Virus record (IMG/VR): IMGVR_UViG_3300021400_000130
Span: 1 to 64,000 of that record
Direction: 5' to 3' (one strand)
DNA: 64,000 bases
DNA from: a virus
Taxonomy: Duplodnaviria > Caudoviricetes
The notes beneath the pieces are model-generated. The model did not search any database and was not told the DNA's origin. It was given only the letters and a program-made list of their open reading frames with translations. The translations under genes were made by a program, and so were the position numbers. Numbering within the stretch: position 1 is the stretch's first letter; each line of letters starts with the position of its first letter. Shown piece after piece: positions 1 to 64,000 of this stretch.

Positions 1-81
1 TAAATGTGTTAGTCCTGAATACCTATTAAAGTATCATAGTTAATTGTATAATATATTACAAAGAAGAAATGAGAATATAAT

Positions 82-657
82 ATGACAATTTTAATTGACA
101 TGGATGACACAATTGAAAATCTTGGTATTGCATGGACTAACTATTTGAATAAGAAATATGATAAGAATGTAGATTGGTTTTCAATAAGACAATGGGACAT
201 GAAAATTCCTTATCCTGATCTGACACCTGAACAGATATACGGAGCTCTAAGCGAAGAAGAATTATGGGATACAGTTACTGCTAAAGAGGACGCTCCTTAT
301 TATGTTAAGAAGCTAATGGATGAAGGTAATAAGGTATACATTGTTACTGCTTCTTGGTACTCAACTATCAAAACAAAAGTTGAAAGATGCTTGTTCAAAT
401 ATTTTCCGTTCATTAGTTGGAATCAAGTGATTGTAACAACTGATAAACACCTTATTAAAGGCGATATCTTGTTAGACGATAATCCACAGAATCTTCTAAA
501 CGGTGACTATTTCGGAATTCTGTTTACGGCTCCTCATAACATTGATTATGATGATTCTCAAGTTGATATGATTAGAGTAGATAATTGGAAATCTGCATAT
601 TTGATTATAAAGAGTTATGAGGGGACTCTGAATAATTTAGGCGGGCAAAATGATTGA
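82..657 (+). CDS. 5'(3')-deoxyribonucleotidase (NT5C, HAD family)
   Basis: HAD motif ILIDMDDT, YIVTA, and C-terminal K...GDILLDDNP typical of NT5C. Confidence 0.85.
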   Translation: MTILIDMDDTIENLGIAWTNYLNKKYDKNVDWFSIRQWDMKIPYPDLTPEQIYGALSEEELWDTVTAKEDAPYYVKKLMDEGNKVYIVTASWYSTIKTKVERCLFKYFPFISWNQVIVTTDKHLIKGDILLDDNPQNLLNGDYFGILFTAPHNIDYDDSQVDMIRVDNWKSAYLIIKSYEGTLNNLGGQND

Positions 658-865
658 TTACTATAGCACACACTGTGGAACATGTGAGACATTTTCTTGG
701 CTTATGCAAGCAAGAGGAATAGAGTACCATATAATCCATACTGAAAAAGAAGTTATGGAGGCGGCAGATAAATATGGTGCGGAAACTTTTCCTTTTGCGG
801 TAATTGACGGAGAGTTCTTTGATACGGATAAACTACTAAAATATATTTTAGAATATAATAAGTGA
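650..865 (+). CDS. Glutaredoxin/NrdH-like redoxin
   Basis: YSTHCGTC CxxC motif, TFPFAVIDGE; upstream of nrdD. Confidence 0.65.
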   Translation: MIDYYSTHCGTCETFSWLMQARGIEYHIIHTEKEVMEAADKYGAETFPFAVIDGEFFDTDKLLKYILEYNK

Positions 866-878
866 AGGTCTAGGTTTT

Positions 879-1085
879 ATGATTATACTATACACTATTG
901 ATTGCCCTAAGTGTAAAGTTCTTGAAACATTGTTAAAGAAGAACAACTTAGAATATGAATGTGTTCGTGATGTTGAACTAATGGTACAAAAGGGCTTTAG
1001 AGAATGCCCAAAGCTAGAAATTGAAGGACAGCTTTATGATTTTGCGGAATCAGCTAAAATGCTTCGGGAAGGTAAGGTTGTTTGA
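879..1085 (+). CDS. Glutaredoxin/NrdH-like redoxin
   Basis: LYTIDCPKC CxxC motif, P.LEIEG; overlaps the nrdD start. Confidence 0.75.
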   Translation: MIILYTIDCPKCKVLETLLKKNNLEYECVRDVELMVQKGFRECPKLEIEGQLYDFAESAKMLREGKVV

Positions 1086-3064
1086 ATATGGATATAACTC
1101 TAAAGTTAAGTACAGATTTTGAAAGATGTCTTGATAATCTAAAGAACAAATACGGAGTAGATTTTGAGTACATAAATGGAATTCATCCAAGTCAAGTAGA
1201 CTATTCTGAATTCTTAGACAAGTTTGTTAAACAAGATACTCTTGCTGATGTTACGATTGACCCTAATGCAAATACAAATAGAAGGGACATTAGAAGTTTC
1301 ATCACAGAAAAAGGTAAGAGTGCAGATAAACTTTTTGGTCTTAATAAGATATTCTGCGAGATAAAGAAACAGTGGGGAATTAGGACAGCCCGACAGTGGC
1401 TTGAACAAGAATTTAGTAGAGGCTTCTATCTAAATGACGCTACAAGTGCTAGTTACTTCCCTTACTGTTATGCAGTTGATCTAAGTAGACTTGCAACGGA
1501 AGGTTTATTCTTCCTTTCAAGCTACAATAATCAGCCTCCTAAACATCTTACAACATATTTTGATGATGTAATTGAATTTATTAGTTTTCTATCAAACAGA
1601 CAATCAGGTGCAGTAGGCCTTCCGAATGTATTGATCTGGTCGTGGTATTTCTGGAATAAAGATTGTCAAGATAATTATTATCTAAAAGATCCGGATACTT
1701 ATCTTCGACAGAATTTCCAGAAATTTATATATAGATTGAATCAGCCCTTCTTGAGAATAAATCAGTGTGCTTTCACTAATGTTTCTATCTTTGACAGACC
1801 TTATCTAGAAAGTCTTTTTGGAGGGATAGTTTTCCCCGACGGAACATTAGCCATTGAGCACATAGAAGATTTTATCAATGTTCAGAAAGTGTTTATGGAA
1901 GTGGTAAGTGATATAAGAGAGACCTCAATGTTCACTTTCCCTGTGCTGACTTATTCACTTCTTCGCAAGAAAGATATTTCTCAAGAAGCTATTGATAAGA
2001 TGGTAAAAACAAAAGAGTGGGATCTCTTTGTTGATGATGATTTTGCAAGATGGTGCAGTAATCATAATATTAAGTGGAGTGACTCTAACTTCTTTGTAAG
2101 TGACAATGTAGGTACGCTCTCAAACTGCTGTCGTCTTCTTTCTGACACAAAGAAACTAGATGTATTTGTGAACAGCATTGGCGGAACAGCGCTGTCAGTT
2201 GGATCTTGCCGTGTCAGTACTATTAATCTTGTTCGTATAGCGTACGAGTCAAATTGTAAGGAAAAGAAATATCTTGATATTCTAAAGGAAAGAGTTCTTC
2301 TTGATTGTAAAGCTCTAGCAAGTATGCGTCATATTCTCAAGAGGAATATTGAAAAAGGTTTACTTCCTAACTATCAAGACGGAGCTCTTGAGTTGTCCAA
2401 ACAGTTTAGTACTATAGGTGGAATTGGTCTGTACGAAGTAATGGACATGTTTGGATATATTGGTACAGATGAATTCGGCAATAAGTTTTATACTGATGAT
2501 GGAATCAGATTTGCAACTCAGATTCTTGATACTATAAATGAAGTAAAAGATAATTTTGAGTGCGATTTTACTTTCAATGTAGAAATGATACCCGCAGAGA
2601 ATTGTGCCGGTGTTATCTGTCAAGCAGACAATCTTCTGTTTGAGCAGAACAAATATTTCATCTATTCCAATCAGTGGATACCTCTGTATGAGCCTTGTAC
2701 TATTCAAGAAAAGTGTAAGTTAGGTTCCTTGTTTGATATTAAGTGTGGCGGTGGATGTATCGCACATATCAATATTGAAAACAGATTTCCTACAGAAGAA
2801 GCGGCATGGAATATGCTTAACTATGTAGCCTCTCAAGGAGTTATCTATTTTGCATTTACAACTCATATAAATGTAGACGAAAATCATCATTCATTTGTAG
2901 GAACAAAAACTTGTCCTATTTGTGGCAAGCCTGTAAAAGATCAGTTCGCAAGAGTAGTAGGGTTCTATACTCCAATATCATCTTATCAGAAAATTAGAAA
3001 GAAAGAATTTGACGCAAGAAAGTGGTATGATGTTCTTGACTTTAGTGGGGAGCTTGATTCATGA
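1082..3064 (+). CDS. nrdD: Anaerobic ribonucleoside-triphosphate reductase (class III), no ATP cone
   Basis: QSGA, SNCCRL, PAEN, C-terminal CPICG and RVVGFY glycyl-radical motif. Confidence 0.95.
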   Translation: MNMDITLKLSTDFERCLDNLKNKYGVDFEYINGIHPSQVDYSEFLDKFVKQDTLADVTIDPNANTNRRDIRSFITEKGKSADKLFGLNKIFCEIKKQWGIRTARQWLEQEFSRGFYLNDATSASYFPYCYAVDLSRLATEGLFFLSSYNNQPPKHLTTYFDDVIEFISFLSNRQSGAVGLPNVLIWSWYFWNKDCQDNYYLKDPDTYLRQNFQKFIYRLNQPFLRINQCAFTNVSIFDRPYLESLFGGIVFPDGTLAIEHIEDFINVQKVFMEVVSDIRETSMFTFPVLTYSLLRKKDISQEAIDKMVKTKEWDLFVDDDFARWCSNHNIKWSDSNFFVSDNVGTLSNCCRLLSDTKKLDVFVNSIGGTALSVGSCRVSTINLVRIAYESNCKEKKYLDILKERVLLDCKALASMRHILKRNIEKGLLPNYQDGALELSKQFSTIGGIGLYEVMDMFGYIGTDEFGNKFYTDDGIRFATQILDTINEVKDNFECDFTFNVEMIPAENCAGVICQADNLLFEQNKYFIYSNQWIPLYEPCTIQEKCKLGSLFDIKCGGGCIAHINIENRFPTEEAAWNMLNYVASQGVIYFAFTTHINVDENHHSFVGTKTCPICGKPVKDQFARVVGFYTPISSYQKIRKKEFDARKWYDVLDFSGELDS

Positions 3065-3534
3065 TAATTAAAGGCATTAGAGACGAAGATTTTTGTCAGT
3101 ACAAAGAAACTTCTTTCTTTATAGCCTTTCCAAGATGCACATTTAAGTGTGAGAAAGAGTCAGGCAAATTGTGTTGTCAGAATAGTAGCCTATACAAAGA
3201 ACTTCCAATAGACGTTACTACAGATAGTTTAGTCAATCGTTACTTGCAAAATCCGATTACTTCTGCAGTTGTATTTGGAGGGCTAGAACCATTTGATTCA
3301 TTTCAAGACTTATTTGATCTGATAGAGTGTTTTAGAACAAAAACAGATGATACAATTGTTATCTATACAGGGTACAATGAAGAGGAAATAGAAGAATATA
3401 TTTCCGCAATAAGTAAGTTTAAAAATATAATTGTTAAGTTTGGCAGGTTCATTCCCAATGCAAAACATAGATTTGATCCTGTATTAGGAATAGAACTTGC
3501 TTCTTCAAACCAGTATGCAAAGAAGATTTCATAA
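3061..3534 (+). CDS. nrdG: Anaerobic RNR activating radical SAM protein
   Basis: CTFKC...CCQN cluster motif, GGLEPF, IYTGY, GRFI, SSNQ; follows nrdD. Confidence 0.9.
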   Translation: MIIKGIRDEDFCQYKETSFFIAFPRCTFKCEKESGKLCCQNSSLYKELPIDVTTDSLVNRYLQNPITSAVVFGGLEPFDSFQDLFDLIECFRTKTDDTIVIYTGYNEEEIEEYISAISKFKNIIVKFGRFIPNAKHRFDPVLGIELASSNQYAKKIS

Positions 3535-3536
3535 AT

Positions 3537-3567
3537 AGTTGATTTTTCCTGTGCTAAATATTATAAT
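3537..3567 (+). promoter_or_regulatory. Sigma-A-like promoter AG-TTGAWW-N17-TATAAT (one of 13 copies)
   Basis: TTGATT 3539-3544 and TATAAT 3562-3567. The same motif has -35 boxes at 6036, 11440, 12327, 14247, 16955, 18527, 19252, 20649, 21914, 25010, 27216 and 55621. Confidence 0.8.
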
Positions 3568-3606
3568 AGATCATGTTAACAAAATAAATAGAGGAAGGAT
3601 TTACAA

Positions 3607-3969
3607 ATGTACAAACACACAGAAAAAGAAACCCCCGAGGTTATTGGGCACTATCGAATCTATAGTGATCCCGAGGCAAAGATCATCGTTGCAGTTAGCC
3701 GTTATGCTGGTAAAACTGTACGAGGAGTTGCAAAGTGTCATCCCAATGATGAATTTGACATCGAGTTTGGAACAAAACTTGCGATTGCAAGATGTGAATT
3801 TAAAGTAGCGAACAAACGTGCGGATAGAGCATACAAGAAAGTCAATGAAGCTCAAATGGATCGTCTCAAAGCAGAAATTCATCTGCGTGATATGCTTGAT
3901 TATCTGGACGGTGCCAATAAGGATCTTAAGATCGCCAGTGAGCTTCTTGAGGAACTTGAACAGAAGTAA
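3607..3969 (+). CDS. Hypothetical phage protein
   Basis: ORF with SD GAGGAAGG; GVAKCHPNDEFDIEFG motif common in phage proteins. Confidence 0.75.
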   Translation: MYKHTEKETPEVIGHYRIYSDPEAKIIVAVSRYAGKTVRGVAKCHPNDEFDIEFGTKLAIARCEFKVANKRADRAYKKVNEAQMDRLKAEIHLRDMLDYLDGANKDLKIASELLEELEQK

Positions 3970-3980
3970 GGAGTTATCTC

Positions 3981-4175
3981 ATGTATAATGATTGTTATAG
4001 TACTTGTGGCATAGCCAATAACAAGTGTAAAAACAAGTATTGTAGTGCTAATCCAAACTATTCTGCTCCTGTAGCAAAGGCTAAGGAGAAGCAAGGTTCT
4101 GGAAAGCCTACTCATCGTAAGAGGGCAAGTATCCCCAAGTACGACCATCTGATGTTCAGCTACTTTACAAAGTAA
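3981..4175 (+). CDS. Small Cys-containing basic hypothetical protein
   Basis: SD AAGGAG, 64 aa ORF. Confidence 0.55.
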   Translation: MYNDCYSTCGIANNKCKNKYCSANPNYSAPVAKAKEKQGSGKPTHRKRASIPKYDHLMFSYFTK

Positions 4176-4182
4176 CATATAG

Positions 4183-4245
4183 AAAGACAATTACAGCAAC
4201 AAGAAAATTTTCTTTTATTAGGGTTAAAAAGAATAGTTGTCTTGT
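4183..4245 (+). ncRNA. YACAGCAA-stem RNA, copy 1 (candidate Ro60/DUF2828-associated Y-like RNA)
   Basis: AAGACAA(4184-4190)-TTACAGCAA...TTGTCTT(4237-4243)G terminal stem. Confidence 0.65.
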
Positions 4246-4416
4246 AGATTAGATATCATGTGAAGAGAGAGGTAATGCTTATGATTACTAGTGCACTTCA
4301 TATTGGAGGTAGACTCCAGACTTTCTAATCTAGTGCTGAGCAACACTATAAACTGTTCTTATGAGTAAACCGGGGGAGGTACTGAGATGTCCGGGTTATC
4401 AAAACCCTCCTTTTAT

Positions 4417-4491
4417 AGGCCCGTAGTGTAAATGGCAACACAACAGACTTTGACTCTGTCGTAGTAGGTTCAAATCCTGCCGGGCCTGCCA
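4417..4491 (+). tRNA. tRNA-Gln(TTG)
   Basis: AGGCCCG/CGGGCCT acceptor, ACAGA-CTTTGAC-TCTGT, GTTCAAATC, CCA. Confidence 0.92.
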
Positions 4492-4616
4492 CTTACTGAG
4501 TCTCAAAGGTTTGAGGGGAGACAGTAAACTAATCCTTTCACAACAAAGTGATAGAAACCCTCCTCCTTTTCTTAAAAAATAAGATTGTATATAATAGATA
4601 GGAAATACACACACAG

Positions 4617-4856
4617 ATGAATGAAGTTGTTTGGGTATCAAAAAACAGGCATGTAATAATTGCAGAAACAAACCCTATTTTTTCATACCAGGATAAAACA
4701 TATTCAATATACAGAGAAAATTGGGACTACGGAAAATTTAATTCTACAGAGTTCTACAGTATAACATGGTTCTTTGAAAGATGGGAAGATACTTTAGAAG
4801 AAGCTATTAGATATGCAAATTTCATTCCGGACGAAGTATATAAAACTAATGTATGA
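4617..4856 (+). CDS. Hypothetical protein
   Basis: 79 aa ORF with AGGA SD. Confidence 0.55.
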   Translation: MNEVVWVSKNRHVIIAETNPIFSYQDKTYSIYRENWDYGKFNSTEFYSITWFFERWEDTLEEAIRYANFIPDEVYKTNV

Positions 4857-5092
4857 ATAATTGTATTATAATTTTAATATGTTGGGTAGTTTTTTCAGTT
4901 ATACTTGTTGTCTGTGATAAATCTGGAGAAATTAGTTTTGAACATGATTTAGTATTTGCTATACTAACTGCCCCGATATCTATTCCTTTACTTTTAGTGC
5001 TAATTCCAGTTGCCTTTATAGTAAAGTTTTTTAATAAATATAAGAATAAGATTCACATTGATTTTCCAAGAAGACGCAGAAGGCGTTTTTAA
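4853..5092 (+). CDS. Small membrane protein
   Basis: Two hydrophobic segments and a basic C-terminus; ATGA overlap with the previous ORF. Confidence 0.55.
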   Translation: MNNCIIILICWVVFSVILVVCDKSGEISFEHDLVFAILTAPISIPLLLVLIPVAFIVKFFNKYKNKIHIDFPRRRRRRF

Positions 5093-5097
5093 TAAAT

Positions 5098-5172
5098 GCT
5101 CCTATAGTATAAAGGTTATTACAAGGCACTTGTAATGCTTAGATCTCCGTTCGACTCGGAGTAGGAGCTCCA
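5098..5172 (+). tRNA. tRNA-Thr(TGT)
   Basis: GCTCCTA/TAGGAGC, AGGCA-CTTGTAA-TGCTT, GTTCGACTC, CCA. Confidence 0.92.
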
Positions 5173-5175
5173 CTT

Positions 5176-5251
5176 GCGGATGTAGCTCAATTGGTAGAGT
5201 GTCGCCCTTCCAAGGCGAATGTTGCGAGTTCAAGCCTCGTCATCCGCTCCA
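5176..5251 (+). tRNA. tRNA-Gly(TCC)
   Basis: GCGGATG/CATCCGC, loop CTTCCAA, CCA. Confidence 0.95.
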
Positions 5252-5254
5252 CAT

Positions 5255-5332
5255 GGCCCCTTCGACTAGTAGGTCTAGGTCACAAGATTTTCAATCTTGT
5301 AACGGCGGGTTCAAATCCCCCAGGGGTCACCA
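5255..5332 (+). tRNA. tRNA-Glu(TTC)
   Basis: GGCCCCT/AGGGGTC, CAAGA-TTTTCAA-TCTTG, CCA. Confidence 0.92.
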
Positions 5333-5457
5333 CAATATAGTTACGAATAGTCCAAGACAGATAAGTTAGTATCTTGAAACGAGAGGGTAAACTGCTTATC
5401 CAAACCAACGCCTGATAAGTGAAAAGCTGGACAGGGGGTAGTAACTATATTATATAT

Positions 5458-5543
5458 GGGCAGGTAACCCAGCGGCGAAGGTAGCGGACTGTAAATCCGT
5501 GACAATAGAAACATCGGTGGTTCGAGTCCACCCCTGCCCACCA
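5458..5543 (+). tRNA. tRNA-Tyr(GTA)
   Basis: GGGCAGG/CCTGCCC, loop CTGTAAA, long variable arm, CCA. Confidence 0.95.
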
Positions 5544-5551
5544 TAAAATAT

Positions 5552-5628
5552 GCCCCCGTAGCTCAGCTGAATAGAGCATGCGCCTTCTAAGCGCAGGGTC
5601 GCTGGTTTGAATCCAGCCGGGGGTGCCA
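5552..5628 (+). tRNA. tRNA-Arg(TCT)
   Basis: GCCCCCG/CGGGGGT, TGCGC-CTTCTAA-GCGCA, CCA. Confidence 0.93.
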
Positions 5629-5816
5629 CCTGTATATCAGGGTAGGTAAGAGATACGCCTACTCCGGAGAAGGTATCTAAGGGAACTCGGATACAGAGGT
5701 TAAGCCCATAATGCGGTGACGAATAAAACTATTCCGCAGAGTGTGATATATCCTCAACGGTAAGGAGAGTTAAGCACACGGGTGTTCTAGACGCCTTTCC
5801 TTACGCCAATTTATCT

Positions 5817-5904
5817 GCCGCTAGGCCCGGACGGTAAGGGGTCCGATTGCTAATCGGAAGCCAGGTGAAAGTCTGAGAAGGTTCGACTCCTTCTAGTGGC
5901 GCCA
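5817..5904 (+). tRNA. tRNA-Ser(GCT)
   Basis: GCCGCTA/TAGTGGC, TCCGA-TTGCTAA-TCGGA, long variable arm, G73, CCA. Confidence 0.9.
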
Positions 5905-5920
5905 ATTAGATATAATGTAT

Positions 5921-5996
5921 GCGGGTATAGCTCAGTTGGAAGAGCAAGCGACTTTTAATCGAGAGGTCGGCGGTTCGAATCCGCCTACCCGCACCA
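5921..5996 (+). tRNA. tRNA-Lys(TTT), with two mismatches at the top of the anticodon stem
   Basis: GCGGGTA/TACCCGC, AGCGA-CTTTTAA-TCGAG, CCA. Confidence 0.9.
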
Positions 5997-6070
5997 GCTG
6001 CACGAAAGTGCTTGCAAACTATAAAGAACTAATAGTTGATTTTTATTTGTTCTTATATTATAATTTACAT

Positions 6071-6179
6071 GTAGAATAAGGAAGTACCTTAACTGGTAAG
6101 GTTGCCTGTTCGAGTCAGTGAAGTTACAAACGTAACTAAGTGGATAACCAGTAGTTCAACTCTACACTTCCCATTCTAC
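6071..6179 (+). ncRNA. Degenerate tRNA-Ser(CGA)-like RNA with extended terminal stem
   Basis: GTAGAAT/ATTCTAC and GGAAGT/ACTTCC stems, D-arm CCTT-AACTGGT-AAGG, CTG-TTCGAGT-CAG, T-like arm GTAG-TTCAACT-CTAC; directly after the promoter at 6036. Confidence 0.5.
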
Positions 6180-6216
6180 CTCTGAAAAGTGAATATGGAA
6201 GAAAGGAAGATGTCTC

Positions 6217-6342
6217 ATGTCTAAGTTTTGGAAGAACTTAGAAAGAGCTCTTACCCTATATGCGCTCGGTATGAACCCGGTAACTATGCGCTATATGAGT
6301 ACTGATGAGGTTAGAGCTCTCTTGTATGACGATAAGGAGTAA
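6217..6342 (+). CDS. Small 41-aa hypothetical protein (MSKFWKNLERALTLYALGMNP...), below the ORF-track cutoff
   Basis: SD GAAAGGA at 6201-6207, ATG 6217, TAA 6340-6342. Confidence 0.55.
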   Translation: MSKFWKNLERALTLYALGMNPVTMRYMSTDEVRALLYDDKE

Positions 6343-6402
6343 TTCACTTCTTATCGTAGTTGATGAGATATACTTCTAGGTATTTAAAAATTTAAGAAAT
6401 AT

Positions 6403-6477
6403 GGCCCCGTAGCTCAGAGGAAGAGCACGCGCCTGTTAAGCGCGATGTCGAGATATCGTAATTCTCCGGAGCCTCCA
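6403..6477 (+). tRNA. tRNA-Asn(GTT), atypical T-loop
   Basis: CGCGC-CTGTTAA-GCGCG, T-loop ATCGTAA, CCA. Confidence 0.85.
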
Positions 6478-7264
6478 GTCCCTTGGGAGTAGGGAGGGTT
6501 GATAAACTCCATCGTAACGCGAAATGCCAGAATGTCGCGGCTAATGTCGGGAGCAAAACCGATGAGGAAGATTTCCGCCTCGCAGGAGTGCAAAAGGTGA
6601 CGGAGACACGACACGCAACGAAATAGTGGTCGTCGTTTGTTAAATGGAAAACGTTAATATTCCATTACTGAGTTACCAGTCCAGGTAAGGTCAACTCAAC
6701 CAACTGGTTATTTTAAGTATCCATATTAGACGGTCTAATGTAATTGTGCGCGTTCGGTTCGATTCCAGCGGTGTCCGAGTTCGACTCTTGGGCGCGCCTG
6801 GTGGCAATATCAATTACTACTTAAAAATGTTTATCGCCAATCCTTCCGATAACTGCGACAAGGAAGGTGAAGAAGAATCGCAGTTCTTCTAATAAGTGAG
6901 CAACGACTTACGGAGAGCGCCGGACACCTCGCCCGTTGAGGAGGGAAATATTGGGTGAATGTCACTATTCCCAATTACCAGAACATAAGGGCATATGGAA
7001 TGGTATATGTGACGGTATTAGGCTTGAAATCCTAACGAGACATCGTGAAGAGTTCCGTTCTTGTGGTTGATGCTTTACCACTTGTCGAATAGTAGTAGCA
7101 TACAAAGAGGAATGCTGTTAGACGTGAGGGGATGCCCGAAGTAGACGAAACAGTATGTGTACAGCCTCCGAGAAGTTGGGCACGAGACTTCTAATATAAT
7201 AAACTATCTTATATACCATGTTGTATATAAGACCAAAGTGAAAGTATAACTTCCCTTTCTTTAT

Positions 7265-7340
7265 GCGATCTTAGCTCAGTTGGTAGAGCAGCGGATCGAT
7301 AATCCGAAGATCGTAGGTTCAAATCCTGCAGATCGCACCA
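7265..7340 (+). tRNA. tRNA-Ile(GAT), with C33
   Basis: GCGATCT/AGATCGC, GCGGA-TCGATAA-TCCGA, GTTCAAATC, CCA. Confidence 0.88.
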
Positions 7341-7508
7341 GGAGCCGTTACGAACAAAATTTCATAGGACTATTAAACAAGTAGGAGTAATTAACCTAAA
7401 CTATTTAATAACACCGTGATTGCCGATTGGGTCAGAGATTATTTGAGTTGCAACTTGTCAAATAATCGTAATCGGATGTGTAGTTGGCTGACTTCAAAGC
7501 CACCATAT

Positions 7509-7592
7509 GCCGATGTGGTGGAATGGTAGACACGCTAGTCTTAGGAACTAGTGCCACATGGCGTGCAGGTTCAAGTCCTGTCATCGGTACCA
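7509..7592 (+). tRNA. tRNA-Leu(TAG)
   Basis: GCCGATG/CATCGGT, loop CTTAGGA, variable arm, CCA. Confidence 0.95.
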
Positions 7593-7769
7593 AACAGGCT
7601 AAGCTGTATAATAAAGGACGCGAGTGGTTTCCTGCGGTGCCTTCTTAGCAAAAACGGGGAGAGAGACGGTTTGGTCCCATGAATAAACATGGAGTAGAGT
7701 AACACCAAATAACTTAGTAGACATATCGCATAGGAGCTCGTGAGGTATGCCGAAGTTACTCAATTATAT

Positions 7770-7856
7770 GCCGAAATGGCGGAATTGGTAGACGGAGAGG
7801 TCTCAAAAACCTCTGCCATAAACGGCGTGTGGGTTCAAGTCCCACTTTCGGCACCA
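7770..7856 (+). tRNA. tRNA-Leu(CAA)
   Basis: GCCGAAA/TTTCGGC, loop CTCAAAA, variable arm, CCA. Confidence 0.95.
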
Positions 7857-7982
7857 GAGAAGCGAGAGAATCTAATGAGTTAGTATTACGTACTACGGCT
7901 CAAAATTGGAGAAACAGATTTGCAATAATATCTCGTAAGGCACTTCTCACCACATTAAATTTAAGGAGGTACTGAAAGGGTA

Positions 7983-9764
7983 GTGAAAAAGTTAATCAAA
8001 GTATTTGTTGAAATTCTACTTCTTGCCTTGTGTTTTACAATTTTTGCCCCTTTAACTTTTGCTGATGTTGATGTACCAGAAATTCCTAATACAGAAGGTA
8101 TGAATGTAGACGATGCAAATGCCTTGATTGAGAAGTATAATAGTGAAGTAGACAATTATAACTCTCAAGTTCAGGAAGAGTATGAGGATCAACTTGCTCA
8201 AACCACACTTCATAATAAAGAAGAAGATCAGAAGGTCGCTGAGAATGCAGAAGAGATTGCCTCAGCTGAACAACAGAATGCTGAGATTCTTGCAGATTAT
8301 GAAGCGGCTAAAGCGGAAGCTGATGCAGTAAATGCACAAGAAGATGAGAAGGTAGAAGAGAGTCAGAAAGCTATAGAAGAAGCTAATGCTAAAAATGAGG
8401 AACTTTCTCAACAGATTGATGCAGCAGAACAGCACAATGCTGAAGAGGATCAGAAAGTTGAAAACTCACAGGCAGAACTAGCAATCATAGAGGATAAGAT
8501 TGAAGGCGACGCTGATGTTGTTGAGCACCATACAGAAGATGCGGCAGACGCTCCTACTGATTGGTCTGACACTACTCAAGATGCCAAAACAATCTCTGTT
8601 ATTTCGTCAGAAACTCCTACAGGAGATAAGATTTCTGTTATTAATATTCACACTTATATAGATGGCGATTCTATTAGTGGTAATCTGTATGAGAGTATAG
8701 ATAATGATACTTTCAAGCTTTCTCCAGAGCTACTAAAAGATGCAGTTCTTGTTGAATGGGAAACAGTAGAAATTGATGTTGATGACACTGTAGTAATAGA
8801 GAGTGAAGCTAGTTTATTTACCGATAACACAATCAGACACGAAGGAAAAAATTATAGACTTCAATCTTACTATTCTTATTTCATTAGAAATATAGAAGGA
8901 TATACTCAAGGCTATTGGCTTGCGAGTGGAATGGTTGCTATGACAGCAACAGATGTAGAATATGGTTGGGGATATGATTTTTCCACTGGCGAAGGTAAAG
9001 CTGGGGACACCTACACAATTCACTATGGAGAAACTGTAAGAAATGTTAACTATCTAGAAGATGGAGTATTAAAGACAGAACAGGTTACCGTTAGAACAAC
9101 AGATGGTGACGCTCCTAAAAATATTTTTGCTTTATTTGTATACACCTTTACTAGGTTGTGGGAAGAGCCAGTAGAATATACTCCAGAGTATGTTGAAGTA
9201 CCTACACTAGTTGATGTTCCTGAAGCATATGTACCACAGTATGTTAGTGTTGATCCTCCTACATATGTAACTGTTCCTGAAGTATATCAGCCTAATTATC
9301 TTGAAGCTCCAGATGAGCCGGTTCTTCTTACTAAGTTGGATTATCTAGCTCCAGTTGTCAATCCAGTTCCTACAGTCACACCAGCTCCCGTAGTTGAAAT
9401 TGTAGAGTCTGAAGATCTTCCTGAGGAAGAAGAAGTAAAGAATATAGAACCCGACGTTGAAATCTACGATGACCCAGAGGTTCCTCTTGCGGATATATCT
9501 CAGTCTCCGGCTTGGGCATTGATTAACTTAATTATTCTTGTTTTAACTATTTTAAGTTTAATCAAACTTGGAGATAGAGGCTATACTGTCTTTAGTCCTA
9601 TTTCTGTTATTAGTTCTTTAGTTCTATTCATACTCACTGAGAATGTATATAATCCAATGATAATGGTAGACAGATGGACAGTATGGATGATTGTTATTTT
9701 TGTAATTGCTATTCTATCAAGAGTATTTGCAAAGAAAGATAAGAAAGAATCCCTAGTAGAATAA
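7983..9764 (+). CDS. Secreted/membrane-anchored acidic surface protein
   Basis: N-terminal signal peptide, acidic coiled coil, Pro/Val/Glu repeats, EIYDDPEVPLA motif, C-terminal TM helices. Confidence 0.75.
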   Translation: MKKLIKVFVEILLLALCFTIFAPLTFADVDVPEIPNTEGMNVDDANALIEKYNSEVDNYNSQVQEEYEDQLAQTTLHNKEEDQKVAENAEEIASAEQQNAEILADYEAAKAEADAVNAQEDEKVEESQKAIEEANAKNEELSQQIDAAEQHNAEEDQKVENSQAELAIIEDKIEGDADVVEHHTEDAADAPTDWSDTTQDAKTISVISSETPTGDKISVINIHTYIDGDSISGNLYESIDNDTFKLSPELLKDAVLVEWETVEIDVDDTVVIESEASLFTDNTIRHEGKNYRLQSYYSYFIRNIEGYTQGYWLASGMVAMTATDVEYGWGYDFSTGEGKAGDTYTIHYGETVRNVNYLEDGVLKTEQVTVRTTDGDAPKNIFALFVYTFTRLWEEPVEYTPEYVEVPTLVDVPEAYVPQYVSVDPPTYVTVPEVYQPNYLEAPDEPVLLTKLDYLAPVVNPVPTVTPAPVVEIVESEDLPEEEEVKNIEPDVEIYDDPEVPLADISQSPAWALINLIILVLTILSLIKLGDRGYTVFSPISVISSLVLFILTENVYNPMIMVDRWTVWMIVIFVIAILSRVFAKKDKKESLVE

Positions 9765-9807
9765 ACTATAATGCAGTTGGCAGTCTGCATAATTACTGCC
9801 ACTATAT

Positions 9808-9885
9808 AGTTCCGTAGTGAAGTTGGTGTATCACGCCTGCCTGTCACGCAGGAGATCGCGGGTTCGAGCCCCGTCGGGACTGCCA
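9808..9885 (+). tRNA. tRNA-Asp(GTC)
   Basis: AGTTCCG/CGGGACT, CCTGC-CTGTCAC-GCAGG, CCA. Confidence 0.95.
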
Positions 9886-10177
9886 GCCAGTTGTAAGTTA
9901 TCTGTAAAACTTTCTAACTCCATTCTGAGTTATAAGTTACGAACACATGAAGTTACGAACATGAGTCAGTTGGTTTTGAAATCCTCCTGTGATTGGATGG
10001 AGAGTACCCGCCATGGAAAAACACAACTTAAAGTGGTACGAAGTGGGTTAGCGTACACAAGGTTGATTACATACCTAAAAGTAGGAGTACTGATGACTTA
10101 TTGTACTTAATATTCAGGGTTACAAATCCTACAAAGTAATCCGAAGAGGACAACTGCGTTAACAAAGTGTCATTTAT

Positions 10178-10253
10178 GGGCCTGTAGCTCAGCTGGGAGA
10201 GCGCCTCGTTTGCACCGAGGAGGTAGCGGGTTCGAGTCCTGTCAGGTCCACCA
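10178..10253 (+). tRNA. tRNA-Ala(TGC)
   Basis: GGGCCTG/CAGGTCC with G3:U70, loop TTTGCAC, CCA. Confidence 0.95.
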
Positions 10254-10439
10254 AGAAACTTATTGGTATGGATTTTATGTGTTTGTTCCGCCAATAAGAA
10301 AAAAACACTTTACGCTTAGGAAAAGGTTCAAATGTTCCTAGCAAATAAACAATAGAAATCTCGCATAGTGAAAGCGTTCTAATAAGATTTCAGCGTATAA
10401 TTCAGAAACAACCTTTCTTACTAATTAAGTAAAATATCT

Positions 10440-10512
10440 GGGTAGGTAGCACTATGGAGTGCGGGACAAAGTCCACCGCGGGAAGTTGGTTCGATTCCAA
10501 CCCTATCCACCA
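10440..10512 (+). ncRNA. Anticodon-less tRNA-like RNA with Ala identity elements (G3:U70, A73, CCA)
   Basis: GGGTAGG/CCTATCC-A-CCA, D-arm GCAC-TATGGA-GTGC, GGAC-AAA-GTCC in place of the anticodon arm, T-arm GTTGG-TTCGATT-CCAAC. Confidence 0.75.
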
Positions 10513-10637
10513 GTGTGCGTAGCTTTGAGATCGTGCACAACAACGAAAAATCCTTCTGCCAAAGGTATTGCTACACAACTTTGGGGGTACGCGTTAACAA
10601 ATAAACGTAACTAGTAGAAATATTAGTTACAAAATAT

Positions 10638-10710
10638 TGCGGGGAGAATGAGTATTCACTCTGGCCTCATAAGCCAGATTCCGTGGGTGCGACTCCCACC
10701 CCCGCAACCA
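10638..10710 (+). tRNA. tRNA-Met(CAT), initiator-like acceptor, reduced D-arm
   Basis: TGCGGGG/CCCCGCA-A-CCA, CTGGC-CTCATAA-GCCAG, T-loop TGCGACT. Confidence 0.85.
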
Positions 10711-10875
10711 AGTAGCCCAACCGCGAGAACCTGTGGAGAATCACCCGAAGGTTTGCTTGCGGGAAGATACCTTGCAGTGGCGCCTGCGCCGTTTGTTAGT
10801 CAGGGTTGAGAATGTGATCGCGACACGAAGCAGAATTGCAAGGGCTTGTCTGCTCTACAATATAAGGAATAGTAT

Positions 10876-11439
10876 ATGATTAAAGGTTTGTATAAGTGTT
10901 TTGAGCACTGGCATAAAGAGGGCACTGTTTGGTTATATAGTGATCCTCATTTTAATGATGATAAAGATCTTCTTATTCCTTTTCCAAATAGACCTTCTGC
11001 TGAAGATCAGATTAAAATGATTAATAGTAAAGTTGGTCGAAATGACCACCTTATCATTCTTGGGGACATAGGCGATATTGAATGTGCTAAGAAATTGAGA
11101 GGACACAAAGTTCTGATTAAAGGCAATCACGATTTTGGTTTGTCAAACTATGAGGGCATCTTTGAAGAAGTATATGGTGGTCCTCTTATGATAAGTGAGT
11201 CAATTATACTTTCTCATGAACCTTTAGATATAAACTGGGCGTTTAATATTCATGGACACACTCATCTTCTAAGTAAAGTAAGACCAGGTCATTTATGCGT
11301 TTGTAGTGATGTTTTAAACTATACCCCCGTTAATTTCAATCAGTTTGTTAAATCTGGCAGATTGAAGGAGATAAGACCTCTACATAGATCAACAATTGAT
11401 GAGGCAACTAAAAGGAAACAGAAAAGAAACAAGATTTAG
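10876..11439 (+). CDS. Calcineurin-like metallophosphoesterase
   Basis: SDPHF, LGDIG, KGNHD, SHEP and IHGHTH motifs. Confidence 0.9.
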   Translation: MIKGLYKCFEHWHKEGTVWLYSDPHFNDDKDLLIPFPNRPSAEDQIKMINSKVGRNDHLIILGDIGDIECAKKLRGHKVLIKGNHDFGLSNYEGIFEEVYGGPLMISESIILSHEPLDINWAFNIHGHTHLLSKVRPGHLCVCSDVLNYTPVNFNQFVKSGRLKEIRPLHRSTIDEATKRKQKRNKI

Positions 11440-11466
11440 TTGAATATAATGTCTGTTTACTATATA

Positions 11467-11610
11467 ATGTTATATGTAAAACAATTTGACTGGCTTGAGA
11501 ATTCAAATACTGTAACAGACAAATTTTATTTTCATATTCATTCAATGAATCCTGTAGGCGTTCAGAATATGCGGAATATTATTAAGCATAATGGATGGAA
11601 GGAACTATAA
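11467..11610 (+). pseudogene. C-terminal remnant of a cyclic-phosphate-processing receiver-like domain protein
   Basis: Frame reads ...DWLE...FHIHSMNPVGVQNMRNIIKHNGWKEL*; the N-terminal part is absent and the ATG overlaps the -10 box. Confidence 0.5.
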
Positions 11611-11611
11611 C

Positions 11612-11878
11612 ATGAAAACATATAATGAAAATTCTATGTTTGCTTACATCTATGGTAATCCTCATCAAACTAATATTCGTTATATTTCTAATGATAAGCT
11701 ACTTCTACAAGAGATGGCAATGGATGATTATTTTGAATTTATGTATGAACATTGGTTTGTAGACTCATATTCTAATATTCATAATATACCTTGGATTGAC
11801 CCGAAAATGTATTGGGATTGTTATGGTAACCAATCGAAACTTTATAATGTAATAGACATTTCTGATATATATATTTAA
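11612..11878 (+). CDS. Hypothetical protein
   Basis: ATG after SD GGAAGGA. Confidence 0.55.
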   Translation: MKTYNENSMFAYIYGNPHQTNIRYISNDKLLLQEMAMDDYFEFMYEHWFVDSYSNIHNIPWIDPKMYWDCYGNQSKLYNVIDISDIYI

Positions 11879-11895
11879 AAGAAGGTTGATTTAGC

Positions 11896-12216
11896 ATGAA
11901 AATGTATGACAAGAAGTCCACTAATGTAGTTGAAGCTGTCGATTTCTATTCTGACGGTACTGTTCTTGTTTATGACCCAAATCTTGGTGCTAAACAGAAT
12001 GGTAACGGTTGGGTTACTGTAAAGCGTAATCGTCTTATCCCTGCTGATTATGCTGAAATGTTTATTAGTGGTATGAGTAAGACTGAAAAGAATAAAATTA
12101 AACAACGGCTTACTCTTGTCAGTGCTTCGTGGGAAACCACAGACGGTAAAGTATTTGATCATCTTGACAACGCTGTTGAGCACGAAAAGGAATTGATAGA
12201 ATCTGAAAACAGTTGA
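11896..12216 (+). CDS. Hypothetical protein
   Basis: 106 aa ORF with AAGG SD. Confidence 0.7.
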   Translation: MKMYDKKSTNVVEAVDFYSDGTVLVYDPNLGAKQNGNGWVTVKRNRLIPADYAEMFISGMSKTEKNKIKQRLTLVSASWETTDGKVFDHLDNAVEHEKELIESENS

Positions 12217-12226
12217 TTTCTAATAC

Positions 12227-12317
12227 AAAGACGCATACAGCAATATATTTAATGGTTAAAATTTTAGACTGTCAATCTGAAGTGATACGGTTCAAATCCG
12301 TAAAATACGCGTCTTGT
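12227..12317 (+). ncRNA. YACAGCAA-stem RNA, copy 2, containing D, anticodon (GTC, Asp) and T arms
   Basis: AAGACGC/GCGTCTT terminal stem, ATACAGCAA, ATTT-AATGGTTA-AAAT, TTAGA-CTGTCAA-TCTGA, TACGG-TTCAAAT-CCGTA; no acceptor stem and no CCA. Confidence 0.8.
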
Positions 12318-12375
12318 TAATAATAGTTGATTTTAACATATTAGTTATATATAATATTCTATGTTAAATAAATAT

Positions 12376-12465
12376 GCGTCCTTAACCCGAGCGGCCTTGG
12401 GACCTGTCTTGAAAACAGTGTGTACCTGATGAGGGTATGGGGATCGACACCTCAGGGGCGCGCCA
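12376..12465 (+). tRNA. tRNA-Ser(TGA), atypical D/T loops
   Basis: GCGTCCT/GGGGCGC-G-CCA, CTGT-CTTGAAA-ACAG, variable arm, T-loop ATCGACA. Confidence 0.8.
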
Positions 12466-12478
12466 TTTAATAGATAAT

Positions 12479-12521
12479 AAAACACTCACAGCATATATAA
12501 AAGGACATAAAAAGTGTTTTG
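12479..12521 (+). promoter_or_regulatory. YACAGCA-stem element, copy 3, in the 5' leader of the Ro60-like gene
   Basis: AAAACACT-CACAGCA...AGTGTTTT-G, ending at SD GAAAGGA, 15 nt before ATG 12536. Confidence 0.65.
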
Positions 12522-12535
12522 AAAGGAAAGATAAT

Positions 12536-14059
12536 ATGAACTTTATTCATGAGATGAAAAAAACCAATGATATGAACACTCTTGTTTATACTGAAAATGG
12601 AGCTCTTGGGCATAAGAGTACGGGTAAGTATCTCCTTGACCTCAACTTCTCGGTCGCCTCTTTGCGTAGTATGAAGCCCGCAGAGATTTTTGAGAAGTTT
12701 GAAAATGCTTTCATCGAAGATCCTCGTTTGGCAATGCGTTGGCTCTTCTTCGCTCGCGATGTTAGAGGCGGTCTTGGTGAGCGTAGACTCTTCCGCATCT
12801 GCATGATGAACCTTGCTTCTAGTAATCCGGGCATGGTCAAAGCTCTTGTTACTATGATCCCTGAATACGGACGTTGGGATGATCTGTGGAGTCTTCTCGG
12901 AATTAACAAGGAAGTTGACGAAGAAATCTTTTCAGTTACTAACGATCAGCTCGTTTGTGATCTGAAAAGCTGTGACGTAGGAGAGCCTATCTCTCTTCTT
13001 GCAAAATGGCTTCCGTCCATCAATACTTCATCTAAGGAAACTCGTAACTTAGCTCACAAGTTTGTTAAGAAGTTTGATCTGACGGAGAGGGCATACCGTA
13101 TTATGCTGAGTAAGCTTCGTAAGTATCTTAAAGTTACGGAAACTCAGATGTCTAGCGGCAACTGGGACAAGATTAAGTACGAGTCTGTTCCTTCTCGTGC
13201 CAATCTTCTTTACAAAGATGCTTTCATGCGTCATGATTCAGTTCGTAGAACTAAGTATCTAGAAGATCTGAAAAATGGTACTACCAAGATTAATGCTTCT
13301 ACTCTGTTTCCTCATGACATTGTTCATATGTGTCGTAAGGATGATGAGTCAGTGGAGCAGCTGTGGAAGAATCTTCCTGATTTTGTAAAAGGAGATTCCA
13401 ATACGATTGTTGTTGCCGATGGTAGCGGCTCAATGAATTGCCCTGTCGGTTCTTCTAACATTACAGCTTGGGAAGTTGCTCATGCTCTTGCTATTTACTT
13501 TGCAGAGCGTTGCTCCGGACCTTATAAAGATAAGTATATCACCTTCTCCGCGAGACCTCAGTTTGTTAATCTTAACGGAGGCACTCTATACAATAGTCTT
13601 TATATTGCTCGTAGACATAGTGAGTGCAGTAACACTAACATTGAAGCTGTATTTGATCTCATCTTGAATACAGCTATCAGAACTAATGCAAAACAGAGCG
13701 ATATTCCTAACAATATTTTAATTGTTAGCGATATGGAGTTTGATGATGCTACTTATGGTTATTCTTGGGGACCTGATAAGTTCGACAGACCTTCGGAGAC
13801 TCTCTTTGAAACCATTCGTCGTAGGTGGGAGAACGCTGGGTACAAACTTCCTCGGCTTGTTTTCTGGAATGTAAATTCTCGTACGGGCTCTATTCCTGTC
13901 ACTGAAAATGAGCTTGGCGTTGCTCTTGTTAGTGGATTCTCTCCTGCAGTTTGCAAGATTGTCCTTAGCGGTAAGCTTGATCCTTACGGTGCTCTTGTTG
14001 ATGCCCTTATGGATATGAGATATGATCCTATTGAGGAAACAATCGAGAGATTTATCTGA
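12536..14059 (+). CDS. DUF2828-type Ro60/TROVE-like protein with C-terminal vWA domain
   Basis: TENGA..STG..LDL.F N-terminus, RDVRGGLGER, YGRWDDL, AKWLPS, vWA MIDAS DGSGSM, SDMEFD, FWNV, SGFSP. True start is 12536 after the SD; the track start lies inside tRNA-Ser. Confidence 0.85.
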   Translation: MNFIHEMKKTNDMNTLVYTENGALGHKSTGKYLLDLNFSVASLRSMKPAEIFEKFENAFIEDPRLAMRWLFFARDVRGGLGERRLFRICMMNLASSNPGMVKALVTMIPEYGRWDDLWSLLGINKEVDEEIFSVTNDQLVCDLKSCDVGEPISLLAKWLPSINTSSKETRNLAHKFVKKFDLTERAYRIMLSKLRKYLKVTETQMSSGNWDKIKYESVPSRANLLYKDAFMRHDSVRRTKYLEDLKNGTTKINASTLFPHDIVHMCRKDDESVEQLWKNLPDFVKGDSNTIVVADGSGSMNCPVGSSNITAWEVAHALAIYFAERCSGPYKDKYITFSARPQFVNLNGGTLYNSLYIARRHSECSNTNIEAVFDLILNTAIRTNAKQSDIPNNILIVSDMEFDDATYGYSWGPDKFDRPSETLFETIRRRWENAGYKLPRLVFWNVNSRTGSIPVTENELGVALVSGFSPAVCKIVLSGKLDPYGALVDALMDMRYDPIEETIERFI

Positions 14060-14097
14060 TTTCTAATAGGGAGTACATTTTAACTACTCCCTTATAT

Positions 14098-14173
14098 CCG
14101 GGCGTAACCCAGCTGGTAGGGTGCGTGGTTTGGGACCACGAGGCCGGGGGTTCAAATCCCTCCGCCCGGACCA
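14098..14173 (+). tRNA. tRNA-Pro(TGG)
   Basis: CCGGGCG/CGCCCGG, CGTGG-TTTGGGA-CCACG, CCA. Confidence 0.95.
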
Positions 14174-14174
14174 T

Positions 14175-14241
14175 AAAGACGGTTACAGCAAACTTAACTG
14201 GAATAGACTTTTAATCTATAATACCAAACCTCCCGTCTTGT
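14175..14241 (+). ncRNA. YACAGCAA-stem RNA, copy 4, with a perfect tRNA-Lys(TTT) anticodon stem-loop
   Basis: AAGACGG/CCGTCTT stem, TTACAGCAA, ATAGA-CTTTTAA-TCTAT (14203-14219). Confidence 0.78.
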
Positions 14242-14294
14242 TTTAGTTGATTTTTTGATTTATTATATTATAATAAATATGTAGAATAAAATAT

Positions 14295-14446
14295 GCCTTG
14301 GCAGCTCAGATGGTTTGAGCTCCCGACTTCAAGAGATAGCTTAACAGGAAAGCAGCGTAGCTTTAGAAACGAAGATGTAAGTGCAATTCTTACTCTCTTG
14401 GCCAATAATCGGGTGATCGTTGGTTCGAGTCCAACCCAAGGCACCA
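14295..14446 (+). tRNA. Interrupted tRNA, probably Ile(TAT), with a 75-nt insert in the anticodon
   Basis: GCCTTGG/CCAAGGC-A-CCA, normal D and T arms, CCCGA-CTT[insert 14330-14404]ATAA-TCGGG; 77 nt without the insert. Confidence 0.8.
14330..14404 (+). ncRNA. Nested tRNA-like RNA (CCA-ended, loop CTTTAGA) inside the outer anticodon
   Basis: CAAGAGA/TCTCTTG-G-CCA, TA-GCTT-AACAGGA-AAGC, T-arm GTAAG-TGCAATT-CTTAC, imperfect anticodon arm. Confidence 0.75.
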
Positions 14447-14715
14447 TATAGACATTGTAAGGATTGAAAGGTGTCAGCAATTGCAAGTTGCTATCCAGTT
14501 AATTAATAAGTGTATGCGGTTCACAACCGACTCACGTACCAGTAGTTAATCTTGCATAATACATACTGGTGGGAGTGAGCACAATTCAAACACTCGAAGG
14601 GTAGATAGGGGTAGGAGCTGTAATAGTGGTACAGCGAATGGCACACAGCGACCGATTAAATACTTAGGTCATTCCACTGGTGTGCGTGTAGAGTGCGAAT
14701 TGTGAATTAGAAAGG

Positions 14716-14964
14716 ATGTCACAGATGTACAGAATTACTTTCATAAGATTAGGAAATCATTATTACTGCACGGGATATCTTGGAAAGAACCCTGACAGAG
14801 GATTTTTTACAAAAGAGTTCCAAACTATCGAAGAAGCTGTTAAGTTCTGTGATAAACTTCCTGTTGAAGTTTACATTAAATCCTTAGATAACTTTACAAA
14901 GAAGGAAAGAATAGTTTTCAATAGAAAAAGACTTAGTGTCTGGAGACACAAGAATTCATTTTAA
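14716..14964 (+). CDS. Hypothetical protein
   Basis: 82 aa ORF near SD GAAAGG. Confidence 0.5.
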   Translation: MSQMYRITFIRLGNHYYCTGYLGKNPDRGFFTKEFQTIEEAVKFCDKLPVEVYIKSLDNFTKKERIVFNRKRLSVWRHKNSF

Positions 14965-14968
14965 ATTT

Positions 14969-15038
14969 AAAGGCTCATACAGCAATTCTTTTTTATAATG
15001 CTGACTGTTCATCTGCTAACTATAAAAACGAGCCTTGT
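14969..15038 (+). ncRNA. YACAGCAA-stem RNA, copy 5, with an Asn(GTT)-like anticodon arm
   Basis: AAGGCTC/GAGCCTT stem, ATACAGCAA, GCTGA-CTGTTCA-TCTGC. Confidence 0.75.
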
Positions 15039-15052
15039 ACTTATGTTATTGT

Positions 15053-15125
15053 AAGACCCATACAGCAACTTATCTATTATATAATTATTGTAAATTATTG
15101 AATTAGATCGGAAATCGGGTCTTGT
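15053..15125 (+). ncRNA. YACAGCAA-stem RNA, copy 6, with a possible Tyr(GTA)-like loop
   Basis: AAGACCC/GGGTCTT stem, ATACAGCAA, TAATTA-TTGTAAA-TTATTG. Confidence 0.72.
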
Positions 15126-15139
15126 TTTTTAAAGTTAAT

Positions 15140-15282
15140 AAAGACGCACACTGCAAATATTTTTATAATATTTGAAAGTTTTTGTACACCCTAAACTCTA
15201 TACATCGGAAATAGTTAGATGGTAAGTAAGTTGAGTGTTCCGTTGTGGAGTATAAATTAAAGAACTAAGTCCTGCGTCTTGT
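15140..15282 (+). ncRNA. YACAGCAA-stem RNA, copy 7 (long variant, CACTGCAA)
   Basis: AAGACGCA/TGCGTCTT-G stem followed by CACTGCAA. Confidence 0.65.
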
Positions 15283-15289
15283 TTTATAT

Positions 15290-15377
15290 GCTGGTGTGGT
15301 GGAATAGGTAGACACAGCGGACTTAAAATCCGCTGGCCTTAAAAGCCGTGTCGGTTCGAGTCCGACCACCAGCACCA
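15290..15377 (+). tRNA. tRNA-Leu(TAA)
   Basis: GCTGGTG/CACCAGC, GCGGA-CTTAAAA-TCCGC, CCA. Confidence 0.95.
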
Positions 15378-15544
15378 CTATTATTAGAGTCGAGCAAAAG
15401 TCACAAGTGATGTTGGCCTAAAAAGGGTAACCGCGGCCTACTGAAACGTATGTCAGAGGAGATTTAGAAATTAAATACGAGTGATAGTATTTAGGACTCT
15501 TGTGTACTTCCGGTCTTGCTCGACCGGGCTCTAATAGTAGACCA
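15378..15544 (+). ncRNA. Long-stemmed structured RNA ending in ACCA
   Basis: CTATTATTAGAGT/GCTCTAATAGTAG, GTCGAGCAA/TTGCTCGAC and CACAAG/CTTGTG stems. Confidence 0.55.
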
Positions 15545-15648
15545 TTGGAGAAAGTCCTGCATAGAGGCGGCAACATAAAACTGTGTCAGGTCAGTTTTGA
15601 ATAAGGCGGTCTATATGGCTACCTTATGTTTTTTAACTGACACAGTAT

Positions 15649-15725
15649 GCGGGCGTAGCTCAGCTGGTTAGAGCACCTGCCTTACAAGCAGGGGGTCGAT
15701 GGTTCGAGCCCGTCCGTCCGCACCA
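15649..15725 (+). tRNA. tRNA-Val(TAC)
   Basis: GCGGGCG/CGTCCGC, CCTGC-CTTACAA-GCAGG, CCA. Confidence 0.95.
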
Positions 15726-15768
15726 ATACTGAAAACAGATCTTCTTAATCTTTTTTAAAGGAAATAAA

Positions 15769-16152
15769 ATGAAGTTTAAAACATTAACAACAGAAGACTT
15801 TGAATTGGAAGAAAAGTTTCTAAGTCCTGCAGTTAGAGCAAAGAAATATCAGAAGCATGTAATAGATCAGAAGTCATTTGGTAAACATATGACAGAAGAA
15901 AATTATGAAAAAGCGGCTGATGATCTTGCAAATAGTAAAGTAGATTACAAAACAGTACTTGGATATAAAGCCTGTGACGATAAAGGTCAAGAAGCTTTTA
16001 TAAAGTACAACACTAAGACAGAGGAGTATGTAGTCTATCATAGAGCACCTTCTGGAGAGCCTTTAATTGTTAGTTTCTATCATAGACCTCTAAGAGAGTT
16101 TACAGGAAAGAAAGCCTTAGAATATATTGATGAACTTCCAGATACGGAGTAA
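15769..16152 (+). CDS. Hypothetical protein resembling small toxin RNase domains
   Basis: YQKHV...SFG..MTEENYEKAADDL pattern and C-terminal IVSFY; precedes a CPCC-domain gene. Confidence 0.5.
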   Translation: MKFKTLTTEDFELEEKFLSPAVRAKKYQKHVIDQKSFGKHMTEENYEKAADDLANSKVDYKTVLGYKACDDKGQEAFIKYNTKTEEYVVYHRAPSGEPLIVSFYHRPLREFTGKKALEYIDELPDTE

Positions 16153-16166
16153 CAAGGAGTTTAAAG

Positions 16167-16910
16167 ATGACTATTGAAGATCTGAAGAAAACAAAAGAGT
16201 TCAGAGAGTATGGTTACACAATTGTTAAATGTCCTATTTGTGGTGAACCTACACTAGATAGATTCTGGATCTGTGATACTTGTGGTTGGGAGTTTGACGG
16301 TGCTATTCTTCCCGATCATTACTCAAGTGCTAATGGTTGTACTGTTAGCGAATATATTCATAAGTATAGAGTAAAACACAAAATTCCTGTCAATGAAATG
16401 AAGAAGGGTACAACTCAATACGGACTAGATTCAGGATTTACAAGAGGCACAGAAACAATTGAACCTCTTGTTACTGTTCAGATTAAAAGATGTTCAAATA
16501 CTGCTATTCTTCCTACAAAGGCACATGAAGATGATGCTTGTTATGATATATATGCAGACTTGTGTGATAAATCTTTTGTAACTATTCCACCTCACACTTC
16601 TGCTTCAATCATGTCTGGGTTTAGCTCTTCTATTCCGAAAGGATATTTTGGAGCTGTATTTGCAAGAAGCGGCCTAGGTTGCAACAAAGGGCTTCGTCTA
16701 GCAAACAGTGTTGGTGTTATAGATTCTGGATACAGAGGCGAATGGAAAGTAGTTCTTCATAATGATAGTGATGAAGAAAGAATCGTATCACATGGGGATA
16801 GAATTGCTCAGTTTACTCTCTTACCTGTTATTGCTTCTGAACTAATTGAAACAGACGAGCTTGATACTACAGACAGAGGTTCTGGAGGCCTTGGTAGTAC
16901 AGGGAATTAA
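16167..16910 (+). CDS. dut: dUTPase (trimeric) fused to an N-terminal Cys-rich CPCC-like domain
   Basis: ARSG, GVIDSGYRGE, RIAQ and RGSGGLGSTG dUTPase motifs; N-terminal CPICG...ICDTCGWE...SAN. Confidence 0.9.
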   Translation: MTIEDLKKTKEFREYGYTIVKCPICGEPTLDRFWICDTCGWEFDGAILPDHYSSANGCTVSEYIHKYRVKHKIPVNEMKKGTTQYGLDSGFTRGTETIEPLVTVQIKRCSNTAILPTKAHEDDACYDIYADLCDKSFVTIPPHTSASIMSGFSSSIPKGYFGAVFARSGLGCNKGLRLANSVGVIDSGYRGEWKVVLHNDSDEERIVSHGDRIAQFTLLPVIASELIETDELDTTDRGSGGLGSTGN

Positions 16911-16920
16911 ATAGAATTAG

Positions 16921-16952
16921 TAAAGGCAGAAATTATCTGCCTTTATTTTTTT
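16921..16952 (+). terminator. Rho-independent terminator
   Basis: TAAAGGCAGA/TCTGCCTTTA hairpin followed by a T run. Confidence 0.8.
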
Positions 16953-17016
16953 AGTTGATTTATGACGATTCTTATTATATACTATAATTGTAAATAAATT
17001 ATAAGGAGTCGTAAAC

Positions 17017-17337
17017 ATGGTGTACTCATACTTCTGGTATATGACCAACAATAGAGATTACAAATTTGAATCCTATGAATTTGCTAAGCAGAATGGGTTC
17101 AAGGTCTCTGATTATGATCTTGCAATGAATGGTGTCGTCCGCGGATCTGATACTTATGACGCACTTGAGAATTTGTTTATGCTTATGAACAGTTCTCAGA
17201 ATAATCATCCCGGTATTCGTTCAATGAGCGTTTCTGATATTGTTCTTCTTGGGCCTACTGACTCCGAAGGCGGTATTGAGGTTTACTACTGTGATGATGC
17301 TGGTTGGACTAGACTTGATTTTTGGGAAGACATGTAA
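17017..17337 (+). CDS. YodL-like protein
   Basis: LENLF..MN...RSMSVSDIV...YYCDD.GW. Confidence 0.7.
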   Translation: MVYSYFWYMTNNRDYKFESYEFAKQNGFKVSDYDLAMNGVVRGSDTYDALENLFMLMNSSQNNHPGIRSMSVSDIVLLGPTDSEGGIEVYYCDDAGWTRLDFWEDM

Positions 17338-17360
17338 TATATTTATAAGGAGATAGCATA

Positions 17361-17603
17361 ATGAATAACAAAGTAATCGGTAACATTATTGAAACGGCTC
17401 GTACCTACAGTCGTACATTCGGGGCATTTGTTGTAGTATTCAAAGACGGAACGACCTTGAGTTGTAGGACTCCAGAAGAGTGCAGAAAAGGAATTGAGTC
17501 CCTTTATGCTATTAAATCAGATCCTGACAGGTATCCCGAGATCAGTACCATCAAACTTCCAGAAGAAGGCGGAACTCATTACTGGCTTAGAGAAGCGCCT
17601 TAA
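17361..17603 (+). CDS. Hypothetical protein
   Basis: SD AAGGAG. Confidence 0.65.
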   Translation: MNNKVIGNIIETARTYSRTFGAFVVVFKDGTTLSCRTPEECRKGIESLYAIKSDPDRYPEISTIKLPEEGGTHYWLREAP

Positions 17604-17615
17604 CATAGAGGAGGA

Positions 17616-17915
17616 GTGTTGTTAATGTTCTTGCATATTGTTGCAGTAATTCATCTTGTAATTTTTATCATAGATTTTGTACTTGCATCACTCATTTCTC
17701 TAATTGTCAAGTCAAGATTGAGCAGAGAGTACGGAAAACTCAATATAGAAGAAAGTTCTATTTCTGAAAAGATTCTCGTTTATCTTAGATTTACTGTTTA
17801 CGCACTTCTTCCTATTACCAATGTTGCTATGTGTTATGGTATGCTCTTTAAAACAGATGAAATTGTTTCGACAAGTATAAATAAGATTATTCAGAAATCA
17901 GATATAAACAGATGA
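17616..17915 (+). CDS. Membrane protein
   Basis: Hydrophobic segments, SD GAGGAGG. Confidence 0.6.
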   Translation: MLLMFLHIVAVIHLVIFIIDFVLASLISLIVKSRLSREYGKLNIEESSISEKILVYLRFTVYALLPITNVAMCYGMLFKTDEIVSTSINKIIQKSDINR

Positions 17916-18097
17916 TAATATATATTGTTGTGTTTATTATAATCTGGGCAATTATGTTCCCTGTTGTAGGATCAAGTACTAACTCAGGATATGAATATGA
18001 AAATCTGAATAACGAAAAAGTAACTTTAATTGTTTCTTTCTTCCTTGCACTTCTTGTAACTGCTTTCATATACTGTGCTGTAAATAAGGTGTATTAA
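17912..18097 (+). CDS. Small membrane protein
   Basis: Two TM segments. Confidence 0.55.
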   Translation: MIIYIVVFIIIWAIMFPVVGSSTNSGYEYENLNNEKVTLIVSFFLALLVTAFIYCAVNKVY

Positions 18098-18098
18098 A

Positions 18099-18530
18099 AT
18101 GATTGATAAATTTGATGGAGAGTATAGTTTTTTAAGTAATTTTTATTATTCTCCTATTACTCCATTCAAAGATAATATTGAGTATCCAACTGTTGAGCAT
18201 GCTTTTCAGGCTTGTAAAACTACTGATATTTCCATTAGGAAAACTATCGCCCATCAACCCACTCCTGGTAAAGCAAAAAGGATTGGTCGTCATGTAGTTC
18301 TGAGAGATGACTGGAAAGACATCAAAGATCAAGTTATGTATGATGCTTTAAAAGCAAAATTTAGAAATCCTGTTTTAAGAAGAAAACTGATTGCTACAGG
18401 AGAAGAAGAACTTATAGAAGGAAACTGGTGGGGCGACACTTACTGGGGTGTATGTAATGGGATTGGAGAAAATCATCTCGGTAAGTTACTCATGCGGATA
18501 AGAGAGGAAATTAAGTCTCAAATTAGTTGA
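18099..18530 (+). CDS. NADAR (YbiA-like) family protein
   Basis: FLSNFY, YPTVEHAFQA.K, AKF.NP.L...L..TG, WGDTYWG, GENHLGKLLM. Confidence 0.92.
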   Translation: MIDKFDGEYSFLSNFYYSPITPFKDNIEYPTVEHAFQACKTTDISIRKTIAHQPTPGKAKRIGRHVVLRDDWKDIKDQVMYDALKAKFRNPVLRRKLIATGEEELIEGNWWGDTYWGVCNGIGENHLGKLLMRIREEIKSQIS

Positions 18531-18592
18531 TATGTGTTTATTTTTACCTTATAATATAAGTGTAAAATAAATAAGCGAAGGAGATATCAACG

Positions 18593-18985
18593 ATGAGTTA
18601 CGAGAGCAGGGTACTTGTTATTGACAGAAAGAAAATTTCTGAGACCGAGGCTATTGGTCAGGAACTCGCTCGGTTTGATCTGGCCTGCATGGGATATGAC
18701 AAGTTCAATGGAAAAGAATTCACCGAGCTGTTTTCCACTCCTATTGACTTTAACCTCTATGTTAATCAGAGCGATGAGGTTGTCGACGACAGCTTCTATC
18801 GTGAAGATTGCTACGGTAAGCACTGCAACTTCACAAGAGACATTGACGAAGTTATTGCCTGGCTCGAAGAGTCTCAGAAGAATGAGCCCTATCGTCGTGC
18901 TGAGATGCTTCTAAACTTCTTGAAGCTGTTCAAATATCAAGTTGGTCAATTTAATGACATTTGCCTTGTTCACTACGGATACTGA
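18593..18985 (+). CDS. Hypothetical phage protein
   Basis: SD AAGGAG, after the promoter at 18527. Confidence 0.75.
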   Translation: MSYESRVLVIDRKKISETEAIGQELARFDLACMGYDKFNGKEFTELFSTPIDFNLYVNQSDEVVDDSFYREDCYGKHCNFTRDIDEVIAWLEESQKNEPYRRAEMLLNFLKLFKYQVGQFNDICLVHYGY

Positions 18986-19000
18986 TAGGAGGTAACTAAA

Positions 19001-19255
19001 ATGACGAACGAACAGATAGAACAGAGAAGAGAAGAAGTTAAGAAAATTCTTCAGAATCTTAAGAACAGAGCAAACAATGTGTGGTTAGTTTGTTGTATTT
19101 GGGAGTCTCCTATGACTGGTGGACTTGACCACAGGGAAGGATTTTTCATAGACTATATAGAAGCTAGGTGGTTTGCTCAAATGCTCGAAGATACTTATGG
19201 ACCTAAGAAGTTTAACTTCACTCATGAGGTCTACTTCTTCCGTACAAATAGTTGA
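19001..19255 (+). CDS. Hypothetical protein
   Basis: SD AGGAGG. Confidence 0.7.
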   Translation: MTNEQIEQRREEVKKILQNLKNRANNVWLVCCIWESPMTGGLDHREGFFIDYIEARWFAQMLEDTYGPKKFNFTHEVYFFRTNS

Positions 19256-19318
19256 TTTTAGTCTTATTTCATATTATAATAAGTCTGTAAATAATAAAAA
19301 ATAAAGGAGCGAATTACA

Positions 19319-20275
19319 ATGCCTGCTAATGTTGAGTCCCTTTTCTACACCTCCAATGAACAGAATGGAAGATTTGTCCCCTGGCACGGTCTTGGTACTC
19401 CGGTTCAGGAAGCATTGACCAGCGAGGAAGCTATTGAGAAGGCCGGCCTGAACTGGACGGTCGAGAAGAAACCGATCTACAATGAGAATGGTAAGGAGAT
19501 CCCGAAGTACTTCCGTACTGCTCGTAGCTCTGATAACAGCACTCTCGGTATTGTATCTGGTCGGTACAAGATCGTTCAGAACTCTGAAGCGTTCAGCTTT
19601 ACTGACGGTCTCATCGGTGAAGATGTCCGATATGAAACTGCTGGTAGTCTTAACGAAGGTCGTAGAGTTTGGCTTCTTGCTAAACTTCCTGAGAAGATGA
19701 TCCTCGGCGATAAGTTCGACACTTATGTCTGTTTCACTAACACTCATGACGGAACGGGTTCTGTTCAGGTATGCCTGACTCCGACTCGAGTAGTGTGCAG
19801 CAACACTCTTAACCTTGCACTTAGCGAGGCTAGCAGAAAGTGGTCTACTCGTCACATCGGTAATCTTGAGCAGAAGATGGAAGAGGCTCGTAGGGCTCTT
19901 GAGTTGGCGGATGCTTACATGGAAGCCCTGAACAGCAAGGCTCAGGTCCTGTCGGATGTCAAGGTTTCTGATGCAGAAGTTGAGGTCATGTTTGACTCCA
20001 TCTTCCCTGTGAACACTGAAAAGGATACTGCTCGTAAGATCAAGAATGTTGAGTATCTGAAGAATGCTTTCTTCAAGTGCATGCAGGCTCCTGACATCGC
20101 TCAGTTCTCTGGAACTGCCTGGGGCGTGATTAACGCGATGACGGACTTCGCTGATCACACTGCTCCTATTCGTCTTACCGACAGCTATCAGGAAAACAAC
20201 TGGGGAAAGATTATCGGCGGTCACCCTGCAGTGGATGCTATGTATTCTCTGCTGACCGCCAAGGTCGCCGCCTAA
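19319..20275 (+). CDS. DUF932 / phage-plasmid TIGR03299-like protein
   Basis: VPWHGLG, AGLNWTV, YETAGSL..G..VW.LA, HDG.GS, TPTRVVCSNTL, WGVINA. Confidence 0.9.
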   Translation: MPANVESLFYTSNEQNGRFVPWHGLGTPVQEALTSEEAIEKAGLNWTVEKKPIYNENGKEIPKYFRTARSSDNSTLGIVSGRYKIVQNSEAFSFTDGLIGEDVRYETAGSLNEGRRVWLLAKLPEKMILGDKFDTYVCFTNTHDGTGSVQVCLTPTRVVCSNTLNLALSEASRKWSTRHIGNLEQKMEEARRALELADAYMEALNSKAQVLSDVKVSDAEVEVMFDSIFPVNTEKDTARKIKNVEYLKNAFFKCMQAPDIAQFSGTAWGVINAMTDFADHTAPIRLTDSYQENNWGKIIGGHPAVDAMYSLLTAKVAA

Positions 20276-20282
20276 GGAGGGA

Positions 20283-20645
20283 ATGAAGATGTCTGATCGT
20301 CCTAAATCTACTATTTCAACAAATCTTGTCCTTGTTATGATGGCAAACCTGGGAGTTGTTATTGATAGGTTCGAGCTGGACGATCAAGGCACTCCATTCT
20401 ATCTGTCCTTTAGTTATCCTTCTAGCTCTGAAAAGAAAGACAATGACGGTAATGTTCTTGAAGGAAGTTTTCTCGGTGCAAAGATTTCAGAAATTGCACG
20501 AAGAATGTTCCCGCCTCCCGCTACTGTTGAAGTCTTTGAAAGGGAGGATGAGTGGACAGAGGAAAGATCTTCCTTTGCTCGAAAGTTCCTCATCCAGTCT
20601 ATTATTCAGCAGGGTCAGGATTTCAATAGTTATATCTTTCAGTGA
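20283..20645 (+). CDS. Hypothetical protein
   Basis: SD AAGGAGG. Confidence 0.7.
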   Translation: MKMSDRPKSTISTNLVLVMMANLGVVIDRFELDDQGTPFYLSFSYPSSSEKKDNDGNVLEGSFLGAKISEIARRMFPPPATVEVFEREDEWTEERSSFARKFLIQSIIQQGQDFNSYIFQ

Positions 20646-20783
20646 TAGTTGAATATTTAGTTAAAATACTTTATAATATATATGTAAAGAGGACCGGGGA
20701 GAACGCAGGATAGAAATTGGGACTTGCCAGATGACCCTCCTCCCCTCCTCTTTAACAAACTTACGGAAGGTGCGTACATACAT

Positions 20784-21182
20784 ATGCCTAGAGGTAGACC
20801 GAAGGGAAGTAAAAATAAGAGTACTCTTATGAAGATGAATCTTCTCGATGATGCCCCTGAGAAGACTACAGAGGAGACTCCTGTTGTTCAAGAGGAAAAG
20901 AAACCTGAAGTTAAGAAAGAGTTTACCTCAAAGTACTCTTACTGTTGTGATGTATGCGAAAAAACTTTTCCCGGTTCCCCTAATCCAGTTGATTTTATGA
21001 GGATTACAGGAAAAGCAGATTACTATAGAGAGTCTCGTAGTACGAAACTCTATATATGTAATAATTGTGCACTTGAGCTGAGCGACGTGGTGGATCGTTG
21101 GCTTCTGAAGAAAAATCCGAAACTTAGAAAGTTTCCTGTATATGAGGTAGCAGATGAAAAGAACGTATCTGACATTTCCTGA
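20784..21182 (+). CDS. AT-hook and zinc-finger protein
   Basis: MPRGRPKGSKNK AT-hook; CDVC...CNNC. Confidence 0.65.
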   Translation: MPRGRPKGSKNKSTLMKMNLLDDAPEKTTEETPVVQEEKKPEVKKEFTSKYSYCCDVCEKTFPGSPNPVDFMRITGKADYYRESRSTKLYICNNCALELSDVVDRWLLKKNPKLRKFPVYEVADEKNVSDIS

Positions 21183-21396
21183 CGATGTTAAGTATCTTGC
21201 TTGGCTTATTCCTAGTGAGCTTTCACTTGTATCTGCACGAATGCCCGACGCCAAGCAGGTTCCTTGCACGCTTAAGAATATGGGCGATGGATCGGTTGTT
21301 CTTTCAGCAGAAGGCTATCATAGTGCAACTTTTGTTGATAAGCACTTTGAATTTTTACTTTACTGTGGAGATGTTGTTAAACTAGAAAATGGATAA
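21154..21396 (+). CDS. Hypothetical protein
   Basis: SD GAGG; overlaps both neighbours. Confidence 0.55.
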   Translation: MKRTYLTFPDDVKYLAWLIPSELSLVSARMPDAKQVPCTLKNMGDGSVVLSAEGYHSATFVDKHFEFLLYCGDVVKLENG

Positions 21397-21913
21397 ACTA
21401 CTATTACATGCTTGTTGTGCTCCGTGTAGTATCGCAATCTTAGATGAGTATTCTAAGTATTTTGATATTACTCTTTATTATTATAATCCAAATATAACTA
21501 ATAAAGAAGAGTATGATAAAAGAGCACAAGAGCTTTTGAGTCTTGAAAAAATATACCCCGTTAAGGTTGTTATTGCAGAATTTACACCTGAAGTATTCTA
21601 CTGTTCTTGCTCTAGTATGAAAGATTCCCCTGAAGGTGGAAGACGATGCAGGGTTTGCTATAGCATGAGACTTTCTGAAGCAGCACTATATGCAAAAGAG
21701 AATAATTTTCCGTATTTTTCAACTACACTTACTTTAAGCCCATACAAAGATTCTGCTGTTATAAATAGTATTGGGACACAGTTGGGAGGAACTGTGGGCG
21801 TTATGTATATGCCTTTTGATTTTGGATATCTGTTTCCCAGATCTTTGGAATTATGTAAAAAGTATAATCTTTACCAGCAACAGTATTGTGGGTGTGAGTA
21901 TTCTAAACAGTAG
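21389..21913 (+). CDS. queH: Epoxyqueuosine reductase QueH (DUF208)
   Basis: LLLHACCAPCS, YYYNPNI, EGG.RC..CY..RL, TTL..SP.K, YQQQYCGCEYS. Confidence 0.92.
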   Translation: MDKLLLHACCAPCSIAILDEYSKYFDITLYYYNPNITNKEEYDKRAQELLSLEKIYPVKVVIAEFTPEVFYCSCSSMKDSPEGGRRCRVCYSMRLSEAALYAKENNFPYFSTTLTLSPYKDSAVINSIGTQLGGTVGVMYMPFDFGYLFPRSLELCKKYNLYQQQYCGCEYSKQ

Positions 21914-21975
21914 TTGATTCTCTTTAAATTTTACACTATAATATAGATGTAAAATAAATTACGGAGGATGTACAG

Positions 21976-22476
21976 ATGACTTACGATATGATTACTGAGG
22001 CACTTAATACTATCCATCCTGGATCTTTTGTTCGTATTGGTTATCATACAGAACTTCCTCTGAAATCAGCATTTGTTAAAGAAGGATACAAGATCATTCG
22101 TACTAGCGAAACTACTGTTCGCACAGGTATTAACTACTGGAATATTCAGTATGTTAGAAATGAGCGTGCTAATCGTTCCGAACCTGCTCGTTCCCATATC
22201 AGCCACATCGTTCCTGTGATCAAGAATAAGATCTATAAGAACGAAAATACTCAACAGATGTACCTCAGAGTATTTCCTACTGTTAAAGGAACAAACAAGA
22301 TTAGCACTTACCTTTTCATTAAACCTGATGGTTCGGTCAGGATGACGAATACTCTTGACTCAGATATGAAAGAGATGGTTCGTGATTCTTACTTTAGAAA
22401 ATCTTCTTTCAATCCGATTCACATGATTAGACTTGACAATATTTTCCGTATTGGAAAATATGGAGTGTTGTGCTAA
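21976..22476 (+). CDS. Hypothetical phage protein
   Basis: SD GGAGG, after the promoter at 21914. Confidence 0.75.
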   Translation: MTYDMITEALNTIHPGSFVRIGYHTELPLKSAFVKEGYKIIRTSETTVRTGINYWNIQYVRNERANRSEPARSHISHIVPVIKNKIYKNENTQQMYLRVFPTVKGTNKISTYLFIKPDGSVRMTNTLDSDMKEMVRDSYFRKSSFNPIHMIRLDNIFRIGKYGVLC

Positions 22477-22565
22477 TATGTTATATTACTAATAGGCCAG
22501 ATTAGAAATAGTCTGGCCCTTGTATTATATATTGAATAAACTTAAGGAGGAATACTTACAATTAT

Positions 22566-23153
22566 ATGAAGTATAGTGTTTATTGTGCAGGTCCAATTTT
22601 CTTTGAAGGAGATTATTATCGCAGTAAGGTGTGGAGAGATAAACTTCTCGAAGCATTTGGTGATAAACTAGACATGTATTTTCCTGTTTTCAATACTGAT
22701 ATAAATGGAAAGATTGGAAAACGCAAGTTTGCAGGATCCAAAGAGATTGCAAAAGCAGACAATGAAAGATTAGATAATACTGACATTCTGATTGCATGTA
22801 TTGATGGGGACGTTTTGCCTTCGGGTACCTGCACAGAGATTGGTATCTTTAGAGAAAAAATTAAAAGAGGAGACAATAAGTGCTTGATTGGAATATGCAC
22901 CGATACAAGACAGTGTTTCCTTACTCATAGCGAAGCAAAGGACAAAGGTGGCGCTTCCTCTCTTGGTGAGCAACAGTATTCTTATCAGAATCTCTACACT
23001 ACAGGTTGTATTAAAGAAGTAGGTGTTCTAGTAAGTAATATTGATGAAGTAATTGACGAAATTAAGAAATGGATTTCTAAACAAGAAGAGGTAAAAGTAC
23101 TTCCTGGACAGATGTGTTTTGAAGATGTCTGTGATGAATGTAAACTTGTATAA
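22566..23153 (+). CDS. Nucleoside 2-deoxyribosyltransferase family protein
   Basis: VYCAGPIF, D...L...DILIA.IDG...SGT..EIG. Confidence 0.8.
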   Translation: MKYSVYCAGPIFFEGDYYRSKVWRDKLLEAFGDKLDMYFPVFNTDINGKIGKRKFAGSKEIAKADNERLDNTDILIACIDGDVLPSGTCTEIGIFREKIKRGDNKCLIGICTDTRQCFLTHSEAKDKGGASSLGEQQYSYQNLYTTGCIKEVGVLVSNIDEVIDEIKKWISKQEEVKVLPGQMCFEDVCDECKLV

Positions 23154-23172
23154 GATGAGGTAAGTAAGTTAT

Positions 23173-24414
23173 ATGCTTTATAATGTAAAAGATAAAGTTC
23201 CTTTTTTCAAGATGTTAGCATTCGGATTTCAGTTGCTACTTTCTGTTTTTGTTGCAACTGTTCTGATTTGCCAGATATGCGGAGTTTCAGTTAGTGGAGG
23301 ACTTTTTGGAGCAGGTCTTGCTACAATTGTTTATTTAATTGTTACTAGATTTGAATCTCCTATGTATATTTCCAATAGTGGTGCATTTGTAGCTCCTGTG
23401 TTGATTGCACTATCTGTTGGTGGATATCCTGCAGTTGCACTAGGAGGACTAGTGACATGTATCATATATTGTTTGTTTGGATTTATTTTTAGTAAAGTTT
23501 CTGTAGAAAGCATCTATAAAGTATTTCCTAAAACTCTGATTGGTTCAGTTACTATGGTAATTGGTATTACCTTGATGGGATTTATAGCTACATATGTTCA
23601 GATTGACGGAGTAGTTAATATGTGGGGAATGAGTGTAGCACTTGTAACACTTGTTGCTATTGCACTGTTTGCACACTATTCAAAAGGAATGATGAAAACT
23701 ATTCCGTTCCTTTTGGGTCTGCTTGTAGGATACATATATGCTTTGGTACTTACTGTAACAGGTATATATTCTATTGTAGATCTTTCATTGTTTAATAATA
23801 TTACACTTTTCTCTATGCCAGATTTTGCTTTCTTACACTGGTCCATTAAATCGTTCAATATCCTTTCTATTGTTATACTATATGCAGCCTATACAGTTAG
23901 TGCAATGATGGAAGCACTGAGCGATCATGCTGCACTTGGGAACATCATTGGTCAGGATCTTTATAAGAAGCCTGGGCTAAATCGCATCTTCTGCGGTGAA
24001 GGTGTTGCTAACTTAGTAGGTTCTGTATTCGGAGGTCTTGGAACTTGTAGCTATGGTGAAGGTGTAGGCTGTGTTGGAGTTAGCAAAGTAGCAGCTGTTA
24101 GAGTTACACTTACTGCAGCACTTATGATGATTTTCCTTAGTGTCTTTACTCCAGTTCAAGCATTTATTGCTTCAATACCAAGCTGTGCGTTTGCAGGAGC
24201 AGCAATTATCTTGTATGGTTACATTATGAATAGCGGTGTCAAGATGCTACAGCAGGTAGACCTTAATAATCAGAAAAATCTTCTTATCGTATCAATTGTT
24301 GTGTCAGTTGGCGTTAGTGGTTTATTTGTTGGAGGCGGAAACTTTACAATTTCAGGAACTGCACTTGCATTAATTGTAGGAATTGTACTTAACTTTATTC
24401 TAAAGGACGGATAA
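23173..24414 (+). CDS. Uracil/xanthine permease (NCS2, UraA/PyrP-like)
   Basis: Many TM helices, P.YISNSGAF, PGLNR...GEG.A, CSYGEGVG signature region. Confidence 0.9.
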   Translation: MLYNVKDKVPFFKMLAFGFQLLLSVFVATVLICQICGVSVSGGLFGAGLATIVYLIVTRFESPMYISNSGAFVAPVLIALSVGGYPAVALGGLVTCIIYCLFGFIFSKVSVESIYKVFPKTLIGSVTMVIGITLMGFIATYVQIDGVVNMWGMSVALVTLVAIALFAHYSKGMMKTIPFLLGLLVGYIYALVLTVTGIYSIVDLSLFNNITLFSMPDFAFLHWSIKSFNILSIVILYAAYTVSAMMEALSDHAALGNIIGQDLYKKPGLNRIFCGEGVANLVGSVFGGLGTCSYGEGVGCVGVSKVAAVRVTLTAALMMIFLSVFTPVQAFIASIPSCAFAGAAIILYGYIMNSGVKMLQQVDLNNQKNLLIVSIVVSVGVSGLFVGGGNFTISGTALALIVGIVLNFILKDG

Positions 24415-24415
24415 G

Positions 24416-25006
24416 ATGGGATACAGACAATATATTTTTTCAGTAGAAACTTGGTTAGTTGATGAAATTAGAAAATGCAAAACCGAAGACGAATTCATTA
24501 AAACTATGCAAAAGTTCCGTAATGATTCTGTAGAATATGATGGTGTTGATGAAACGTATTACTTCCCCCTTTATCGTTTAGGTGAAGAACTATACGAGTT
24601 TGGTAAGTATTGGGAAAATTCAGACGAGATGTATAAACATGGTGACTCATTATTTACAAGCGATGAGCTAAATGAAAAATACGAAGATTACGGAGCAATT
24701 GTACTTGACGAAGAAGGTCTTCTTTGTGCCATCGAATGGTATAGGTCACATGTAGAGAAAATGTATGAAGATCTTCTCTCAGAAACTTCTACAAATGAAT
24801 GGGACACTAGACCTCAGTTTGATAGACTGAAAGAACATGTACAAGATTATCTCTATTGGTGGAAGAATACTGGACCCGGAAATCTTAATAAAAAAACTGA
24901 CTGTATTGTTAACTCATGGTTGTATGAGCACGGGTATTTTGAACTTGTTCGTATTTACAAGACATTTGATTGGGACAATAACTCATTGATTTTTCTTGGC
25001 TGGTAA
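24416..25006 (+). CDS. Hypothetical phage protein
   Basis: 196 aa ORF ending FLGW. Confidence 0.7.
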   Translation: MGYRQYIFSVETWLVDEIRKCKTEDEFIKTMQKFRNDSVEYDGVDETYYFPLYRLGEELYEFGKYWENSDEMYKHGDSLFTSDELNEKYEDYGAIVLDEEGLLCAIEWYRSHVEKMYEDLLSETSTNEWDTRPQFDRLKEHVQDYLYWWKNTGPGNLNKKTDCIVNSWLYEHGYFELVRIYKTFDWDNNSLIFLGW

Positions 25007-25081
25007 AAGTTGATTTACCAGCCATTATACTTTATAATATTACTATAAACTACAGAATTACAGAAAGGATAATACAGATTT

Positions 25082-25738
25082 ATGTATTCATGGGATGACT
25101 ATTATGAACCGTCTGAGTTTGAAATTCAAGTAGAAGAACTTAAACAGTCCATTATAGAAAATGTTAGAGATGAGATAAAGAACAAAATCGACTCTCTTGA
25201 GAAAGAAAATGCAGAATTACAAGAAGTAAAAAAGAATTGGAAACAACTCAAAGATGAACACGACAAAACAATGCGTGAACTTCGTTTTAAAACAGAAGTC
25301 GCAGAAAGAGAAGCAAAAAGATTAAGAGCTAAAGAGATACTTGATTCAGTTTCTTCTATAGGATACAGAGTTCATTATGAATATGTAAAGCTTCCTAAAT
25401 GTGATAAGTGTGACGACCAGAGATATATACACTTCATTTCACCTCTCGGTCGCGAAATGAAAGAAAGCTGCACCTGTAATCAAGGCTACAAAGTTTACTC
25501 TCCTGAGGAAGAAAAACTTATATGTTTTTACGCTACTGAAACTATAAACAGTATGTATTATTCCTGTACTGACAGCGACAGAGATAGGTGGGAACTCTGT
25601 TCTGATGTTTATAAAGAGTTACCTGACAATCTTGAAAAAATAAATGAGTATAGAGCAGTCTTTATAAACAAAGAAGATTGTCAGGCATACTGTGATTGGA
25701 AAAATAACATTGAAAAGAATAAACAGAGCACAATTTAG
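25082..25738 (+). CDS. Hypothetical coiled-coil/Zn-binding phage protein
   Basis: Coiled coil followed by KCDKCD...CTC. Confidence 0.7.
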   Translation: MYSWDDYYEPSEFEIQVEELKQSIIENVRDEIKNKIDSLEKENAELQEVKKNWKQLKDEHDKTMRELRFKTEVAEREAKRLRAKEILDSVSSIGYRVHYEYVKLPKCDKCDDQRYIHFISPLGREMKESCTCNQGYKVYSPEEEKLICFYATETINSMYYSCTDSDRDRWELCSDVYKELPDNLEKINEYRAVFINKEDCQAYCDWKNNIEKNKQSTI

Positions 25739-25746
25739 GAGAAAAT

Positions 25747-25929
25747 ATGAGATATAAAAATATTCAATTAGACAAGTGTCCCTTCTGTAAAGGAGAAGCT
25801 GAGATGTTTATTTCAAGAGAGCTTGGAGTTGATTATTTTCAGGTAAATTGTAAACTTTGTTATGCAAGAGTAGGGTATCCTGTAGAGACACAAGAAGAGG
25901 CAGCAGCCTTATGGAATTTTAGAAAGTAA
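25747..25929 (+). CDS. Lar-like restriction alleviation zinc ribbon protein
   Basis: CPFCKGEA...VNC..C.A...EEAA..WN.R. Confidence 0.7.
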   Translation: MRYKNIQLDKCPFCKGEAEMFISRELGVDYFQVNCKLCYARVGYPVETQEEAAALWNFRK

Positions 25930-25943
25930 TAATTATTAACATA

Positions 25944-26324
25944 ATGAGCATAAGTAAAGAAAAAAGACAGAAAGTATATCAGAAATATAACGGTCACTGT
26001 GCGTATTGTGGAAGAGAGATCGAATATAAAGACATGCAGGTTGATCATTTCATCCCACAAGAGATGGAGCCAGTTGTTGTCGCTGGTAATTTTCCGGGCC
26101 TTGACAGCATCGACGACTTTCAGAATCTTATGCCAGCCTGCCGGACGTGTAACCACTATAAACGAGCACATAACCTTGAAACCTTTCGCCGATACATTGA
26201 AGAGATTCCAAAGAAGCTTAGAGAGAATTACATTTATAAGATTGGTGTTCTTTACGGCAATATCATTGAAAATGAAACTCCTATAAAATTTTATTTTGAA
26301 CAAAAAGGTGAAACAGAATTATGA
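25944..26324 (+). CDS. HNH endonuclease
   Basis: GHCAYCG, MQVDHFIP, NLMPACRTCNHYK. Confidence 0.9.
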   Translation: MSISKEKRQKVYQKYNGHCAYCGREIEYKDMQVDHFIPQEMEPVVVAGNFPGLDSIDDFQNLMPACRTCNHYKRAHNLETFRRYIEEIPKKLRENYIYKIGVLYGNIIENETPIKFYFEQKGETEL

Positions 26325-26830
26325 AGGTACAGATTAGAAAATGTGTGTTTGAAACAAACTCTAGCTCTACACACGCAATATGTATTAGTAAGAAAGATCT
26401 TAATACAGCTGATCTACAAGGAACAACAGTTATCTTTGATTGCGGAAGATTTGGTTGGGAGGTAGAAACATATAAAGACATTTATAGTAGAGCCTCTTAT
26501 CTATATCAAGCAATACTTGACATTAACTATGATAATCCTGAAGAACGTTCTAAAGTTCTACGTTGTATTAATGACACACTGTATGAATACGGTATAGCCT
26601 GTTATTTTATACCGCCAAAAACAGACAGTTGGGGATTCAATGAAGGCTATATTGATCACGCCTTAGAAACTAAAGAGTTTGTAGACTCCGTACTTCAGAG
26701 TAAAGAAAGACTTATCAGATATCTATTTGGCGATTCCATTATTTTTACAGGTAACGATAATGATGATGAACCTCTTCCGTTAGACACAATTTCGGAAAAT
26801 GATTATGAAATATACTATAAAGGAAACTAA
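26321..26830 (+). CDS. Hypothetical protein with FETNSSSTH motif
   Basis: QIRKCVFETNSSSTHAI; paralog of the next gene. Confidence 0.75.
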   Translation: MKVQIRKCVFETNSSSTHAICISKKDLNTADLQGTTVIFDCGRFGWEVETYKDIYSRASYLYQAILDINYDNPEERSKVLRCINDTLYEYGIACYFIPPKTDSWGFNEGYIDHALETKEFVDSVLQSKERLIRYLFGDSIIFTGNDNDDEPLPLDTISENDYEIYYKGN

Positions 26831-26841
26831 GGAGACAGTAA

Positions 26842-27180
26842 ATGAAAAGACAGATTAGAAGAAATGTATTTGAGACAAATTCTAGCTCTACTCATTCGAT
26901 TACTATTTGTAGTGAAGAAGAGTGGGAAGGATTCAGGGACGGTAAACTTGCTGTAAATGATGCAGGAAAGTTTATGCCAGTAGAAAAATTAGTTCATAAT
27001 CCAGATTATGACGAAGAGTATACTGGGAGACTCATTGACCCTGCCGATAGCTCTTGGGACAATGAATATGAAAACTACGAGAGTTATTTCAATGATGAGT
27101 ATCTTGAGGGCTATTCCTACAATTATACTACAAAGAGTGGAGATAAGATTGTAGCTTTCGGTAAGTACGGTCATGATTAA
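26842..27180 (+). CDS. Hypothetical protein with FETNSSSTH motif
   Basis: QIRRNVFETNSSSTHSI. Confidence 0.75.
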   Translation: MKRQIRRNVFETNSSSTHSITICSEEEWEGFRDGKLAVNDAGKFMPVEKLVHNPDYDEEYTGRLIDPADSSWDNEYENYESYFNDEYLEGYSYNYTTKSGDKIVAFGKYGHD

Positions 27181-27270
27181 TTTCTGATTATGTATAGTAA
27201 TGCCTTAGTAGTTAGTTGATATTTAGCTACTAAGGCATTATAATGTAATTGTAAATAGGATATAAAGGTA

Positions 27271-27558
27271 GTGATTGAAATGAAGGCGACCTTTATAGGC
27301 GTAAGTTACCAAAGAGAAGGTAATTGGAATGTTAAGTATCTCGAGTATGAGTACAGAGGACATAACTACTTTGTAAGAGATGCGGGGTGGATGCCTTCTG
27401 CTTTTGATGAGACCTTATATCTTCAGCACAAAAGAGAACAAGAAAGAATTGACAAAATAATTGAAGAACAAAATATATCTGATACTGCTGTAAACTATGA
27501 AGACACAGCTGAATATGCGTTAGATATGTTATTTGATTACTGGGAGAATGGAGAATAA
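27271..27558 (+). CDS. Hypothetical protein
   Basis: After the promoter at 27216. Confidence 0.6.
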   Translation: MIEMKATFIGVSYQREGNWNVKYLEYEYRGHNYFVRDAGWMPSAFDETLYLQHKREQERIDKIIEEQNISDTAVNYEDTAEYALDMLFDYWENGE

Positions 27559-27563
27559 TTAGT

Positions 27564-28478
27564 ATGCCAAAGATTCTTGGTAAGTATATTAATGGAAATG
27601 AATTTGTAACCATCTATGACGATGGAACTAAAATTCGAGAAACCGAAGACGATGAATTCCGTCCTGCATATGCAGAAAATATGGACATTAAGATCTGTAA
27701 TAGATGTAGTCAGGGCTGTGCATTTTGTCATGAAGGTAGTACTCCTGACGGTGAAATTCCCGATCTTAATGATGCTTTTATCAATACTCTGCATCCTTAT
27801 CAAGAAGTAGCTCTCGGAGGCGGAAACGTTCTAGAGCATCCTGACCTCTTGAACTTTCTGTATCGTCTTAAAGACCAGAAAGTTATTACAAACATTACTC
27901 TTAATCAGAATCATTTCATGTCGAATATTGAAACAGTACGATCTCTTATCAATCAAAAACTTATCTATGGTCTTGGCATTTCTTTAACTGATCCTAATCC
28001 TCAGTTTATTGAGACTGTAAAACAGTTTCCTAATGCGGTAATTCATGTTATCAACGGAGTTGTTCGTGTTGGCGACTTAAAGAAACTTGCAAATAAAGAC
28101 TTAAAGATTCTTATTCTGGGATATAAAGAAATTAGAAGAGGAAAAACATTCCTGCTTGACCATCTTCCCTCTAATTTTTATAATAGAGACGCGTTAAGAG
28201 AAGCACTCCCTGTTATTGTTAAGGACGGATGGTTCAACGTAGTTAGCTTTGACAATCTTGCTATTGATCAGCTCAATGTCAAGAGTCTCCTTTCTGAAGA
28301 TAAGTGGAATGAATTCTATGCAGGAGATGACGGAACAATTACTTACTATATTGATATGGTAAAGAAACAGTTTGCAGTTAGTTCAACTTCCCCGATGGAC
28401 GAAAGATATCCTCTTCTAGATAGTGTAGATGAAATGTTTAAAGTAATTCAAGAGAAGAAACAACTTACAAGAGTATAA
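27564..28478 (+). CDS. Radical SAM protein
   Basis: CSQGCAFC (CxxxCxxC), EVALGGG. Confidence 0.9.
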   Translation: MPKILGKYINGNEFVTIYDDGTKIRETEDDEFRPAYAENMDIKICNRCSQGCAFCHEGSTPDGEIPDLNDAFINTLHPYQEVALGGGNVLEHPDLLNFLYRLKDQKVITNITLNQNHFMSNIETVRSLINQKLIYGLGISLTDPNPQFIETVKQFPNAVIHVINGVVRVGDLKKLANKDLKILILGYKEIRRGKTFLLDHLPSNFYNRDALREALPVIVKDGWFNVVSFDNLAIDQLNVKSLLSEDKWNEFYAGDDGTITYYIDMVKKQFAVSSTSPMDERYPLLDSVDEMFKVIQEKKQLTRV

Positions 28479-28508
28479 ATAATTCATAAAAGAATATTAA
28501 CACTGTAT

Positions 28509-28540
28509 AATAGCTAAGATTTTCATCTTAGCTATTTTTT
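28509..28540 (+). terminator. Rho-independent terminator
   Basis: ATAGCTAAGA/TCTTAGCTAT hairpin and T run. Confidence 0.8.
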
Positions 28541-28699
28541 ATTTATAAGAACAACTATGTAAGTAGTTGTTTATTTATATTGTGCTATATTTATATAATA
28601 AATTGTATATATTATACTGAACAAAGAATGTTTTTAACAAATAACAAACTACTGAATACATTGTATTGATGTATATATGTAAATAGGAGGTTATAGGAA

Positions 28700-29092
28700 T
28701 TGCTTACAATAGACACAGTGGATAAAACAAAACTCCTATTAACTCGCGGAGATGACGGCTATGTTGAGCTTCCAATTTTTCAAAGAGTTTTAGACAAGTC
28801 TGTCCCAGAAAAATACCGTTACGTAAAATATCTAGTAGAAGAAGGAGACACAGTCAGTGTTCAGGTCAGAACGGAACCTGTTGTAAATGAAGATACTTCT
28901 ACAGACCAAACACTTGTATTTGTAGGAGATATTAGTATACAAGACGGTGTTCCGGTATGGCATATTACTCACAATCAATCTGAAATTGACTGCGATACAT
29001 ATTACTGGGATGTTCAGATAGTAATGAGTAACGGAGCAGTTAGTACATATAATTCGGGCTTATTACAGATTCTTCCTGAGGTAACAGTGTGA
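28700..29092 (+). CDS. Baseplate/tail BppU-like N-terminal domain protein
   Basis: LTRGDD...YYWDVQI...ILPEVT pattern at the start of the tail module. Confidence 0.6.
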   Translation: MLTIDTVDKTKLLLTRGDDGYVELPIFQRVLDKSVPEKYRYVKYLVEEGDTVSVQVRTEPVVNEDTSTDQTLVFVGDISIQDGVPVWHITHNQSEIDCDTYYWDVQIVMSNGAVSTYNSGLLQILPEVTV

Positions 29093-29580
29093 ATCCAGAA
29101 TTAGTTGGGCAGTTAAATATTATCGCTCAAGTAAAGGGCGGAGAGTTAAACACCATCTCGCAACTTGGAGGTGGTATACTTACCTTGCCCGAAACATTTA
29201 ACGATGTTGGTATTGAATCCATTGTCTTTAATGATGATGGTTCAATGACAATTATACTAACTGACGGGACTTCTTATACCTCGCCTTCTTTGATTGGTCC
29301 TGGTATTGCACCAGGAGGTACTACGGGTCAAGTACTTGCTAAAGCTACAGATGACGACTACAATACAGAGTGGGTTGATCCCGGAATGGCGGACATACCC
29401 ATCGCTACTACGGAGACATTGGGCGGAATAATTGTCGGAAGTGATCTGCTCATAACTGAGGAAGGTGTATTGTCTATTGACAAAGCAAACTCTATGTATG
29501 AAGACAATACAAAACCAATTACGGCAGCAGCAGTATATACGGAGATTGGAAATATAAATGCTGCTTTAGCAACTATATAA
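29089..29580 (+). CDS. Tail-fibre-associated protein
   Basis: GGTTGQVLAK...DYNTEWVD and ATTETLGGIIVG repeats. Confidence 0.65.
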   Translation: MNPELVGQLNIIAQVKGGELNTISQLGGGILTLPETFNDVGIESIVFNDDGSMTIILTDGTSYTSPSLIGPGIAPGGTTGQVLAKATDDDYNTEWVDPGMADIPIATTETLGGIIVGSDLLITEEGVLSIDKANSMYEDNTKPITAAAVYTEIGNINAALATI

Positions 29581-29592
29581 AGGGTATGAGAT

Positions 29593-31095
29593 ATGAGTAC
29601 ACAAACTGAAATTAGCAGATTATCTAGTGCGAGAAACACTATTAGAGATAAACTTATTGAATTTGGTCTTGCAGCAAGTACTGATAAACTTGACGTATTG
29701 GCTACAGAAATTGACGGCATTGTTTATAGAGGGGCTGTTTCTGCATCTGTTCAAGAAGGCGACACATATACAATCCCAGCCGGTTATCATAACGGATCTG
29801 GTACAGTACAAGGTGTTGCCGGTGGTGGTAACTACAGCTTACAATCTAAGTCTATTACTCCTACTAAATCACAACAGAGCGTAACACCTGATAGTGGTTA
29901 TTATGGCTTGTCTGGAGTTACAGTAGCAGCAATTCCTGAAGCATATCAAAATGTTTCTGCTGTTACGGCTACAGCTTCTGATGTTCTTTCACCAAAAGTT
30001 ATTGTTGATGCAACAGGTGCAACAATAACTGGTACAATGGCCAACAATGGCGCTGTTTCTCAGAAATTAACAACTTCTACTACAAGCTATACAGTACCAG
30101 CTGGGTATCATAACGGAAAGGGTTCTGTATTTATTGAAACAGAAACTAAAACAGTTACACCCAGTACCTCTTCACAAGATGTAACTCCTACAACTGGAAA
30201 AGTTCTGAGTAAAGTTACTGTTGATGCTATTTCTGATAACTTTGCAGATACAACTGGCGATGATGCAGTTGCAGCAAATATTCTTTCTGGAAAGAAAGCA
30301 CACAGTTATGACAGTACAGAGGAAGCGGCAGTTGCTGTAACCGGTACTATGCCAAATAATGGTGCCGTTTCTAAAACATTAGACGCTACCACAAATAACC
30401 AGACTTATACAGTTCCTCTTGGCTATCATGACGGTACAGGTACAGTTGGTATTGTTTTAGAAACAAAAACAGCTACACCTAGTACATCAAGTCAGAATAT
30501 TATTCCAACAGCAGGTAAAGTATTAAGTAAAGTAACAGTTAATGCTATTCCTTCTAATTATAAAGACACAACAAATGTAGACGCAACTGCAGCAGATGTC
30601 CTAGAAGGAAAAACTATTGTTACAAGTACCGGTGAAGTAGAAGGTACAATGCCTAACAACGCTGCTGTTTCTAAAACACTTGATGCTACTAAAGACAATC
30701 AATCATATACTGTTCCAGCAGGATATCATAATGGTAGCGGAGAAGTTAATATCGTTCTTGAGACAAAGAGTGCAACGCCTACCACTTCTTCTCAGACAAT
30801 TACACCTACTTCAGGAAAAGTACTTTCTGCAGTAACAGTTAATGCTATTCCTGCAAAATATGGTGATACAACCGGTGATACAGCAGTAGCTGCAAACTTG
30901 TTAGCTGGGGCTACTGCACATACTATTGTAAATGGAACTGCTACAAAGATCACCGGTACAATGGTTAATAACGGAGCTATTGCAGGAACAATTGATGGTT
31001 TAACTACTACAAGTTATACAATTCCAGCTGGCTATACTTCTGGGGGATCTGTTAGCTTAACGGACGACATCGAATTAGCACTAGCAGCAATCTAA
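29593..31095 (+). CDS. Tail fibre-like repeat protein
   Basis: Repeats TGTMPNNGAVS, YTVPAGYHNGSG, TPSTSSQ.I.PT.GKVLSKVTV. Confidence 0.75.
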   Translation: MSTQTEISRLSSARNTIRDKLIEFGLAASTDKLDVLATEIDGIVYRGAVSASVQEGDTYTIPAGYHNGSGTVQGVAGGGNYSLQSKSITPTKSQQSVTPDSGYYGLSGVTVAAIPEAYQNVSAVTATASDVLSPKVIVDATGATITGTMANNGAVSQKLTTSTTSYTVPAGYHNGKGSVFIETETKTVTPSTSSQDVTPTTGKVLSKVTVDAISDNFADTTGDDAVAANILSGKKAHSYDSTEEAAVAVTGTMPNNGAVSKTLDATTNNQTYTVPLGYHDGTGTVGIVLETKTATPSTSSQNIIPTAGKVLSKVTVNAIPSNYKDTTNVDATAADVLEGKTIVTSTGEVEGTMPNNAAVSKTLDATKDNQSYTVPAGYHNGSGEVNIVLETKSATPTTSSQTITPTSGKVLSAVTVNAIPAKYGDTTGDTAVAANLLAGATAHTIVNGTATKITGTMVNNGAIAGTIDGLTTTSYTIPAGYTSGGSVSLTDDIELALAAI

Positions 31096-31105
31096 GAAAG
31101 GAGAT

Positions 31106-33334
31106 GTGTTTATGAGCATCTCTTCACAAATTACAAGACTTACTGAAAATGTTTCTGATGCTCTTGATGCTATCCAAGCAAAGGGTGTAGAGGTACCAGC
31201 AGGTTCAAATAGTGATGATTTAGCTACTCTTATATCATTGATTTCAACAGGTGGTGGAGGAGTTGTTGTTACAGAGACACCAGATGAGCACGGAGGTACT
31301 ATTGTAGAGATTACAGGAGAAGAATTAGTTCTTCAATCAAAATCTGCTACACCAAGTACTTCCTCTCAGCTTATTCAACCTGATGAAGGTTATAATGGTT
31401 TGTCCTCTGTAAGGTTGAACCCTATTCCTAGTGAATATATTATACCTACTGGAAACAAAACACTAACTGAAAACGGATCTAATATTGATATAGCACAATA
31501 TGCTACTGTCACTGTTGATGTTCCTTCTTCAGGTGGAGGAGGTACTTTACAAGAAAAAACAGGAATTGTTCCTACAGAATCAAGTCAGACAATTTCTCCT
31601 GACGAAGGTTATTATGGTCTGTCTTCTGTTCAAATAGATGGTATCAGTAGTACATATGTTGGATCAGGAGTAAGTAGAAAGTCTAGTTCTGATTTGACAG
31701 TTTCTGGAGCTACTGTAACAGTTCCGTCCGGATATTATGCCGCTCAAGCAACTAAAACAGTTAGCTCGGGAACAGCGGGAACACCAACTGCCTCTAAAGG
31801 TACTGTTACTAATCATTCCGTAAGCGTTACACCTACAGTAACAAATACTGCAGGTTATATTTCTGGCGGCACAAAAACAGGTACAGCTGTAACAGTTTCC
31901 GCATCTGAATTAGTTTCAGGAACAAAACAAATTACAGCAAATGGAAGCAATATTGATGTTACTAACTATGAAAAAGTTACTGTTGCTGTTCCTGGAGACA
32001 GTCCTTCTTTACAACAGAAAGTAGGAATTGAGCCCACAGAAAGTGACCAAACAATAACATTTGATGAAGGTTATGACGGACTAGAATCAGTTCAGATAAA
32101 TGCTATTAGTTCAAGTTACATTGGGAGTGATGTTCCACAGAAGAGTAGTTCTGATCTAACTGTTTCAGGTGCAACAATTAATGTTCCTTCAGGTTATTAT
32201 TCTGAAGCAGCTTCAAAATCAGTTTCTGCTATGACACTGCCTACGTCAACTTCTTCAAGTGCAAGTAGTGGTTATACATCAAAAGCAACTGTTTCAAGAA
32301 GTACATCAGATCAGTATATAAATATACCAACTGGTTATAATAGTTCCGGTGCATACTATAAAATAAATGCTGTTCCAAACGGGTCTGTAACTGCCCCTAG
32401 TACAATCAGCGGATCAAGTGCAACTGTTTCAACAGGTACAAATACATTAACATTATCAAAGTCTGTTAGTGTAACACCAAATGTTACTACTGCTGGTTAT
32501 GTATCTTCAGGAACCGCAGGAAATAGTACTGTTAGTTTAACGGCATCAGTAACTACACAAGCTGCTAAAACAGTGACCCCAACAGAAAGCGAACAAACAG
32601 CTGTTGCATCTAATGTATATACAACTGGTGTAGTAAAAGTAGGGGCAATCCCTTCTACATATGTAGGTAGTGGAATAACAAGTAGAAGTAGTTCTGATTT
32701 GACTGTTTCCGGAGGGACAGTAACTGCACCCGCGGGTTATTATTCGTCTAGTGCAAGTAAATCTGTTTCTTCCATGACTCTTCCGACGAGTGCTTCAAGT
32801 AGCGCTACAAGTGGTTATACTTCAAAGGCTACGATAGGAAGAAGTACCTCAAACCAATATATTAACATACCAGCAGGATATAATAGCTCTGGAGCTTATT
32901 ATTTAATAAGTGCCGTTCCAAATGGTTCTGCAAAAGGTCCTTCTTCGTTGTCTGGAACTTCTGCTACAGTAAGTACTGGAAATAATACGTTAACACTAAC
33001 AAAAACAAATGTTACAACTACACCTACTGTAACAGCAGGCTATGTGTCAGGTGCCACAGCTTCAAGTGCTACAGTTACACTTACTGCTGATGTCGCAACT
33101 AAGTCGGCAGAAACATTTACTCCTTCAACAACCAATCAAACAATTTCTTCTGGGACATACTTAACAGGTACTCAAACAATACAGGGCGATGCAAACTTAG
33201 TAGGATCAAATATACTTAGTGGAGTTTCTATATTTGGAGTACCCGGTCAGGTAACATTCCAGACTTACTATACAGGATCTTCTGCACCTTCATCTTCATT
33301 GGGAAAAAATGGAGATATATATTTACAAGCATGA
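31106..33334 (+). CDS. Tail fibre-like Ser/Thr-rich repeat protein
   Basis: Repeats SSSDLTVSGATVTVPSGYY and PDEGY.GLSSV; C-terminal PSSSLGKNGDIY. Confidence 0.75.
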   Translation: MFMSISSQITRLTENVSDALDAIQAKGVEVPAGSNSDDLATLISLISTGGGGVVVTETPDEHGGTIVEITGEELVLQSKSATPSTSSQLIQPDEGYNGLSSVRLNPIPSEYIIPTGNKTLTENGSNIDIAQYATVTVDVPSSGGGGTLQEKTGIVPTESSQTISPDEGYYGLSSVQIDGISSTYVGSGVSRKSSSDLTVSGATVTVPSGYYAAQATKTVSSGTAGTPTASKGTVTNHSVSVTPTVTNTAGYISGGTKTGTAVTVSASELVSGTKQITANGSNIDVTNYEKVTVAVPGDSPSLQQKVGIEPTESDQTITFDEGYDGLESVQINAISSSYIGSDVPQKSSSDLTVSGATINVPSGYYSEAASKSVSAMTLPTSTSSSASSGYTSKATVSRSTSDQYINIPTGYNSSGAYYKINAVPNGSVTAPSTISGSSATVSTGTNTLTLSKSVSVTPNVTTAGYVSSGTAGNSTVSLTASVTTQAAKTVTPTESEQTAVASNVYTTGVVKVGAIPSTYVGSGITSRSSSDLTVSGGTVTAPAGYYSSSASKSVSSMTLPTSASSSATSGYTSKATIGRSTSNQYINIPAGYNSSGAYYLISAVPNGSAKGPSSLSGTSATVSTGNNTLTLTKTNVTTTPTVTAGYVSGATASSATVTLTADVATKSAETFTPSTTNQTISSGTYLTGTQTIQGDANLVGSNILSGVSIFGVPGQVTFQTYYTGSSAPSSSLGKNGDIYLQA

Positions 33335-33346
33335 GGAAATATATAG

Positions 33347-34075
33347 ATGACTAGAGTAGAGCAAGGAATTCAGTTAAACAATCAACACATATATAATGTA
33401 GAGCATAATATTGAAGAGCCTATTCCTTTTGTAGATCAGATATTAGAGTTGGGTTATAGTAGTTTACAAATGTTTTTTGATGAAAAAGTAGAATATGAAA
33501 TGCAGAGTATTCTGCACGGAAATGTTTATTCTGTTTCTCCTGCTAATGCTATGCCTACTTTAAGAACTCTTGTATTAAATAATGAATATGGAATTGTATC
33601 CGTATATACGGACGAAACTTGTGTTCATCACGGAGGAGATCCGAGTAAAACATTGAATGTTGATTATTGTGCTCAGCATAATATTCCGATCTACTCTTAT
33701 GACTCCTTTGGAGGTAACATAGTTGCAACAGAAGGAGATTACAGTATAGCCTTAGTAGTTCCTCAATCTATTGATATATCAGCAGAGTTTGTTCTGAATC
33801 ATACAAGAGCAATATTAGAGAAGTATTTCAAACATGTTGATATTCAAGGAAATGACATAATGATAGATAACAAGAAAGTCTGTGGTGCTACAAGTTTCGG
33901 TACTAATGATATATTCTTTTTAATCTATCATTTTTCAATGAGCGACAAAGCAGAGTTGATCCATACTATATGTGGAGACCCAACTAGCGAAAAAACACCA
34001 GGATATATTGACACTTCTATCCTGTCAACACAGAAGCTTATGGAGGAAATGTTGTTATGGCTTCAGGGACATTAA
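33347..34075 (+). CDS. Lipoate-protein ligase (LplA/BPL fold)-like protein
   Basis: GGNIV...GD and GNDIMIDNKKVCG motifs. Confidence 0.6.
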   Translation: MTRVEQGIQLNNQHIYNVEHNIEEPIPFVDQILELGYSSLQMFFDEKVEYEMQSILHGNVYSVSPANAMPTLRTLVLNNEYGIVSVYTDETCVHHGGDPSKTLNVDYCAQHNIPIYSYDSFGGNIVATEGDYSIALVVPQSIDISAEFVLNHTRAILEKYFKHVDIQGNDIMIDNKKVCGATSFGTNDIFFLIYHFSMSDKAELIHTICGDPTSEKTPGYIDTSILSTQKLMEEMLLWLQGH

Positions 34076-35748
34076 TATTTAGGCCAAATGCAGATATTTC
34101 CAATAACCACAATGAAAGCTCTGGGTCTGTTGGGTATTCGTTAATAGCAGATGCTACTGCAGACGATGATTCTACTTATATATATCAAACTTTAAGCTCT
34201 ACATCGTCAACTAGTGTAACGTCTGTTTTTACATTAGGTGTTGTTGGGTCTCTTCCGCAATCTTATATCAACATAACAGCAGCGCGTCTTTATTCACGAG
34301 CAAGAATAGGTAATAATGACGAGTCTGGTTCGTATACTTGTTATTTTGCTGCTAGTACAACAGCAGGAGGATCTTCTTCCTCTGCATCTACTTCTGGATC
34401 ACTAGGGAGTAATTATTCAACTGCACACTCTACAAGTTCATCTTTAGTTACTGACATAAATAGTCTGATTACTAAAGATGATTTTCCTGTAATTTCTGTT
34501 AAAGTTACAACAACAGGAACTAAGAGTAGTGGTAAGAACGCAAGTAACGGATTTATTCGTGTAACGCAAGTATATCTTGAGCTTGATTATGAAGAAGAAG
34601 AATATGTGCCGGACATACCAGATATTCCATCTGAAGATCCCACAAAGACATATCATTCAATTACTGTTTCTTCAATTAATGCGACAACTGACCCAGCTAA
34701 TGGAACAATTCGTGTAGTTGAAGGAACAGATCAAACAATTACAATCTATCCAACGGATCCAGTACTTACATTAGCTTTAGATAATGGTGTTGATATAACA
34801 GGTCAGCTCGGCGGTAGTGGTATCCCAGATAACTCCTATGATGTCGGACAACGCTCGGGCGCCTCTTATGGATTTGTAAAGACTGGAGATTATTACGTAT
34901 CACAGAATAAGGGTAAAAGCGCATCAGCTGCGCTGTGTAGAGTTAATTTTGATTTTGAAACCGAAGCGTTGGTTACAATTAAATATATAGTATACACTTC
35001 TGATGATGAATCACGGTATGACTATGCAGTATTCGGAAAAATAGATACTAGCCTACTTACTAGTAACTCTGAAGATAACTCAAATAATGTCTACCATAAC
35101 GGTCGCGGCGAGTCGTCAACGGCAGAACAAACCCTTACCTATACAATTCCGGCTGGCACTCATTACATTGATATTAAATATCGTAAAGACTCTAGCTATG
35201 ACTACGGAAACGATACACTTCAATTTAGAATTGATTCTATTGAATCAACCTCGGGCGGTGGAGAATTTACTTACACGCTTTCTGACGTATCAAAACGTCA
35301 TAGTTTGACTTTTGTATTTGGTAGTGTAGATTACTATTTTGTATCTAGTTCCGGTGGAAACGGATGTAGAGTATTTCCAGACGGACAACAAGTAAAATTA
35401 GCAAACGATAGCTATTCAGTTACAGTTGTTCCGGATAATATAAATGATTCTGTTGTTTTATTTGATAATAATGTAGATAGAACTTCTGAATTAATACGAA
35501 CAGATACAACCGATAAAGAAAGTAATCCAGTTGTAGTATATACATATGAGCTGTCAGATATAGTTACTGACCACACAATAACAGCAGGATGTTCCTCAAC
35601 TAGTACGTCTAAAATATTTATAAAAGTAAATGGAACATGGTCTCAATATTCAAAGATATATGTTAAAATTGATGGTGCTTGGGTTGAACAAAACTCTATG
35701 ATATGGTCAGCTCTATTTGATACCAGCGAAAGTTATAAACACGGATAA
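34057..35748 (+). CDS. Putative tail/receptor-binding protein
   Basis: Ser/Thr-rich beta domains; C-terminal IFIKVNGTW...IYVKIDGAW. Confidence 0.65.
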   Translation: MASGTLIFRPNADISNNHNESSGSVGYSLIADATADDDSTYIYQTLSSTSSTSVTSVFTLGVVGSLPQSYINITAARLYSRARIGNNDESGSYTCYFAASTTAGGSSSSASTSGSLGSNYSTAHSTSSSLVTDINSLITKDDFPVISVKVTTTGTKSSGKNASNGFIRVTQVYLELDYEEEEYVPDIPDIPSEDPTKTYHSITVSSINATTDPANGTIRVVEGTDQTITIYPTDPVLTLALDNGVDITGQLGGSGIPDNSYDVGQRSGASYGFVKTGDYYVSQNKGKSASAALCRVNFDFETEALVTIKYIVYTSDDESRYDYAVFGKIDTSLLTSNSEDNSNNVYHNGRGESSTAEQTLTYTIPAGTHYIDIKYRKDSSYDYGNDTLQFRIDSIESTSGGGEFTYTLSDVSKRHSLTFVFGSVDYYFVSSSGGNGCRVFPDGQQVKLANDSYSVTVVPDNINDSVVLFDNNVDRTSELIRTDTTDKESNPVVVYTYELSDIVTDHTITAGCSSTSTSKIFIKVNGTWSQYSKIYVKIDGAWVEQNSMIWSALFDTSESYKHG

Positions 35749-35767
35749 CTAGAAAGGACAAGAGATA

Positions 35768-36439
35768 ATGCCATCAGTAAGCAAAGTAATATTGAATGGA
35801 ACTACTCTTATAGATACAACTGATAAAACTGTAACATCAGGTAGTATGTTAAGTGGAGTAACCGCTCTCAAGAATGATGGAACAACTGCTATAGGAAGTA
35901 TTACATCAAAATCTTCATCGGATTTAACTGTAAGTGGAGCAACTGTTACTGCTCCTGCAGGATACTATGCAACTTCCGCAAATAGATCAGTTTCATCAGG
36001 AAGTGCTTCTACTCCTGCAACTACTATACAATCCAATCCAACAATAAGTGTAAATTCAAGCGGACTTATAACAGCAAGTGTTAGCTCTACAAAATCTGTA
36101 ACTCCTACTGTTTCGGAAGGATATATTTCTTCGGGAACAGCAGGTACAATTACTGTTAGTGGAAGCAATACAAGTCAGCTTAGTACCCAAGCAGCTAAAA
36201 CAGTAACACCTACAAAATCACAACAAACAGCAGTTACTTCAGGAAAGTATACAACAGGTGCTGTTAAGGTAGCACCTATACCCGATCAATATATTGAAAC
36301 AACTGATGCAACAGCAACAGCAGATCAGATATATTCAGGAGCAACTGCATATGTTGACGGAGAAAAAATTACAGGTACAGCCTCTGTGTCTGTAGACGGT
36401 CACAGACTTATTATGCCTGTTGGCCTTATTAGTATATAA
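35768..36439 (+). CDS. Tail fibre-like repeat protein
   Basis: Shares SSSDLTVSGATVTAPAGYY with 31106; DATATADQI.SGATAYV.G.KITGT. Confidence 0.7.
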   Translation: MPSVSKVILNGTTLIDTTDKTVTSGSMLSGVTALKNDGTTAIGSITSKSSSDLTVSGATVTAPAGYYATSANRSVSSGSASTPATTIQSNPTISVNSSGLITASVSSTKSVTPTVSEGYISSGTAGTITVSGSNTSQLSTQAAKTVTPTKSQQTAVTSGKYTTGAVKVAPIPDQYIETTDATATADQIYSGATAYVDGEKITGTASVSVDGHRLIMPVGLISI

Positions 36440-36451
36440 AGAGGAAAAAAT

Positions 36452-39400
36452 ATGAGTTATTTAGACCAGATTACAGTTGGATCTACTACGTATGATCTTC
36501 AAGATTCTGGAGCACAAAGAGAGACTATAACAGGATCTGGTGCCCCTAGTACTTCAACAGTAGGAACTGTTGGACTTCATTATATAAATACTTCTGCTAC
36601 GGGGCATCCTTATGAATATGTTTGTGTAGGTGCCACAGGAAGTACATATACTTGGATACCCATCGACTCTGCAGATGCTCCTGTTACCAGTGTAAACAAT
36701 AAAACTGGGGCAGTTGTTCTTACCGCATCAGATGTAGGAGCAGGAACATATAGTAAACCTTCTGGGGGTATTCCAAAGACAGATCTTGCATCTGCTGTCC
36801 AGACTTCTCTAGGAAAAGCAGATACTTCTTATCAGAAACCATCAACTGGTATACCCGCAACAGATCTTGCTGAAGGAGTTATTCCTTCTGTACCAACAGC
36901 TTATACAAGTGATCCAGAAGATTTAGGAACAGCCTCTCCCGGAACATCCAATTCCTGGGCAAGAGGAGATCACGTCCATGCAAAGCCAACATATTCAAAA
37001 AGTGATGTTGGTTTAGGAAATGTAGACAACATAAAACAGTATTCTGTTTCAAACCCACCACCTTATCCTGTTACTTCTGTGAATGGGAAAACAGGTGCTG
37101 TGTCAATTGCTGTTCCCGCTGCATCTTCCACAACTCCTGCGGACCTGGGTACTGCAGCAGTAGGTACTGGAACTACTTGGGCAAGAGCAGACCATGTCCA
37201 TAAAATGCCAAGTGCATCAGACATTGGTGCTGTACCTAGTACTACTAATATAGTAAATGATGTGCAGTATAACTCAACTCAGAAAGCTATAAGAATGTCA
37301 AAGAACGGTTCAATGTCTGATGTCGTAACCATATCAGAATTGAAATCCGATATGGATCTAAAAACTAGTGATTTGACGAATGATAGCGGGTTTGTTGATG
37401 CAACTGGCGCCGCCGCTGCTGCACCAGTTCAGTCTGTCAATGGTCAGACCGGAGCTGTTACTATACCAGAAGATGATAAAACATGGAATAATTATGTTCT
37501 AGATACCACTAATGAAATTACTGCTAGTTCTATTAAAATACCATGGTTAAAAAGTAATACTGATTCTGATAAACGATTTAGACTTGTCGATGCTTCAAGT
37601 ACTCCGTCTCAATATTATTTAGCTAAATATGATATATATGCTTACTTACATTCAACAACTCCGTCTGCTAATGATAATTCAACGAAGGTAGCTACAACAG
37701 CTTATGTAGACAATGCTATCGACAACCTCCCTGAACCTATGGTGTTCAAAGGATCTTTAGGTACGGGAGGAACAATAACTACACTACCAGCAGCTTCATC
37801 ATCTAATACAGGATTTACTTATAAAGTAATTACAAATGGAACTTATGCCTCACAGTCTGCAAAAGTAGGCGACACATTTATTAGTGACGGAACTGCTTGG
37901 ATACTGATTCCGTCAGGTGACGAACCTAGTGGTACAGTTACAAGTGTAGGAGTAAGTAATAGTACAAACGGCGGGTTATCTATTAGTGGTAGCCCAATTA
38001 CAACTAGTGGTACTATTTCAATTGGACACAGTAATGTACTAAGTAGTGCACAAACTACACAAGCAGTATACCCAATCAAGATTGATAAGAATGGTCATAT
38101 TAGCGCTTATGGTAGCGCTGTTAGTATTCCTAGTAAGACATCCGACTTAACTAATGATAGTGGATTTGTTGATTCTTCTGAAGCAGCTGCTGCTGCACCT
38201 GTACAATCTGTTAACGGAAAGACAGGGGCAGTTACAGTTTCAGAAAGTGATGAGAAATTAAAAACAACTGCATTAGGAGATTCTTCTGCGTATGTATTAT
38301 TAGGTCCTGATTCTTCAACGGCAGGGAATAAATACTATACTACTGGAATGTCTTTTGCGTCTCGTTCTGATGAATATACAGCTCGTTTAACAATAGGTGA
38401 AAGTGGAACTGGTACTAGTAGAAGGTCAGGACAGCTTGCACTTTATGATCAGGATAAGTATTGTATCGTAAGAAAGAATTCTACTACTAATAGTGGTTAC
38501 TATGTCAATCTTCCTGAATCAGGAGGAACCTTAGCGCTTAAATCAGAAATTCCAACAAAAGTTAGCAATTTAACTAACGACTCTGGATTTGTTAATGCAA
38601 GTGGAGCGGCGGATGCAGCACCAGTACAGTCTGTAAACGGCAAGACTGGCACAGTGGTTCTTGATGCTGACGACGTGGGCGCACTTCCCAATGATTACAC
38701 ACCGCCTGTCACAAGCGTCAACGGTAAAACAGGTGTGGTCGTGGTTAGCAAGTCTGACGTGGGGCTTACCAACGTAGACAACGTACAGCAATATAGCGCA
38801 GATAACCCTCCTCCGTATCCAGTTACATCGGTAAACGGCAAGACTGGTGCAGTTACAGTATCTGTCCCATCTGCAGCAACAGCTACCCCCGCTAATTTAG
38901 GAACTGCTGCCGTAGGAACTAGTACTAAATGGGCTAAAGAAGATCACGTGCACAAGATGCCAACTGCATCGGATGTCGGTGCACTACCTAGTTCAACAGT
39001 AATCCCTGCTGCATCGTCAGCTACACCAAAAGCTCTTGGTACAGCGGCTGCAGGTACTTCTAACGATTATAGTAGGGCAGACCATGTACATGCAAAGCCT
39101 ACTTATTCTAAATCTGATGTGGGTCTGGGAAATGTTGATAATGTTAAACAGTACTCGGCAAGTAATCCTCCCCCTTATCCGGTTACATCAGTTAATGGTT
39201 CAACAGGTGCAGTTACTGTTAGTGTACCTTCTGCTTCATCTACTGCCCCTGCAAATCTAGCAGCTACAGCAGCAGTAGGAACAGGAACTACTTGGGCAAG
39301 AGCGGATCATGTACACAAGATGCCCTCGGCATCAGATGTTGGTGCCCTTCCTTCTAGTACAGTTATTCCGTCAGCTGCAACTGCAACTCCTTCTAATCTA

Positions 39401-40444
39401 GGTACAGCTGCTGTTGGTACAAGTACAAAATATGCTAAAGAAGATCACGTACACAATTATCCTGATATTGTTCACGTTGGATCAAGTGCTCCAGCAGATA
39501 CCAATATTGAGTTATGGCTTGATAATAGCTCGGGAGGCAATTCAGTAGTTTCTTCTGTTGATGGTAAAACTGGTACAGTTACAGTATTACCTAGTGGGGG
39601 AACAACAGGTCAAGTTCTAAAGAAAGTATCTGGTACTAATTATGATGTTACTTGGGCTAATGAAAGTGGTTCAGTCACTTCAGTAGATGGTAAGACAGGG
39701 GTTGTTACTGTTCTTCCCGCTGGAGGAGCAGCAGGAAAGGTTCTTAAGAAAAAAACAAGTAGCGATTATGATGTAGAATGGTCAGATGAAAGTGGCGGGG
39801 TCACTTCTGTTAATGGCCAAACCGGCGATGTTGAGATTTCAACTGTCGCAGTACAAGATTCTGCTCCAACTGGAGGAGAACTTGTATGGATTGACACAGA
39901 TGAATCTGGTGAAAGTATAACCCTCCCTCAAATAGATGACAACAATGTTAGCACAGACGATACATGGTCGAGTTCTAAAATAAGAGACTTCATATATCCA
40001 ATCGGTTCTATTTACATGAGTGTAAACTCAATTTCTCCAGCTACTATCTTTGGTGGTACTTGGGAACAGATTGAGGACAGATTTCTGCTCGCGGCTGGTA
40101 CAACGTATAGCGCAGGAGATACTGGCGGAAGTGCTACAAATTCGCATACTCACACAATGGCGCATACACATAGTCTTGGTTCAGATGGCTTTGCTAAGAT
40201 GACAATATACACCGACGGCAGCCGTATCGCATACCGAGAAAAAGCCAACTGCCCCGCGTGGACTACTACATTTAGAACGGCGTCAACTGGGTCTGCCGCC
40301 GCAAGCTATTCAGCAAGCAGCACATGGGGCGCAGAACTTGGTGGTATCACTGGTGGATCAAATTCTTCTTCGACTGGCGAAGCAAGTAATACGGATAATA
40401 TGCCCCCTTATCTTGTCGTATACATGTGGAAAAGAACAGCTTGA
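36452..40444 (+). CDS. Long tail fibre protein
   Basis: Many VTSVNGKTGAV, WARADHVHKMP and KSDVGLGNVDN repeats; C-terminal YPIGSIYMS...GGTWE...NMPPY domain. Confidence 0.85.
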   Translation: MSYLDQITVGSTTYDLQDSGAQRETITGSGAPSTSTVGTVGLHYINTSATGHPYEYVCVGATGSTYTWIPIDSADAPVTSVNNKTGAVVLTASDVGAGTYSKPSGGIPKTDLASAVQTSLGKADTSYQKPSTGIPATDLAEGVIPSVPTAYTSDPEDLGTASPGTSNSWARGDHVHAKPTYSKSDVGLGNVDNIKQYSVSNPPPYPVTSVNGKTGAVSIAVPAASSTTPADLGTAAVGTGTTWARADHVHKMPSASDIGAVPSTTNIVNDVQYNSTQKAIRMSKNGSMSDVVTISELKSDMDLKTSDLTNDSGFVDATGAAAAAPVQSVNGQTGAVTIPEDDKTWNNYVLDTTNEITASSIKIPWLKSNTDSDKRFRLVDASSTPSQYYLAKYDIYAYLHSTTPSANDNSTKVATTAYVDNAIDNLPEPMVFKGSLGTGGTITTLPAASSSNTGFTYKVITNGTYASQSAKVGDTFISDGTAWILIPSGDEPSGTVTSVGVSNSTNGGLSISGSPITTSGTISIGHSNVLSSAQTTQAVYPIKIDKNGHISAYGSAVSIPSKTSDLTNDSGFVDSSEAAAAAPVQSVNGKTGAVTVSESDEKLKTTALGDSSAYVLLGPDSSTAGNKYYTTGMSFASRSDEYTARLTIGESGTGTSRRSGQLALYDQDKYCIVRKNSTTNSGYYVNLPESGGTLALKSEIPTKVSNLTNDSGFVNASGAADAAPVQSVNGKTGTVVLDADDVGALPNDYTPPVTSVNGKTGVVVVSKSDVGLTNVDNVQQYSADNPPPYPVTSVNGKTGAVTVSVPSAATATPANLGTAAVGTSTKWAKEDHVHKMPTASDVGALPSSTVIPAASSATPKALGTAAAGTSNDYSRADHVHAKPTYSKSDVGLGNVDNVKQYSASNPPPYPVTSVNGSTGAVTVSVPSASSTAPANLAATAAVGTGTTWARADHVHKMPSASDVGALPSSTVIPSAATATPSNLGTAAVGTSTKYAKEDHVHNYPDIVHVGSSAPADTNIELWLDNSSGGNSVVSSVDGKTGTVTVLPSGGTTGQVLKKVSGTNYDVTWANESGSVTSVDGKTGVVTVLPAGGAAGKVLKKKTSSDYDVEWSDESGGVTSVNGQTGDVEISTVAVQDSAPTGGELVWIDTDESGESITLPQIDDNNVSTDDTWSSSKIRDFIYPIGSIYMSVNSISPATIFGGTWEQIEDRFLLAAGTTYSAGDTGGSATNSHTHTMAHTHSLGSDGFAKMTIYTDGSRIAYREKANCPAWTTTFRTASTGSAAASYSASSTWGAELGGITGGSNSSSTGEASNTDNMPPYLVVYMWKRTA

Positions 40445-40518
40445 TTATAATTCTAGAATTAACAAGATAGTTAAGATTGTATTAATAATATAGATAGAAA
40501 ATCATTCTTGGAGATATT

Positions 40519-41505
40519 ATGGCAATTACTTTAACAAACGATACACTTAAATTCCGTGAGTCTACGTCAGACCCGTGGGAAAGGCTTCTAATACAAGCCA
40601 ACATTAACTTCAATCTAATTTACCCAGTTGGCTCTATTTATATGAGCACAGTCAATGTAGATCCTGGTACAATATTCGGCGGCACTTGGGAGAGACTAAA
40701 AGATAAGTTTCTTCTGGGTGCTGGGGATACTTACACAGCTGGAGACACAGGAGGCGAAGCTACTCACACGCTGACTGTGGACGAAATGCCAGCTCATACG
40801 CATGGTAGTAAATCGTTGGTTGGTACAATGAACCCGCTCTCATGGGCAACAAGTGCTCAGGAAAGCGGCATTGTCAGCGCGGTGCAACAGCATATAGACA
40901 GAGTCGGAAATTCAGGATCCAACTGGGGTGACAGACTGTACACAATAGATGCCACCCACGAACATGACAGCGTAGGTGGAAGTCAAGCTCACAACAATAT
41001 GCCTCCCTACATCGTTGTGTATATGTGGCGTAGGCTTACTCTTTCGCCAACTATCTACACTCCTCCCGCAAATGTTCTCATTGGAGAAGTAGCAAGCGAG
41101 GACATTGTACCAGTTTCCAAAGGTGGCACAGGTGCAGACAATGCTGCGGACGCGAGGGTGAATCTCGGGATGAACGCAACTATCGTTCCTATTACAGACC
41201 CAAGCCCTTCGCTGTCTGACTGGTTCATGCAAGGGCAGCTTACCTTCGACCCCGGCACGAACACCGTGCGCATCTATCTTGTGTGCAGAGCAAGCGCAAA
41301 TATAACAACCTCACAACCGCTTGGCATTATCCCGGAGCCGTATAGGCCAAAAACGCAAAAGGCTGTTTTCTGCTACGAGAAGATGAACAACAATTCGGCG
41401 CAACTTGCGTACCCCGGCGTCGTTGAGACGAATGGCAACGTGCGGCAGACAGGTTCTAGCGCAGCGCTCGAATGTCTGGTAGTTGGCGAATATTCGCTGG
41501 ATTAA
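40519..41505 (+). CDS. Tail fibre/baseplate protein
   Basis: YPVGSIYMS...GGEATHTLT..EMP.H...HNNMPPY; VSKGGTGA. Confidence 0.8.
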   Translation: MAITLTNDTLKFRESTSDPWERLLIQANINFNLIYPVGSIYMSTVNVDPGTIFGGTWERLKDKFLLGAGDTYTAGDTGGEATHTLTVDEMPAHTHGSKSLVGTMNPLSWATSAQESGIVSAVQQHIDRVGNSGSNWGDRLYTIDATHEHDSVGGSQAHNNMPPYIVVYMWRRLTLSPTIYTPPANVLIGEVASEDIVPVSKGGTGADNAADARVNLGMNATIVPITDPSPSLSDWFMQGQLTFDPGTNTVRIYLVCRASANITTSQPLGIIPEPYRPKTQKAVFCYEKMNNNSAQLAYPGVVETNGNVRQTGSSAALECLVVGEYSLD

Positions 41506-41580
41506 GGAGTAAAGCATGGCATATACAAATAGTCCTATGGTAATCTACACCCATTTATATGTAATATAAAGAGGTAACAC

Positions 41581-41832
41581 ATGAGTGTTTTAAAAATAAA
41601 AAATGGAAATACATGGATTGAAATACCTGCGGGAGGAGTTGGAATTCCTTCTGGAGGAACAGCAGGTCAAATATTAAAAAAGAGCAACTCAACAGATTAT
41701 TCTACAGAGTGGTATACATTAACAAGCAGCGATTTATTCGCTCAAGGTATAACAGTTTTAAGCTCCGATCAGTATGGAACAGAATTACCTTCTGCGGGAA
41801 ATGAAGGTAGAATTTTCTTCTTGAAAGTATAG
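41581..41832 (+). CDS. Small tail-associated protein
   Basis: GGTAGQILKK, YGTELPSAG.EGRIFF. Confidence 0.65.
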   Translation: MSVLKIKNGNTWIEIPAGGVGIPSGGTAGQILKKSNSTDYSTEWYTLTSSDLFAQGITVLSSDQYGTELPSAGNEGRIFFLKV

Positions 41833-41845
41833 TGAGGTGAGCTGA

Positions 41846-43336
41846 ATGGGTAGCGTAGTATTCCATGACAGCTACTTTGTCAGCGGAATTGGTTCGTCAG
41901 AACAAAACGTAAAGATCAACTTTTCTGAATCGTATAGTGCGTCGACTAACAAGACGACTATAACTTTTTCTAGCTGTCAGATCGCGTCAAACCTTTTTCT
42001 TGGCAACTGCGTAGTCAGAGGAAAAGTTCAGTTCAACGGTTCAGATGTCAAAACATACCCGACAAGTACATCTTCTTATACAGCCAGCATCGGAGGCGGA
42101 ACTTCAAATTATGCCACCGTAACAGGTGGTAGCGGTTCGTCCATCACTGTAACACACAACTCAAGTGGTGCGGCATCATTTACTATCAAACTAGTAGCTC
42201 TCGAGGGAAGCTATTTTGGTGCAGCTTACAATGGAAAAATGTTTGGTGTTAAAAACGGCTCATCTAAAAGCTATACTCTCACCACCCACACCTCATCGCT
42301 TACGGTCAACCCAAACAACGGTACTTGGAACGGTAGCACAACTACCCAAAGCTTCTCACAAGCACCGACTTCTACTAAAACTATCGCGAACCCAACAAGA
42401 ACTGGTTATACGTTTAGCGGCTGGACGCTGTCAGGCGGTGGTTCTATCAGCAACGGCGTCTACACTTTTGGTGGTAGCAACGGAACGCTAACCGCGCAGT
42501 GGACTGCCGACAACTACACTGTTAGCCTCACAGCAGGCGATTATATTGCATCTGTGTCCGGCGGCGGTAGTAAGGCATATGGTTCTAGCGTGACGGTCAC
42601 AGCTGTGCTCGGTTCTGCTACAGGCTACACTTACACATTTGATGGCTGGTACGACGGCACCACAAAAGTCTCGTCTTCTCTGTCGTACACATTCACAATG
42701 CCTGCTAGTTCAGTCTCGCTGACCGCTAAAGCTACTAGGACACTCAACTCGTATACTGTCTCCGTCTCGGCGGGAGATAACATCGCTTCGGTATCTGGTG
42801 GCGGTACTTATCCCTATAATTCAAACGTGACGGTCACAGCTGTGCTCGGCTCTGCTACGGGCTATACTTATACGTTTGACGGATGGTACATACTGACAAC
42901 AAAGGTCTCTTCTAGTTTGTCTTATTCCTTCGCGATGCCTGCGGAGTCTGTGTCACTCACGGCTGTAGGTACTAGAACTGAGAATTCTTACACCCTCTCG
43001 TTCGACGCAAACGGAGGCACAGGTGCACCAGAAGCTATAACGAGAACCCATGGCACTACGTTCGAGCTTCCAGCTACCATTCCGACAAAGGCGGGCTATC
43101 GTTTTCTTGGATGGTCAACTAACAGTTCTGCAACAACACCCGAGTATTTACCAGAATCAAGTTATACTATTACAGAAAACAGTATTCTATATGCAGTTTG
43201 GAAAGCAGAAGGTTCAGTACATATTGATAATGGAGCATCTTTTGATGTATATGCAATCTACATAGATAACGGTACAAGCTGGGATCAGTATGTTCCTTAT
43301 ATTGATAATGGCACTAGTTGGGATATATATAGTTAA
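41846..43336 (+). CDS. Virion adhesin with InlB-B/Listeria-Bacteroides-type repeats
   Basis: PTRTGYTFSGW, YTFDGWY, FDANGGTG...GYRFLGW...LYAVW repeats. Confidence 0.75.
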   Translation: MGSVVFHDSYFVSGIGSSEQNVKINFSESYSASTNKTTITFSSCQIASNLFLGNCVVRGKVQFNGSDVKTYPTSTSSYTASIGGGTSNYATVTGGSGSSITVTHNSSGAASFTIKLVALEGSYFGAAYNGKMFGVKNGSSKSYTLTTHTSSLTVNPNNGTWNGSTTTQSFSQAPTSTKTIANPTRTGYTFSGWTLSGGGSISNGVYTFGGSNGTLTAQWTADNYTVSLTAGDYIASVSGGGSKAYGSSVTVTAVLGSATGYTYTFDGWYDGTTKVSSSLSYTFTMPASSVSLTAKATRTLNSYTVSVSAGDNIASVSGGGTYPYNSNVTVTAVLGSATGYTYTFDGWYILTTKVSSSLSYSFAMPAESVSLTAVGTRTENSYTLSFDANGGTGAPEAITRTHGTTFELPATIPTKAGYRFLGWSTNSSATTPEYLPESSYTITENSILYAVWKAEGSVHIDNGASFDVYAIYIDNGTSWDQYVPYIDNGTSWDIYS

Positions 43337-43419
43337 CTTCAAAAAATAGTGCTTAATTGTATATATAAAGTATCCAAATTTCAAACTTATATTTTACAAT
43401 TAAAGGTCCGGTAAAGAAC

Positions 43420-43896
43420 ATGACATTAGACGAAATATTGAAATATAGTGGAGGGGCGATACTATTATTGTTAACATTTATTGAAATTGTCCCAATAAAG
43501 ATAAATCCGTGGAGTTGGATAGCAAGTAAGTTGGGGAAAGCTCTAAACAAAGATCTTTTACAAGAAATGAAGGACATTCAAGAAAGTCATAAGAAAGATC
43601 AAGAAGAGAATGAAAAAAGACTTCAAGCTGTAGAAAATACTCAGATAGAATTTGAAAAATATTGTAAACGCGATGATGCTAAAACTGCTAGAAGACGTAT
43701 ACTACGTTGTGCAGACGAACTACGGATGGGCATAGAACATTCTCAGGAATTTTTTGATGATGTTCTAGATGATGTTTCATGTTATAACAATTACTGCTTA
43801 GAAAACCCTGATTTTAAAAATATGAAAGCCGTAGTAGCAATTGAATTCATAAAAGATACTTACCAAAATTGTTTAAAGCAAAACAAATTTCTATAA
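43420..43896 (+). CDS. Holin-like membrane protein
   Basis: N-terminal TM IEIVPIKINPWSWI, R.RIL..ADE; precedes the endolysin. Confidence 0.6.
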   Translation: MTLDEILKYSGGAILLLLTFIEIVPIKINPWSWIASKLGKALNKDLLQEMKDIQESHKKDQEENEKRLQAVENTQIEFEKYCKRDDAKTARRRILRCADELRMGIEHSQEFFDDVLDDVSCYNNYCLENPDFKNMKAVVAIEFIKDTYQNCLKQNKFL

Positions 43897-43921
43897 TTTA
43901 CTAGTAAAGGTGGGATAGCAG

Positions 43922-45469
43922 TTGAATAGAAATACAGTATTAGAAGCTGCAAGATCCTGGTTAGGTTTCAAAGAATACGACGGATCATTCAAAGTTATAA
44001 TTGATACTTATAATAGTATTGTTCCATTACCTGCTGGATATAGGCTAAGTTATTCTGATCCTTGGTGTGCTGCATTTGTATCCGCAGTTGGCAAAAAAGT
44101 TAATGCAAATGATATCATATATCCCGAATGTAGTTGTGACAGAATGATTCAACTATATCAGAGAAATGGAAGATGGATGGAAGATGATTCATATATTCCA
44201 AAGCCAGGTGACATCATTTTCTATGACTGGAACGATTCAGGTTCAGGAGATAATTATGGAGGTTCGGATCACGTAGGAATTGTTTATTCCGTTGTAGGTT
44301 CGACAATGACAATAATTGAAGGAAACTGCAGTGATTCTGTATGTTTTACAACCAGGACAGTAAATCAGAGATTTATTAGAGGATATGGTCTGCCTAAGTA
44401 TAGCGATTCCATTGACACAGTTCCGTCAACTCCTGCTATAACAGTTCCGCAAACAAATATGTCTGTTGGTAGTAAAGTTAAAGTCACAGGAAGTTCCTGG
44501 TATACCGGAGCCTCAATACCACAGTGGGTGAAGGATGATACTTGGATAATCTTATGTATGAATGGTGACCGTGTTGTTCTGGACAAGAATATTTCTGGAA
44601 CAAGAAGTATAATGTCTCCTATAAATATTAAGGACATTGTTCTTGCTGACAGTTCTACTACCACAAATGTTGTAAATACAAAACCTACCGTTTCTGTTAT
44701 CACTTCAAGTAATATGACCGAAAAAGAAATGTGGGATTACTTGATGTCTGTGTACAATAATAAATATGGTGTAGCTGGTATAATGGGTAACCTTTATGCA
44801 GAAAGCGGACTAATATCCACAAATCTTGAAAACCAATATGAATCTAAATTGGGATATACAGACTTAACTTATACACAGAGTGTTGATAATGGAACTTATA
44901 CAAACTTTGTAAATGACAGTGCTGGTTATGGATTAGCTCAATGGACTTACTGGTCTTTAAAGAAAGGCTTGTATAACTATGCTAAGTCCATCAAGAAATC
45001 AATTGGCGATGCTAGAATGCAATTAGAATTTTTAGTTTCTGAATTTGCTTCTCTTCCTTCAATTGTTTCTGCAATTAAGAATGCAACTAATATCAGAACT
45101 CCTTCCGATATTATACTAACACAGTATGAAAGACCTGCAAATCAATCAGAAGCTGTTAAAGTTGCAAGAGCTAACTTTGGTCAAAATTATCTTAACAAGT
45201 ATGGAAATAGTACAACTGTTACACCTCCTTCTAATGAAACTAACATAACTCCTTCTACTTCAAAAGAATATTTTGTAGGTGACGTTGTAAACTTTACAGG
45301 AAGTAAACATTATGTTAGCTCTTATCTGGATTTAGGATTCAGTTGTAGACCTGGAAAAGCAACAGTAACTATTATAAACAAAAAAGGTAAACATCCTTAT
45401 CATCTCATAAGAACAGCGGATGGCGGATCAACTGTTTACGGATGGGTTGACTCAGGAACATTTAACTAA
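43922..45469 (+). CDS. Endolysin: CHAP/NlpC-like amidase plus phage tail-lysozyme-like domain
   Basis: PWCAAFVS, GDIIFYDW, DHVGIV, IEGN; GIMGNLYAESG, GYGLAQWT, YERPA. Confidence 0.9.
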   Translation: MNRNTVLEAARSWLGFKEYDGSFKVIIDTYNSIVPLPAGYRLSYSDPWCAAFVSAVGKKVNANDIIYPECSCDRMIQLYQRNGRWMEDDSYIPKPGDIIFYDWNDSGSGDNYGGSDHVGIVYSVVGSTMTIIEGNCSDSVCFTTRTVNQRFIRGYGLPKYSDSIDTVPSTPAITVPQTNMSVGSKVKVTGSSWYTGASIPQWVKDDTWIILCMNGDRVVLDKNISGTRSIMSPINIKDIVLADSSTTTNVVNTKPTVSVITSSNMTEKEMWDYLMSVYNNKYGVAGIMGNLYAESGLISTNLENQYESKLGYTDLTYTQSVDNGTYTNFVNDSAGYGLAQWTYWSLKKGLYNYAKSIKKSIGDARMQLEFLVSEFASLPSIVSAIKNATNIRTPSDIILTQYERPANQSEAVKVARANFGQNYLNKYGNSTTVTPPSNETNITPSTSKEYFVGDVVNFTGSKHYVSSYLDLGFSCRPGKATVTIINKKGKHPYHLIRTADGGSTVYGWVDSGTFN

Positions 45470-45479
45470 GGAGTAACAA

Positions 45480-45836
45480 ATGGAATTCATTTCCTTATAT
45501 GGTAATCAGATAATCTTTACATTACTTACAGGTATACTAACTGCAATAGGTACCTGGATAGGAAAAAAGTATCAAGAAATATGTAATGATAAAATTAAAA
45601 GAGATACAGTAAAGACTTGTGTGAATGCTGTTGAACAACTTTACCCCGATATGTTAGGGGAAGAAAAATATATAAAAGCAACTGAATCTATAAAAGAGAT
45701 TCTGTATAACAAGAATATTGCTATAACAGATCTTGAAATAAAAATGCTGATAGAAGAACAGTGTAATAGATTTAATCAATTCAAAAATATGAATAAAGAA
45801 AAACATTCTACTGAAGGAGAAAATTATAAACAATGA
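45480..45836 (+). CDS. Holin, LL-H family-like
   Basis: One TM, V.AVEQLY...GEEK. Confidence 0.7.
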   Translation: MEFISLYGNQIIFTLLTGILTAIGTWIGKKYQEICNDKIKRDTVKTCVNAVEQLYPDMLGEEKYIKATESIKEILYNKNIAITDLEIKMLIEEQCNRFNQFKNMNKEKHSTEGENYKQ

Positions 45837-46144
45837 ATATTACTCAAATTTGTTCCCTTGCTATTTTACTAGTGTTTGCTATTATTTCAGCTTTTGTTGT
45901 TCCTGTATTAAAGCAAAAGTTAGGTCAAGAGAAGCTGAATAAAATTCTTATGTATGTTGAAATTGCAGTTGCAGCTGCAGAACAACTATACAATGCAGAT
46001 CAAGGTGCGGAAAAGAAAGCATATGTTCTTGCCTATCTGAATGAAGAATTAGCAAAACATGGTCTTGTTGTTGACATGGAAACTCTTGAAAATCTAATTG
46101 AGTCTCAAGTGCTAATACTTCACAATCAGTTAAAGAATGAATAA
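45833..46144 (+). CDS. Holin, LL-H family-like
   Basis: One TM, AVAAAEQLY...GAEKKAYV...IES.V. Confidence 0.75.
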   Translation: MNITQICSLAILLVFAIISAFVVPVLKQKLGQEKLNKILMYVEIAVAAAEQLYNADQGAEKKAYVLAYLNEELAKHGLVVDMETLENLIESQVLILHNQLKNE

Positions 46145-46160
46145 TTTATTCTAACGGTTT

Positions 46161-46194
46161 AAAACGCTCTCTTTATTTGAGAGCGTTTTTTTTT
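46161..46194 (+). terminator. Rho-independent terminator
   Basis: AAAACGCTCTC/GAGAGCGTTTT and T run. Confidence 0.85.
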
Positions 46195-46297
46195 AATTGA
46201 TAAAATTTTTAATTGTTCTACAGACACTTTTAATTTCTGCTAAATTATTATGTTAGTTTATTGTATAATAATGTAACACCATAAAGAGGTACAAACA

Positions 46298-46669
46298 ATG
46301 AAATTTATACTAAAGGAAAGTCTTAATACAATTTATTATACTTTATTCCCTTCTTGGAACGGAGAAGGAGAAGTTGAGTGGGAATATAGTCCAACTCTTG
46401 ATGATGAAAAAAGATTTACAGATGTAATAATGAAAACATACTCCAAAGACACTCTTGAAGAACTTTTAAAAGATGCTCTTTCGGATGATTATTCAAATCT
46501 TGAGATAGAAGAACAGACAGCAGAATTAAGAGATCTTGTATTTGAAAATCTTGATTTATTTGATGAAGATGCTTATGACTTCTTCTACGATGATGCCCTT
46601 GAAGATTATGAAGAGCAATCTTCTTACGGTAATGATAACGGATCCGGAATGTCGGACAGAGATTTTTAA
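46298..46669 (+). CDS. Acidic protein, candidate internal head protein
   Basis: N-terminal MKFILKES (L-x-E). Confidence 0.6.
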   Translation: MKFILKESLNTIYYTLFPSWNGEGEVEWEYSPTLDDEKRFTDVIMKTYSKDTLEELLKDALSDDYSNLEIEEQTAELRDLVFENLDLFDEDAYDFFYDDALEDYEEQSSYGNDNGSGMSDRDF

Positions 46670-46680
46670 GGAGATTAACT

Positions 46681-48309
46681 ATGAATATTGATAAGATTAT
46701 GGAAGATATTCATCAGCTGTTACCTTCTACATGTGAGATGGATGATCTGTCATGGAATAATGAAGGAACAATGATGAGAACTCGTGTGTATAAAGTTAAC
46801 ATGAGCAAGATTCCAAAGCCTTTTGACCCTAATAGATATATTGAAGCGGTTTCTCCAATTTCTAGTGAAACAAAGAGGAGAATAAAAGCATACTTGCAGA
46901 ATAATGCTCTAGAGTATGAGTTTGGTACAGACTGGGAGGGCTATCCTACTCTTAAAATCTGGGAAGAAGCAGATATGATGGAAGATATACGGAAAAAGAG
47001 AAAAGACACAGCAGGTTTCTTTTCCACCTTGTTCCCCGGAGATCCTGAGAAAGATGCAAAAAGATTTAACAATAGTGTAAAAGATTGTGAAACTCCTGAA
47101 GTTTCGGATAGCGGTTCTTCTCCTGCTATTTCTGAAAGTTTCTCCGACACAAATTGGATGTATATATCTGATGTCATTGAAGGAATGATGGGCAACATGG
47201 ACGATGACGACATTGATAGAGATCTAAGAATATTCAAAAGAATAGCTCAGAAATTACAGGTTCGTAATATGGACGATGTTGTCGTTGTTATTGATAGCGA
47301 TTCAGAATATGATCCTCAGTATTATATAACTGAAGTTGGTCAAAAAGTAGGACCTGTTTATAAAAACTCTGATGATTTGATTGAATATGAACTATTTGGA
47401 TCACACCTTATTGCTGAAAATCATCCTAATGGTCTATTCTTATATTTTAGAGATAGTGCTTCCGCAAAGAAGTATATTGAAGCTGTAGAAAAACTTAATG
47501 AAAGTTTTTCCAATCACCGTTCTTTAACTGAAAGCTCTGATAGAACTGCCCTTATTGATAAGATTAAATCTTTTGGTAAGAACTATGACTTCGATAAGTA
47601 TACTGACCAACAGCTATTTAGAATTGTTAATAGATTGAAAGACAAAGCAGAAATAGAGGACGTCATGAAAGAATTTGCTGAAAAAAGAAAACAGAATGAG
47701 CAAAGAAAGTACGATTCAGAATATGACATTCCCGACGAAACTTATGTAGAAGAAGCTTTAACAGTAAGAGATAAACTAAGCCGTTTAGATGAACAATGTT
47801 TGGACAACGGAAGATATCTTGATCTTAGAAATTTGTTTGAAGCTGTTTCTCCTACAATGACACCTGAGGAAAAAGAAGAACTAAGAAAAGTAGTTAATGC
47901 TACAAATGATCCCGATATTATCTCTGCTTATCTGAATGGAAAATATGAAGAAAAAGACGAAAGTTTACAAGAAGATTTTGAATCTAATCTTTTCAGAAAA
48001 CTTGAATGGGCTGTTGGAGACTTCCTTGAATTCTGCGAAGCTGTTGAATGGGCATTTCCTGAAGGCCTAATCTTTGATGGATGGAAAGACTGGATAGATG
48101 ATAATGCAATGTCACTTCCTGAAGAGTCTGTAGAGAGCGCCGAAATCCTACTTAATGAATATAAACATCTATATGAGGTGAATAAAGAGTTACAGGATCA
48201 TGAAGTAGATGATTGGGAAACAAACGCTTTTCTTGAGTTATATGAAAATATGCGTTCTGCTTATGATGCAGCAATAGAAGAGTGGGAAAAGAACCACGCA
48301 GGAGAGTAA
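46681..48309 (+). CDS. Acidic modular protein, candidate internal head protein
   Basis: Repeated (L/I/V/M)-x-E sites: IMED, ISES, LNES, LTES, VEEA, LQED. Confidence 0.6.
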   Translation: MNIDKIMEDIHQLLPSTCEMDDLSWNNEGTMMRTRVYKVNMSKIPKPFDPNRYIEAVSPISSETKRRIKAYLQNNALEYEFGTDWEGYPTLKIWEEADMMEDIRKKRKDTAGFFSTLFPGDPEKDAKRFNNSVKDCETPEVSDSGSSPAISESFSDTNWMYISDVIEGMMGNMDDDDIDRDLRIFKRIAQKLQVRNMDDVVVVIDSDSEYDPQYYITEVGQKVGPVYKNSDDLIEYELFGSHLIAENHPNGLFLYFRDSASAKKYIEAVEKLNESFSNHRSLTESSDRTALIDKIKSFGKNYDFDKYTDQQLFRIVNRLKDKAEIEDVMKEFAEKRKQNEQRKYDSEYDIPDETYVEEALTVRDKLSRLDEQCLDNGRYLDLRNLFEAVSPTMTPEEKEELRKVVNATNDPDIISAYLNGKYEEKDESLQEDFESNLFRKLEWAVGDFLEFCEAVEWAFPEGLIFDGWKDWIDDNAMSLPEESVESAEILLNEYKHLYEVNKELQDHEVDDWETNAFLELYENMRSAYDAAIEEWEKNHAGE

Positions 48310-48313
48310 ACAT

Positions 48314-49351
48314 ATGAAAGTAAATAATCTTAATGAATACTGGGACAAAATTGAAGACACTCCTTATTATAAAGTAGCCTCTAAACCTGTTATGGATAGT
48401 GACGGGTTTTGGACGGAATACACAATGTATTACAACGAGGACGAAGATAATTATTTCTTCATTTTTGGAGACAGTGATTTATATGGTCCCGATCCTGCAT
48501 ACGCTGATTGGGAATGTGAAACAAATGAGGAAGCTGTTGAATGGTACAATAGCTACAATGGATTTGAAGATGAGGATGAGGACAGCTCTGATTCTTTTGA
48601 ACTAGATGATGAAGATGTTGACGAGAGTTTAGAAGAAAAATTAACAATAGACGAAGATTTGTTTGATATTGTGGAACTTCCTCAGGCTGACCCTACTCCC
48701 GATCTTCCAGTAGTTGAAACAGATTCGGAACCTAGTAAAGAAGTTGCAAACCAAGGACCAGAATTTGGTGTAGCTGATCTACTTAACAATTTAATTTCTT
48801 CAAACTGGGATTTAAATAGCTCTTACAATGAGTTAATTGTTAACGCAGAAGCAAACAGTATGAATGATATTGCTAATGTAGCAAAAGATATATCTGCTGA
48901 TATAAATAATCACATTGGAAAATTACAAGCAGCTCTTTCTACTATCTGCCCAAGTGTTGAGAATATAAGTGTAGGAGAGGAAGAAGCAGCACAACAACTT
49001 GAACCTTCTGCTCCTGAAGTAAATGAAGCTTTATCTGATGAGGACAAAGAACGTCTAGAAAGAAAAGGAACTGTCAGTAGAAAAATAGTTCAAAAACTAA
49101 ACAATATTGTATCAAAATACAATGGCTGGCACGAGCCTTCTGAAATTCGTCACATGTGGGAAGAGCTTACAGACGAAGGCGTAGAAGTCGGAATGATCTC
49201 AGGATACGGTCAACAAGCTGCTGATGGCGGGAGAAGTTGGACTGTTGATTGGTCATTAGAAGGAATACCTGTTATGAACAGTATGTTTGTTTATTCGTTC
49301 TACGAACCACAAGAAGAATCAAAGAATGAGTACTTAATGTATTTTTCCTAA
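48314..49351 (+). CDS. Acidic modular protein, candidate internal head protein
   Basis: MKVNNLNE; internal SLEE and VNEA. Confidence 0.6.
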   Translation: MKVNNLNEYWDKIEDTPYYKVASKPVMDSDGFWTEYTMYYNEDEDNYFFIFGDSDLYGPDPAYADWECETNEEAVEWYNSYNGFEDEDEDSSDSFELDDEDVDESLEEKLTIDEDLFDIVELPQADPTPDLPVVETDSEPSKEVANQGPEFGVADLLNNLISSNWDLNSSYNELIVNAEANSMNDIANVAKDISADINNHIGKLQAALSTICPSVENISVGEEEAAQQLEPSAPEVNEALSDEDKERLERKGTVSRKIVQKLNNIVSKYNGWHEPSEIRHMWEELTDEGVEVGMISGYGQQAADGGRSWTVDWSLEGIPVMNSMFVYSFYEPQEESKNEYLMYFS

Positions 49352-49364
49352 GGAGAATAAATAG

Positions 49365-50663
49365 ATGAAGATTAAGAAATTAGTAGAAGAAATTACTAAC
49401 TTTGATAATATTAAAGATCTTAAAGTAGTAACTGATCCTATAACTGGTGATGCAATTGAGGCTTCTAAGAAAGCCCAAGATGAATTTGATAAAGTTACAA
49501 CACCATTCAAGAAACCCATTACAGGTACAAAAGACGATGAGAAGTCAAAGGCGGCAGACCTGAAAGAGGCTATTGAAAGTGATGGATGGGAATTAGAGGA
49601 TTCTCACATATCAGAAGTCCTTATGAGATGTGCTGCTCTTAAGTATGAGATTGACAACTGTGTCAGAGGTAGCTATGAGACCAAGGGTGCTGATACCTAT
49701 AGTGAGCTTGCTGTTTATGTTCGTGATCTTGCTAACGATTTGATGGACTGTGCTGAAGAACTAGCAGAGATGGACAACGATATCGGGTATGATAAAGATC
49801 ATTTTCTTGATGAAAGTTTTGATTGGTCAAACGGAAGTTTACAAGACTTTGATCCAGAAGATTTGATGGAGAAAGTAAAGAAACGTCAAATGTCGTTATT
49901 TACTCGTAGAGAGTTTGGAGATAAAGTATACGACATTTCTATTCATCCTCATGGTCGTGTTGATCAACCTACTGATATATGGATAGATATTATCTCTGAA
50001 GACGAGCAAGGTAATCAAGACAGAACATTCCTGAAGAAATTCTTAACTTATGACGAAGCTATTAACGCTATGAAAGAATGGAAAGAAAAAATAGTTGACT
50101 CTCAAGTAGACTCTGTTGTTAAAGAAGCTTTAGGAGAAGATGACTCTGACCCTATGGACTCAAAACTTTCTGATAAAGAGTCTGATATTCAACTAATAAT
50201 GTGGTACTTTGGTGTAGATCATCAAAAGGCTGAGGATAGATTGAACTCAGGTTTTTATAGCACAGCTGATATAGAAAAGGCAAAGAAATATCTAAATAAG
50301 AAACAAACTGCATCGTTAGAAGAAGATGGTCGTCAGAATAGATTAAATCTTACTCCAGAACAAAAAGCAGAAGAGAAAGCAATGGCAGCAACACTTTTTG
50401 ACCGTGTCTACAATGAATTAGAAAAAGACACAGATGGTTCAAAAAATCGTGTAAATAGGAAAGCTTCTCAAAGATATAATACGGAAGATATTTCAACTGA
50501 TGTAAATGGGAATATTGTTGTTTATTCCGATAGCAGAGATAAACTACAGAATGCAGTTAATGTTGCTAAAGAATATAACCTTCAGTATAAATTAGGTCCT
50601 GGTAGTATGAGAAATAAGGCTCATGCTTTCCAGTGTGTACTGTTCATCCCTGAAGAAGAATAA
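49365..50663 (+). CDS. Acidic modular protein, candidate internal head protein
   Basis: MKIKKLVEE; internal LKEA, LDES, VKEA, LEED. Confidence 0.6.
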   Translation: MKIKKLVEEITNFDNIKDLKVVTDPITGDAIEASKKAQDEFDKVTTPFKKPITGTKDDEKSKAADLKEAIESDGWELEDSHISEVLMRCAALKYEIDNCVRGSYETKGADTYSELAVYVRDLANDLMDCAEELAEMDNDIGYDKDHFLDESFDWSNGSLQDFDPEDLMEKVKKRQMSLFTRREFGDKVYDISIHPHGRVDQPTDIWIDIISEDEQGNQDRTFLKKFLTYDEAINAMKEWKEKIVDSQVDSVVKEALGEDDSDPMDSKLSDKESDIQLIMWYFGVDHQKAEDRLNSGFYSTADIEKAKKYLNKKQTASLEEDGRQNRLNLTPEQKAEEKAMAATLFDRVYNELEKDTDGSKNRVNRKASQRYNTEDISTDVNGNIVVYSDSRDKLQNAVNVAKEYNLQYKLGPGSMRNKAHAFQCVLFIPEEE

Positions 50664-50677
50664 AGGAAGTATTTAGA

Positions 50678-51127
50678 ATGTATAGAGTTGACCAACACAA
50701 AAATATCTATTTAAGTAGAGGCGACGATTTCAGCTATACATTCCCCGTTTATGTTGATAATGAAACAACAGCATACCACTTTGAACAAGATGACGGTTGT
50801 ATGCTGTTTTTCTATATTTTTCTTCCTAATTCTATCAACTATGAATTTGTATTAAGAAAAACATTCAAGACAGACGGAGAAATTATTACTGAAATAGTTG
50901 ATGAATATGAATCCGAAGTTACAACAGGAAATGACAATGTTGATAAAAACGGTAACATTATTGTTAGATTAACTCCTAGTGACACAATGTCAATTCGTCC
51001 CGGTCAGTATAAATATCAAATAAGAGTACAAGTACTTGACAAGGATAATAATCTTGTATTAAAAACAGTTACCAATAGAAAAGATTTTTATGTAATTGAG
51101 GATGATTATAGCGACAGAGTGTGGTAA
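50678..51127 (+). CDS. BppU-like structural protein
   Basis: IYLSRGDD...L.PSDT....PGQYKYQI. Confidence 0.55.
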   Translation: MYRVDQHKNIYLSRGDDFSYTFPVYVDNETTAYHFEQDDGCMLFFYIFLPNSINYEFVLRKTFKTDGEIITEIVDEYESEVTTGNDNVDKNGNIIVRLTPSDTMSIRPGQYKYQIRVQVLDKDNNLVLKTVTNRKDFYVIEDDYSDRVW

Positions 51128-53178
51128 TATACAAAGGAAGTGAGCAGACTTTGCCTGACACACTAAATATAGATTACTCAGTCATACAAAAAGAATTAAA
51201 CAATCTTTCAGAGGAAGAAAAACAACTAGCAATACAGATATTGCAACAGTATTCTCAATCTGGATCTTCTGAAGTCTATAAAGATTTAATCTATCAAGAT
51301 TACGCAGAAATACCTGTTGATATAGAAACATTTCTATATGATGAAGAATACTTAGGCAAGAGTCTTATAAACTCAGAAGGAAAGAAAACAGTATATCCTT
51401 ACTGGGTAGAAACACTTAAAAAAATTTTTCCAAACAATGTAGACACAAGTTACAATACACTTGCTTTAACAGGTTCAATTGGTATTGGTAAGTCTTTTGT
51501 AGCTGTTCTGTGTATGCTTTATCAATTATACAGAATGATGTGTTTGAAAGACCCTTACTTACACTACGGGTTACAGCCAATTGATAAAATTACGTTTGCA
51601 TTTATCAATATAACAATGGATGCGGCAGCAGGTGTTGGTTGGCAGAAGTGTCAAGAGTTACTACAGAATTCACCTTGGTTTATGAAACGGGGTGCAGTTT
51701 CCGGAAATACAAACATTGTTTGGGTTCCGCCTGAAGGAATTGATTTATTATATGGTTCATTACCAAGACACATTCTAGGTCGTGCAGTATTTGCTTGCTT
51801 CTGCGATGAGATTTCTTTCGTTCCTACACAAGATGTAGAAATGCAGAAGAAGAAAGCAAAAGAACTAGTTAGTGCTGCTAGTGCTCGTATGCAATCTCGT
51901 TTTATGCACGGAGAGTATAATCCTACTCTGCTCATTCTTGCATCTTCTAAAAGAACTGAACAATCCTATATGGAAACATTCATACAAGGCAAGAAAAAGA
52001 ATGAGAGTAAAACAACATATATTGTAGACGAGCCACAGTGGGTTATTAGAACCGATAAAAATAGTAGTGTTAAATTTAAAGTAGCAGTTGGAAATAAGTT
52101 TCTGGACAGCGAAGTTGTTCCTCTAGATGCAACAGAAGAAGATATCCAAGCGTACCGGGACAGAGGATATACTTTACTAGATGTCCCAATGGGCTATTAC
52201 GAAAACTTTGTTGATGATATTAATATTGCATTAACAGATATCGCAGGAATTTCTACTTCGGGAACTACAAAATATATTGCTGGTAGTAGACTTGCAGCTA
52301 TTAGAAATGATAATAGAAAGAATCTATTTACAAAAGAATTAATAACTGTGGGCGATGGTCCTAATGATACCGCACAGTATTATGACTTTATTGATAAGAC
52401 TAGAATAGATTCTGTGCTAAAATCAAGACCGTTGTATATACACCTTGATATGTCGTTAACAGGAGACGCAACTGGTATTGGTGGCGTCTGGATAAATGGT
52501 AAGAAACCAACCAAACCTGGTGAGGATCCGTCTAAAGATCTTTACTATACACTTGCATTTCATGTTAGTGTTAAAGCTCCAAAAGGATGCCAAGTCTCAT
52601 TTGAGAAAAATAGAAATTTTATAAGATGGTTAAGAAATGAAGGTTTCAATATAAAAGGACTTTCAGCAGATACTTTCCAATCTTATGATTTGTTACAAGT
52701 TCTAAAAGCAGAGCATTTTAATACTTCAATTATTTCCGTTGATAGAGTTGATAGAGAACAAAGAGTGTGTCTTCCGTATCTAACTCTAAAAAATGCTATC
52801 TATGAACAGCGTCTGGATATGTATCCTACAACAAGACTTGTAGAAGAATTAATAAGTCTTGAAAAAGACGGAAATGGTAAGATAGATCACCCACCTATGT
52901 TTTCAAAAGACGCGGCTGACGGAATATGTGGAGCACTATATAATGCTTCACAACACGCGGAGGAATTTTCTTTTGAATGGGGAGATACTATACAGACTAC
53001 AATTGATGTTAGCTCTAGCGGTGTCGAACTTGATAAGAAACAAATTGTATTAAATTTTGAAGAAGAGCTAAAGAAACTAGACCCAACACAATCAGAAAAA
53101 TCATCTTTCATAGATTTTGGAATGGGAAAAGCACAGGACCTCTATTCTTCATATCTATTGAATGGAATTATCTTGTAA
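51121..53178 (+). CDS. Terminase large subunit
   Basis: Walker A TGSIGIGKS, Walker B FCDE, RNase H-like HLDMS..GD and IDHP...KDAAD. Confidence 0.92.
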   Translation: MVIYKGSEQTLPDTLNIDYSVIQKELNNLSEEEKQLAIQILQQYSQSGSSEVYKDLIYQDYAEIPVDIETFLYDEEYLGKSLINSEGKKTVYPYWVETLKKIFPNNVDTSYNTLALTGSIGIGKSFVAVLCMLYQLYRMMCLKDPYLHYGLQPIDKITFAFINITMDAAAGVGWQKCQELLQNSPWFMKRGAVSGNTNIVWVPPEGIDLLYGSLPRHILGRAVFACFCDEISFVPTQDVEMQKKKAKELVSAASARMQSRFMHGEYNPTLLILASSKRTEQSYMETFIQGKKKNESKTTYIVDEPQWVIRTDKNSSVKFKVAVGNKFLDSEVVPLDATEEDIQAYRDRGYTLLDVPMGYYENFVDDINIALTDIAGISTSGTTKYIAGSRLAAIRNDNRKNLFTKELITVGDGPNDTAQYYDFIDKTRIDSVLKSRPLYIHLDMSLTGDATGIGGVWINGKKPTKPGEDPSKDLYYTLAFHVSVKAPKGCQVSFEKNRNFIRWLRNEGFNIKGLSADTFQSYDLLQVLKAEHFNTSIISVDRVDREQRVCLPYLTLKNAIYEQRLDMYPTTRLVEELISLEKDGNGKIDHPPMFSKDAADGICGALYNASQHAEEFSFEWGDTIQTTIDVSSSGVELDKKQIVLNFEEELKKLDPTQSEKSSFIDFGMGKAQDLYSSYLLNGIIL

Positions 53179-53199
53179 GCAGTTTACAAAGGAGTTACA

Positions 53200-55122
53200 A
53201 TGGACGAAATAAAAGATCAAAATTCAGTATTTGCTGATGGTACTGATATATATGGAACTAGAATAAATCCTGTTCCTGCTCCTCAGAAGACAATCGGAGC
53301 TGATACTTCGGGCGAATTCTATGATGCTCTTATTAATGGTGTTAAATCAAGTATGATGGACATCAGTAAGTTGGAGTCCTTCAGTCAAGTTTCTCAGAAT
53401 AGAGAGATGCTATATGAAGTAATTGACACTATGTGTGAAGATACTACAATAGCTGCAGCACTTGAAATATATTCTGAGGACTCTACTGAAACAGCTGAGA
53501 CTGGAAGAATAGTATGGTGTCAGTCCGACGATGAAGCAGTTTCGAAATATATCACATATCTATTAGATGTGTTGAATGTTGATAAGAATATATTTAAATG
53601 GGTATACTGTTTGTGCAAATATGGGGATCTTTATTTACGTCTTTATAGAGAATCTGACATGGAGGATAAACTGTTCGCAACTGAGTCCAATTCTGAGCAT
53701 AGAAAAGATCTAAGAGAACAGTTTGAACATTTAGATGATCCAAAAGAACCTGTAAATGAATCTGTTACAGTACATGCTTATAATGCTAATGACAGATATG
53801 CCCAGTATGTCGAGATGGTACCAAACCCCGCAGAGATGTTTGAGTTAACAAAGTTTGGAAAGACTTATGCTTATATCAAAGCCCCTGTTAGAAATGGTGT
53901 AGAAAGAACACAAGATTCTATAAGTGTTCCGATGTGGAGATATATGTTTAAGAAGAGCGATGTTTCTGTTTACGATGCTACTACATTTGTTCACGCTTCT
54001 CTTGAGGACGATTTTCAAAGATTTCCCGAATATGTTGATATATTCTTAGACGACAACATTGAAAATACTGGCGAGGATAATAAACTAAGTTATACAGTTC
54101 GTCATGGTCAGTCAATACTATATTCTGTTTATAAACTTTGGAGATCCTTAACACTGTTGGAGAATTCATTACTTCTTAACAGGTTAACAAAGAGCTCAGT
54201 ATTGAGAATTATAAATGTTGAAGTAGGAGATATGCCTAAAGAGAATGTTGGTAAACATATGATGGGCATAAAGGCGTTGTTTGAACAGAAAGCAGCTCTT
54301 GATACTGGAAACATAATGTCCGAGTATACAAATCCAGGACCTATGGAGAATTGTATTTATGTTCCTATTCATAATGGAATAGGAAATATTACTCCACAAC
54401 AAGTTGGCGGAGATGTTGATGTTAAAGGACTTAGCGACATTGATTATTTCAAGAATAAATTATACAGTGGTTTAAAGATTCCTAAACAGTATCTTGGTGA
54501 CACTGATGATAGCGCTGGGTTCAATGGTGGAACTGCACTTTCTTTAATTTCTTCTAGATACGCTAAAACAATAAAGAGGATTCAAAGTACTATAACTCAG
54601 TTAATTACTGATCTGATAAATTTAATGCTTTTGGATAAAGGTCTATTAGCTTATGTAAACAAGTTCACAATTAAAATGCAACCTCCAACAACACAAGAAG
54701 AGATTGATAGAAGAGACAACATGTCTTCTAAAGTAGGAGTTGCTCAAGACATCATGAACTTACTAGGCGACATTGAAGATCCTGTTCAGAAGTTAAAGAT
54801 ACTAAAGATATTACTTTCTGAGATTATAAGTGATCCCGAGGTAATAGATGTAGTACAAGAAGAAATTGATAGATTAGAAGCAACTCCAGAAATGGAAACA
54901 ACTGACGACGATGACTCCTCAATGGACATGGACATTAGTATGTCCGGTCCTAGAGGCCCAAGATCTTCACTCCCCATTGATAATATGAACATATCCCCCG
55001 AGGAGGGTTCAGAATCTGAATTTGGAGAAACTGAAGCTGAAGGATCACCAGAAGAGATGATCTCACAACTTCCTTCTCCAGCAGATTTAGGAATTGATAT
55101 GACAGACACAGCAAACATGTAA
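53200..55122 (+). CDS. Portal protein (T4 gp20-like)
   Basis: KYGD.Y, LENSLLLNR, VGDMPK, DIDYF.NKL...LKIP; follows the terminase. Confidence 0.9.
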   Translation: MDEIKDQNSVFADGTDIYGTRINPVPAPQKTIGADTSGEFYDALINGVKSSMMDISKLESFSQVSQNREMLYEVIDTMCEDTTIAAALEIYSEDSTETAETGRIVWCQSDDEAVSKYITYLLDVLNVDKNIFKWVYCLCKYGDLYLRLYRESDMEDKLFATESNSEHRKDLREQFEHLDDPKEPVNESVTVHAYNANDRYAQYVEMVPNPAEMFELTKFGKTYAYIKAPVRNGVERTQDSISVPMWRYMFKKSDVSVYDATTFVHASLEDDFQRFPEYVDIFLDDNIENTGEDNKLSYTVRHGQSILYSVYKLWRSLTLLENSLLLNRLTKSSVLRIINVEVGDMPKENVGKHMMGIKALFEQKAALDTGNIMSEYTNPGPMENCIYVPIHNGIGNITPQQVGGDVDVKGLSDIDYFKNKLYSGLKIPKQYLGDTDDSAGFNGGTALSLISSRYAKTIKRIQSTITQLITDLINLMLLDKGLLAYVNKFTIKMQPPTTQEEIDRRDNMSSKVGVAQDIMNLLGDIEDPVQKLKILKILLSEIISDPEVIDVVQEEIDRLEATPEMETTDDDDSSMDMDISMSGPRGPRSSLPIDNMNISPEEGSESEFGETEAEGSPEEMISQLPSPADLGIDMTDTANM

Positions 55123-55153
55123 TTTAGCCAATTATATTGGGAAAGGAAACAGA

Positions 55154-55624
55154 ATGGCAATATCAAAGATAGATTGTTTAGCATTACTAGATGATTTAGA
55201 AGAGAACGGAATTGACACTTCTACGATGGTACGCAAGTTAGTAAAACTGTCCGAACCAAACATAGAAATTTTAAAGTTTATAAATGATAATAGACAACTT
55301 GACCTTGCTGCTTTTTACGAAAAACTTAGAAAAAGTTACAATGCTAAAAGGTCAACACTGTATATAAATCTGATGAAAGATCCTGATGTTAATAACATCA
55401 ATAAAGTATTAGCTACTTTGAATTCATATGCTTTACAAGTAACACTTTTTGCTAGTGGTGTAGAAAATAAACAAATCTTTTTCAGATTTGCAAGACTACA
55501 AGAAGTATATCAATGTTTATACTACTACACAAAAACATATGATTTAACAAACTGTTTAAGACTACTTTCTCTTATAAGGGCTGACATCAAAGTGTTAGAA
55601 ACTTGTTACAGAGATGTAAGTTGA
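55154..55624 (+). CDS. Hypothetical protein (head module)
   Basis: 156 aa ORF with SD. Confidence 0.7.
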   Translation: MAISKIDCLALLDDLEENGIDTSTMVRKLVKLSEPNIEILKFINDNRQLDLAAFYEKLRKSYNAKRSTLYINLMKDPDVNNINKVLATLNSYALQVTLFASGVENKQIFFRFARLQEVYQCLYYYTKTYDLTNCLRLLSLIRADIKVLETCYRDVS

Positions 55625-55686
55625 ATTCAACCAAAAAATCTACTATAATATTATTATCTATAAAATAACGGAGGTATGTATTTTAC

Positions 55687-55884
55687 ATGGAAAATATTGA
55701 ATCTGAATTTCTTTATATACATAGCTTGAAGTTAGCTGACAGACTAGTTAACGCAGGTGTCCGCTGTGAGGGAAAGAAAGTAAATGTTCAGAATCCAACG
55801 TACTGTGATTTTATTTTCAAGAATACTCCTACAGTACGACAAATAATGGAACAATATATAGCTGAAAAACGCGCAACAGAATAA
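55687..55884 (+). CDS. Small hypothetical protein
   Basis: After the promoter at 55621; SD GGAGG. Confidence 0.6.
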   Translation: MENIESEFLYIHSLKLADRLVNAGVRCEGKKVNVQNPTYCDFIFKNTPTVRQIMEQYIAEKRATE

Positions 55885-55904
55885 CATAATTTACGGAGGA
55901 ACTT

Positions 55905-56810
55905 ATGGGTCTTACATCAAGAGAAAAGAAATTGCTTTCGCAGTTTGCAAACAATAATTACGGTCTCTATAACAAAACACTTGCAAAAAAGTTAGGTCTT
56001 CATGAAAGTATTTTTCTTGGAGAGATCATATCTGAATATGATTACTGGAGTAAAAGAAGAGAGTTAACAAAAGATGGTTACTTCTATAGCACGCTAGAAA
56101 ATGTTACAGAGGCAACTACACTTTCTGAATACCAACAAAGGTCTATTGTAAAACATCTGATACAGTTACATATAATTGACATGAAGATTGCGGGAATGCC
56201 CGCAAAGAGATACTTCAAGATAAATGAAGAAGAGCTATATAATGTTATAATCGAAGAGGATGTTCCTCAAGTTGTAGTGAATCAGAACTTAACTGAGTTA
56301 GTAACAAGTTCTAAAGAAAGTAAAGAACAAGATCTTAACTTAGTAAGGACAAATAATAACAATACAACAATAACAACAAATAATAACAATATTGAAACTG
56401 TTCCGTTTACAAGTATGAGTAGTAAATCAAATCTTCTTGAAGAAGGAATTAATCAGAATACTAGTAAGCCAAAGAGAAAATCTAATAAGGAACAGTGTAT
56501 TGACACAACATATGAAGTTATACACGATGCAGCACTAGCAGAGTATATTAATAGTTATCTAGTGGATCAACAATTGTATAAATCAATAAATAGTACACAA
56601 TGGAAAATGAGACTTGAAAATATTATCAAGTATGCTCAAGGAAGTATTGATTTAGCAAAAGAAATTGTAAAACAAACTTGGATGCGTGGATATAGAGATT
56701 TCTATCCAGTTACAACTACACAGACTGCAACTAAGCCTGCTTATACTGCAATTACTAGAAGCGAAGTAACAAATGACGCTCCTAAAGTAAGTGAAGATAT
56801 AATTTTTTAA
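55905..56810 (+). CDS. Replication initiator/replisome organizer-like protein (N-terminal wHTH)
   Basis: LAKKLGLHESIFL..I, DGYFYST.E...E.T.LS.YQQR, GMPAKRYFKIN, Asn/Thr-rich linker. Confidence 0.7.
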   Translation: MGLTSREKKLLSQFANNNYGLYNKTLAKKLGLHESIFLGEIISEYDYWSKRRELTKDGYFYSTLENVTEATTLSEYQQRSIVKHLIQLHIIDMKIAGMPAKRYFKINEEELYNVIIEEDVPQVVVNQNLTELVTSSKESKEQDLNLVRTNNNNTTITTNNNNIETVPFTSMSSKSNLLEEGINQNTSKPKRKSNKEQCIDTTYEVIHDAALAEYINSYLVDQQLYKSINSTQWKMRLENIIKYAQGSIDLAKEIVKQTWMRGYRDFYPVTTTQTATKPAYTAITRSEVTNDAPKVSEDIIF

Positions 56811-56952
56811 TTTTATACTAAATTAAACTAGTTTACTTAAAACTTAGTGCTAAATTTATACATTCAAATAATACCAGAGTGTAGGAAGATAATATATTAA
56901 TGACTTCAAAGCACTAACAGGTTCTTATAAGGACATGTTGAAAGGGATTTAG

Positions 56953-58482
56953 ATGAATAAGAATTCTAATGAAGAACTAAAATTTGATAATTCAGCTGTG
57001 CTTAGCGAAAAAGGCAGCCCTATATTAGGACGGTTGTCTGGGCCTGTTGCTGACATAATAAATCCAACAAGAAATGGAAGAAAGTATTCCGAAAAACTTT
57101 GGGAGAATGTTTTTAACAGCCCTATTGCACAGGAAACATTTGAAAACGGTGGATATTTCGGAGAGTTAGGTCACCCTGAAGGTCGTCAGGAAGTAGACAT
57201 GGAAAAGATTGCTATTTGCATGCCTAAGCCTCCTGTAAAGAATAGTGACGGTCAGTTGATTGGCAGCTTTGATATTCTAGATACACCAAATGGTCGTATT
57301 CTGAAAACACTTTGTGACTATGGTTACAGAATGGGTATTTCCTCTCGTGGTTCCGGAGAAGTTTCACTGGACATGGAAGGAAATGAAGCTGTTGATGAAG
57401 ACAGTTATGATTTCAGCTGTTTCGATGTAGTGTTACTTCCAGCTGTGAAAGCAGCCCGTATGGATTATGTAACTGAGTCCTTAGGTGACGAAAAAGTTAC
57501 ACTGAAACAAGCACTTGCAGAATCGTTAGACAAAGCAAATGATTCTGAAAGAAAAATTATGCAAGAGACGTTGAGTAATCTTCATCTTGAGTATATTCCA
57601 GAAGAGGTAATTAAAGTTAATGACGAAACGCCTGCTTCTGTTAATAATATAGAAGTTGTCGAAGAAAGCGTTGCAGTCGACAATAACGAGGCAGAACTTG
57701 TTGAGCAACTTCAAACCCTTATACGAGAGAATAAGGAAAAAGAAGAGCAGATAATTGAGTTACAAGAAAAGTTATCAGTTAGTTATACTAAAGAGGCTGC
57801 ATGTAATGAAAAGATGTCTAGATACCAACAGGCAATTCTGAAATTATCTGAAGACTCGAAGAAAGTCAAATCTCTCGAAGAACAGTTGAGTAAAGCACAA
57901 ACAGATCTTTCTAATGTTAAACAATCGCTTGTAGAATCAGAGAAAGCTTCAAAAGATCGCCAGGCCAAACTCCAAGAGAAATCAAAATCACTTGTTGAGT
58001 CTGTTGATAATAGTAAAAGAAAGATTAAAGAGTTGCAAGAACAGTTAAAGGCCGCTAATGAAAATAGTAATAGCGAAATTAACTCTCTAACAGAGCAACT
58101 TTCTAGTGCTAAGAAAGACTTAGAATTAAAGAAGACTGAATACTCGAAAAAACTTAGTGCTTCAAATAAGTTAGTTGAAAAGTATAAAACAATTGCATCT
58201 GGTGCAGTTAATCGTTATATTGAGTCACAAGCACTAAGATTAGGTGTATCTCATAATGAAATTTTGAATAGATTGCCTGATAGTTATACATTTGATGACA
58301 TTGACACAGTGTGTGAAAGTTTACAGTCTGTTAATCTGAATCTTAGTAAACTTCCGTTTCAATCAATGAAACTTGAAGGAAAATTAGGTGCTAGAGTTTC
58401 ATCTCCTAAGAAGTCTGTTTTACCTGGTAATCAAGATGATGTAGTTGATGATGATCTTTTAGCTCTAGCGGGATTAAAATAA
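56953..58482 (+). CDS. Prohead protease (T4 gp21-like) fused to a coiled-coil scaffold
   Basis: RNGRKY, GELGHP, ILDTPNGRI, GISSRGSG, FDVV..PA, then a long coiled coil. Confidence 0.9.
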   Translation: MNKNSNEELKFDNSAVLSEKGSPILGRLSGPVADIINPTRNGRKYSEKLWENVFNSPIAQETFENGGYFGELGHPEGRQEVDMEKIAICMPKPPVKNSDGQLIGSFDILDTPNGRILKTLCDYGYRMGISSRGSGEVSLDMEGNEAVDEDSYDFSCFDVVLLPAVKAARMDYVTESLGDEKVTLKQALAESLDKANDSERKIMQETLSNLHLEYIPEEVIKVNDETPASVNNIEVVEESVAVDNNEAELVEQLQTLIRENKEKEEQIIELQEKLSVSYTKEAACNEKMSRYQQAILKLSEDSKKVKSLEEQLSKAQTDLSNVKQSLVESEKASKDRQAKLQEKSKSLVESVDNSKRKIKELQEQLKAANENSNSEINSLTEQLSSAKKDLELKKTEYSKKLSASNKLVEKYKTIASGAVNRYIESQALRLGVSHNEILNRLPDSYTFDDIDTVCESLQSVNLNLSKLPFQSMKLEGKLGARVSSPKKSVLPGNQDDVVDDDLLALAGLK

Positions 58483-58507
58483 TATTAAAATAAGAGGTTA
58501 AAAAATT

Positions 58508-59827
58508 ATGACACTTTTAGAGCAATATAAAGGTCGTCTTGCCGTTTCTGAGTCCGTTTACGGAAAGACTCACGCTGGCGAGAAGATGGACAATCACAAG
58601 AAATTAGTTATTGCTAAAGTCCTTGACAATACTTCTAAGTTTATCGCAGAGGCATTTGATGCTGCAAGTGGTACTCAGAGAAGTGATCTTGGTCTTTACA
58701 AGAAATTCACTTTAAATCTTACAACCGTAGCACTTCCTAACCTGATCGCTCATGATCTAGTTATCGTGCATCCAATGAGCTCAATGAGCGGTTTCATTAC
58801 CTACATTGAGTATTCTGCTAGCAAGACCAAGGGTCAGACCACTGCTGGTAAGTTCCTGAATAGCCCCTTCGCTCTTGGCGATGTGGATCCCGACTACACT
58901 GGTGACAGAGTTGTTGAGAATGCTGCTGCTGGTGCTTCTCTTGTTCTTTCTTGGACTCCTGTTGTTAAGGAAGCTTTCGAAGACGAAGCAACCGGAACCA
59001 AGTATGATGTGAAGATTACTCACGCTGATGGTACTGTTGACTTTGCAAATGTTGGTGCTGATGGGAAGACCGTCACTCCTTCTGCTGCTTTCGTAGCTAC
59101 TGACCGTGTAGCTTACTTCTACGACAATATTGTTGTTCCTCAGAACGATCTGCCTATGCTTAAGGCTGAGATGAAGAACATCGCTCTCGTGGCAAAAGCT
59201 CGTAGAATTGCTGTTTTCTATTCTCAGATCGCTGCTTTCCAGGCTAAGACCGATTATGGTTTCGACCTTGGTGACCAGCTTGCAGAAAAAGCTGTTGGAC
59301 AGTTAGAGTACGAGATTGACACTGAGATCGTTCAGTTGCTGATTGACAATGCTCCTACTGATGAGACTCTGTCTTGGAGCAAGACCCTTCCTGTGGGCGT
59401 TTCCAAGTCTGAGCACTATCAAGGATTTATGGAAATCGTTGAAGATGCTAAGAGAATCGTGTATGACCGTACAAAGAGATTTGTTCCTAACTACATGATC
59501 TGCGCTAGCGATCTTATCCCTGTGTTCTCTTTCATTCGTGACTGGAATCCTGCTCCTGTAAGCGATGTTAATGGTCCTTACTTTGCTGGTACTCTCGGTT
59601 CACTGAAAGTATTCGTTTCTCCTGCACTCGACGCTGGTAAGTTCTTAGTTGGTGTCAATGGTTCCGACATGATGTCCAGCGCTGCTGTTTATGCTCCTTA
59701 CATGGCTGTTGTTCCTACTATGCTGCTTCAGTATGCAGATGGTGGTACATCACAAGGTTGGAGCACAATGTACGACCTGAAGATGCTGAACGCTAACCTG
59801 CTCGTTGCTGGTGGCATCACAGCTTAA
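58508..59827 (+). CDS. Major capsid protein (T4 gp23-like)
   Basis: PNLIAHDLV.V.PM, AKARR, EIDTEIV, AVYAPY; highly biased codons. Confidence 0.92.
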   Translation: MTLLEQYKGRLAVSESVYGKTHAGEKMDNHKKLVIAKVLDNTSKFIAEAFDAASGTQRSDLGLYKKFTLNLTTVALPNLIAHDLVIVHPMSSMSGFITYIEYSASKTKGQTTAGKFLNSPFALGDVDPDYTGDRVVENAAAGASLVLSWTPVVKEAFEDEATGTKYDVKITHADGTVDFANVGADGKTVTPSAAFVATDRVAYFYDNIVVPQNDLPMLKAEMKNIALVAKARRIAVFYSQIAAFQAKTDYGFDLGDQLAEKAVGQLEYEIDTEIVQLLIDNAPTDETLSWSKTLPVGVSKSEHYQGFMEIVEDAKRIVYDRTKRFVPNYMICASDLIPVFSFIRDWNPAPVSDVNGPYFAGTLGSLKVFVSPALDAGKFLVGVNGSDMMSSAAVYAPYMAVVPTMLLQYADGGTSQGWSTMYDLKMLNANLLVAGGITA

Positions 59828-59860
59828 TCGTCGCACATTTAGCAGAAATACCTTATAATC

Positions 59861-59899
59861 ATATAGGGAGGGGAGTAGTCTCCCTTCCCTATATTTTTT
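59861..59899 (+). terminator. Rho-independent terminator after the MCP gene
   Basis: ATATAGGGAGGGGAG/CTCCCTTCCCTATAT and T run. Confidence 0.85.
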
Positions 59900-59937
59900 G
59901 TATTACAAAGAAAATATTACAAGAAGGAACATATCAA

Positions 59938-60675
59938 ATGAAAAATGTTCTAAAAGAAGATTTTCAAGTACATGACACACTAAATCCTAAATTGTGGGAT
60001 AGTGAAAATAAATTACTACCTGAAGTTCGTCAGAAGATTGTAGATATTGTAGCTAATTTTGAGGAATATGTAGAAATACCAATACATATTGTTGACATCG
60101 TTCTGGTAGGAAGTAACGCCGCATATAATTACACTCAATATTCAGACTTAGATGTTCACATTATAGTTAACCCTGAGTTGGTTACAGATATTCCTGAAGA
60201 AGTACAAGTTCTTATATATAATATGAAAAAGTCTTCTTTCAATAAAGAGTTTGATATTAAGATAAAAGGGATAGCTGTTGAACTATATGTAGAGGATATG
60301 CACACCTCAGCTGTTTCCAATGGCATATATTCTGTGTGTGATGATAGATGGGTAAAAGAACCAAAACAGAATACTTCCATAACTAAACACAATGTTGAAA
60401 AAGATGTAGAAAATTGGGTTGAAAGAATTGAAGAATCTATAGCTACTAGTGATAGTGAAACAATTGGAAATACAGTAGATATATTGTATTTAATGAGGAA
60501 GAACTCTATTGCTACAGAGGGTGAATATGGAAAAGGAAATGAAGTATTCAAAACCTTAAGAGATAGAGGATATGTCAAGAAGCTGAAGGAAGCACTTAAT
60601 AGTGCTATTTCTTCTAACCTGTCTCTTGAGTCTTATACATATACAGGAAAATTCATAAATCTATTCGAGGAGTAA
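59938..60675 (+). CDS. Pol-beta superfamily nucleotidyltransferase
   Basis: LVGSNAAYNY...SDLDVHI, VELYVE. Confidence 0.8.
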   Translation: MKNVLKEDFQVHDTLNPKLWDSENKLLPEVRQKIVDIVANFEEYVEIPIHIVDIVLVGSNAAYNYTQYSDLDVHIIVNPELVTDIPEEVQVLIYNMKKSSFNKEFDIKIKGIAVELYVEDMHTSAVSNGIYSVCDDRWVKEPKQNTSITKHNVEKDVENWVERIEESIATSDSETIGNTVDILYLMRKNSIATEGEYGKGNEVFKTLRDRGYVKKLKEALNSAISSNLSLESYTYTGKFINLFEE

Positions 60676-60679
60676 ACAA

Positions 60680-60991
60680 ATGAATAAATTAGTACTAGAA
60701 GAGTCTTTGAATACTCTCAATGAACAAGAATTAAAAGAAGCGGATTTTAGGGATGTTAGAAATAAAGTTGATGAATTTCTTGAGAACTATTACGAGCGTA
60801 AAGTATTTGAATTTCTAACAGAAGAACAAGCAACTGTGCAAGAAGTTATGCAAGCTGTACCTGAGTATAATCCAGATTGGTGCCCAGAGGACTACACTGA
60901 TGAAGTAGCAAGAATTGAACAAACTTGCGGAGAGTCTATGATTAATGCACTTGTGAGTGCAGGATTAAGAACTTTGTTTCTTGATGCGTAA
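60680..60991 (+). CDS. Acidic protein, candidate internal head protein
   Basis: MNKLVLEESLNTLNEQELKE. Confidence 0.6.
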   Translation: MNKLVLEESLNTLNEQELKEADFRDVRNKVDEFLENYYERKVFEFLTEEQATVQEVMQAVPEYNPDWCPEDYTDEVARIEQTCGESMINALVSAGLRTLFLDA

Positions 60992-61035
60992 ATAATAATC
61001 TACTAATTAAAGTAAGAAGGAGGTATAATTAATCT

Positions 61036-61902
61036 GTGAATAGACTTTTAGAAGATAAAAGACAAGAGTTAATAACAAAATCAAAACATGCAGATAATTA
61101 TGCTCCTAGTAATCAATATCTTGGAAAGAATAGATACGAAAGAAGATTACATAGTAAAGTAGCAAACTCTGTTAGAGAAATGAATGCTATTAATATGAAT
61201 AAATTCTTTCAAGATAATATTCTAGACGTAGATATAAAAGTACGCGGCGAAACAGATGACTATATTGTTAGAATTAGTTTTGGCGGAGTACTTGATGAGA
61301 TACATAAACAGATTGAAAGTAACAATGGTGCCCTGAATTTACGATGTGTAATTAGAGCACTTGTTTCTGCTTTTAACGGAGATAGCGTTTATGTAAGATG
61401 TAGCTGTGCGGACTTTAAATATCGTCAAGCATATTTCCTAAGCGTGCATGACGTAATTGTTGGAGAGAAAGAAACTAGGCCTTCGGATATAACTAATCCT
61501 TATGATACAAAAGGGAGAGGTTGTAAACATATATTATTAGTATTATCTAATAATAGTTGGTTAACAAAAGTTGCTTCTGTTATTTTCAACTATATTAACT
61601 ATATGGAAAAACACTATCAGAATTTGTATGCTGATATAATCTATCCTGCGATATATCAAACAGAATATGAGGGAGATGTTCAGTTACAGATTCAAGAGCC
61701 CGAACCAGAAGAAGAGCCTGAACCTGAACCTGATGTATCTGTTAAGGCAGATAAAGATTTACTTGATATTTCTAATAAGTGGGCTAAAACGAAAAATCAA
61801 TTCCAGAAAGGTAACGAATATCGTTTCCAGAAACAAGACAGACCAATGAAGCGTCAAATTGATTTTGATAATTTAATCTCCGATTCGGAGGGAGTAACTT
61901 GA
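61036..61902 (+). CDS. SWIM zinc-finger protein
   Basis: CSCADFKYR...GCKH. Confidence 0.75.
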   Translation: MNRLLEDKRQELITKSKHADNYAPSNQYLGKNRYERRLHSKVANSVREMNAINMNKFFQDNILDVDIKVRGETDDYIVRISFGGVLDEIHKQIESNNGALNLRCVIRALVSAFNGDSVYVRCSCADFKYRQAYFLSVHDVIVGEKETRPSDITNPYDTKGRGCKHILLVLSNNSWLTKVASVIFNYINYMEKHYQNLYADIIYPAIYQTEYEGDVQLQIQEPEPEEEPEPEPDVSVKADKDLLDISNKWAKTKNQFQKGNEYRFQKQDRPMKRQIDFDNLISDSEGVT

Positions 61903-62414
61903 AGTTTAGATTAGTTGAGGAAAAGATTCCTATTTATAGAGGAGTTATAAAAGGATTAGCTCCGAATGTTTCTGGACCCGGTAGAGCAGAATGGTGGACT
62001 TACAGCGAAGACCAGGCTACTTCATACTGGAAAGACGGTACCGATGAGGAAGGTGCTGTACTAAGTTCATTTCTTGATTTAGATAAGGTAAATCTTATTG
62101 ATCTTGGTAAACAAAAGGATATAACAAGTGCCTATTTAAGTGCTAAATTAAATAACATATTAAATACAGAGATCGTAAATCAAACTAAAGATCTTGTATT
62201 TATAAAGTATAATGGAACAATTTATAGGATGACAAAAGGTCTAGATGACCTACAAACTTTCTATCATATAGTAGCAAAACAAGAAGGCTATGATGGATTG
62301 TTAATCCAGTTTATGATAAAAGGTGAACTTATAACAGAGATTGCATTATTAAGATCTGGTCTTGTTGAATATGATGCCCCTGAATGGTATAATAAACAAT
62401 GGGACAGAAAATGA
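61899..62414 (+). CDS. Putative ADP-ribosyltransferase-fold protein
   Basis: IYRG, WWT...A.SY, GYDG and E-I-A-L pattern. Confidence 0.55.
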   Translation: MKFRLVEEKIPIYRGVIKGLAPNVSGPGRAEWWTYSEDQATSYWKDGTDEEGAVLSSFLDLDKVNLIDLGKQKDITSAYLSAKLNNILNTEIVNQTKDLVFIKYNGTIYRMTKGLDDLQTFYHIVAKQEGYDGLLIQFMIKGELITEIALLRSGLVEYDAPEWYNKQWDRK

Positions 62415-62450
62415 TATAAACAAATCATAAATAGATAAGGAATATGAAGA

Positions 62451-64000
62451 ATGAGTGTAAAAATTCTAACAGAAGGATTTGAATCCAAATATTTCTATAT
62501 CCTGAAAGAGGATGCTATTAGACAGATAACCTCTATTCTTTCTAATCTGAACGAAGCAGAAATGTCAGATGAAGATAGAGAAGAGACCAGAATACTGAGA
62601 CAGATTTTAGATAAAGCTATGGATGCTTCTTATGACAGACGTAAAGCATTGAAGTATACTCCTAGAGAGCTTGAAGTTGCAGATAAGTACAATTTAACAT
62701 TACCTGCAAAAGTTAAGAAATGGGACGGAACTACAATAACTTCGTTATCCGATAAAGATGTAGATACTCCTAGAGGTACTGGTAGAGATAGATATACTCC
62801 TTCTCTTTCAAGAGACATTGAAAAATCTGGTATTAGAAACAGTCGTCAGGCTAACCTCGCTAACTTTATACGTGCTCGTAAAGAAAAAGGTCCTAGAAAT
62901 GAGCGTCCTTATTCTCAGATAGATAAATTTGCACGTGTTGATGACGCTTCTACATTTGGAGATACAACATTCACGCACGACAACTCTGGAAGATTTGGTA
63001 GAGATCGTTGGGATGAGGAACATGGTAGAGCTGCTACACTTGCAGGCGGAAGAAGCAGAACTCCTTCAGGAAGATGGATACGCGATAAGGAAAAAGATCT
63101 TACCGACGTTGAAAAAGACAGAATTGCTGTTAATAAACAGATGTCCCAGCCTGTTAACGATATGAAGAAAGCTCTGTCGGATCGTAAAGAGAATCAGAAA
63201 GATTTAGACAACGTCAATCTTAACTACGCTAGAAATGTTGCAAATGCTCGTAGACGTTTTGATGATGACATGGCCTATGCAGAAGAGAGAAGAAAGAAAG
63301 AGTCTGAGTCCGGTCGTCAAGGAGTAGACGATGCTAACAACAGAATTAATAAACTTCTGAAGAAAGAATCACTTGAAGAGGACGAAGTAGACTATAGTGA
63401 TTGGAAGTATGGTGATCCATATTCTCCCGAGGATCCAGATGACTATGTACCATTTGACGAAGAGTTAGATATTGATCCTAGTAAATCAGATGACATTGTT
63501 ACTGAAGAGATGTTTACAGAAGCATTTTCAATAAGATTAAGAAATACAATTAACTCTTTGAATGAAGCTGAGATGTCAGACGAAGATAAGCATGATACAG
63601 ATATTCTAAAGCAGATATATCAAAAAACTCAAGGTAGAGCAAATGCTGCTTTAACTCCTGAAGAGAAATCTGTATTACAAAAGTACAATCTTGAGAGAGT
63701 TCCGTATATGAAGAATATTCGTTCTTCTGAGGGTAGTTACAGAACTCCGATATTTGATGACAGAGACTTCCAAAGTTCTTATGATTGGAACAGTGGAAAG
63801 AGAATTCCTCCGAAGTCAAATAAGATAAACTATGCTGACAGAGCACGTAAGCGTCCTGAAAGAGATGCTCAGATGTACGATATGAGAGATAGAGATTTCT
63901 GGGATATGCCAACTCCTGATTATGAACGTCAGCATGAAGTTGATTCTGATGATTACAAACCTGCAACATATCAGCAGAGACAGAGATATTCTGACAATCA
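62451..64000 (+). CDS. Large charged protein, 3' truncated by the window edge; candidate internal head protein
   Basis: MSVKILTEGF...; frame reads open where checked and no stop is in the ORF track; internal repeat LNEAEMSDED at ~62547 and ~63558. Confidence 0.75.
   Translation, partial: MSVKILTEGFESKYFYILKEDAIRQITSILSNLNEAEMSDEDREETRILRQILDKAMDASYDRRKALKYTPRELEVADKYNLTLPAKVKKWDGTTITSLSDKDVDTPRGTGRDRYTPSLSRDIEKSGIRNSRQANLANFIRARKEKGPRNERPYSQIDKFARVDDASTFGDTTFTHDNSGRFGRDRWDEEHGRAATLAGGRSRTPSGRWIRDKEKDLTDVEKDRIAVNKQMSQPVNDMKKALSDRKENQKDLDNVNLNYARNVANARRRFDDDMAYAEERRKKESESGRQGVDDANNRINKLLKKESLEEDEVDYSDWKYGDPYSPEDPDDYVPFDEELDIDPSKSDDIVTEEMFTEAFSIRLRNTINSLNEAEMSDEDKHDTDILKQIYQKTQGRANAALTPEEKSVLQKYNLERVPYMKNIRSSEGSYRTPIFDDRDFQSSYDWNSGKRIPPKSNKINYADRARKRPERDAQMYDMRDRDFWDMPTPDYERQHEVDSDDYKPATYQQRQRYSDN

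What the first reader, a model, noticed from the sequence alone, without database searches (positions are those of the whole stretch)
12479..12538. Minimal copy of the RNA handle abuts the RBS of the Ro60-like gene: probable translational autoregulation
Seen: AAAACACT-CACAGCA-19 nt-AGTGTTTT ends at the first base of SD GAAAGGA, 15 nt before ATG 12536. It is the shortest copy and carries no cargo. Known: RNA-binding proteins often repress their own mRNA through a mimic of their target. Inference: free protein binds its own leader, matching protein level to ncRNA level. This position is the best in-window evidence linking motif and protein.
Basis: partly seen in the sequence, partly recalled or inferred. 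Interest (0 to 1): 0.7.

Follow-up and report, generated by a model that had tools for sequence, protein, structure and literature searches.

The report
Partner-RNA handle in Ro60-like gene leader
A phage gene for a Ro60-shaped RNA-binding protein carries, right against its ribosome-binding site, a stripped-down copy of the small-RNA "handle" found in RNAs encoded around this gene. Many related phages have a handle in the same place, so the protein may throttle its own synthesis, but nobody has tested this.

Summary
At 12479-12520 a 7-8 bp stem (AAAACAC(T)/(A)GTGTTTT) closes a 3-nt spacer, CAGCA and a 20-nt unstructured loop. G12521 is both the handle's terminal G and the first base of the SD GAAAGGA, 15 nt before ATG 12536.

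A covariance model built only from non-leader copies finds the element (27.5 bits, E about 0.001-0.003). It is one of only six hits in the complete 153.6-kb phage genome.

The downstream protein (DUF2828+DUF7788) is predicted to fold like Ro60.

A strict handle ends within 60 nt of the start codon in 48 of 82 distinct phage leaders and 16 of 71 bacterial-MAG leaders; shuffles give fewer than 1. Leader copies are shorter (loop of 20 nt or less: 8/32 versus 1/99) and have weaker stems than free copies.

Autoregulation remains an inference:
- No binding or repression is shown.
- Only 5 of 32 leaders abut the SD.
- Leader copies are often the last unit of an upstream array, which matches the known Y RNA-rsr gene order.

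My estimate is about 0.4 for negative translational feedback.

This scan has already noted the DUF2828/ACAGCA-handle pair on other DNA. What this report adds is the comparative evidence on the leader copy.

The parts
12327..12355 (+). Promoter-like site TTGATT-17-TATAAT. It is the only strong + strand promoter match between 12150 and the gene.
   Evidence: 10 of 12 matches. The same hexamers precede other RNA genes in the window (by eye).
12376..12465 (+). tRNA-Ser(UGA)-like cloverleaf with a long variable arm, ending in CCA. It is co-transcribed upstream of the leader.
   Evidence: One search gives a cloverleaf fold. Neither ARAGORN nor Rfam calls it. It is conserved in L009, L011 and L015.
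12479..12485 (+). 5' strand of the handle stem (AAAACAC). T12486 can add an eighth pair with A12513.
12486..12493 (+). 3-nt spacer (TCA) plus the conserved core CAGCA.
   Evidence: In this copy the base after the core is T, whereas the family has A in 81-94% of copies.
12494..12513 (+). 20-nt A-rich loop with no cargo hairpin. It ends in the A-run typical of leader copies.
12514..12520 (+). 3' strand of the handle stem (GTGTTTT).
12521..12527 (+). Shine-Dalgarno GAAAGGA. G12521 is also the handle's near-invariant terminal G.
   Evidence: GAAAGGA directly follows the stem in L009, L011, L012, L013, L015, L017, L177 and L006.
12536..14059 (+). Gene for the 507-aa DUF2828+DUF7788 protein: a predicted Ro60-like ring plus a vWA domain with the MIDAS motif DGSGSM.
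4184..4243 (+). Free handle copy (AAGACAA/TTGTCTT).
12228..12315 (+). Free handle copy whose cargo is a tRNA-like body (Rfam tRNA model positions 10-63).
14176..14239 (+). Free handle copy whose cargo is a Lys-anticodon-arm-like hairpin.
14970..15036 (+). Free handle copy.
15053..15123 (+). Free handle copy. It gives a weak sub-threshold Rfam match to Dictyostelium Class I RNA.
15141..15280 (+). Variant copy (core CTGCA, 118-nt cargo). The pattern search finds it but the model does not.
   Evidence: absent.

Best explanation
The element is a real, cargo-less member of the ACAGCA-handle RNA family, built into the 5' untranslated leader of the Ro60-like gene.

The likely transcript starts at the promoter at 12327-12355. 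It runs through a tRNA-Ser-like gene, the handle and the SD into the open reading frame.

My best reading is that the leader handle is a weak, effector-less binding site for the Ro60-like protein. When the protein outnumbers its higher-affinity free partner RNAs, it clamps the marginally stable leader stem. Because the stem ends at the first base of the SD, this would block 30S binding. That gives negative feedback matching protein level to the RNA pool.

Shown here: family membership, position in the transcript, conservation of a handle in homologous leaders, shorter loops and weaker stems in leader copies, and the predicted Ro60-like fold.

Inferred: that this protein binds the handle at all, that binding occludes the ribosome, and the sign of the effect.
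For: Family membership:
- Model R1, built from 56 non-leader copies only, finds the element at 27.5 bits, E 0.0013.
- It is one of six hits in the complete 153.6-kb genome. All six lie in the tRNA island on the gene strand. The other five precede no called gene, so this is the only mRNA leader with a handle.

Conservation in homologous leaders:
- A strict handle ends within 60 nt of the start codon in 48 of 82 phage leaders (shuffles 0.68) and in 16 of 71 MAG leaders (shuffles 0.4).
- By my count from the table, R1 hits at E 0.1 or better end just before the gene in about 40 of 86 loci. All 195 hits are on the gene strand.
- In the window's clade (62-98% protein identity) the loops diverge, while the stem, CAGCA and the abutting GAAAGGA stay.
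- The focal stem differs from the AAGACGC/GCGTCTT stem of two free window copies by two changes that are compensated on the other strand.

The handle belongs to the gene's transcript:
- In L012 a promoter TTGATT-17-TATAAT sits directly before the handle, so the handle is at the 5' end of the mRNA.
- In the window there is no promoter or terminator between the tRNA-like gene and the open reading frame.

Leader copies are specialised:
- Loop of 20 nt or less: 8/32 leader versus 1/99 other copies (Fisher 4.5e-5).
- Median loop 33.5 versus 45 nt (p 1.5e-7).
- Stem energy -7.3 versus -8.3 kcal/mol (p 0.02). The focal stem, at -4.6, is weaker than 97% of free copies.
- A T-run after the handle is rarer in leader copies: 6% versus 21%.

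The protein is plausibly RNA-binding: pLDDT 91, and the 12 best Foldseek matches are all Ro60/TROVE structures.

From established knowledge, not tested here: repression of a protein's own mRNA through a weaker mimic of its RNA target is common in bacteria and phages (ribosomal-protein operons, the thrS operator, T4 RegA and gp32).
Against: - No binding or repression data exist. The protein-handle link is by co-occurrence only.
- SD abutment is not general. The SD core starts within 4 nt of the stem in only 5 of 32 distinct leaders. Others cluster at 15, 24-29 and 40-42 nt, often with a second hairpin in between.
- On a protein tree the abutting state is scattered: at least 10 changes for 13 rows. 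This count is inflated by strict detection, and at least one row (L123) probably has a mis-assigned start.
- Leader copies are enriched where an upstream array exists (26/37 versus 10/45), as expected if they are simply the last array unit.
- Many bacterial leaders carry a full cargo (T-arm) RNA rather than a minimal one.
- The focal copy has T rather than the usual A after CAGCA.
- The bare hairpin is not more stable than shuffles.
- I found no precedent for Ro60 autoregulation.
Confidence: 0.4

Rival explanations
1. It is an ordinary operon layout. The leader copy is just the last partner-RNA gene of an array co-transcribed with the protein gene, as Y RNAs are with rsr. It is cut out of the precursor and has no regulatory role. 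In this clade it is a decayed, cargo-less remnant.
For: - Y RNAs lie upstream of Ro60 genes on the same strand and are processed from shared precursors in D. radiodurans, M. smegmatis and Thermus phage phiLo (PMC4201824; PMC12135203).
- Leader copies go with upstream arrays (26/37 versus 10/45).
- The distance to the SD varies from 0 to 42 nt.
- Many MAG leaders carry RNAs with full cargo.
Against: - A remnant should decay. Instead the stem, CAGCA and terminal G are kept, with compensatory changes, across 62-98% protein identity while the loop drifts.
- Minimal loops are specific to the leader position (8/32 versus 1/99) and recur in several clades.
- Ten loci have a solitary leader copy with no other strict handle in the upstream 1 kb.
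- In L012 the handle stays with the gene behind its own promoter.
- Cutting after G12521 would leave an mRNA with no nucleotides 5' of the SD.
Confidence: 0.3
2. It is a positive cis element. The protein-bound or folded handle near the mRNA 5' end, exposed after the tRNA-like gene is excised, protects the message from 5'-end-dependent decay or loads newly made protein in cis. It would raise rather than lower expression.
For: - The handle lies 13 nt after the CCA of the tRNA-like gene, so tRNA 3' processing would leave it near the mRNA 5' end.
- In L012 it starts 2-4 nt after the predicted transcription start. In L067 it directly follows a tRNA 3' end.
- From general knowledge: 5'-terminal stem-loops stabilise bacterial mRNAs.
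Against: - The focal stem is among the weakest in the family (-4.6 kcal/mol). That is poor for a stand-alone stabiliser.
- Stabilisation does not need the CAGCA core or the family register.
- It does not explain why the stem ends exactly at the SD in this clade.
Confidence: 0.15
3. The handle is recognised by a factor other than the Ro60-like protein, such as a processing nuclease. The leader copy would then be a processing boundary that separates the tRNA and small-RNA precursor from the mRNA.
For: - Handles are interspersed with tRNAs and have a 7-bp closing stem plus one following G, which by eye recalls an acceptor stem with its discriminator base.
- The protein-handle link is co-occurrence only.
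Against: - Handles track DUF2828 genes in phages and bacterial MAGs, and all 195 model hits are on the gene's strand.
- Inside this genome they occur only around this gene.
- No nuclease gene co-varies with them in the data I looked at, though I did not examine this systematically.
Confidence: 0.1
4. It is a chance A/T-rich hairpin, or a weak terminator for the upstream tRNA-like gene.
For: Folding energy is not better than shuffles, and the region is A/T-rich.
Against: - The model hit at E about 0.001-0.003, with no false hits elsewhere in 153.6 kb.
- Conservation in homologous leaders against shuffles.
- No terminator-like site.
Confidence: 0.02

Closest known systems
Autogenous translational operators that mimic the protein's RNA target (E. 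coli thrS operator, ribosomal-protein leaders such as S8/spc and L1/L11, T4 RegA and gp32). These examples are recalled from established knowledge.
   Same: A copy of the protein's presumed RNA target sits in its own 5' leader next to the ribosome-binding site. It is weaker (weaker stem) and simpler than the primary targets, the arrangement such feedback operators are held to need.
   Different: No binding, toeprint or reporter data exist. The protein is a Ro60-like ring, for which I found no report of autoregulation. In most relatives the site is 15-42 nt from the SD.
Ro60 (Rsr) with Y RNAs encoded upstream of the gene: D. radiodurans Yrn1/Yrn2, M. smegmatis YrlA/YrlB, Thermus phage phiLo Yrl1/Yrl2 (PMC4201824, PMC12135203).
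   Same: - A predicted Ro60-like ring plus vWA protein.
- Partner-like RNAs closed by a 5'/3' stem with a conserved 5'-side motif and a variable, often tRNA-like module.
- The RNAs are encoded beside the gene on its strand, including directly upstream.
   Different: - The protein matches Pfam DUF2828/DUF7788, not TROVE.
- The RNA motif is CAGCA(A) rather than GNCGAA, and no Rfam Y_RNA or YrlA hit appears.
- The leader copy has no effector module and touches the SD.
Dictyostelium Class I RNAs (Rfam RF01414; PMC7919456).
   Same: Both have a short stem joining the 5' and 3' ends, a conserved motif directly after the 5' stem strand, and a variable remainder of about 60 nt. One free window copy gives a weak match (18.3 bits).
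   Different: That match is far below the gathering score of 41.5, and the focal leader copy gives none. Class I RNAs are free-standing eukaryotic genes, reported as unique to dictyostelids, whose known direct binder is the RRM protein Rnp1A. None is described in an mRNA leader.

Membership tests
ACAGCA-handle RNAs beside DUF2828 genes (no published description found; noted repeatedly by this scan) | A 7-bp closing stem, a 3-nt spacer, then CAGCA on the 5' side | tested here: met
   AAAACAC / TCA / CAGCA ... GTGTTTT, 7 of 7 pairs.
ACAGCA-handle RNAs beside DUF2828 genes (no published description found; noted repeatedly by this scan) | G directly after the 3' strand, and A after CAGCA | tested here: inconclusive
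   The terminal G is present (12521). The base after CAGCA is T, where 81-94% of copies have A.
ACAGCA-handle RNAs beside DUF2828 genes (no published description found; noted repeatedly by this scan) | A significant score against a model built from other members | tested here: met
   R1 contains no leader copies. It scores 27.5 bits, E 0.0013 in the window and E 0.003 in the genome.
ACAGCA-handle RNAs beside DUF2828 genes (no published description found; noted repeatedly by this scan) | Lies near a DUF2828 gene, on its strand | tested here: met
   It lies 15 nt upstream of the gene on the same strand. All 195 hits in relatives are on the gene strand.
Autogenous translational operator (target mimic in the protein's own leader) | The site resembles the protein's primary RNA target | tested here: met
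   assuming the handle is the target.
Autogenous translational operator (target mimic in the protein's own leader) | The site overlaps or abuts the ribosome-binding site | tested here: met
   Met in the window and its clade: 0 nt from the SD. Across relatives only 5 of 32 leaders have the SD within 4 nt.
Autogenous translational operator (target mimic in the protein's own leader) | The protein binds the site | not testable with these tools
   No protein-RNA docking or binding assay is available here.
Autogenous translational operator (target mimic in the protein's own leader) | Protein-dependent repression of translation | not testable with these tools
   Needs reporter fusions or toeprinting.
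Ro60/TROVE protein with Y RNA | Ro60 ring plus vWA fold with a MIDAS motif | tested here: met
   Predicted model only: pLDDT 91. The 12 best Foldseek matches are Ro60 structures, TM-score up to 0.61. DGSGSM is conserved.
Ro60/TROVE protein with Y RNA | Pfam TROVE sequence signature | tested here: not met
   Only DUF2828 and DUF7788 match at E 0.01 or better. phmmer finds no solved Ro60 structure.
Ro60/TROVE protein with Y RNA | Y RNA motif GNCGAA(N)G / GGUCCGA in the stem; Rfam Y_RNA or YrlA match | tested here: not met
   There is no CGAA in 12479-12521 and no Rfam match even at E 10. The motif is as given in PMC4201824.
Intrinsic terminator | G+C-rich hairpin followed by a T-run | tested here: not met
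   No terminator-like sites in 12150-12650. The stem has only 2 G-C pairs and is followed by GAAAGG.

The most novel reading that the evidence does not exclude
A Ro60-like particle may carry a built-in homeostat. The protein would read the size of its partner-RNA pool through a deliberately weak, cargo-less decoy handle in its own mRNA leader and shut off its translation when RNAs run short. This would be the first autoregulatory circuit reported for any Ro60-type protein. It would also be direct genetic evidence that the ACAGCA handle is what the DUF2828 protein recognises.
Probability: 0.35. Interest if true: 0.7.

Novelty: new variant of a known kind. Interest (0 to 1): 0.55.

Why it matters
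The DUF2828 protein and the ACAGCA-handle RNAs look like an undescribed cousin of the Ro60/Y-RNA particle, spread through gut and rumen phages and bacterial MAGs. Their physical link is so far only guilt by association.

A handle in the protein's own leader gives a small, clean test system: one 45-nt RNA, one protein and one reporter. That system could show both that the protein recognises the handle and how its level is set.

If feedback is confirmed, it would add Ro60-type proteins to the list of RNA-binding proteins controlled by target mimicry. It would also explain why a cargo-less copy is conserved.

If it is not confirmed, the leader copy still marks the transcription unit and shows how the RNAs and the protein are co-expressed.

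Tried and rejected
- **Rfam:** searches at gathering and at E 10 found no family for the element.
- **Generic pattern:** a search for any 7-bp stem plus CAGCA was too noisy, about 12 per strand in shuffles against 22-27 real. I replaced it with the family register.
- **Relaxed leader search:** allowing one mismatch and spacers of 2-4 nt was dominated by false pairings. I discarded it for the strict version with shuffle controls.
- **Close relatives:**
  - blastn against phage records found only tRNA-Pro matches.
  - The metagenome scan found nothing closer than 58% identity.
  - Two contig look-ups returned no DNA.
  - L177 holds only 48 nt of leader.
- **Promoter inside the loop:** I considered one (TATATA at 12494). 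The scan finds no + strand promoter there.
- **SD sequestration by RNA alone:** no anti-SD is present and the alternative folds are weak.
- **Protein tree:** the tree of leader states is not informative enough to argue for or against selection for SD abutment.
- **Not run:** Complex prediction, because it takes no RNA.

Full report
**What is there.** The window is the first 64 kb of a complete 153.6-kb phage genome with direct terminal repeats. It holds an island of at least 18 tRNA genes at 4.4-15.7 kb. At 12479-12520 the sequence reads AAAACACT CACAGCA, then 19 nt, then AGTGTTTT. It is followed by GAAAGGA (12521-12527), 8 nt, and ATG 12536.

The gene 12536-14059 encodes a 507-aa protein that matches Pfam DUF2828 and DUF7788. 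Many homologues align from residue 1, so 12536 is the start, not the in-frame ATG at 12437.

**Is it a member of the handle family?** The other copies in the window share one register:
- a 7-bp stem, mostly AAGACNN/NNGTCTT;
- a 3-nt spacer;
- CAGCA(A);
- a variable cargo;
- the complementary strand;
- a G.

With that register the window has 7 copies on the + strand and none on the - strand, against 0.6 expected from shuffles. I derived this register from all seven copies, so it is not an independent test of the focal one.

The focal copy fits as AAAACAC/TCA/CAGCA/20 nt/GTGTTTT/G. Compared with AAGACGC/GCGTCTT, the stem of two free window copies, it has two changes, and each is compensated on the other strand.

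For a non-circular test I aligned 56 non-leader copies from the window and related loci (A2) and built model R1 with only the closing stem as structure:
- R1 finds the focal element at 27.5 bits, E 0.0013, as the sixth and last hit up to E 10 in the window.
- In the whole genome it is again one of exactly six hits at E 1 or better (E 0.003). All six are in the tRNA island on the gene's strand.
- The other five hits precede no called gene, so no other mRNA leader in this phage carries a handle.

As a bare hairpin the element is unimpressive: -4.8 kcal/mol, z -1.4. Its reality rests on family membership and conservation.

**The protein.** An AlphaFold2 model from a 40-sequence alignment has mean pLDDT 91. 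The 12 best Foldseek matches in the PDB are all Ro60/TROVE structures: Thermus phage phiLo at E 6.8e-9, X. laevis Ro60 at TM-score 0.61, plus human and Deinococcus Ro60. vWA domains follow below them. The MIDAS motif DGSGSM is conserved: D295, S297 and S299 are invariant. 'Ro60-like' is therefore supported by predicted fold, although the sequence is not in Pfam TROVE and phmmer finds no solved relative.

The family is large: 6884 representative clusters at E 0.001 or better. I collected loci from viral contigs, assemblies and bacterial genomes or MAGs.

Within the window's own clade:

| Locus | Protein identity | Leader layout |
|---|---|---|
| L009 | 98% | identical layout |
| L011, L015, L177 | 74-75% | AAAGCAC...GTGTTTT, then GAAAGGA; a different, longer loop |
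| L012 | 63% | TAAACAC...GTGTCTA, then GAAAGGA; one A-C mismatch |
| L013, L017 | 62% | AAACACT...AGTGTTT, one base, then GAAAGGA |

So the stem, the core and the abutting SD persist while the loop drifts.

More distant lineages also place a handle directly against the SD: L006, L080, L085, L088, L067 and L165.

Counts:
- A strict handle (7 of 7 pairs, 3-nt spacer, CAGCA) ends within 60 nt of the start codon in 48 of 82 distinct phage leaders. Shuffled leaders give a mean of 0.68 and a maximum of 2.
- The same holds in 16 of 71 bacterial-MAG leaders, against 0.4 in shuffles.
- Many of the remaining MAG leaders show ACAGCAA followed by a tRNA-like T-arm, which the strict pattern cannot catch.
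- By my count from the table, R1 independently places hits just before the gene in about 40 of 86 loci. All 195 hits at E 0.1 or better are on the gene's strand.

**Is it part of the mRNA?** In the window the only good + strand promoter match is TTGATT-17-TATAAT at 12327-12355, upstream of a tRNA-Ser(UGA)-like cloverleaf (12376-12465). There is no promoter or terminator match between it and the open reading frame. The gene is therefore probably transcribed through the tRNA-like gene and the handle.

In L012 the same type of promoter (3905-3933) has moved to just before the handle, which starts 2-4 nt after the predicted transcription start. The handle stays with the gene, not with the upstream RNA. 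In L067 the handle directly follows a tRNA 3' end.

**Are leader copies special?** I compared 32 distinct leader copies with 99 distinct other copies:

| Measure | Leader copies | Other copies | p |
|---|---|---|---|
| Loop of 20 nt or less | 8/32 | 1/99 | 4.5e-5 (Fisher) |
| Median loop | 33.5 nt | 45 nt | 1.5e-7 |
| Stem duplex energy (median) | -7.3 kcal/mol | -8.3 kcal/mol | 0.02 |

The focal stem, at -4.6 kcal/mol, is weaker than 97% of free copies. Leader copies also have a stronger A-run before the 3' strand and fewer T-runs after it, 6% against 21%. A weak, effector-less copy is what a feedback operator that must lose the competition with the true targets should look like.

**What speaks against the regulatory reading.**
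- Nothing here shows that the protein binds the handle.
- SD abutment is a minority state. The SD core starts within 4 nt of the stem in 5 of 32 distinct leaders. The rest cluster at 15, 24-29 and 40-42 nt, often with a second covarying hairpin (GGAAUnn...nnAUUC) in between.
- On a FastTree of 156 proteins the abutting state needs at least 10 changes for 13 rows. This is inflated by strict detection and by at least one doubtful start codon.
- Leader copies are commoner where an upstream array exists (26/37 against 10/45), although 10 loci have a solitary leader copy.
- Partner RNAs just upstream of Ro60 genes, processed from shared precursors, are the known layout for Y RNAs (PMC4201824; PMC12135203).
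- I found no report of Ro60 autoregulation.

**Verdict on mechanism.** I am confident (about 0.9) that this is a genuine, conserved, cargo-less family member inside the gene's 5' leader. That it acts as a negative translational operator is the best single reading, at about 0.4. The alternatives are:
- a plain co-transcribed or processed partner RNA (0.3);
- a positive 5'-end element (0.15);
- a processing signal read by another factor (0.1);
- chance (0.02).

**Comparison with the known.**
- It works like the target-mimic operators of thrS, ribosomal-protein operons and T4 RegA/gp32 (established knowledge). Membership cannot be claimed without binding and repression data.
- The protein-RNA pair resembles Ro60/Y RNA in predicted fold and RNA architecture. 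It fails the sequence-level defining features: Pfam TROVE, the GNCGAA motif, and Rfam Y_RNA/YrlA.
- The RNA architecture also recalls Dictyostelium Class I RNAs. One free copy gives a weak sub-threshold Rfam match; the leader copy gives none.

**Earlier notes of this scan.** The scan has already recorded the DUF2828/ACAGCA-handle pair on this window and on other phage and giant-virus DNA. I treated those notes as leads. What this report adds is the comparative evidence on the leader copy.

Noticed in passing
L016:1839-1871, L024, L060, L001:2912-2946, L040, L021, L033, L064, L092, L071 (between the leader handle and the SD): In many relatives a second small hairpin with covarying stem (GGAAUnn...nnAUUC, for example GAATTTA/TAAATTC, GATTTC/GAAATC, GAATAGT/ACTATTC) directly follows the handle's terminal G. 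It is followed by an A-run and the SD. It is absent from the window's clade and its function is unknown.
   Followed up: partly
window 12376-12465: A tRNA-Ser(UGA)-like cloverleaf with a long variable arm and an encoded CCA. Neither ARAGORN nor Rfam calls it, even at E 10. It is conserved upstream of the leader in L009, L011 and L015.
   Followed up: partly
window 14176-14239; alignment A2 rows L009, L011, L012, L015: The cargo of several free handle RNAs is an anticodon-arm look-alike, for example GGAAUAGACUUUUAAUCUAUAA with a Lys-like UUU loop. Others have Asn-like or Gln-like loops. Copy 12228-12315 carries D, anticodon and T arms (Rfam tRNA model positions 10-63).
   Followed up: partly
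L101, L108, L112, L132, L139, L145, L157, L158 and others (up to about 90 nt before the gene): In many Lachnospiraceae and Clostridia MAG loci the RNA just upstream of the DUF2828 gene combines ACAGCAA with a tRNA-like T-arm (GGTTCGAATCC), and the 3' end often reads GGTAAGGCT. This is a different topology from the simple clamp, and the strict pattern search misses it.
   Followed up: no
window 15054-15124: A sub-threshold Rfam match of a free handle copy to Dictyostelium Class I RNA (RF01414): 18.3 bits against a gathering score of 41.5, covering model positions 1-56 of 56.
   Followed up: partly
L161 (Treponema MAG), about 31 nt before the start codon: A minimal leader handle (16-nt loop) is followed here by GTTTTTTTATTTTT. 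In this lineage the leader handle could therefore act as a terminator or attenuator rather than as an RBS block.
   Followed up: no
window 6403-6790 and 14295-14446: tRNA-Asn is followed by a long structured non-coding stretch.
   Followed up: no

Follow-up and report, generated by a model that had tools for sequence, protein, structure and literature searches.

The locus at 14295-14446 is best explained as the only tRNA-Ile(UAU) gene of its phage, interrupted between U34 and A35 of the anticodon by an intron of a class that is widespread in the tRNA genes of large gut phages. It lies in a stretch of 64,000 nucleotides (the window), which is part of a complete 153.6-kb virus record with terminal repeats. 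Judging from sequence comparisons, the insert is on balance probably spliced out to give a working tRNA-Ile, and this would be done by protein enzymes that read the tRNA shape of the intron.

The gene is encoded on the plus strand and consists of two exons separated by a tRNA-shaped intervening sequence of 75 nt. The 5' exon (14295-14329; nucleotides 1-34) contains the 5' strand of the acceptor stem, the D arm, the 5' strand of the anticodon stem and loop positions 32-34. The 3' exon (14405-14446; nucleotides 35-76) contains loop positions 35-38, the 3' strand of the anticodon stem, the variable loop, the T arm, the 3' strand of the acceptor stem, A73 and an encoded CCA. The acceptor stem, D arm, 5-bp anticodon stem, T arm, A73 and CCA of the outer tRNA are all intact. 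The insert (14330-14404, same strand) is composed of a 7-bp acceptor stem (14330-14336 with 14394-14400), a 4-bp D arm (14339-14342 with 14350-14353), a degenerate anticodon arm, which in the Rfam alignment has a 3-bp stem (14356-14358 with 14369-14371) and a 10-nt loop, and a T arm of 5 bp (14377-14381 with 14389-14393) with a 7-nt loop, followed by the discriminator G at 14401 and CCA at 14402-14404. Every feature that the initial annotation had described, i.e., an intact outer gene and an insert running from +1 to CCA, was found in its place. The minimum free energy (MFE) fold of the 152 nt retains the outer acceptor, anticodon and T stems together with the inner acceptor and T stems. Directly 5' of the split gene, as had also been noted, is a sigma-70-type promoter-like site (14247-14274, plus strand) that matches 10 of 12 consensus positions, with a spacer of 16 nt. 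Since the count of promoter-like sites in this region is not above that in shuffles, the argument for this promoter is its conservation and not its consensus match; the same hexamer pair is present upstream of the unsplit alleles of two relatives, L020 and L021. The split gene is located 236 nt downstream of a gene encoding a Ro-like RNA-binding protein (12437-14059), and this neighboring gene was used to obtain relatives of the phage.

The identical 152-nt split gene is present in L018, a 148-kb ENA contig, and in L019, a Logan contig, both from other samples and both encoding a Ro-like protein 98% identical to that of the window. Elsewhere, these contigs differ from the window: over 2.2 kb they are 96.9% identical to it, and their tRNA-Leu gene is a different one. 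A nested gene of this kind raises the concern of misassembly, and the occurrence of the same split gene in three independent assemblies answers it. Chance is excluded as the source of the insert structure because all 38 distinct split genes identified in our survey (see below) have inserts bounded by a 7-bp stem and N-CCA or N-CAA. Neither a BLAST comparison of the locus and of two further split genes with 50,697 GenBank phage records nor a search of IMG/VR for exact patterns from the outer 3' half and the inner T arm gave a match. The feature was not found in any cultured phage.

In a standard run, ARAGORN called neither the outer nor the inner gene. With introns allowed, it reported one 152-nt gene with a 75-nt intron, labeled tRNA-SeC(tca) i(38,75). 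When 14330-14404 was removed in silico, the remaining 77-nt tRNA was called as Ile(tat), with a rejoined loop of 7 nt that contains U33, the anticodon UAU and A37, in agreement with the identity proposed in the initial annotation. Related phages carry both forms of the gene: in addition to the split copies of L018 and L019, L020 and L021 (~75% protein identity) have an uninterrupted 77-nt tRNA-Ile(UAU) at this position, where it follows tRNA-Pro(UGG). These unsplit alleles are located at L020:2856-2932 and L021:4520-4596, and the latter is identical to the joined exons at 76 of 77 positions. The 5' exon has the same sequence as the 5' part of the L021 gene, and the single difference is in the 3' exon, where it turns the G-C pair 7-66 into G-U. 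Around the tRNA, identity to L021 is 54% in the upstream spacer, 75% in the downstream spacer, 72% in tRNA-Pro and 71% in the Ro-like gene. Because the junction bases permit no shift relative to the unsplit allele, the insert comprises exactly 14330-14404 and lies between nucleotides 34 and 35, so that the alternative boundaries previously considered are ruled out.

Taken at face value, the ARAGORN label would make the outer gene a tRNA(UCA) of the opal-suppressor or Sec type whose intron lies at the canonical 37|38, and genes for tRNA(UCA) and tRNA(CUA) are present in more distant relatives. We regard this reading, like that of an assembly artefact, as refuted. The loop of the unsplit allele carries UAU and the insert boundaries are fixed; TGA terminates 36 of 127 long plus-strand ORFs, and ORFs predicted under code 11 span 86% of the genome. 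The tRNA(UCA) of L004 is unrelated in sequence to the outer gene, and homology between the two was rejected. The label itself arises because ARAGORN forces the intron to the canonical position. A weak match between the outer 3' half and tRNA-Asn genes of relatives reflects T-arm similarity only. ARAGORN detected no second Ile(UAU) gene in the 153.6-kb genome, in which ATA is frequent, at 20 per 1000 codons. A tRNA-Ile(UAU) fits the tRNA set of the phage, since that set consists mostly of U34 readers of A-ending codons. The CCA end is encoded in all 18 of the tRNA genes of the phage.

The initial annotation described the insert as a cloverleaf in itself. This holds for its acceptor stem, D arm, T arm and CCA, but a normal anticodon arm is absent. 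The Rfam tRNA model matched the insert with 43 bits (threshold 29; E 3.4e-7), while ARAGORN did not call the inner element of the window as a tRNA. Among 33 inner elements, ARAGORN called three, two of which have only a 2-base anticodon; the third, from L122, is a complete tRNA and carries the anticodon CUA. The homologs of the window's inner element in L128, L141 and L139 have loops of 7 or 8 nt, and the anticodon is not conserved. With its 3-bp stem and 10-nt loop in place of the 5-bp stem and the 7-nt loop with U33 of a normal anticodon arm, the inner element is tRNA-shaped and is not a decoding tRNA. It was also compared with known intron and RNA types. A group I intron was rejected, in line with the earlier suggestion, as the core model RF00028 had no match in 13500-16000 at E values up to 10 and the insert has only 75 nt, whereas group I introns typically exceed 200 nt; the U expected before such an intron is present at 14329, but the final intron base at 14404 is A and not G. 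A bulge-helix-bulge (BHB) motif, with two 3-nt bulges on either side of a 4-bp helix at the splice sites, was likewise absent from single-sequence and consensus folds, in which the inner acceptor stem directly adjoins the 5' junction and the 3' junction falls into a single-stranded stretch of 8 nt; moreover, the position fixed by the unsplit allele is 34|35 and not the canonical 37|38. A Y RNA or YrlA-like RNA was rejected as well, given that the ACAGCAA motif and its hairpin module are absent from 14295-14446 and that the locus has normal tRNA ends.

To characterize the class to which the insert belongs, we surveyed 80 loci (1.6 Mb) of related IMG/VR contigs, covering 10 kb on either side of the Ro-like gene. 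A case was defined by ARAGORN together with a 7-bp stem at the insert ends followed by N-CCA. Split tRNAs, one to three per locus, were found at 26 of the 80 loci, amounting to 38 distinct split genes, a case count that is inflated by kinship among the phages, in contrast to counts of pair types. The interrupted tRNAs are Ile(UAU), Leu(UAA), Lys(UUU), Gln(UUG), Arg(UCU), Asn(GUU) and Thr(UGU). Insert lengths range between 45 and 93 nt, and the sites of insertion are 34|35 (22 genes), 35|36 (8), 32|33 (7) and 36|37 (1). The 3' tail is N-CCA in 35 and N-CAA in 3 of the 38. The base preceding the insert is U in 29/38, the first base of the insert is G in 27 and C in 11, and the discriminator is never C. 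When the exons are rejoined, canonical 7-nt loops accepted by ARAGORN are obtained for 38/38. Many of the isotype labels that ARAGORN gave to the split genes were incorrect because, as in the window, the intron is forced to the canonical position. The same anticodon occurs in both split and unsplit form within one locus only once, for one Gln.

The short inserts consist only of an acceptor stem, a small hairpin and a T arm. Individual cases of the class are the 49-nt insert in tRNA-Leu(UAA) of L020 and L060, and the inserts of 45 and 56 nt in adjacent tRNA-Pro and tRNA-Leu genes of L070, an unrelated contig. A covariance model built from these mini-inserts yielded 25 matches at E <= 0.01 in the 1.6 Mb, all 25 of which are inside tRNA anticodon loops. 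In the genome of the window, the same model gave one weak match, a free-standing, CCA-ended tRNA-like gene of 73 nt (10440-10512) in the tRNA island of the split gene; free-standing CCA-ended tRNA-like genes are also present in relatives. Introns of 400-1600 nt called by ARAGORN were mostly chimeras of neighboring tRNA genes, and none of them had acceptor-plus-CCA ends. Relatives also contain introns of 208 nt and 762 nt in tRNA-Leu(UAA), for which no Rfam group I match was obtained at the gathering threshold. A separate class of tRNA-like genes, in which the anticodon arm is replaced by a hairpin and an ACAGCAA motif, is located upstream of the Ro-like gene. These genes resemble Y RNAs that have a tRNA-like domain, and they are distinct from the CCA-bounded inserts. 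Both tRNA-like and Y-RNA-like elements flank the split-gene locus. The more distant relatives of the phage, prophage-like regions in cultured Clostridia, have no CCA-bounded inserts within 10 kb of the Ro-like gene.

Homologs of the window insert occupy the same site of tRNA-Ile(UAU) in L128, L141 and L139, whose Ro-like proteins are ~55% identical to that of the window. RNAalifold, applied to the four Ile genes, recovered both nested cloverleaves, with compensatory changes in 14 of 38 pairs and 0 broken pairs. The compensatory pairs include 5/7 in the inner acceptor stem, 2/4 in the inner D arm, 3 in the outer acceptor stem and 4 in the outer T arm. Two families of tRNA-Leu showed compensatory changes in 7/45 and 19/39 pairs, including pairs of the outer acceptor, anticodon and T stems. 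When 17 mini-inserts, taken from six host tRNAs, were aligned, the paired cells amounted to 97.5%, as compared with 56% in shuffles and 34-43% when the partners were slid; the covariation score was 1.12 versus 0.25 and was equaled in 0/500 shuffles, and double changes were present in 11 of 12 pairs. Since outer and inner helices covary, the outer tRNA and the inner acceptor/T-arm stack are both under selection while the gene stays split.

These comparisons bear on the possibility that the insertion is selfish or accidental and is never removed, so that the tRNA-Ile is dead and the host reads AUA for the phage. The window exons are one base away from the unsplit allele and may be intact through recency alone; for this reason, the argument for function rests on the wider families and not on the locus alone. 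In addition, a nuclease for the 3' cut was not found in the phage. Nevertheless, homologous inserts at the same site are found in much-diverged outer tRNAs whose stems are kept by double changes. The rejoining of all 38 distinct split genes to canonical 7-nt loops and the strong selection on the inner helices, needless for a dead insert, argue against this explanation too, and it would require several phages to hold two or three dead tRNA genes each. We consider it unlikely, and favor removal of the insert by splicing.

Mini-inserts that are closely related and have their T arm and hairpin in common occur in different tRNAs and at different loop positions. The exons of the window are nearly identical to an unsplit allele, yet the nearest relatives of its insert reside in diverged outer genes. 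Both the variety of tRNAs and positions and the mismatch between exon and insert kinship point to precise gain or loss of the inserts at the DNA level, i.e., to mobility. Most likely, the intron is a selfish mobile element that is tolerated on account of its clean removal. An endonuclease-carrying version of the insert class was not found among the intron calls in the surveyed relatives.

The transcript may also be processed to a useful product other than the rejoined tRNA, such as the released tRNA-like RNA, the halves, an uncleavable decoy or reservoir against host anticodon nucleases, or a partner of the Ro-like protein. The proximity of the Ro-like gene and the tRNA-like and Y-RNA-like elements of the neighborhood are compatible with this, as is the complete CUA tRNA inside the L122 insert. 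The split tRNAs Lys UUU, Gln UUG, Leu UAA, Ile UAU, Arg UCU and Asn GUU, and the sites 32-36, overlap known targets of the anticodon nucleases PrrC, colicin E5, gamma-toxin, PaT and MazF-mt9. Conversely, where relatives have the gene unsplit at this locus, it is an ordinary tRNA, and the outer acceptor and T stems, which are needed only for a whole tRNA, covary. Split and unsplit genes with the same anticodon share a locus in the single Gln case only, and few of the inner elements (3/33) are called as tRNAs. A product of this kind seems unlikely when set against a spliced tRNA-Ile.

As a further alternative, the initial annotation raised the ligation of a tRNA into a nuclease-cut anticodon. 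According to this idea, a mature, CCA-ended tRNA-like RNA was joined into the cut anticodon loop and the chimera was copied back to DNA, leaving a repair scar. The insert spans exactly +1 to CCA, the phage encodes heal-and-seal enzymes, its tRNA island and relatives also contain free-standing CCA-ended tRNA-like genes, and the insertion sites match the cut sites of anticodon nucleases. However, no reverse transcriptase was found in the phage genome, and an encoded CCA, being normal for all 18 tRNA genes, is no sign of an RNA intermediate. The insert family also persists at the same site, with covariation, in phages with ~55% identical Ro-like proteins. We therefore give this account little credence as an explanation of the locus. 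The part of it that may stand is the origin of the class, for which it is compatible with splicing; it cannot explain the long-term conservation, and thus the maintenance, of the inserts.

Given that rejoining of the halves would require a ligase, we looked for RtcB and Rnl elsewhere in the genome, as had been suggested. An RNA ligase (G000:152296-153549) was identified by PF09414 and the PHA02142 N-terminal OB domain; its match to NgrRnl (5cot) has an E value of 2.6e-32, and it is nearest to this Naegleria enzyme, a nick-sealing ligase for 3'-OH/5'-phosphate ends. RtcB is absent from the phage genome, as is a metallo-beta-lactamase RNase Z-like enzyme. The T4 Rnl1 family (PF09511) had no match in the genome, in a search that was also silent in all 14 control genomes. 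A polynucleotide-kinase domain fused to an HD domain (G000:102311-103213) is nearest to the kinase domain of Clostridium thermocellum Pnkp. Near the ligase, we found a cyclic-phosphate receiver domain (150873-151181) and a weak RlaP-like match, and a phosphoesterase (10876-11439) is encoded inside the tRNA island. The phage thus encodes the kinase and RNA ligase kinds of enzymes known from T4-type heal-and-seal repair. Ligase genes are common across the phage family with or without introns, so their presence does not separate intron-bearing from intron-free relatives, and G016 and G024, which are complete and intron-bearing, showed no PF09414, Rnl1 or RtcB match. The ligase is compatible with the splicing model and is not diagnostic of it. 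The nearest relatives fall into genome bins labeled Bacteroidaceae, Prevotella and Paludibacteraceae; binning is weak host evidence, and the probable hosts of these relatives are Bacteroidales.

The pathway that we propose would begin with transcription of the 152-nt unit from the promoter at 14247-14274, after which the outer and inner cloverleaves would fold independently. Since the insert is without a ribozyme core, its removal would have to depend on proteins. RNase P would recognize the G-CCA-ended stack of inner acceptor stem and T arm and cut at the inner +1, leaving U34 with a 3'-OH. Bacterial RNase P requires no more of its substrate than an acceptor/T-arm minihelix with N-CCA, and its RNA pairs with the CCA; we infer a cut at the first base of the insert because the conserved core of the inserts is a minihelix of this type, with N-CCA single-stranded. 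A second cut, precisely 3' of the inner CCA, would leave A35 with a 5'-phosphate, and it would have to be endonucleolytic because an exonuclease would destroy the 3' exon. Candidates for this cut are a host enzyme of the RNase Z/BN type or a phage enzyme. The exon halves would be held together through the outer acceptor, D and anticodon stems and joined by the nick-sealing RNA ligase of the phage. The kinase-HD protein would heal the ends in case the cut produces a cyclic phosphate and a 5'-OH. The ligated product would read AUA.

The cut after CCA is the weakest step of the pathway; the phage itself is without RNase Z. Some bacterial RNase Z/BN enzymes cut after CCA, and in many bacteria the 3' ends of CCA-bearing tRNAs are made by exonucleases. 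Against the pathway are also the three inserts that end in CAA and not CCA. Release of the intron through its tRNA shape followed by sealing with a repair ligase, which the initial annotation had offered as one of two possibilities, is the best-supported reading, in view of the large class, the covariation of both folds and the genes for the ligase and the kinase-HD protein, but the intron is not the new kind that it was taken for. Extending the reading to the entire class, the sequence data leave the chances about evenly balanced for a third tRNA-splicing route, beside group I self-splicing and the BHB endonuclease. In such a route, the intron would mimic the top half of a tRNA, RNase P (5' end) and a CCA-end-specific cut (3' end) would together act as the splicing endonuclease, a repair-type ligase would rejoin the exons, and the introns would be mobile between tRNA genes and loop positions.

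If the pathway is true, it would represent protein-dependent tRNA splicing in bacteria and phages, which has never been demonstrated before. The splicing would be built wholly from RNase P, 3'-end processing and RNA repair ligases, i.e., from enzymes assigned other purposes, and the widespread phage RNA ligases and Pnkp-like enzymes would gain a routine role beyond the repair of nuclease damage. The locus is an unusually clean test case, with an unsplit allele that differs by one base, the standard code, a 152-nt unit with its own promoter, and known candidate genes for the ligase and the kinase.

The locus shares individual features with several known systems. YrlA-type Y RNAs of bacteria and phages, which are encoded beside Ro/Rsr genes, also combine tRNA mimicry with a Ro-like neighbor, and such elements flank the locus, but the 152 nt themselves lack the hairpin-plus-ACAGCAA module and have normal tRNA ends. 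In mascRNA from MALAT1, in mitochondrial tRNA punctuation and in the permuted tRNA genes of Cyanidioschyzon, a tRNA-shaped element in a longer RNA sets both cut sites; in contrast to the splicing that we propose, no second tRNA is assembled from the flanks there, and it is the tRNA-like piece that serves as the product and is not waste. In T4, an anticodon break made by PrrC is healed by Pnkp and sealed by Rnl1, and the phage described here has the corresponding kinase/phosphoesterase and RNA ligase types. Unlike that break, the one proposed here would be programmed by the structure of the gene and would discard a 75-nt piece, and the ligase is of the NgrRnl/DraRnl type and not Rnl1.

Among introns, those of archaeal and eukaryal tRNAs (BHB, splicing endonuclease, RtcB/Trl1) are similarly short, protein-dependent and located in the anticodon loop, with two cuts followed by ligation of halves that are held by the tRNA body. 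The window locus differs from them in having no BHB, in the site within the anticodon in place of 37|38, and in recognition, which would be of the tRNA shape of the intron. To our knowledge, the bacterial hosts implied for the phage family lack a splicing endonuclease. Group I introns of bacterial, plastid and phage tRNAs, e.g., that of tRNA-Leu(UAA) at 34|35, resemble the insert in their anticodon-loop site, their patchy distribution between alleles and their likely selfish and mobile nature; as a further parallel, the long tRNA-Leu(UAA) introns of the relatives lie at 34|35. The insert departs from them in its length of 75 nt, the absence of the ribozyme core and its last base, which is A and not G.

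The closest counterparts are the introns in tRNAs of Lak megaphages, which were termed 'enigmatic' in 2019 and are still unexplained; the intron of tRNA-Thr(UGU) 'itself may encode a tRNA', and intron-less alleles exist (Devoto et al. 2019, PMC6784885, Fig. 4). Likewise, a 2026 survey states of the tRNA introns in 262 alternatively coded jumbo phages that they 'could encode another tRNA' (PMC13037316). Both reports remark on the introns only, and neither defines their anatomy, surveys the class or proposes a mechanism. The Lak and jumbo phage introns are like the one described here in being short tRNA-like inserts in phage tRNAs, with alleles with and without the intron and a conserved intron sequence, and in having Bacteroidales as probable hosts (Prevotella for Lak; Prevotella, Paludibacteraceae and Bacteroidaceae bins for the relatives here). 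The phage itself is different, being neither a jumbo phage nor a megaphage. The locus thus belongs to a known but unexplained intron class and extends this class to a 154-kb phage that uses the standard code.

The 77-nt insert at L122:12197-12273, in a relative of the virus, interrupts a tRNA-Ile(UAU) gene at 36|37 and is itself a complete tRNA with the amber-reading anticodon CUA, called by ARAGORN and scoring 43.5 bits in Rfam. The outer and inner genes of this nested pair may both be working tRNAs. Suppressor-type tRNA(UCA) and tRNA(CUA) genes were also observed in more distant relatives (L004:2589-2663, L007:1914-2004), which leads us to suggest that some members of this phage family may recode stop codons. 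The genome containing the window uses the standard code.

The tRNA-Leu(UAA) genes of two relatives (genes at L041:9753-10037 and L139:11624-12472) are interrupted at 34|35 by long introns, of 208 nt and 762 nt respectively, the longer one containing a 181-aa ORF. In each of them U precedes the 5' site and the final intron base is G; these introns are group-I-like, and neither had an Rfam match at the gathering threshold. Relatives additionally carry a phage-encoded tmRNA (L041:19182-19552, 132 bits) and a drum RNA (L105:7893-8004, 59 bits).

The window also contains a free-standing tRNA-like gene of 73 nt (10440-10512), which ends in ACCA; its acceptor stem is 7 bp long and its T arm is canonical, but a 4-bp stem with a 3-nt loop takes the place of the anticodon arm. 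It is possible that this gene is a relative or the source of the inserted elements. In the distant relative L004, the tRNA(UCA) gene is followed by a 'tRNA' of 60 nt (2669-2728; Rfam score 49.6 bits) that has the acceptor, D and T arms and lacks an anticodon arm; it is present in L005 as well. Furthermore, many unrelated phage contigs (L062, L068, L071, L075, L079, L085 and others) have ordinary tRNA genes with one and the same unusual T loop, GGCAGCA instead of the TTCRANY type, and this loop is present in many of the mini-inserts, too.

RNA-repair genes are located at two separate places outside the window in the complete virus record (G000). Positions 149462-153549 encode an RlaP-like nucleotidyltransferase (a weak match), a cyclic-phosphate receiver domain and an NgrRnl-type RNA ligase, and 102311-103213 encode a Pnkp-like kinase that is fused to an HD domain.

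A small element (window 14176-14240) is situated between tRNA-Pro and the promoter of the split gene. Its closing stem is 7 bp long, and it contains an ACAGCAA motif together with a perfect tRNA-Lys(UUU) anticodon stem-loop. This element is conserved in two relatives (L020 and L021), 5' of the unsplit Ile gene, and belongs to a Y-RNA-like family. Across the Ro-gene loci L087-L166, tRNA-like genes were observed that precede the Ro-like gene by approximately 100-900 nt; examples of such genes are L098:9539-9662, L139:9507-9647 and L002:3582-3712. Their acceptor, D and T arms are normal, with a hairpin and an ACAGCAA-type motif instead of the anticodon arm, and ARAGORN mislabels them as intron-bearing tRNAs. 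These genes look like tRNA-like Y RNAs partnered with the Ro-like protein.
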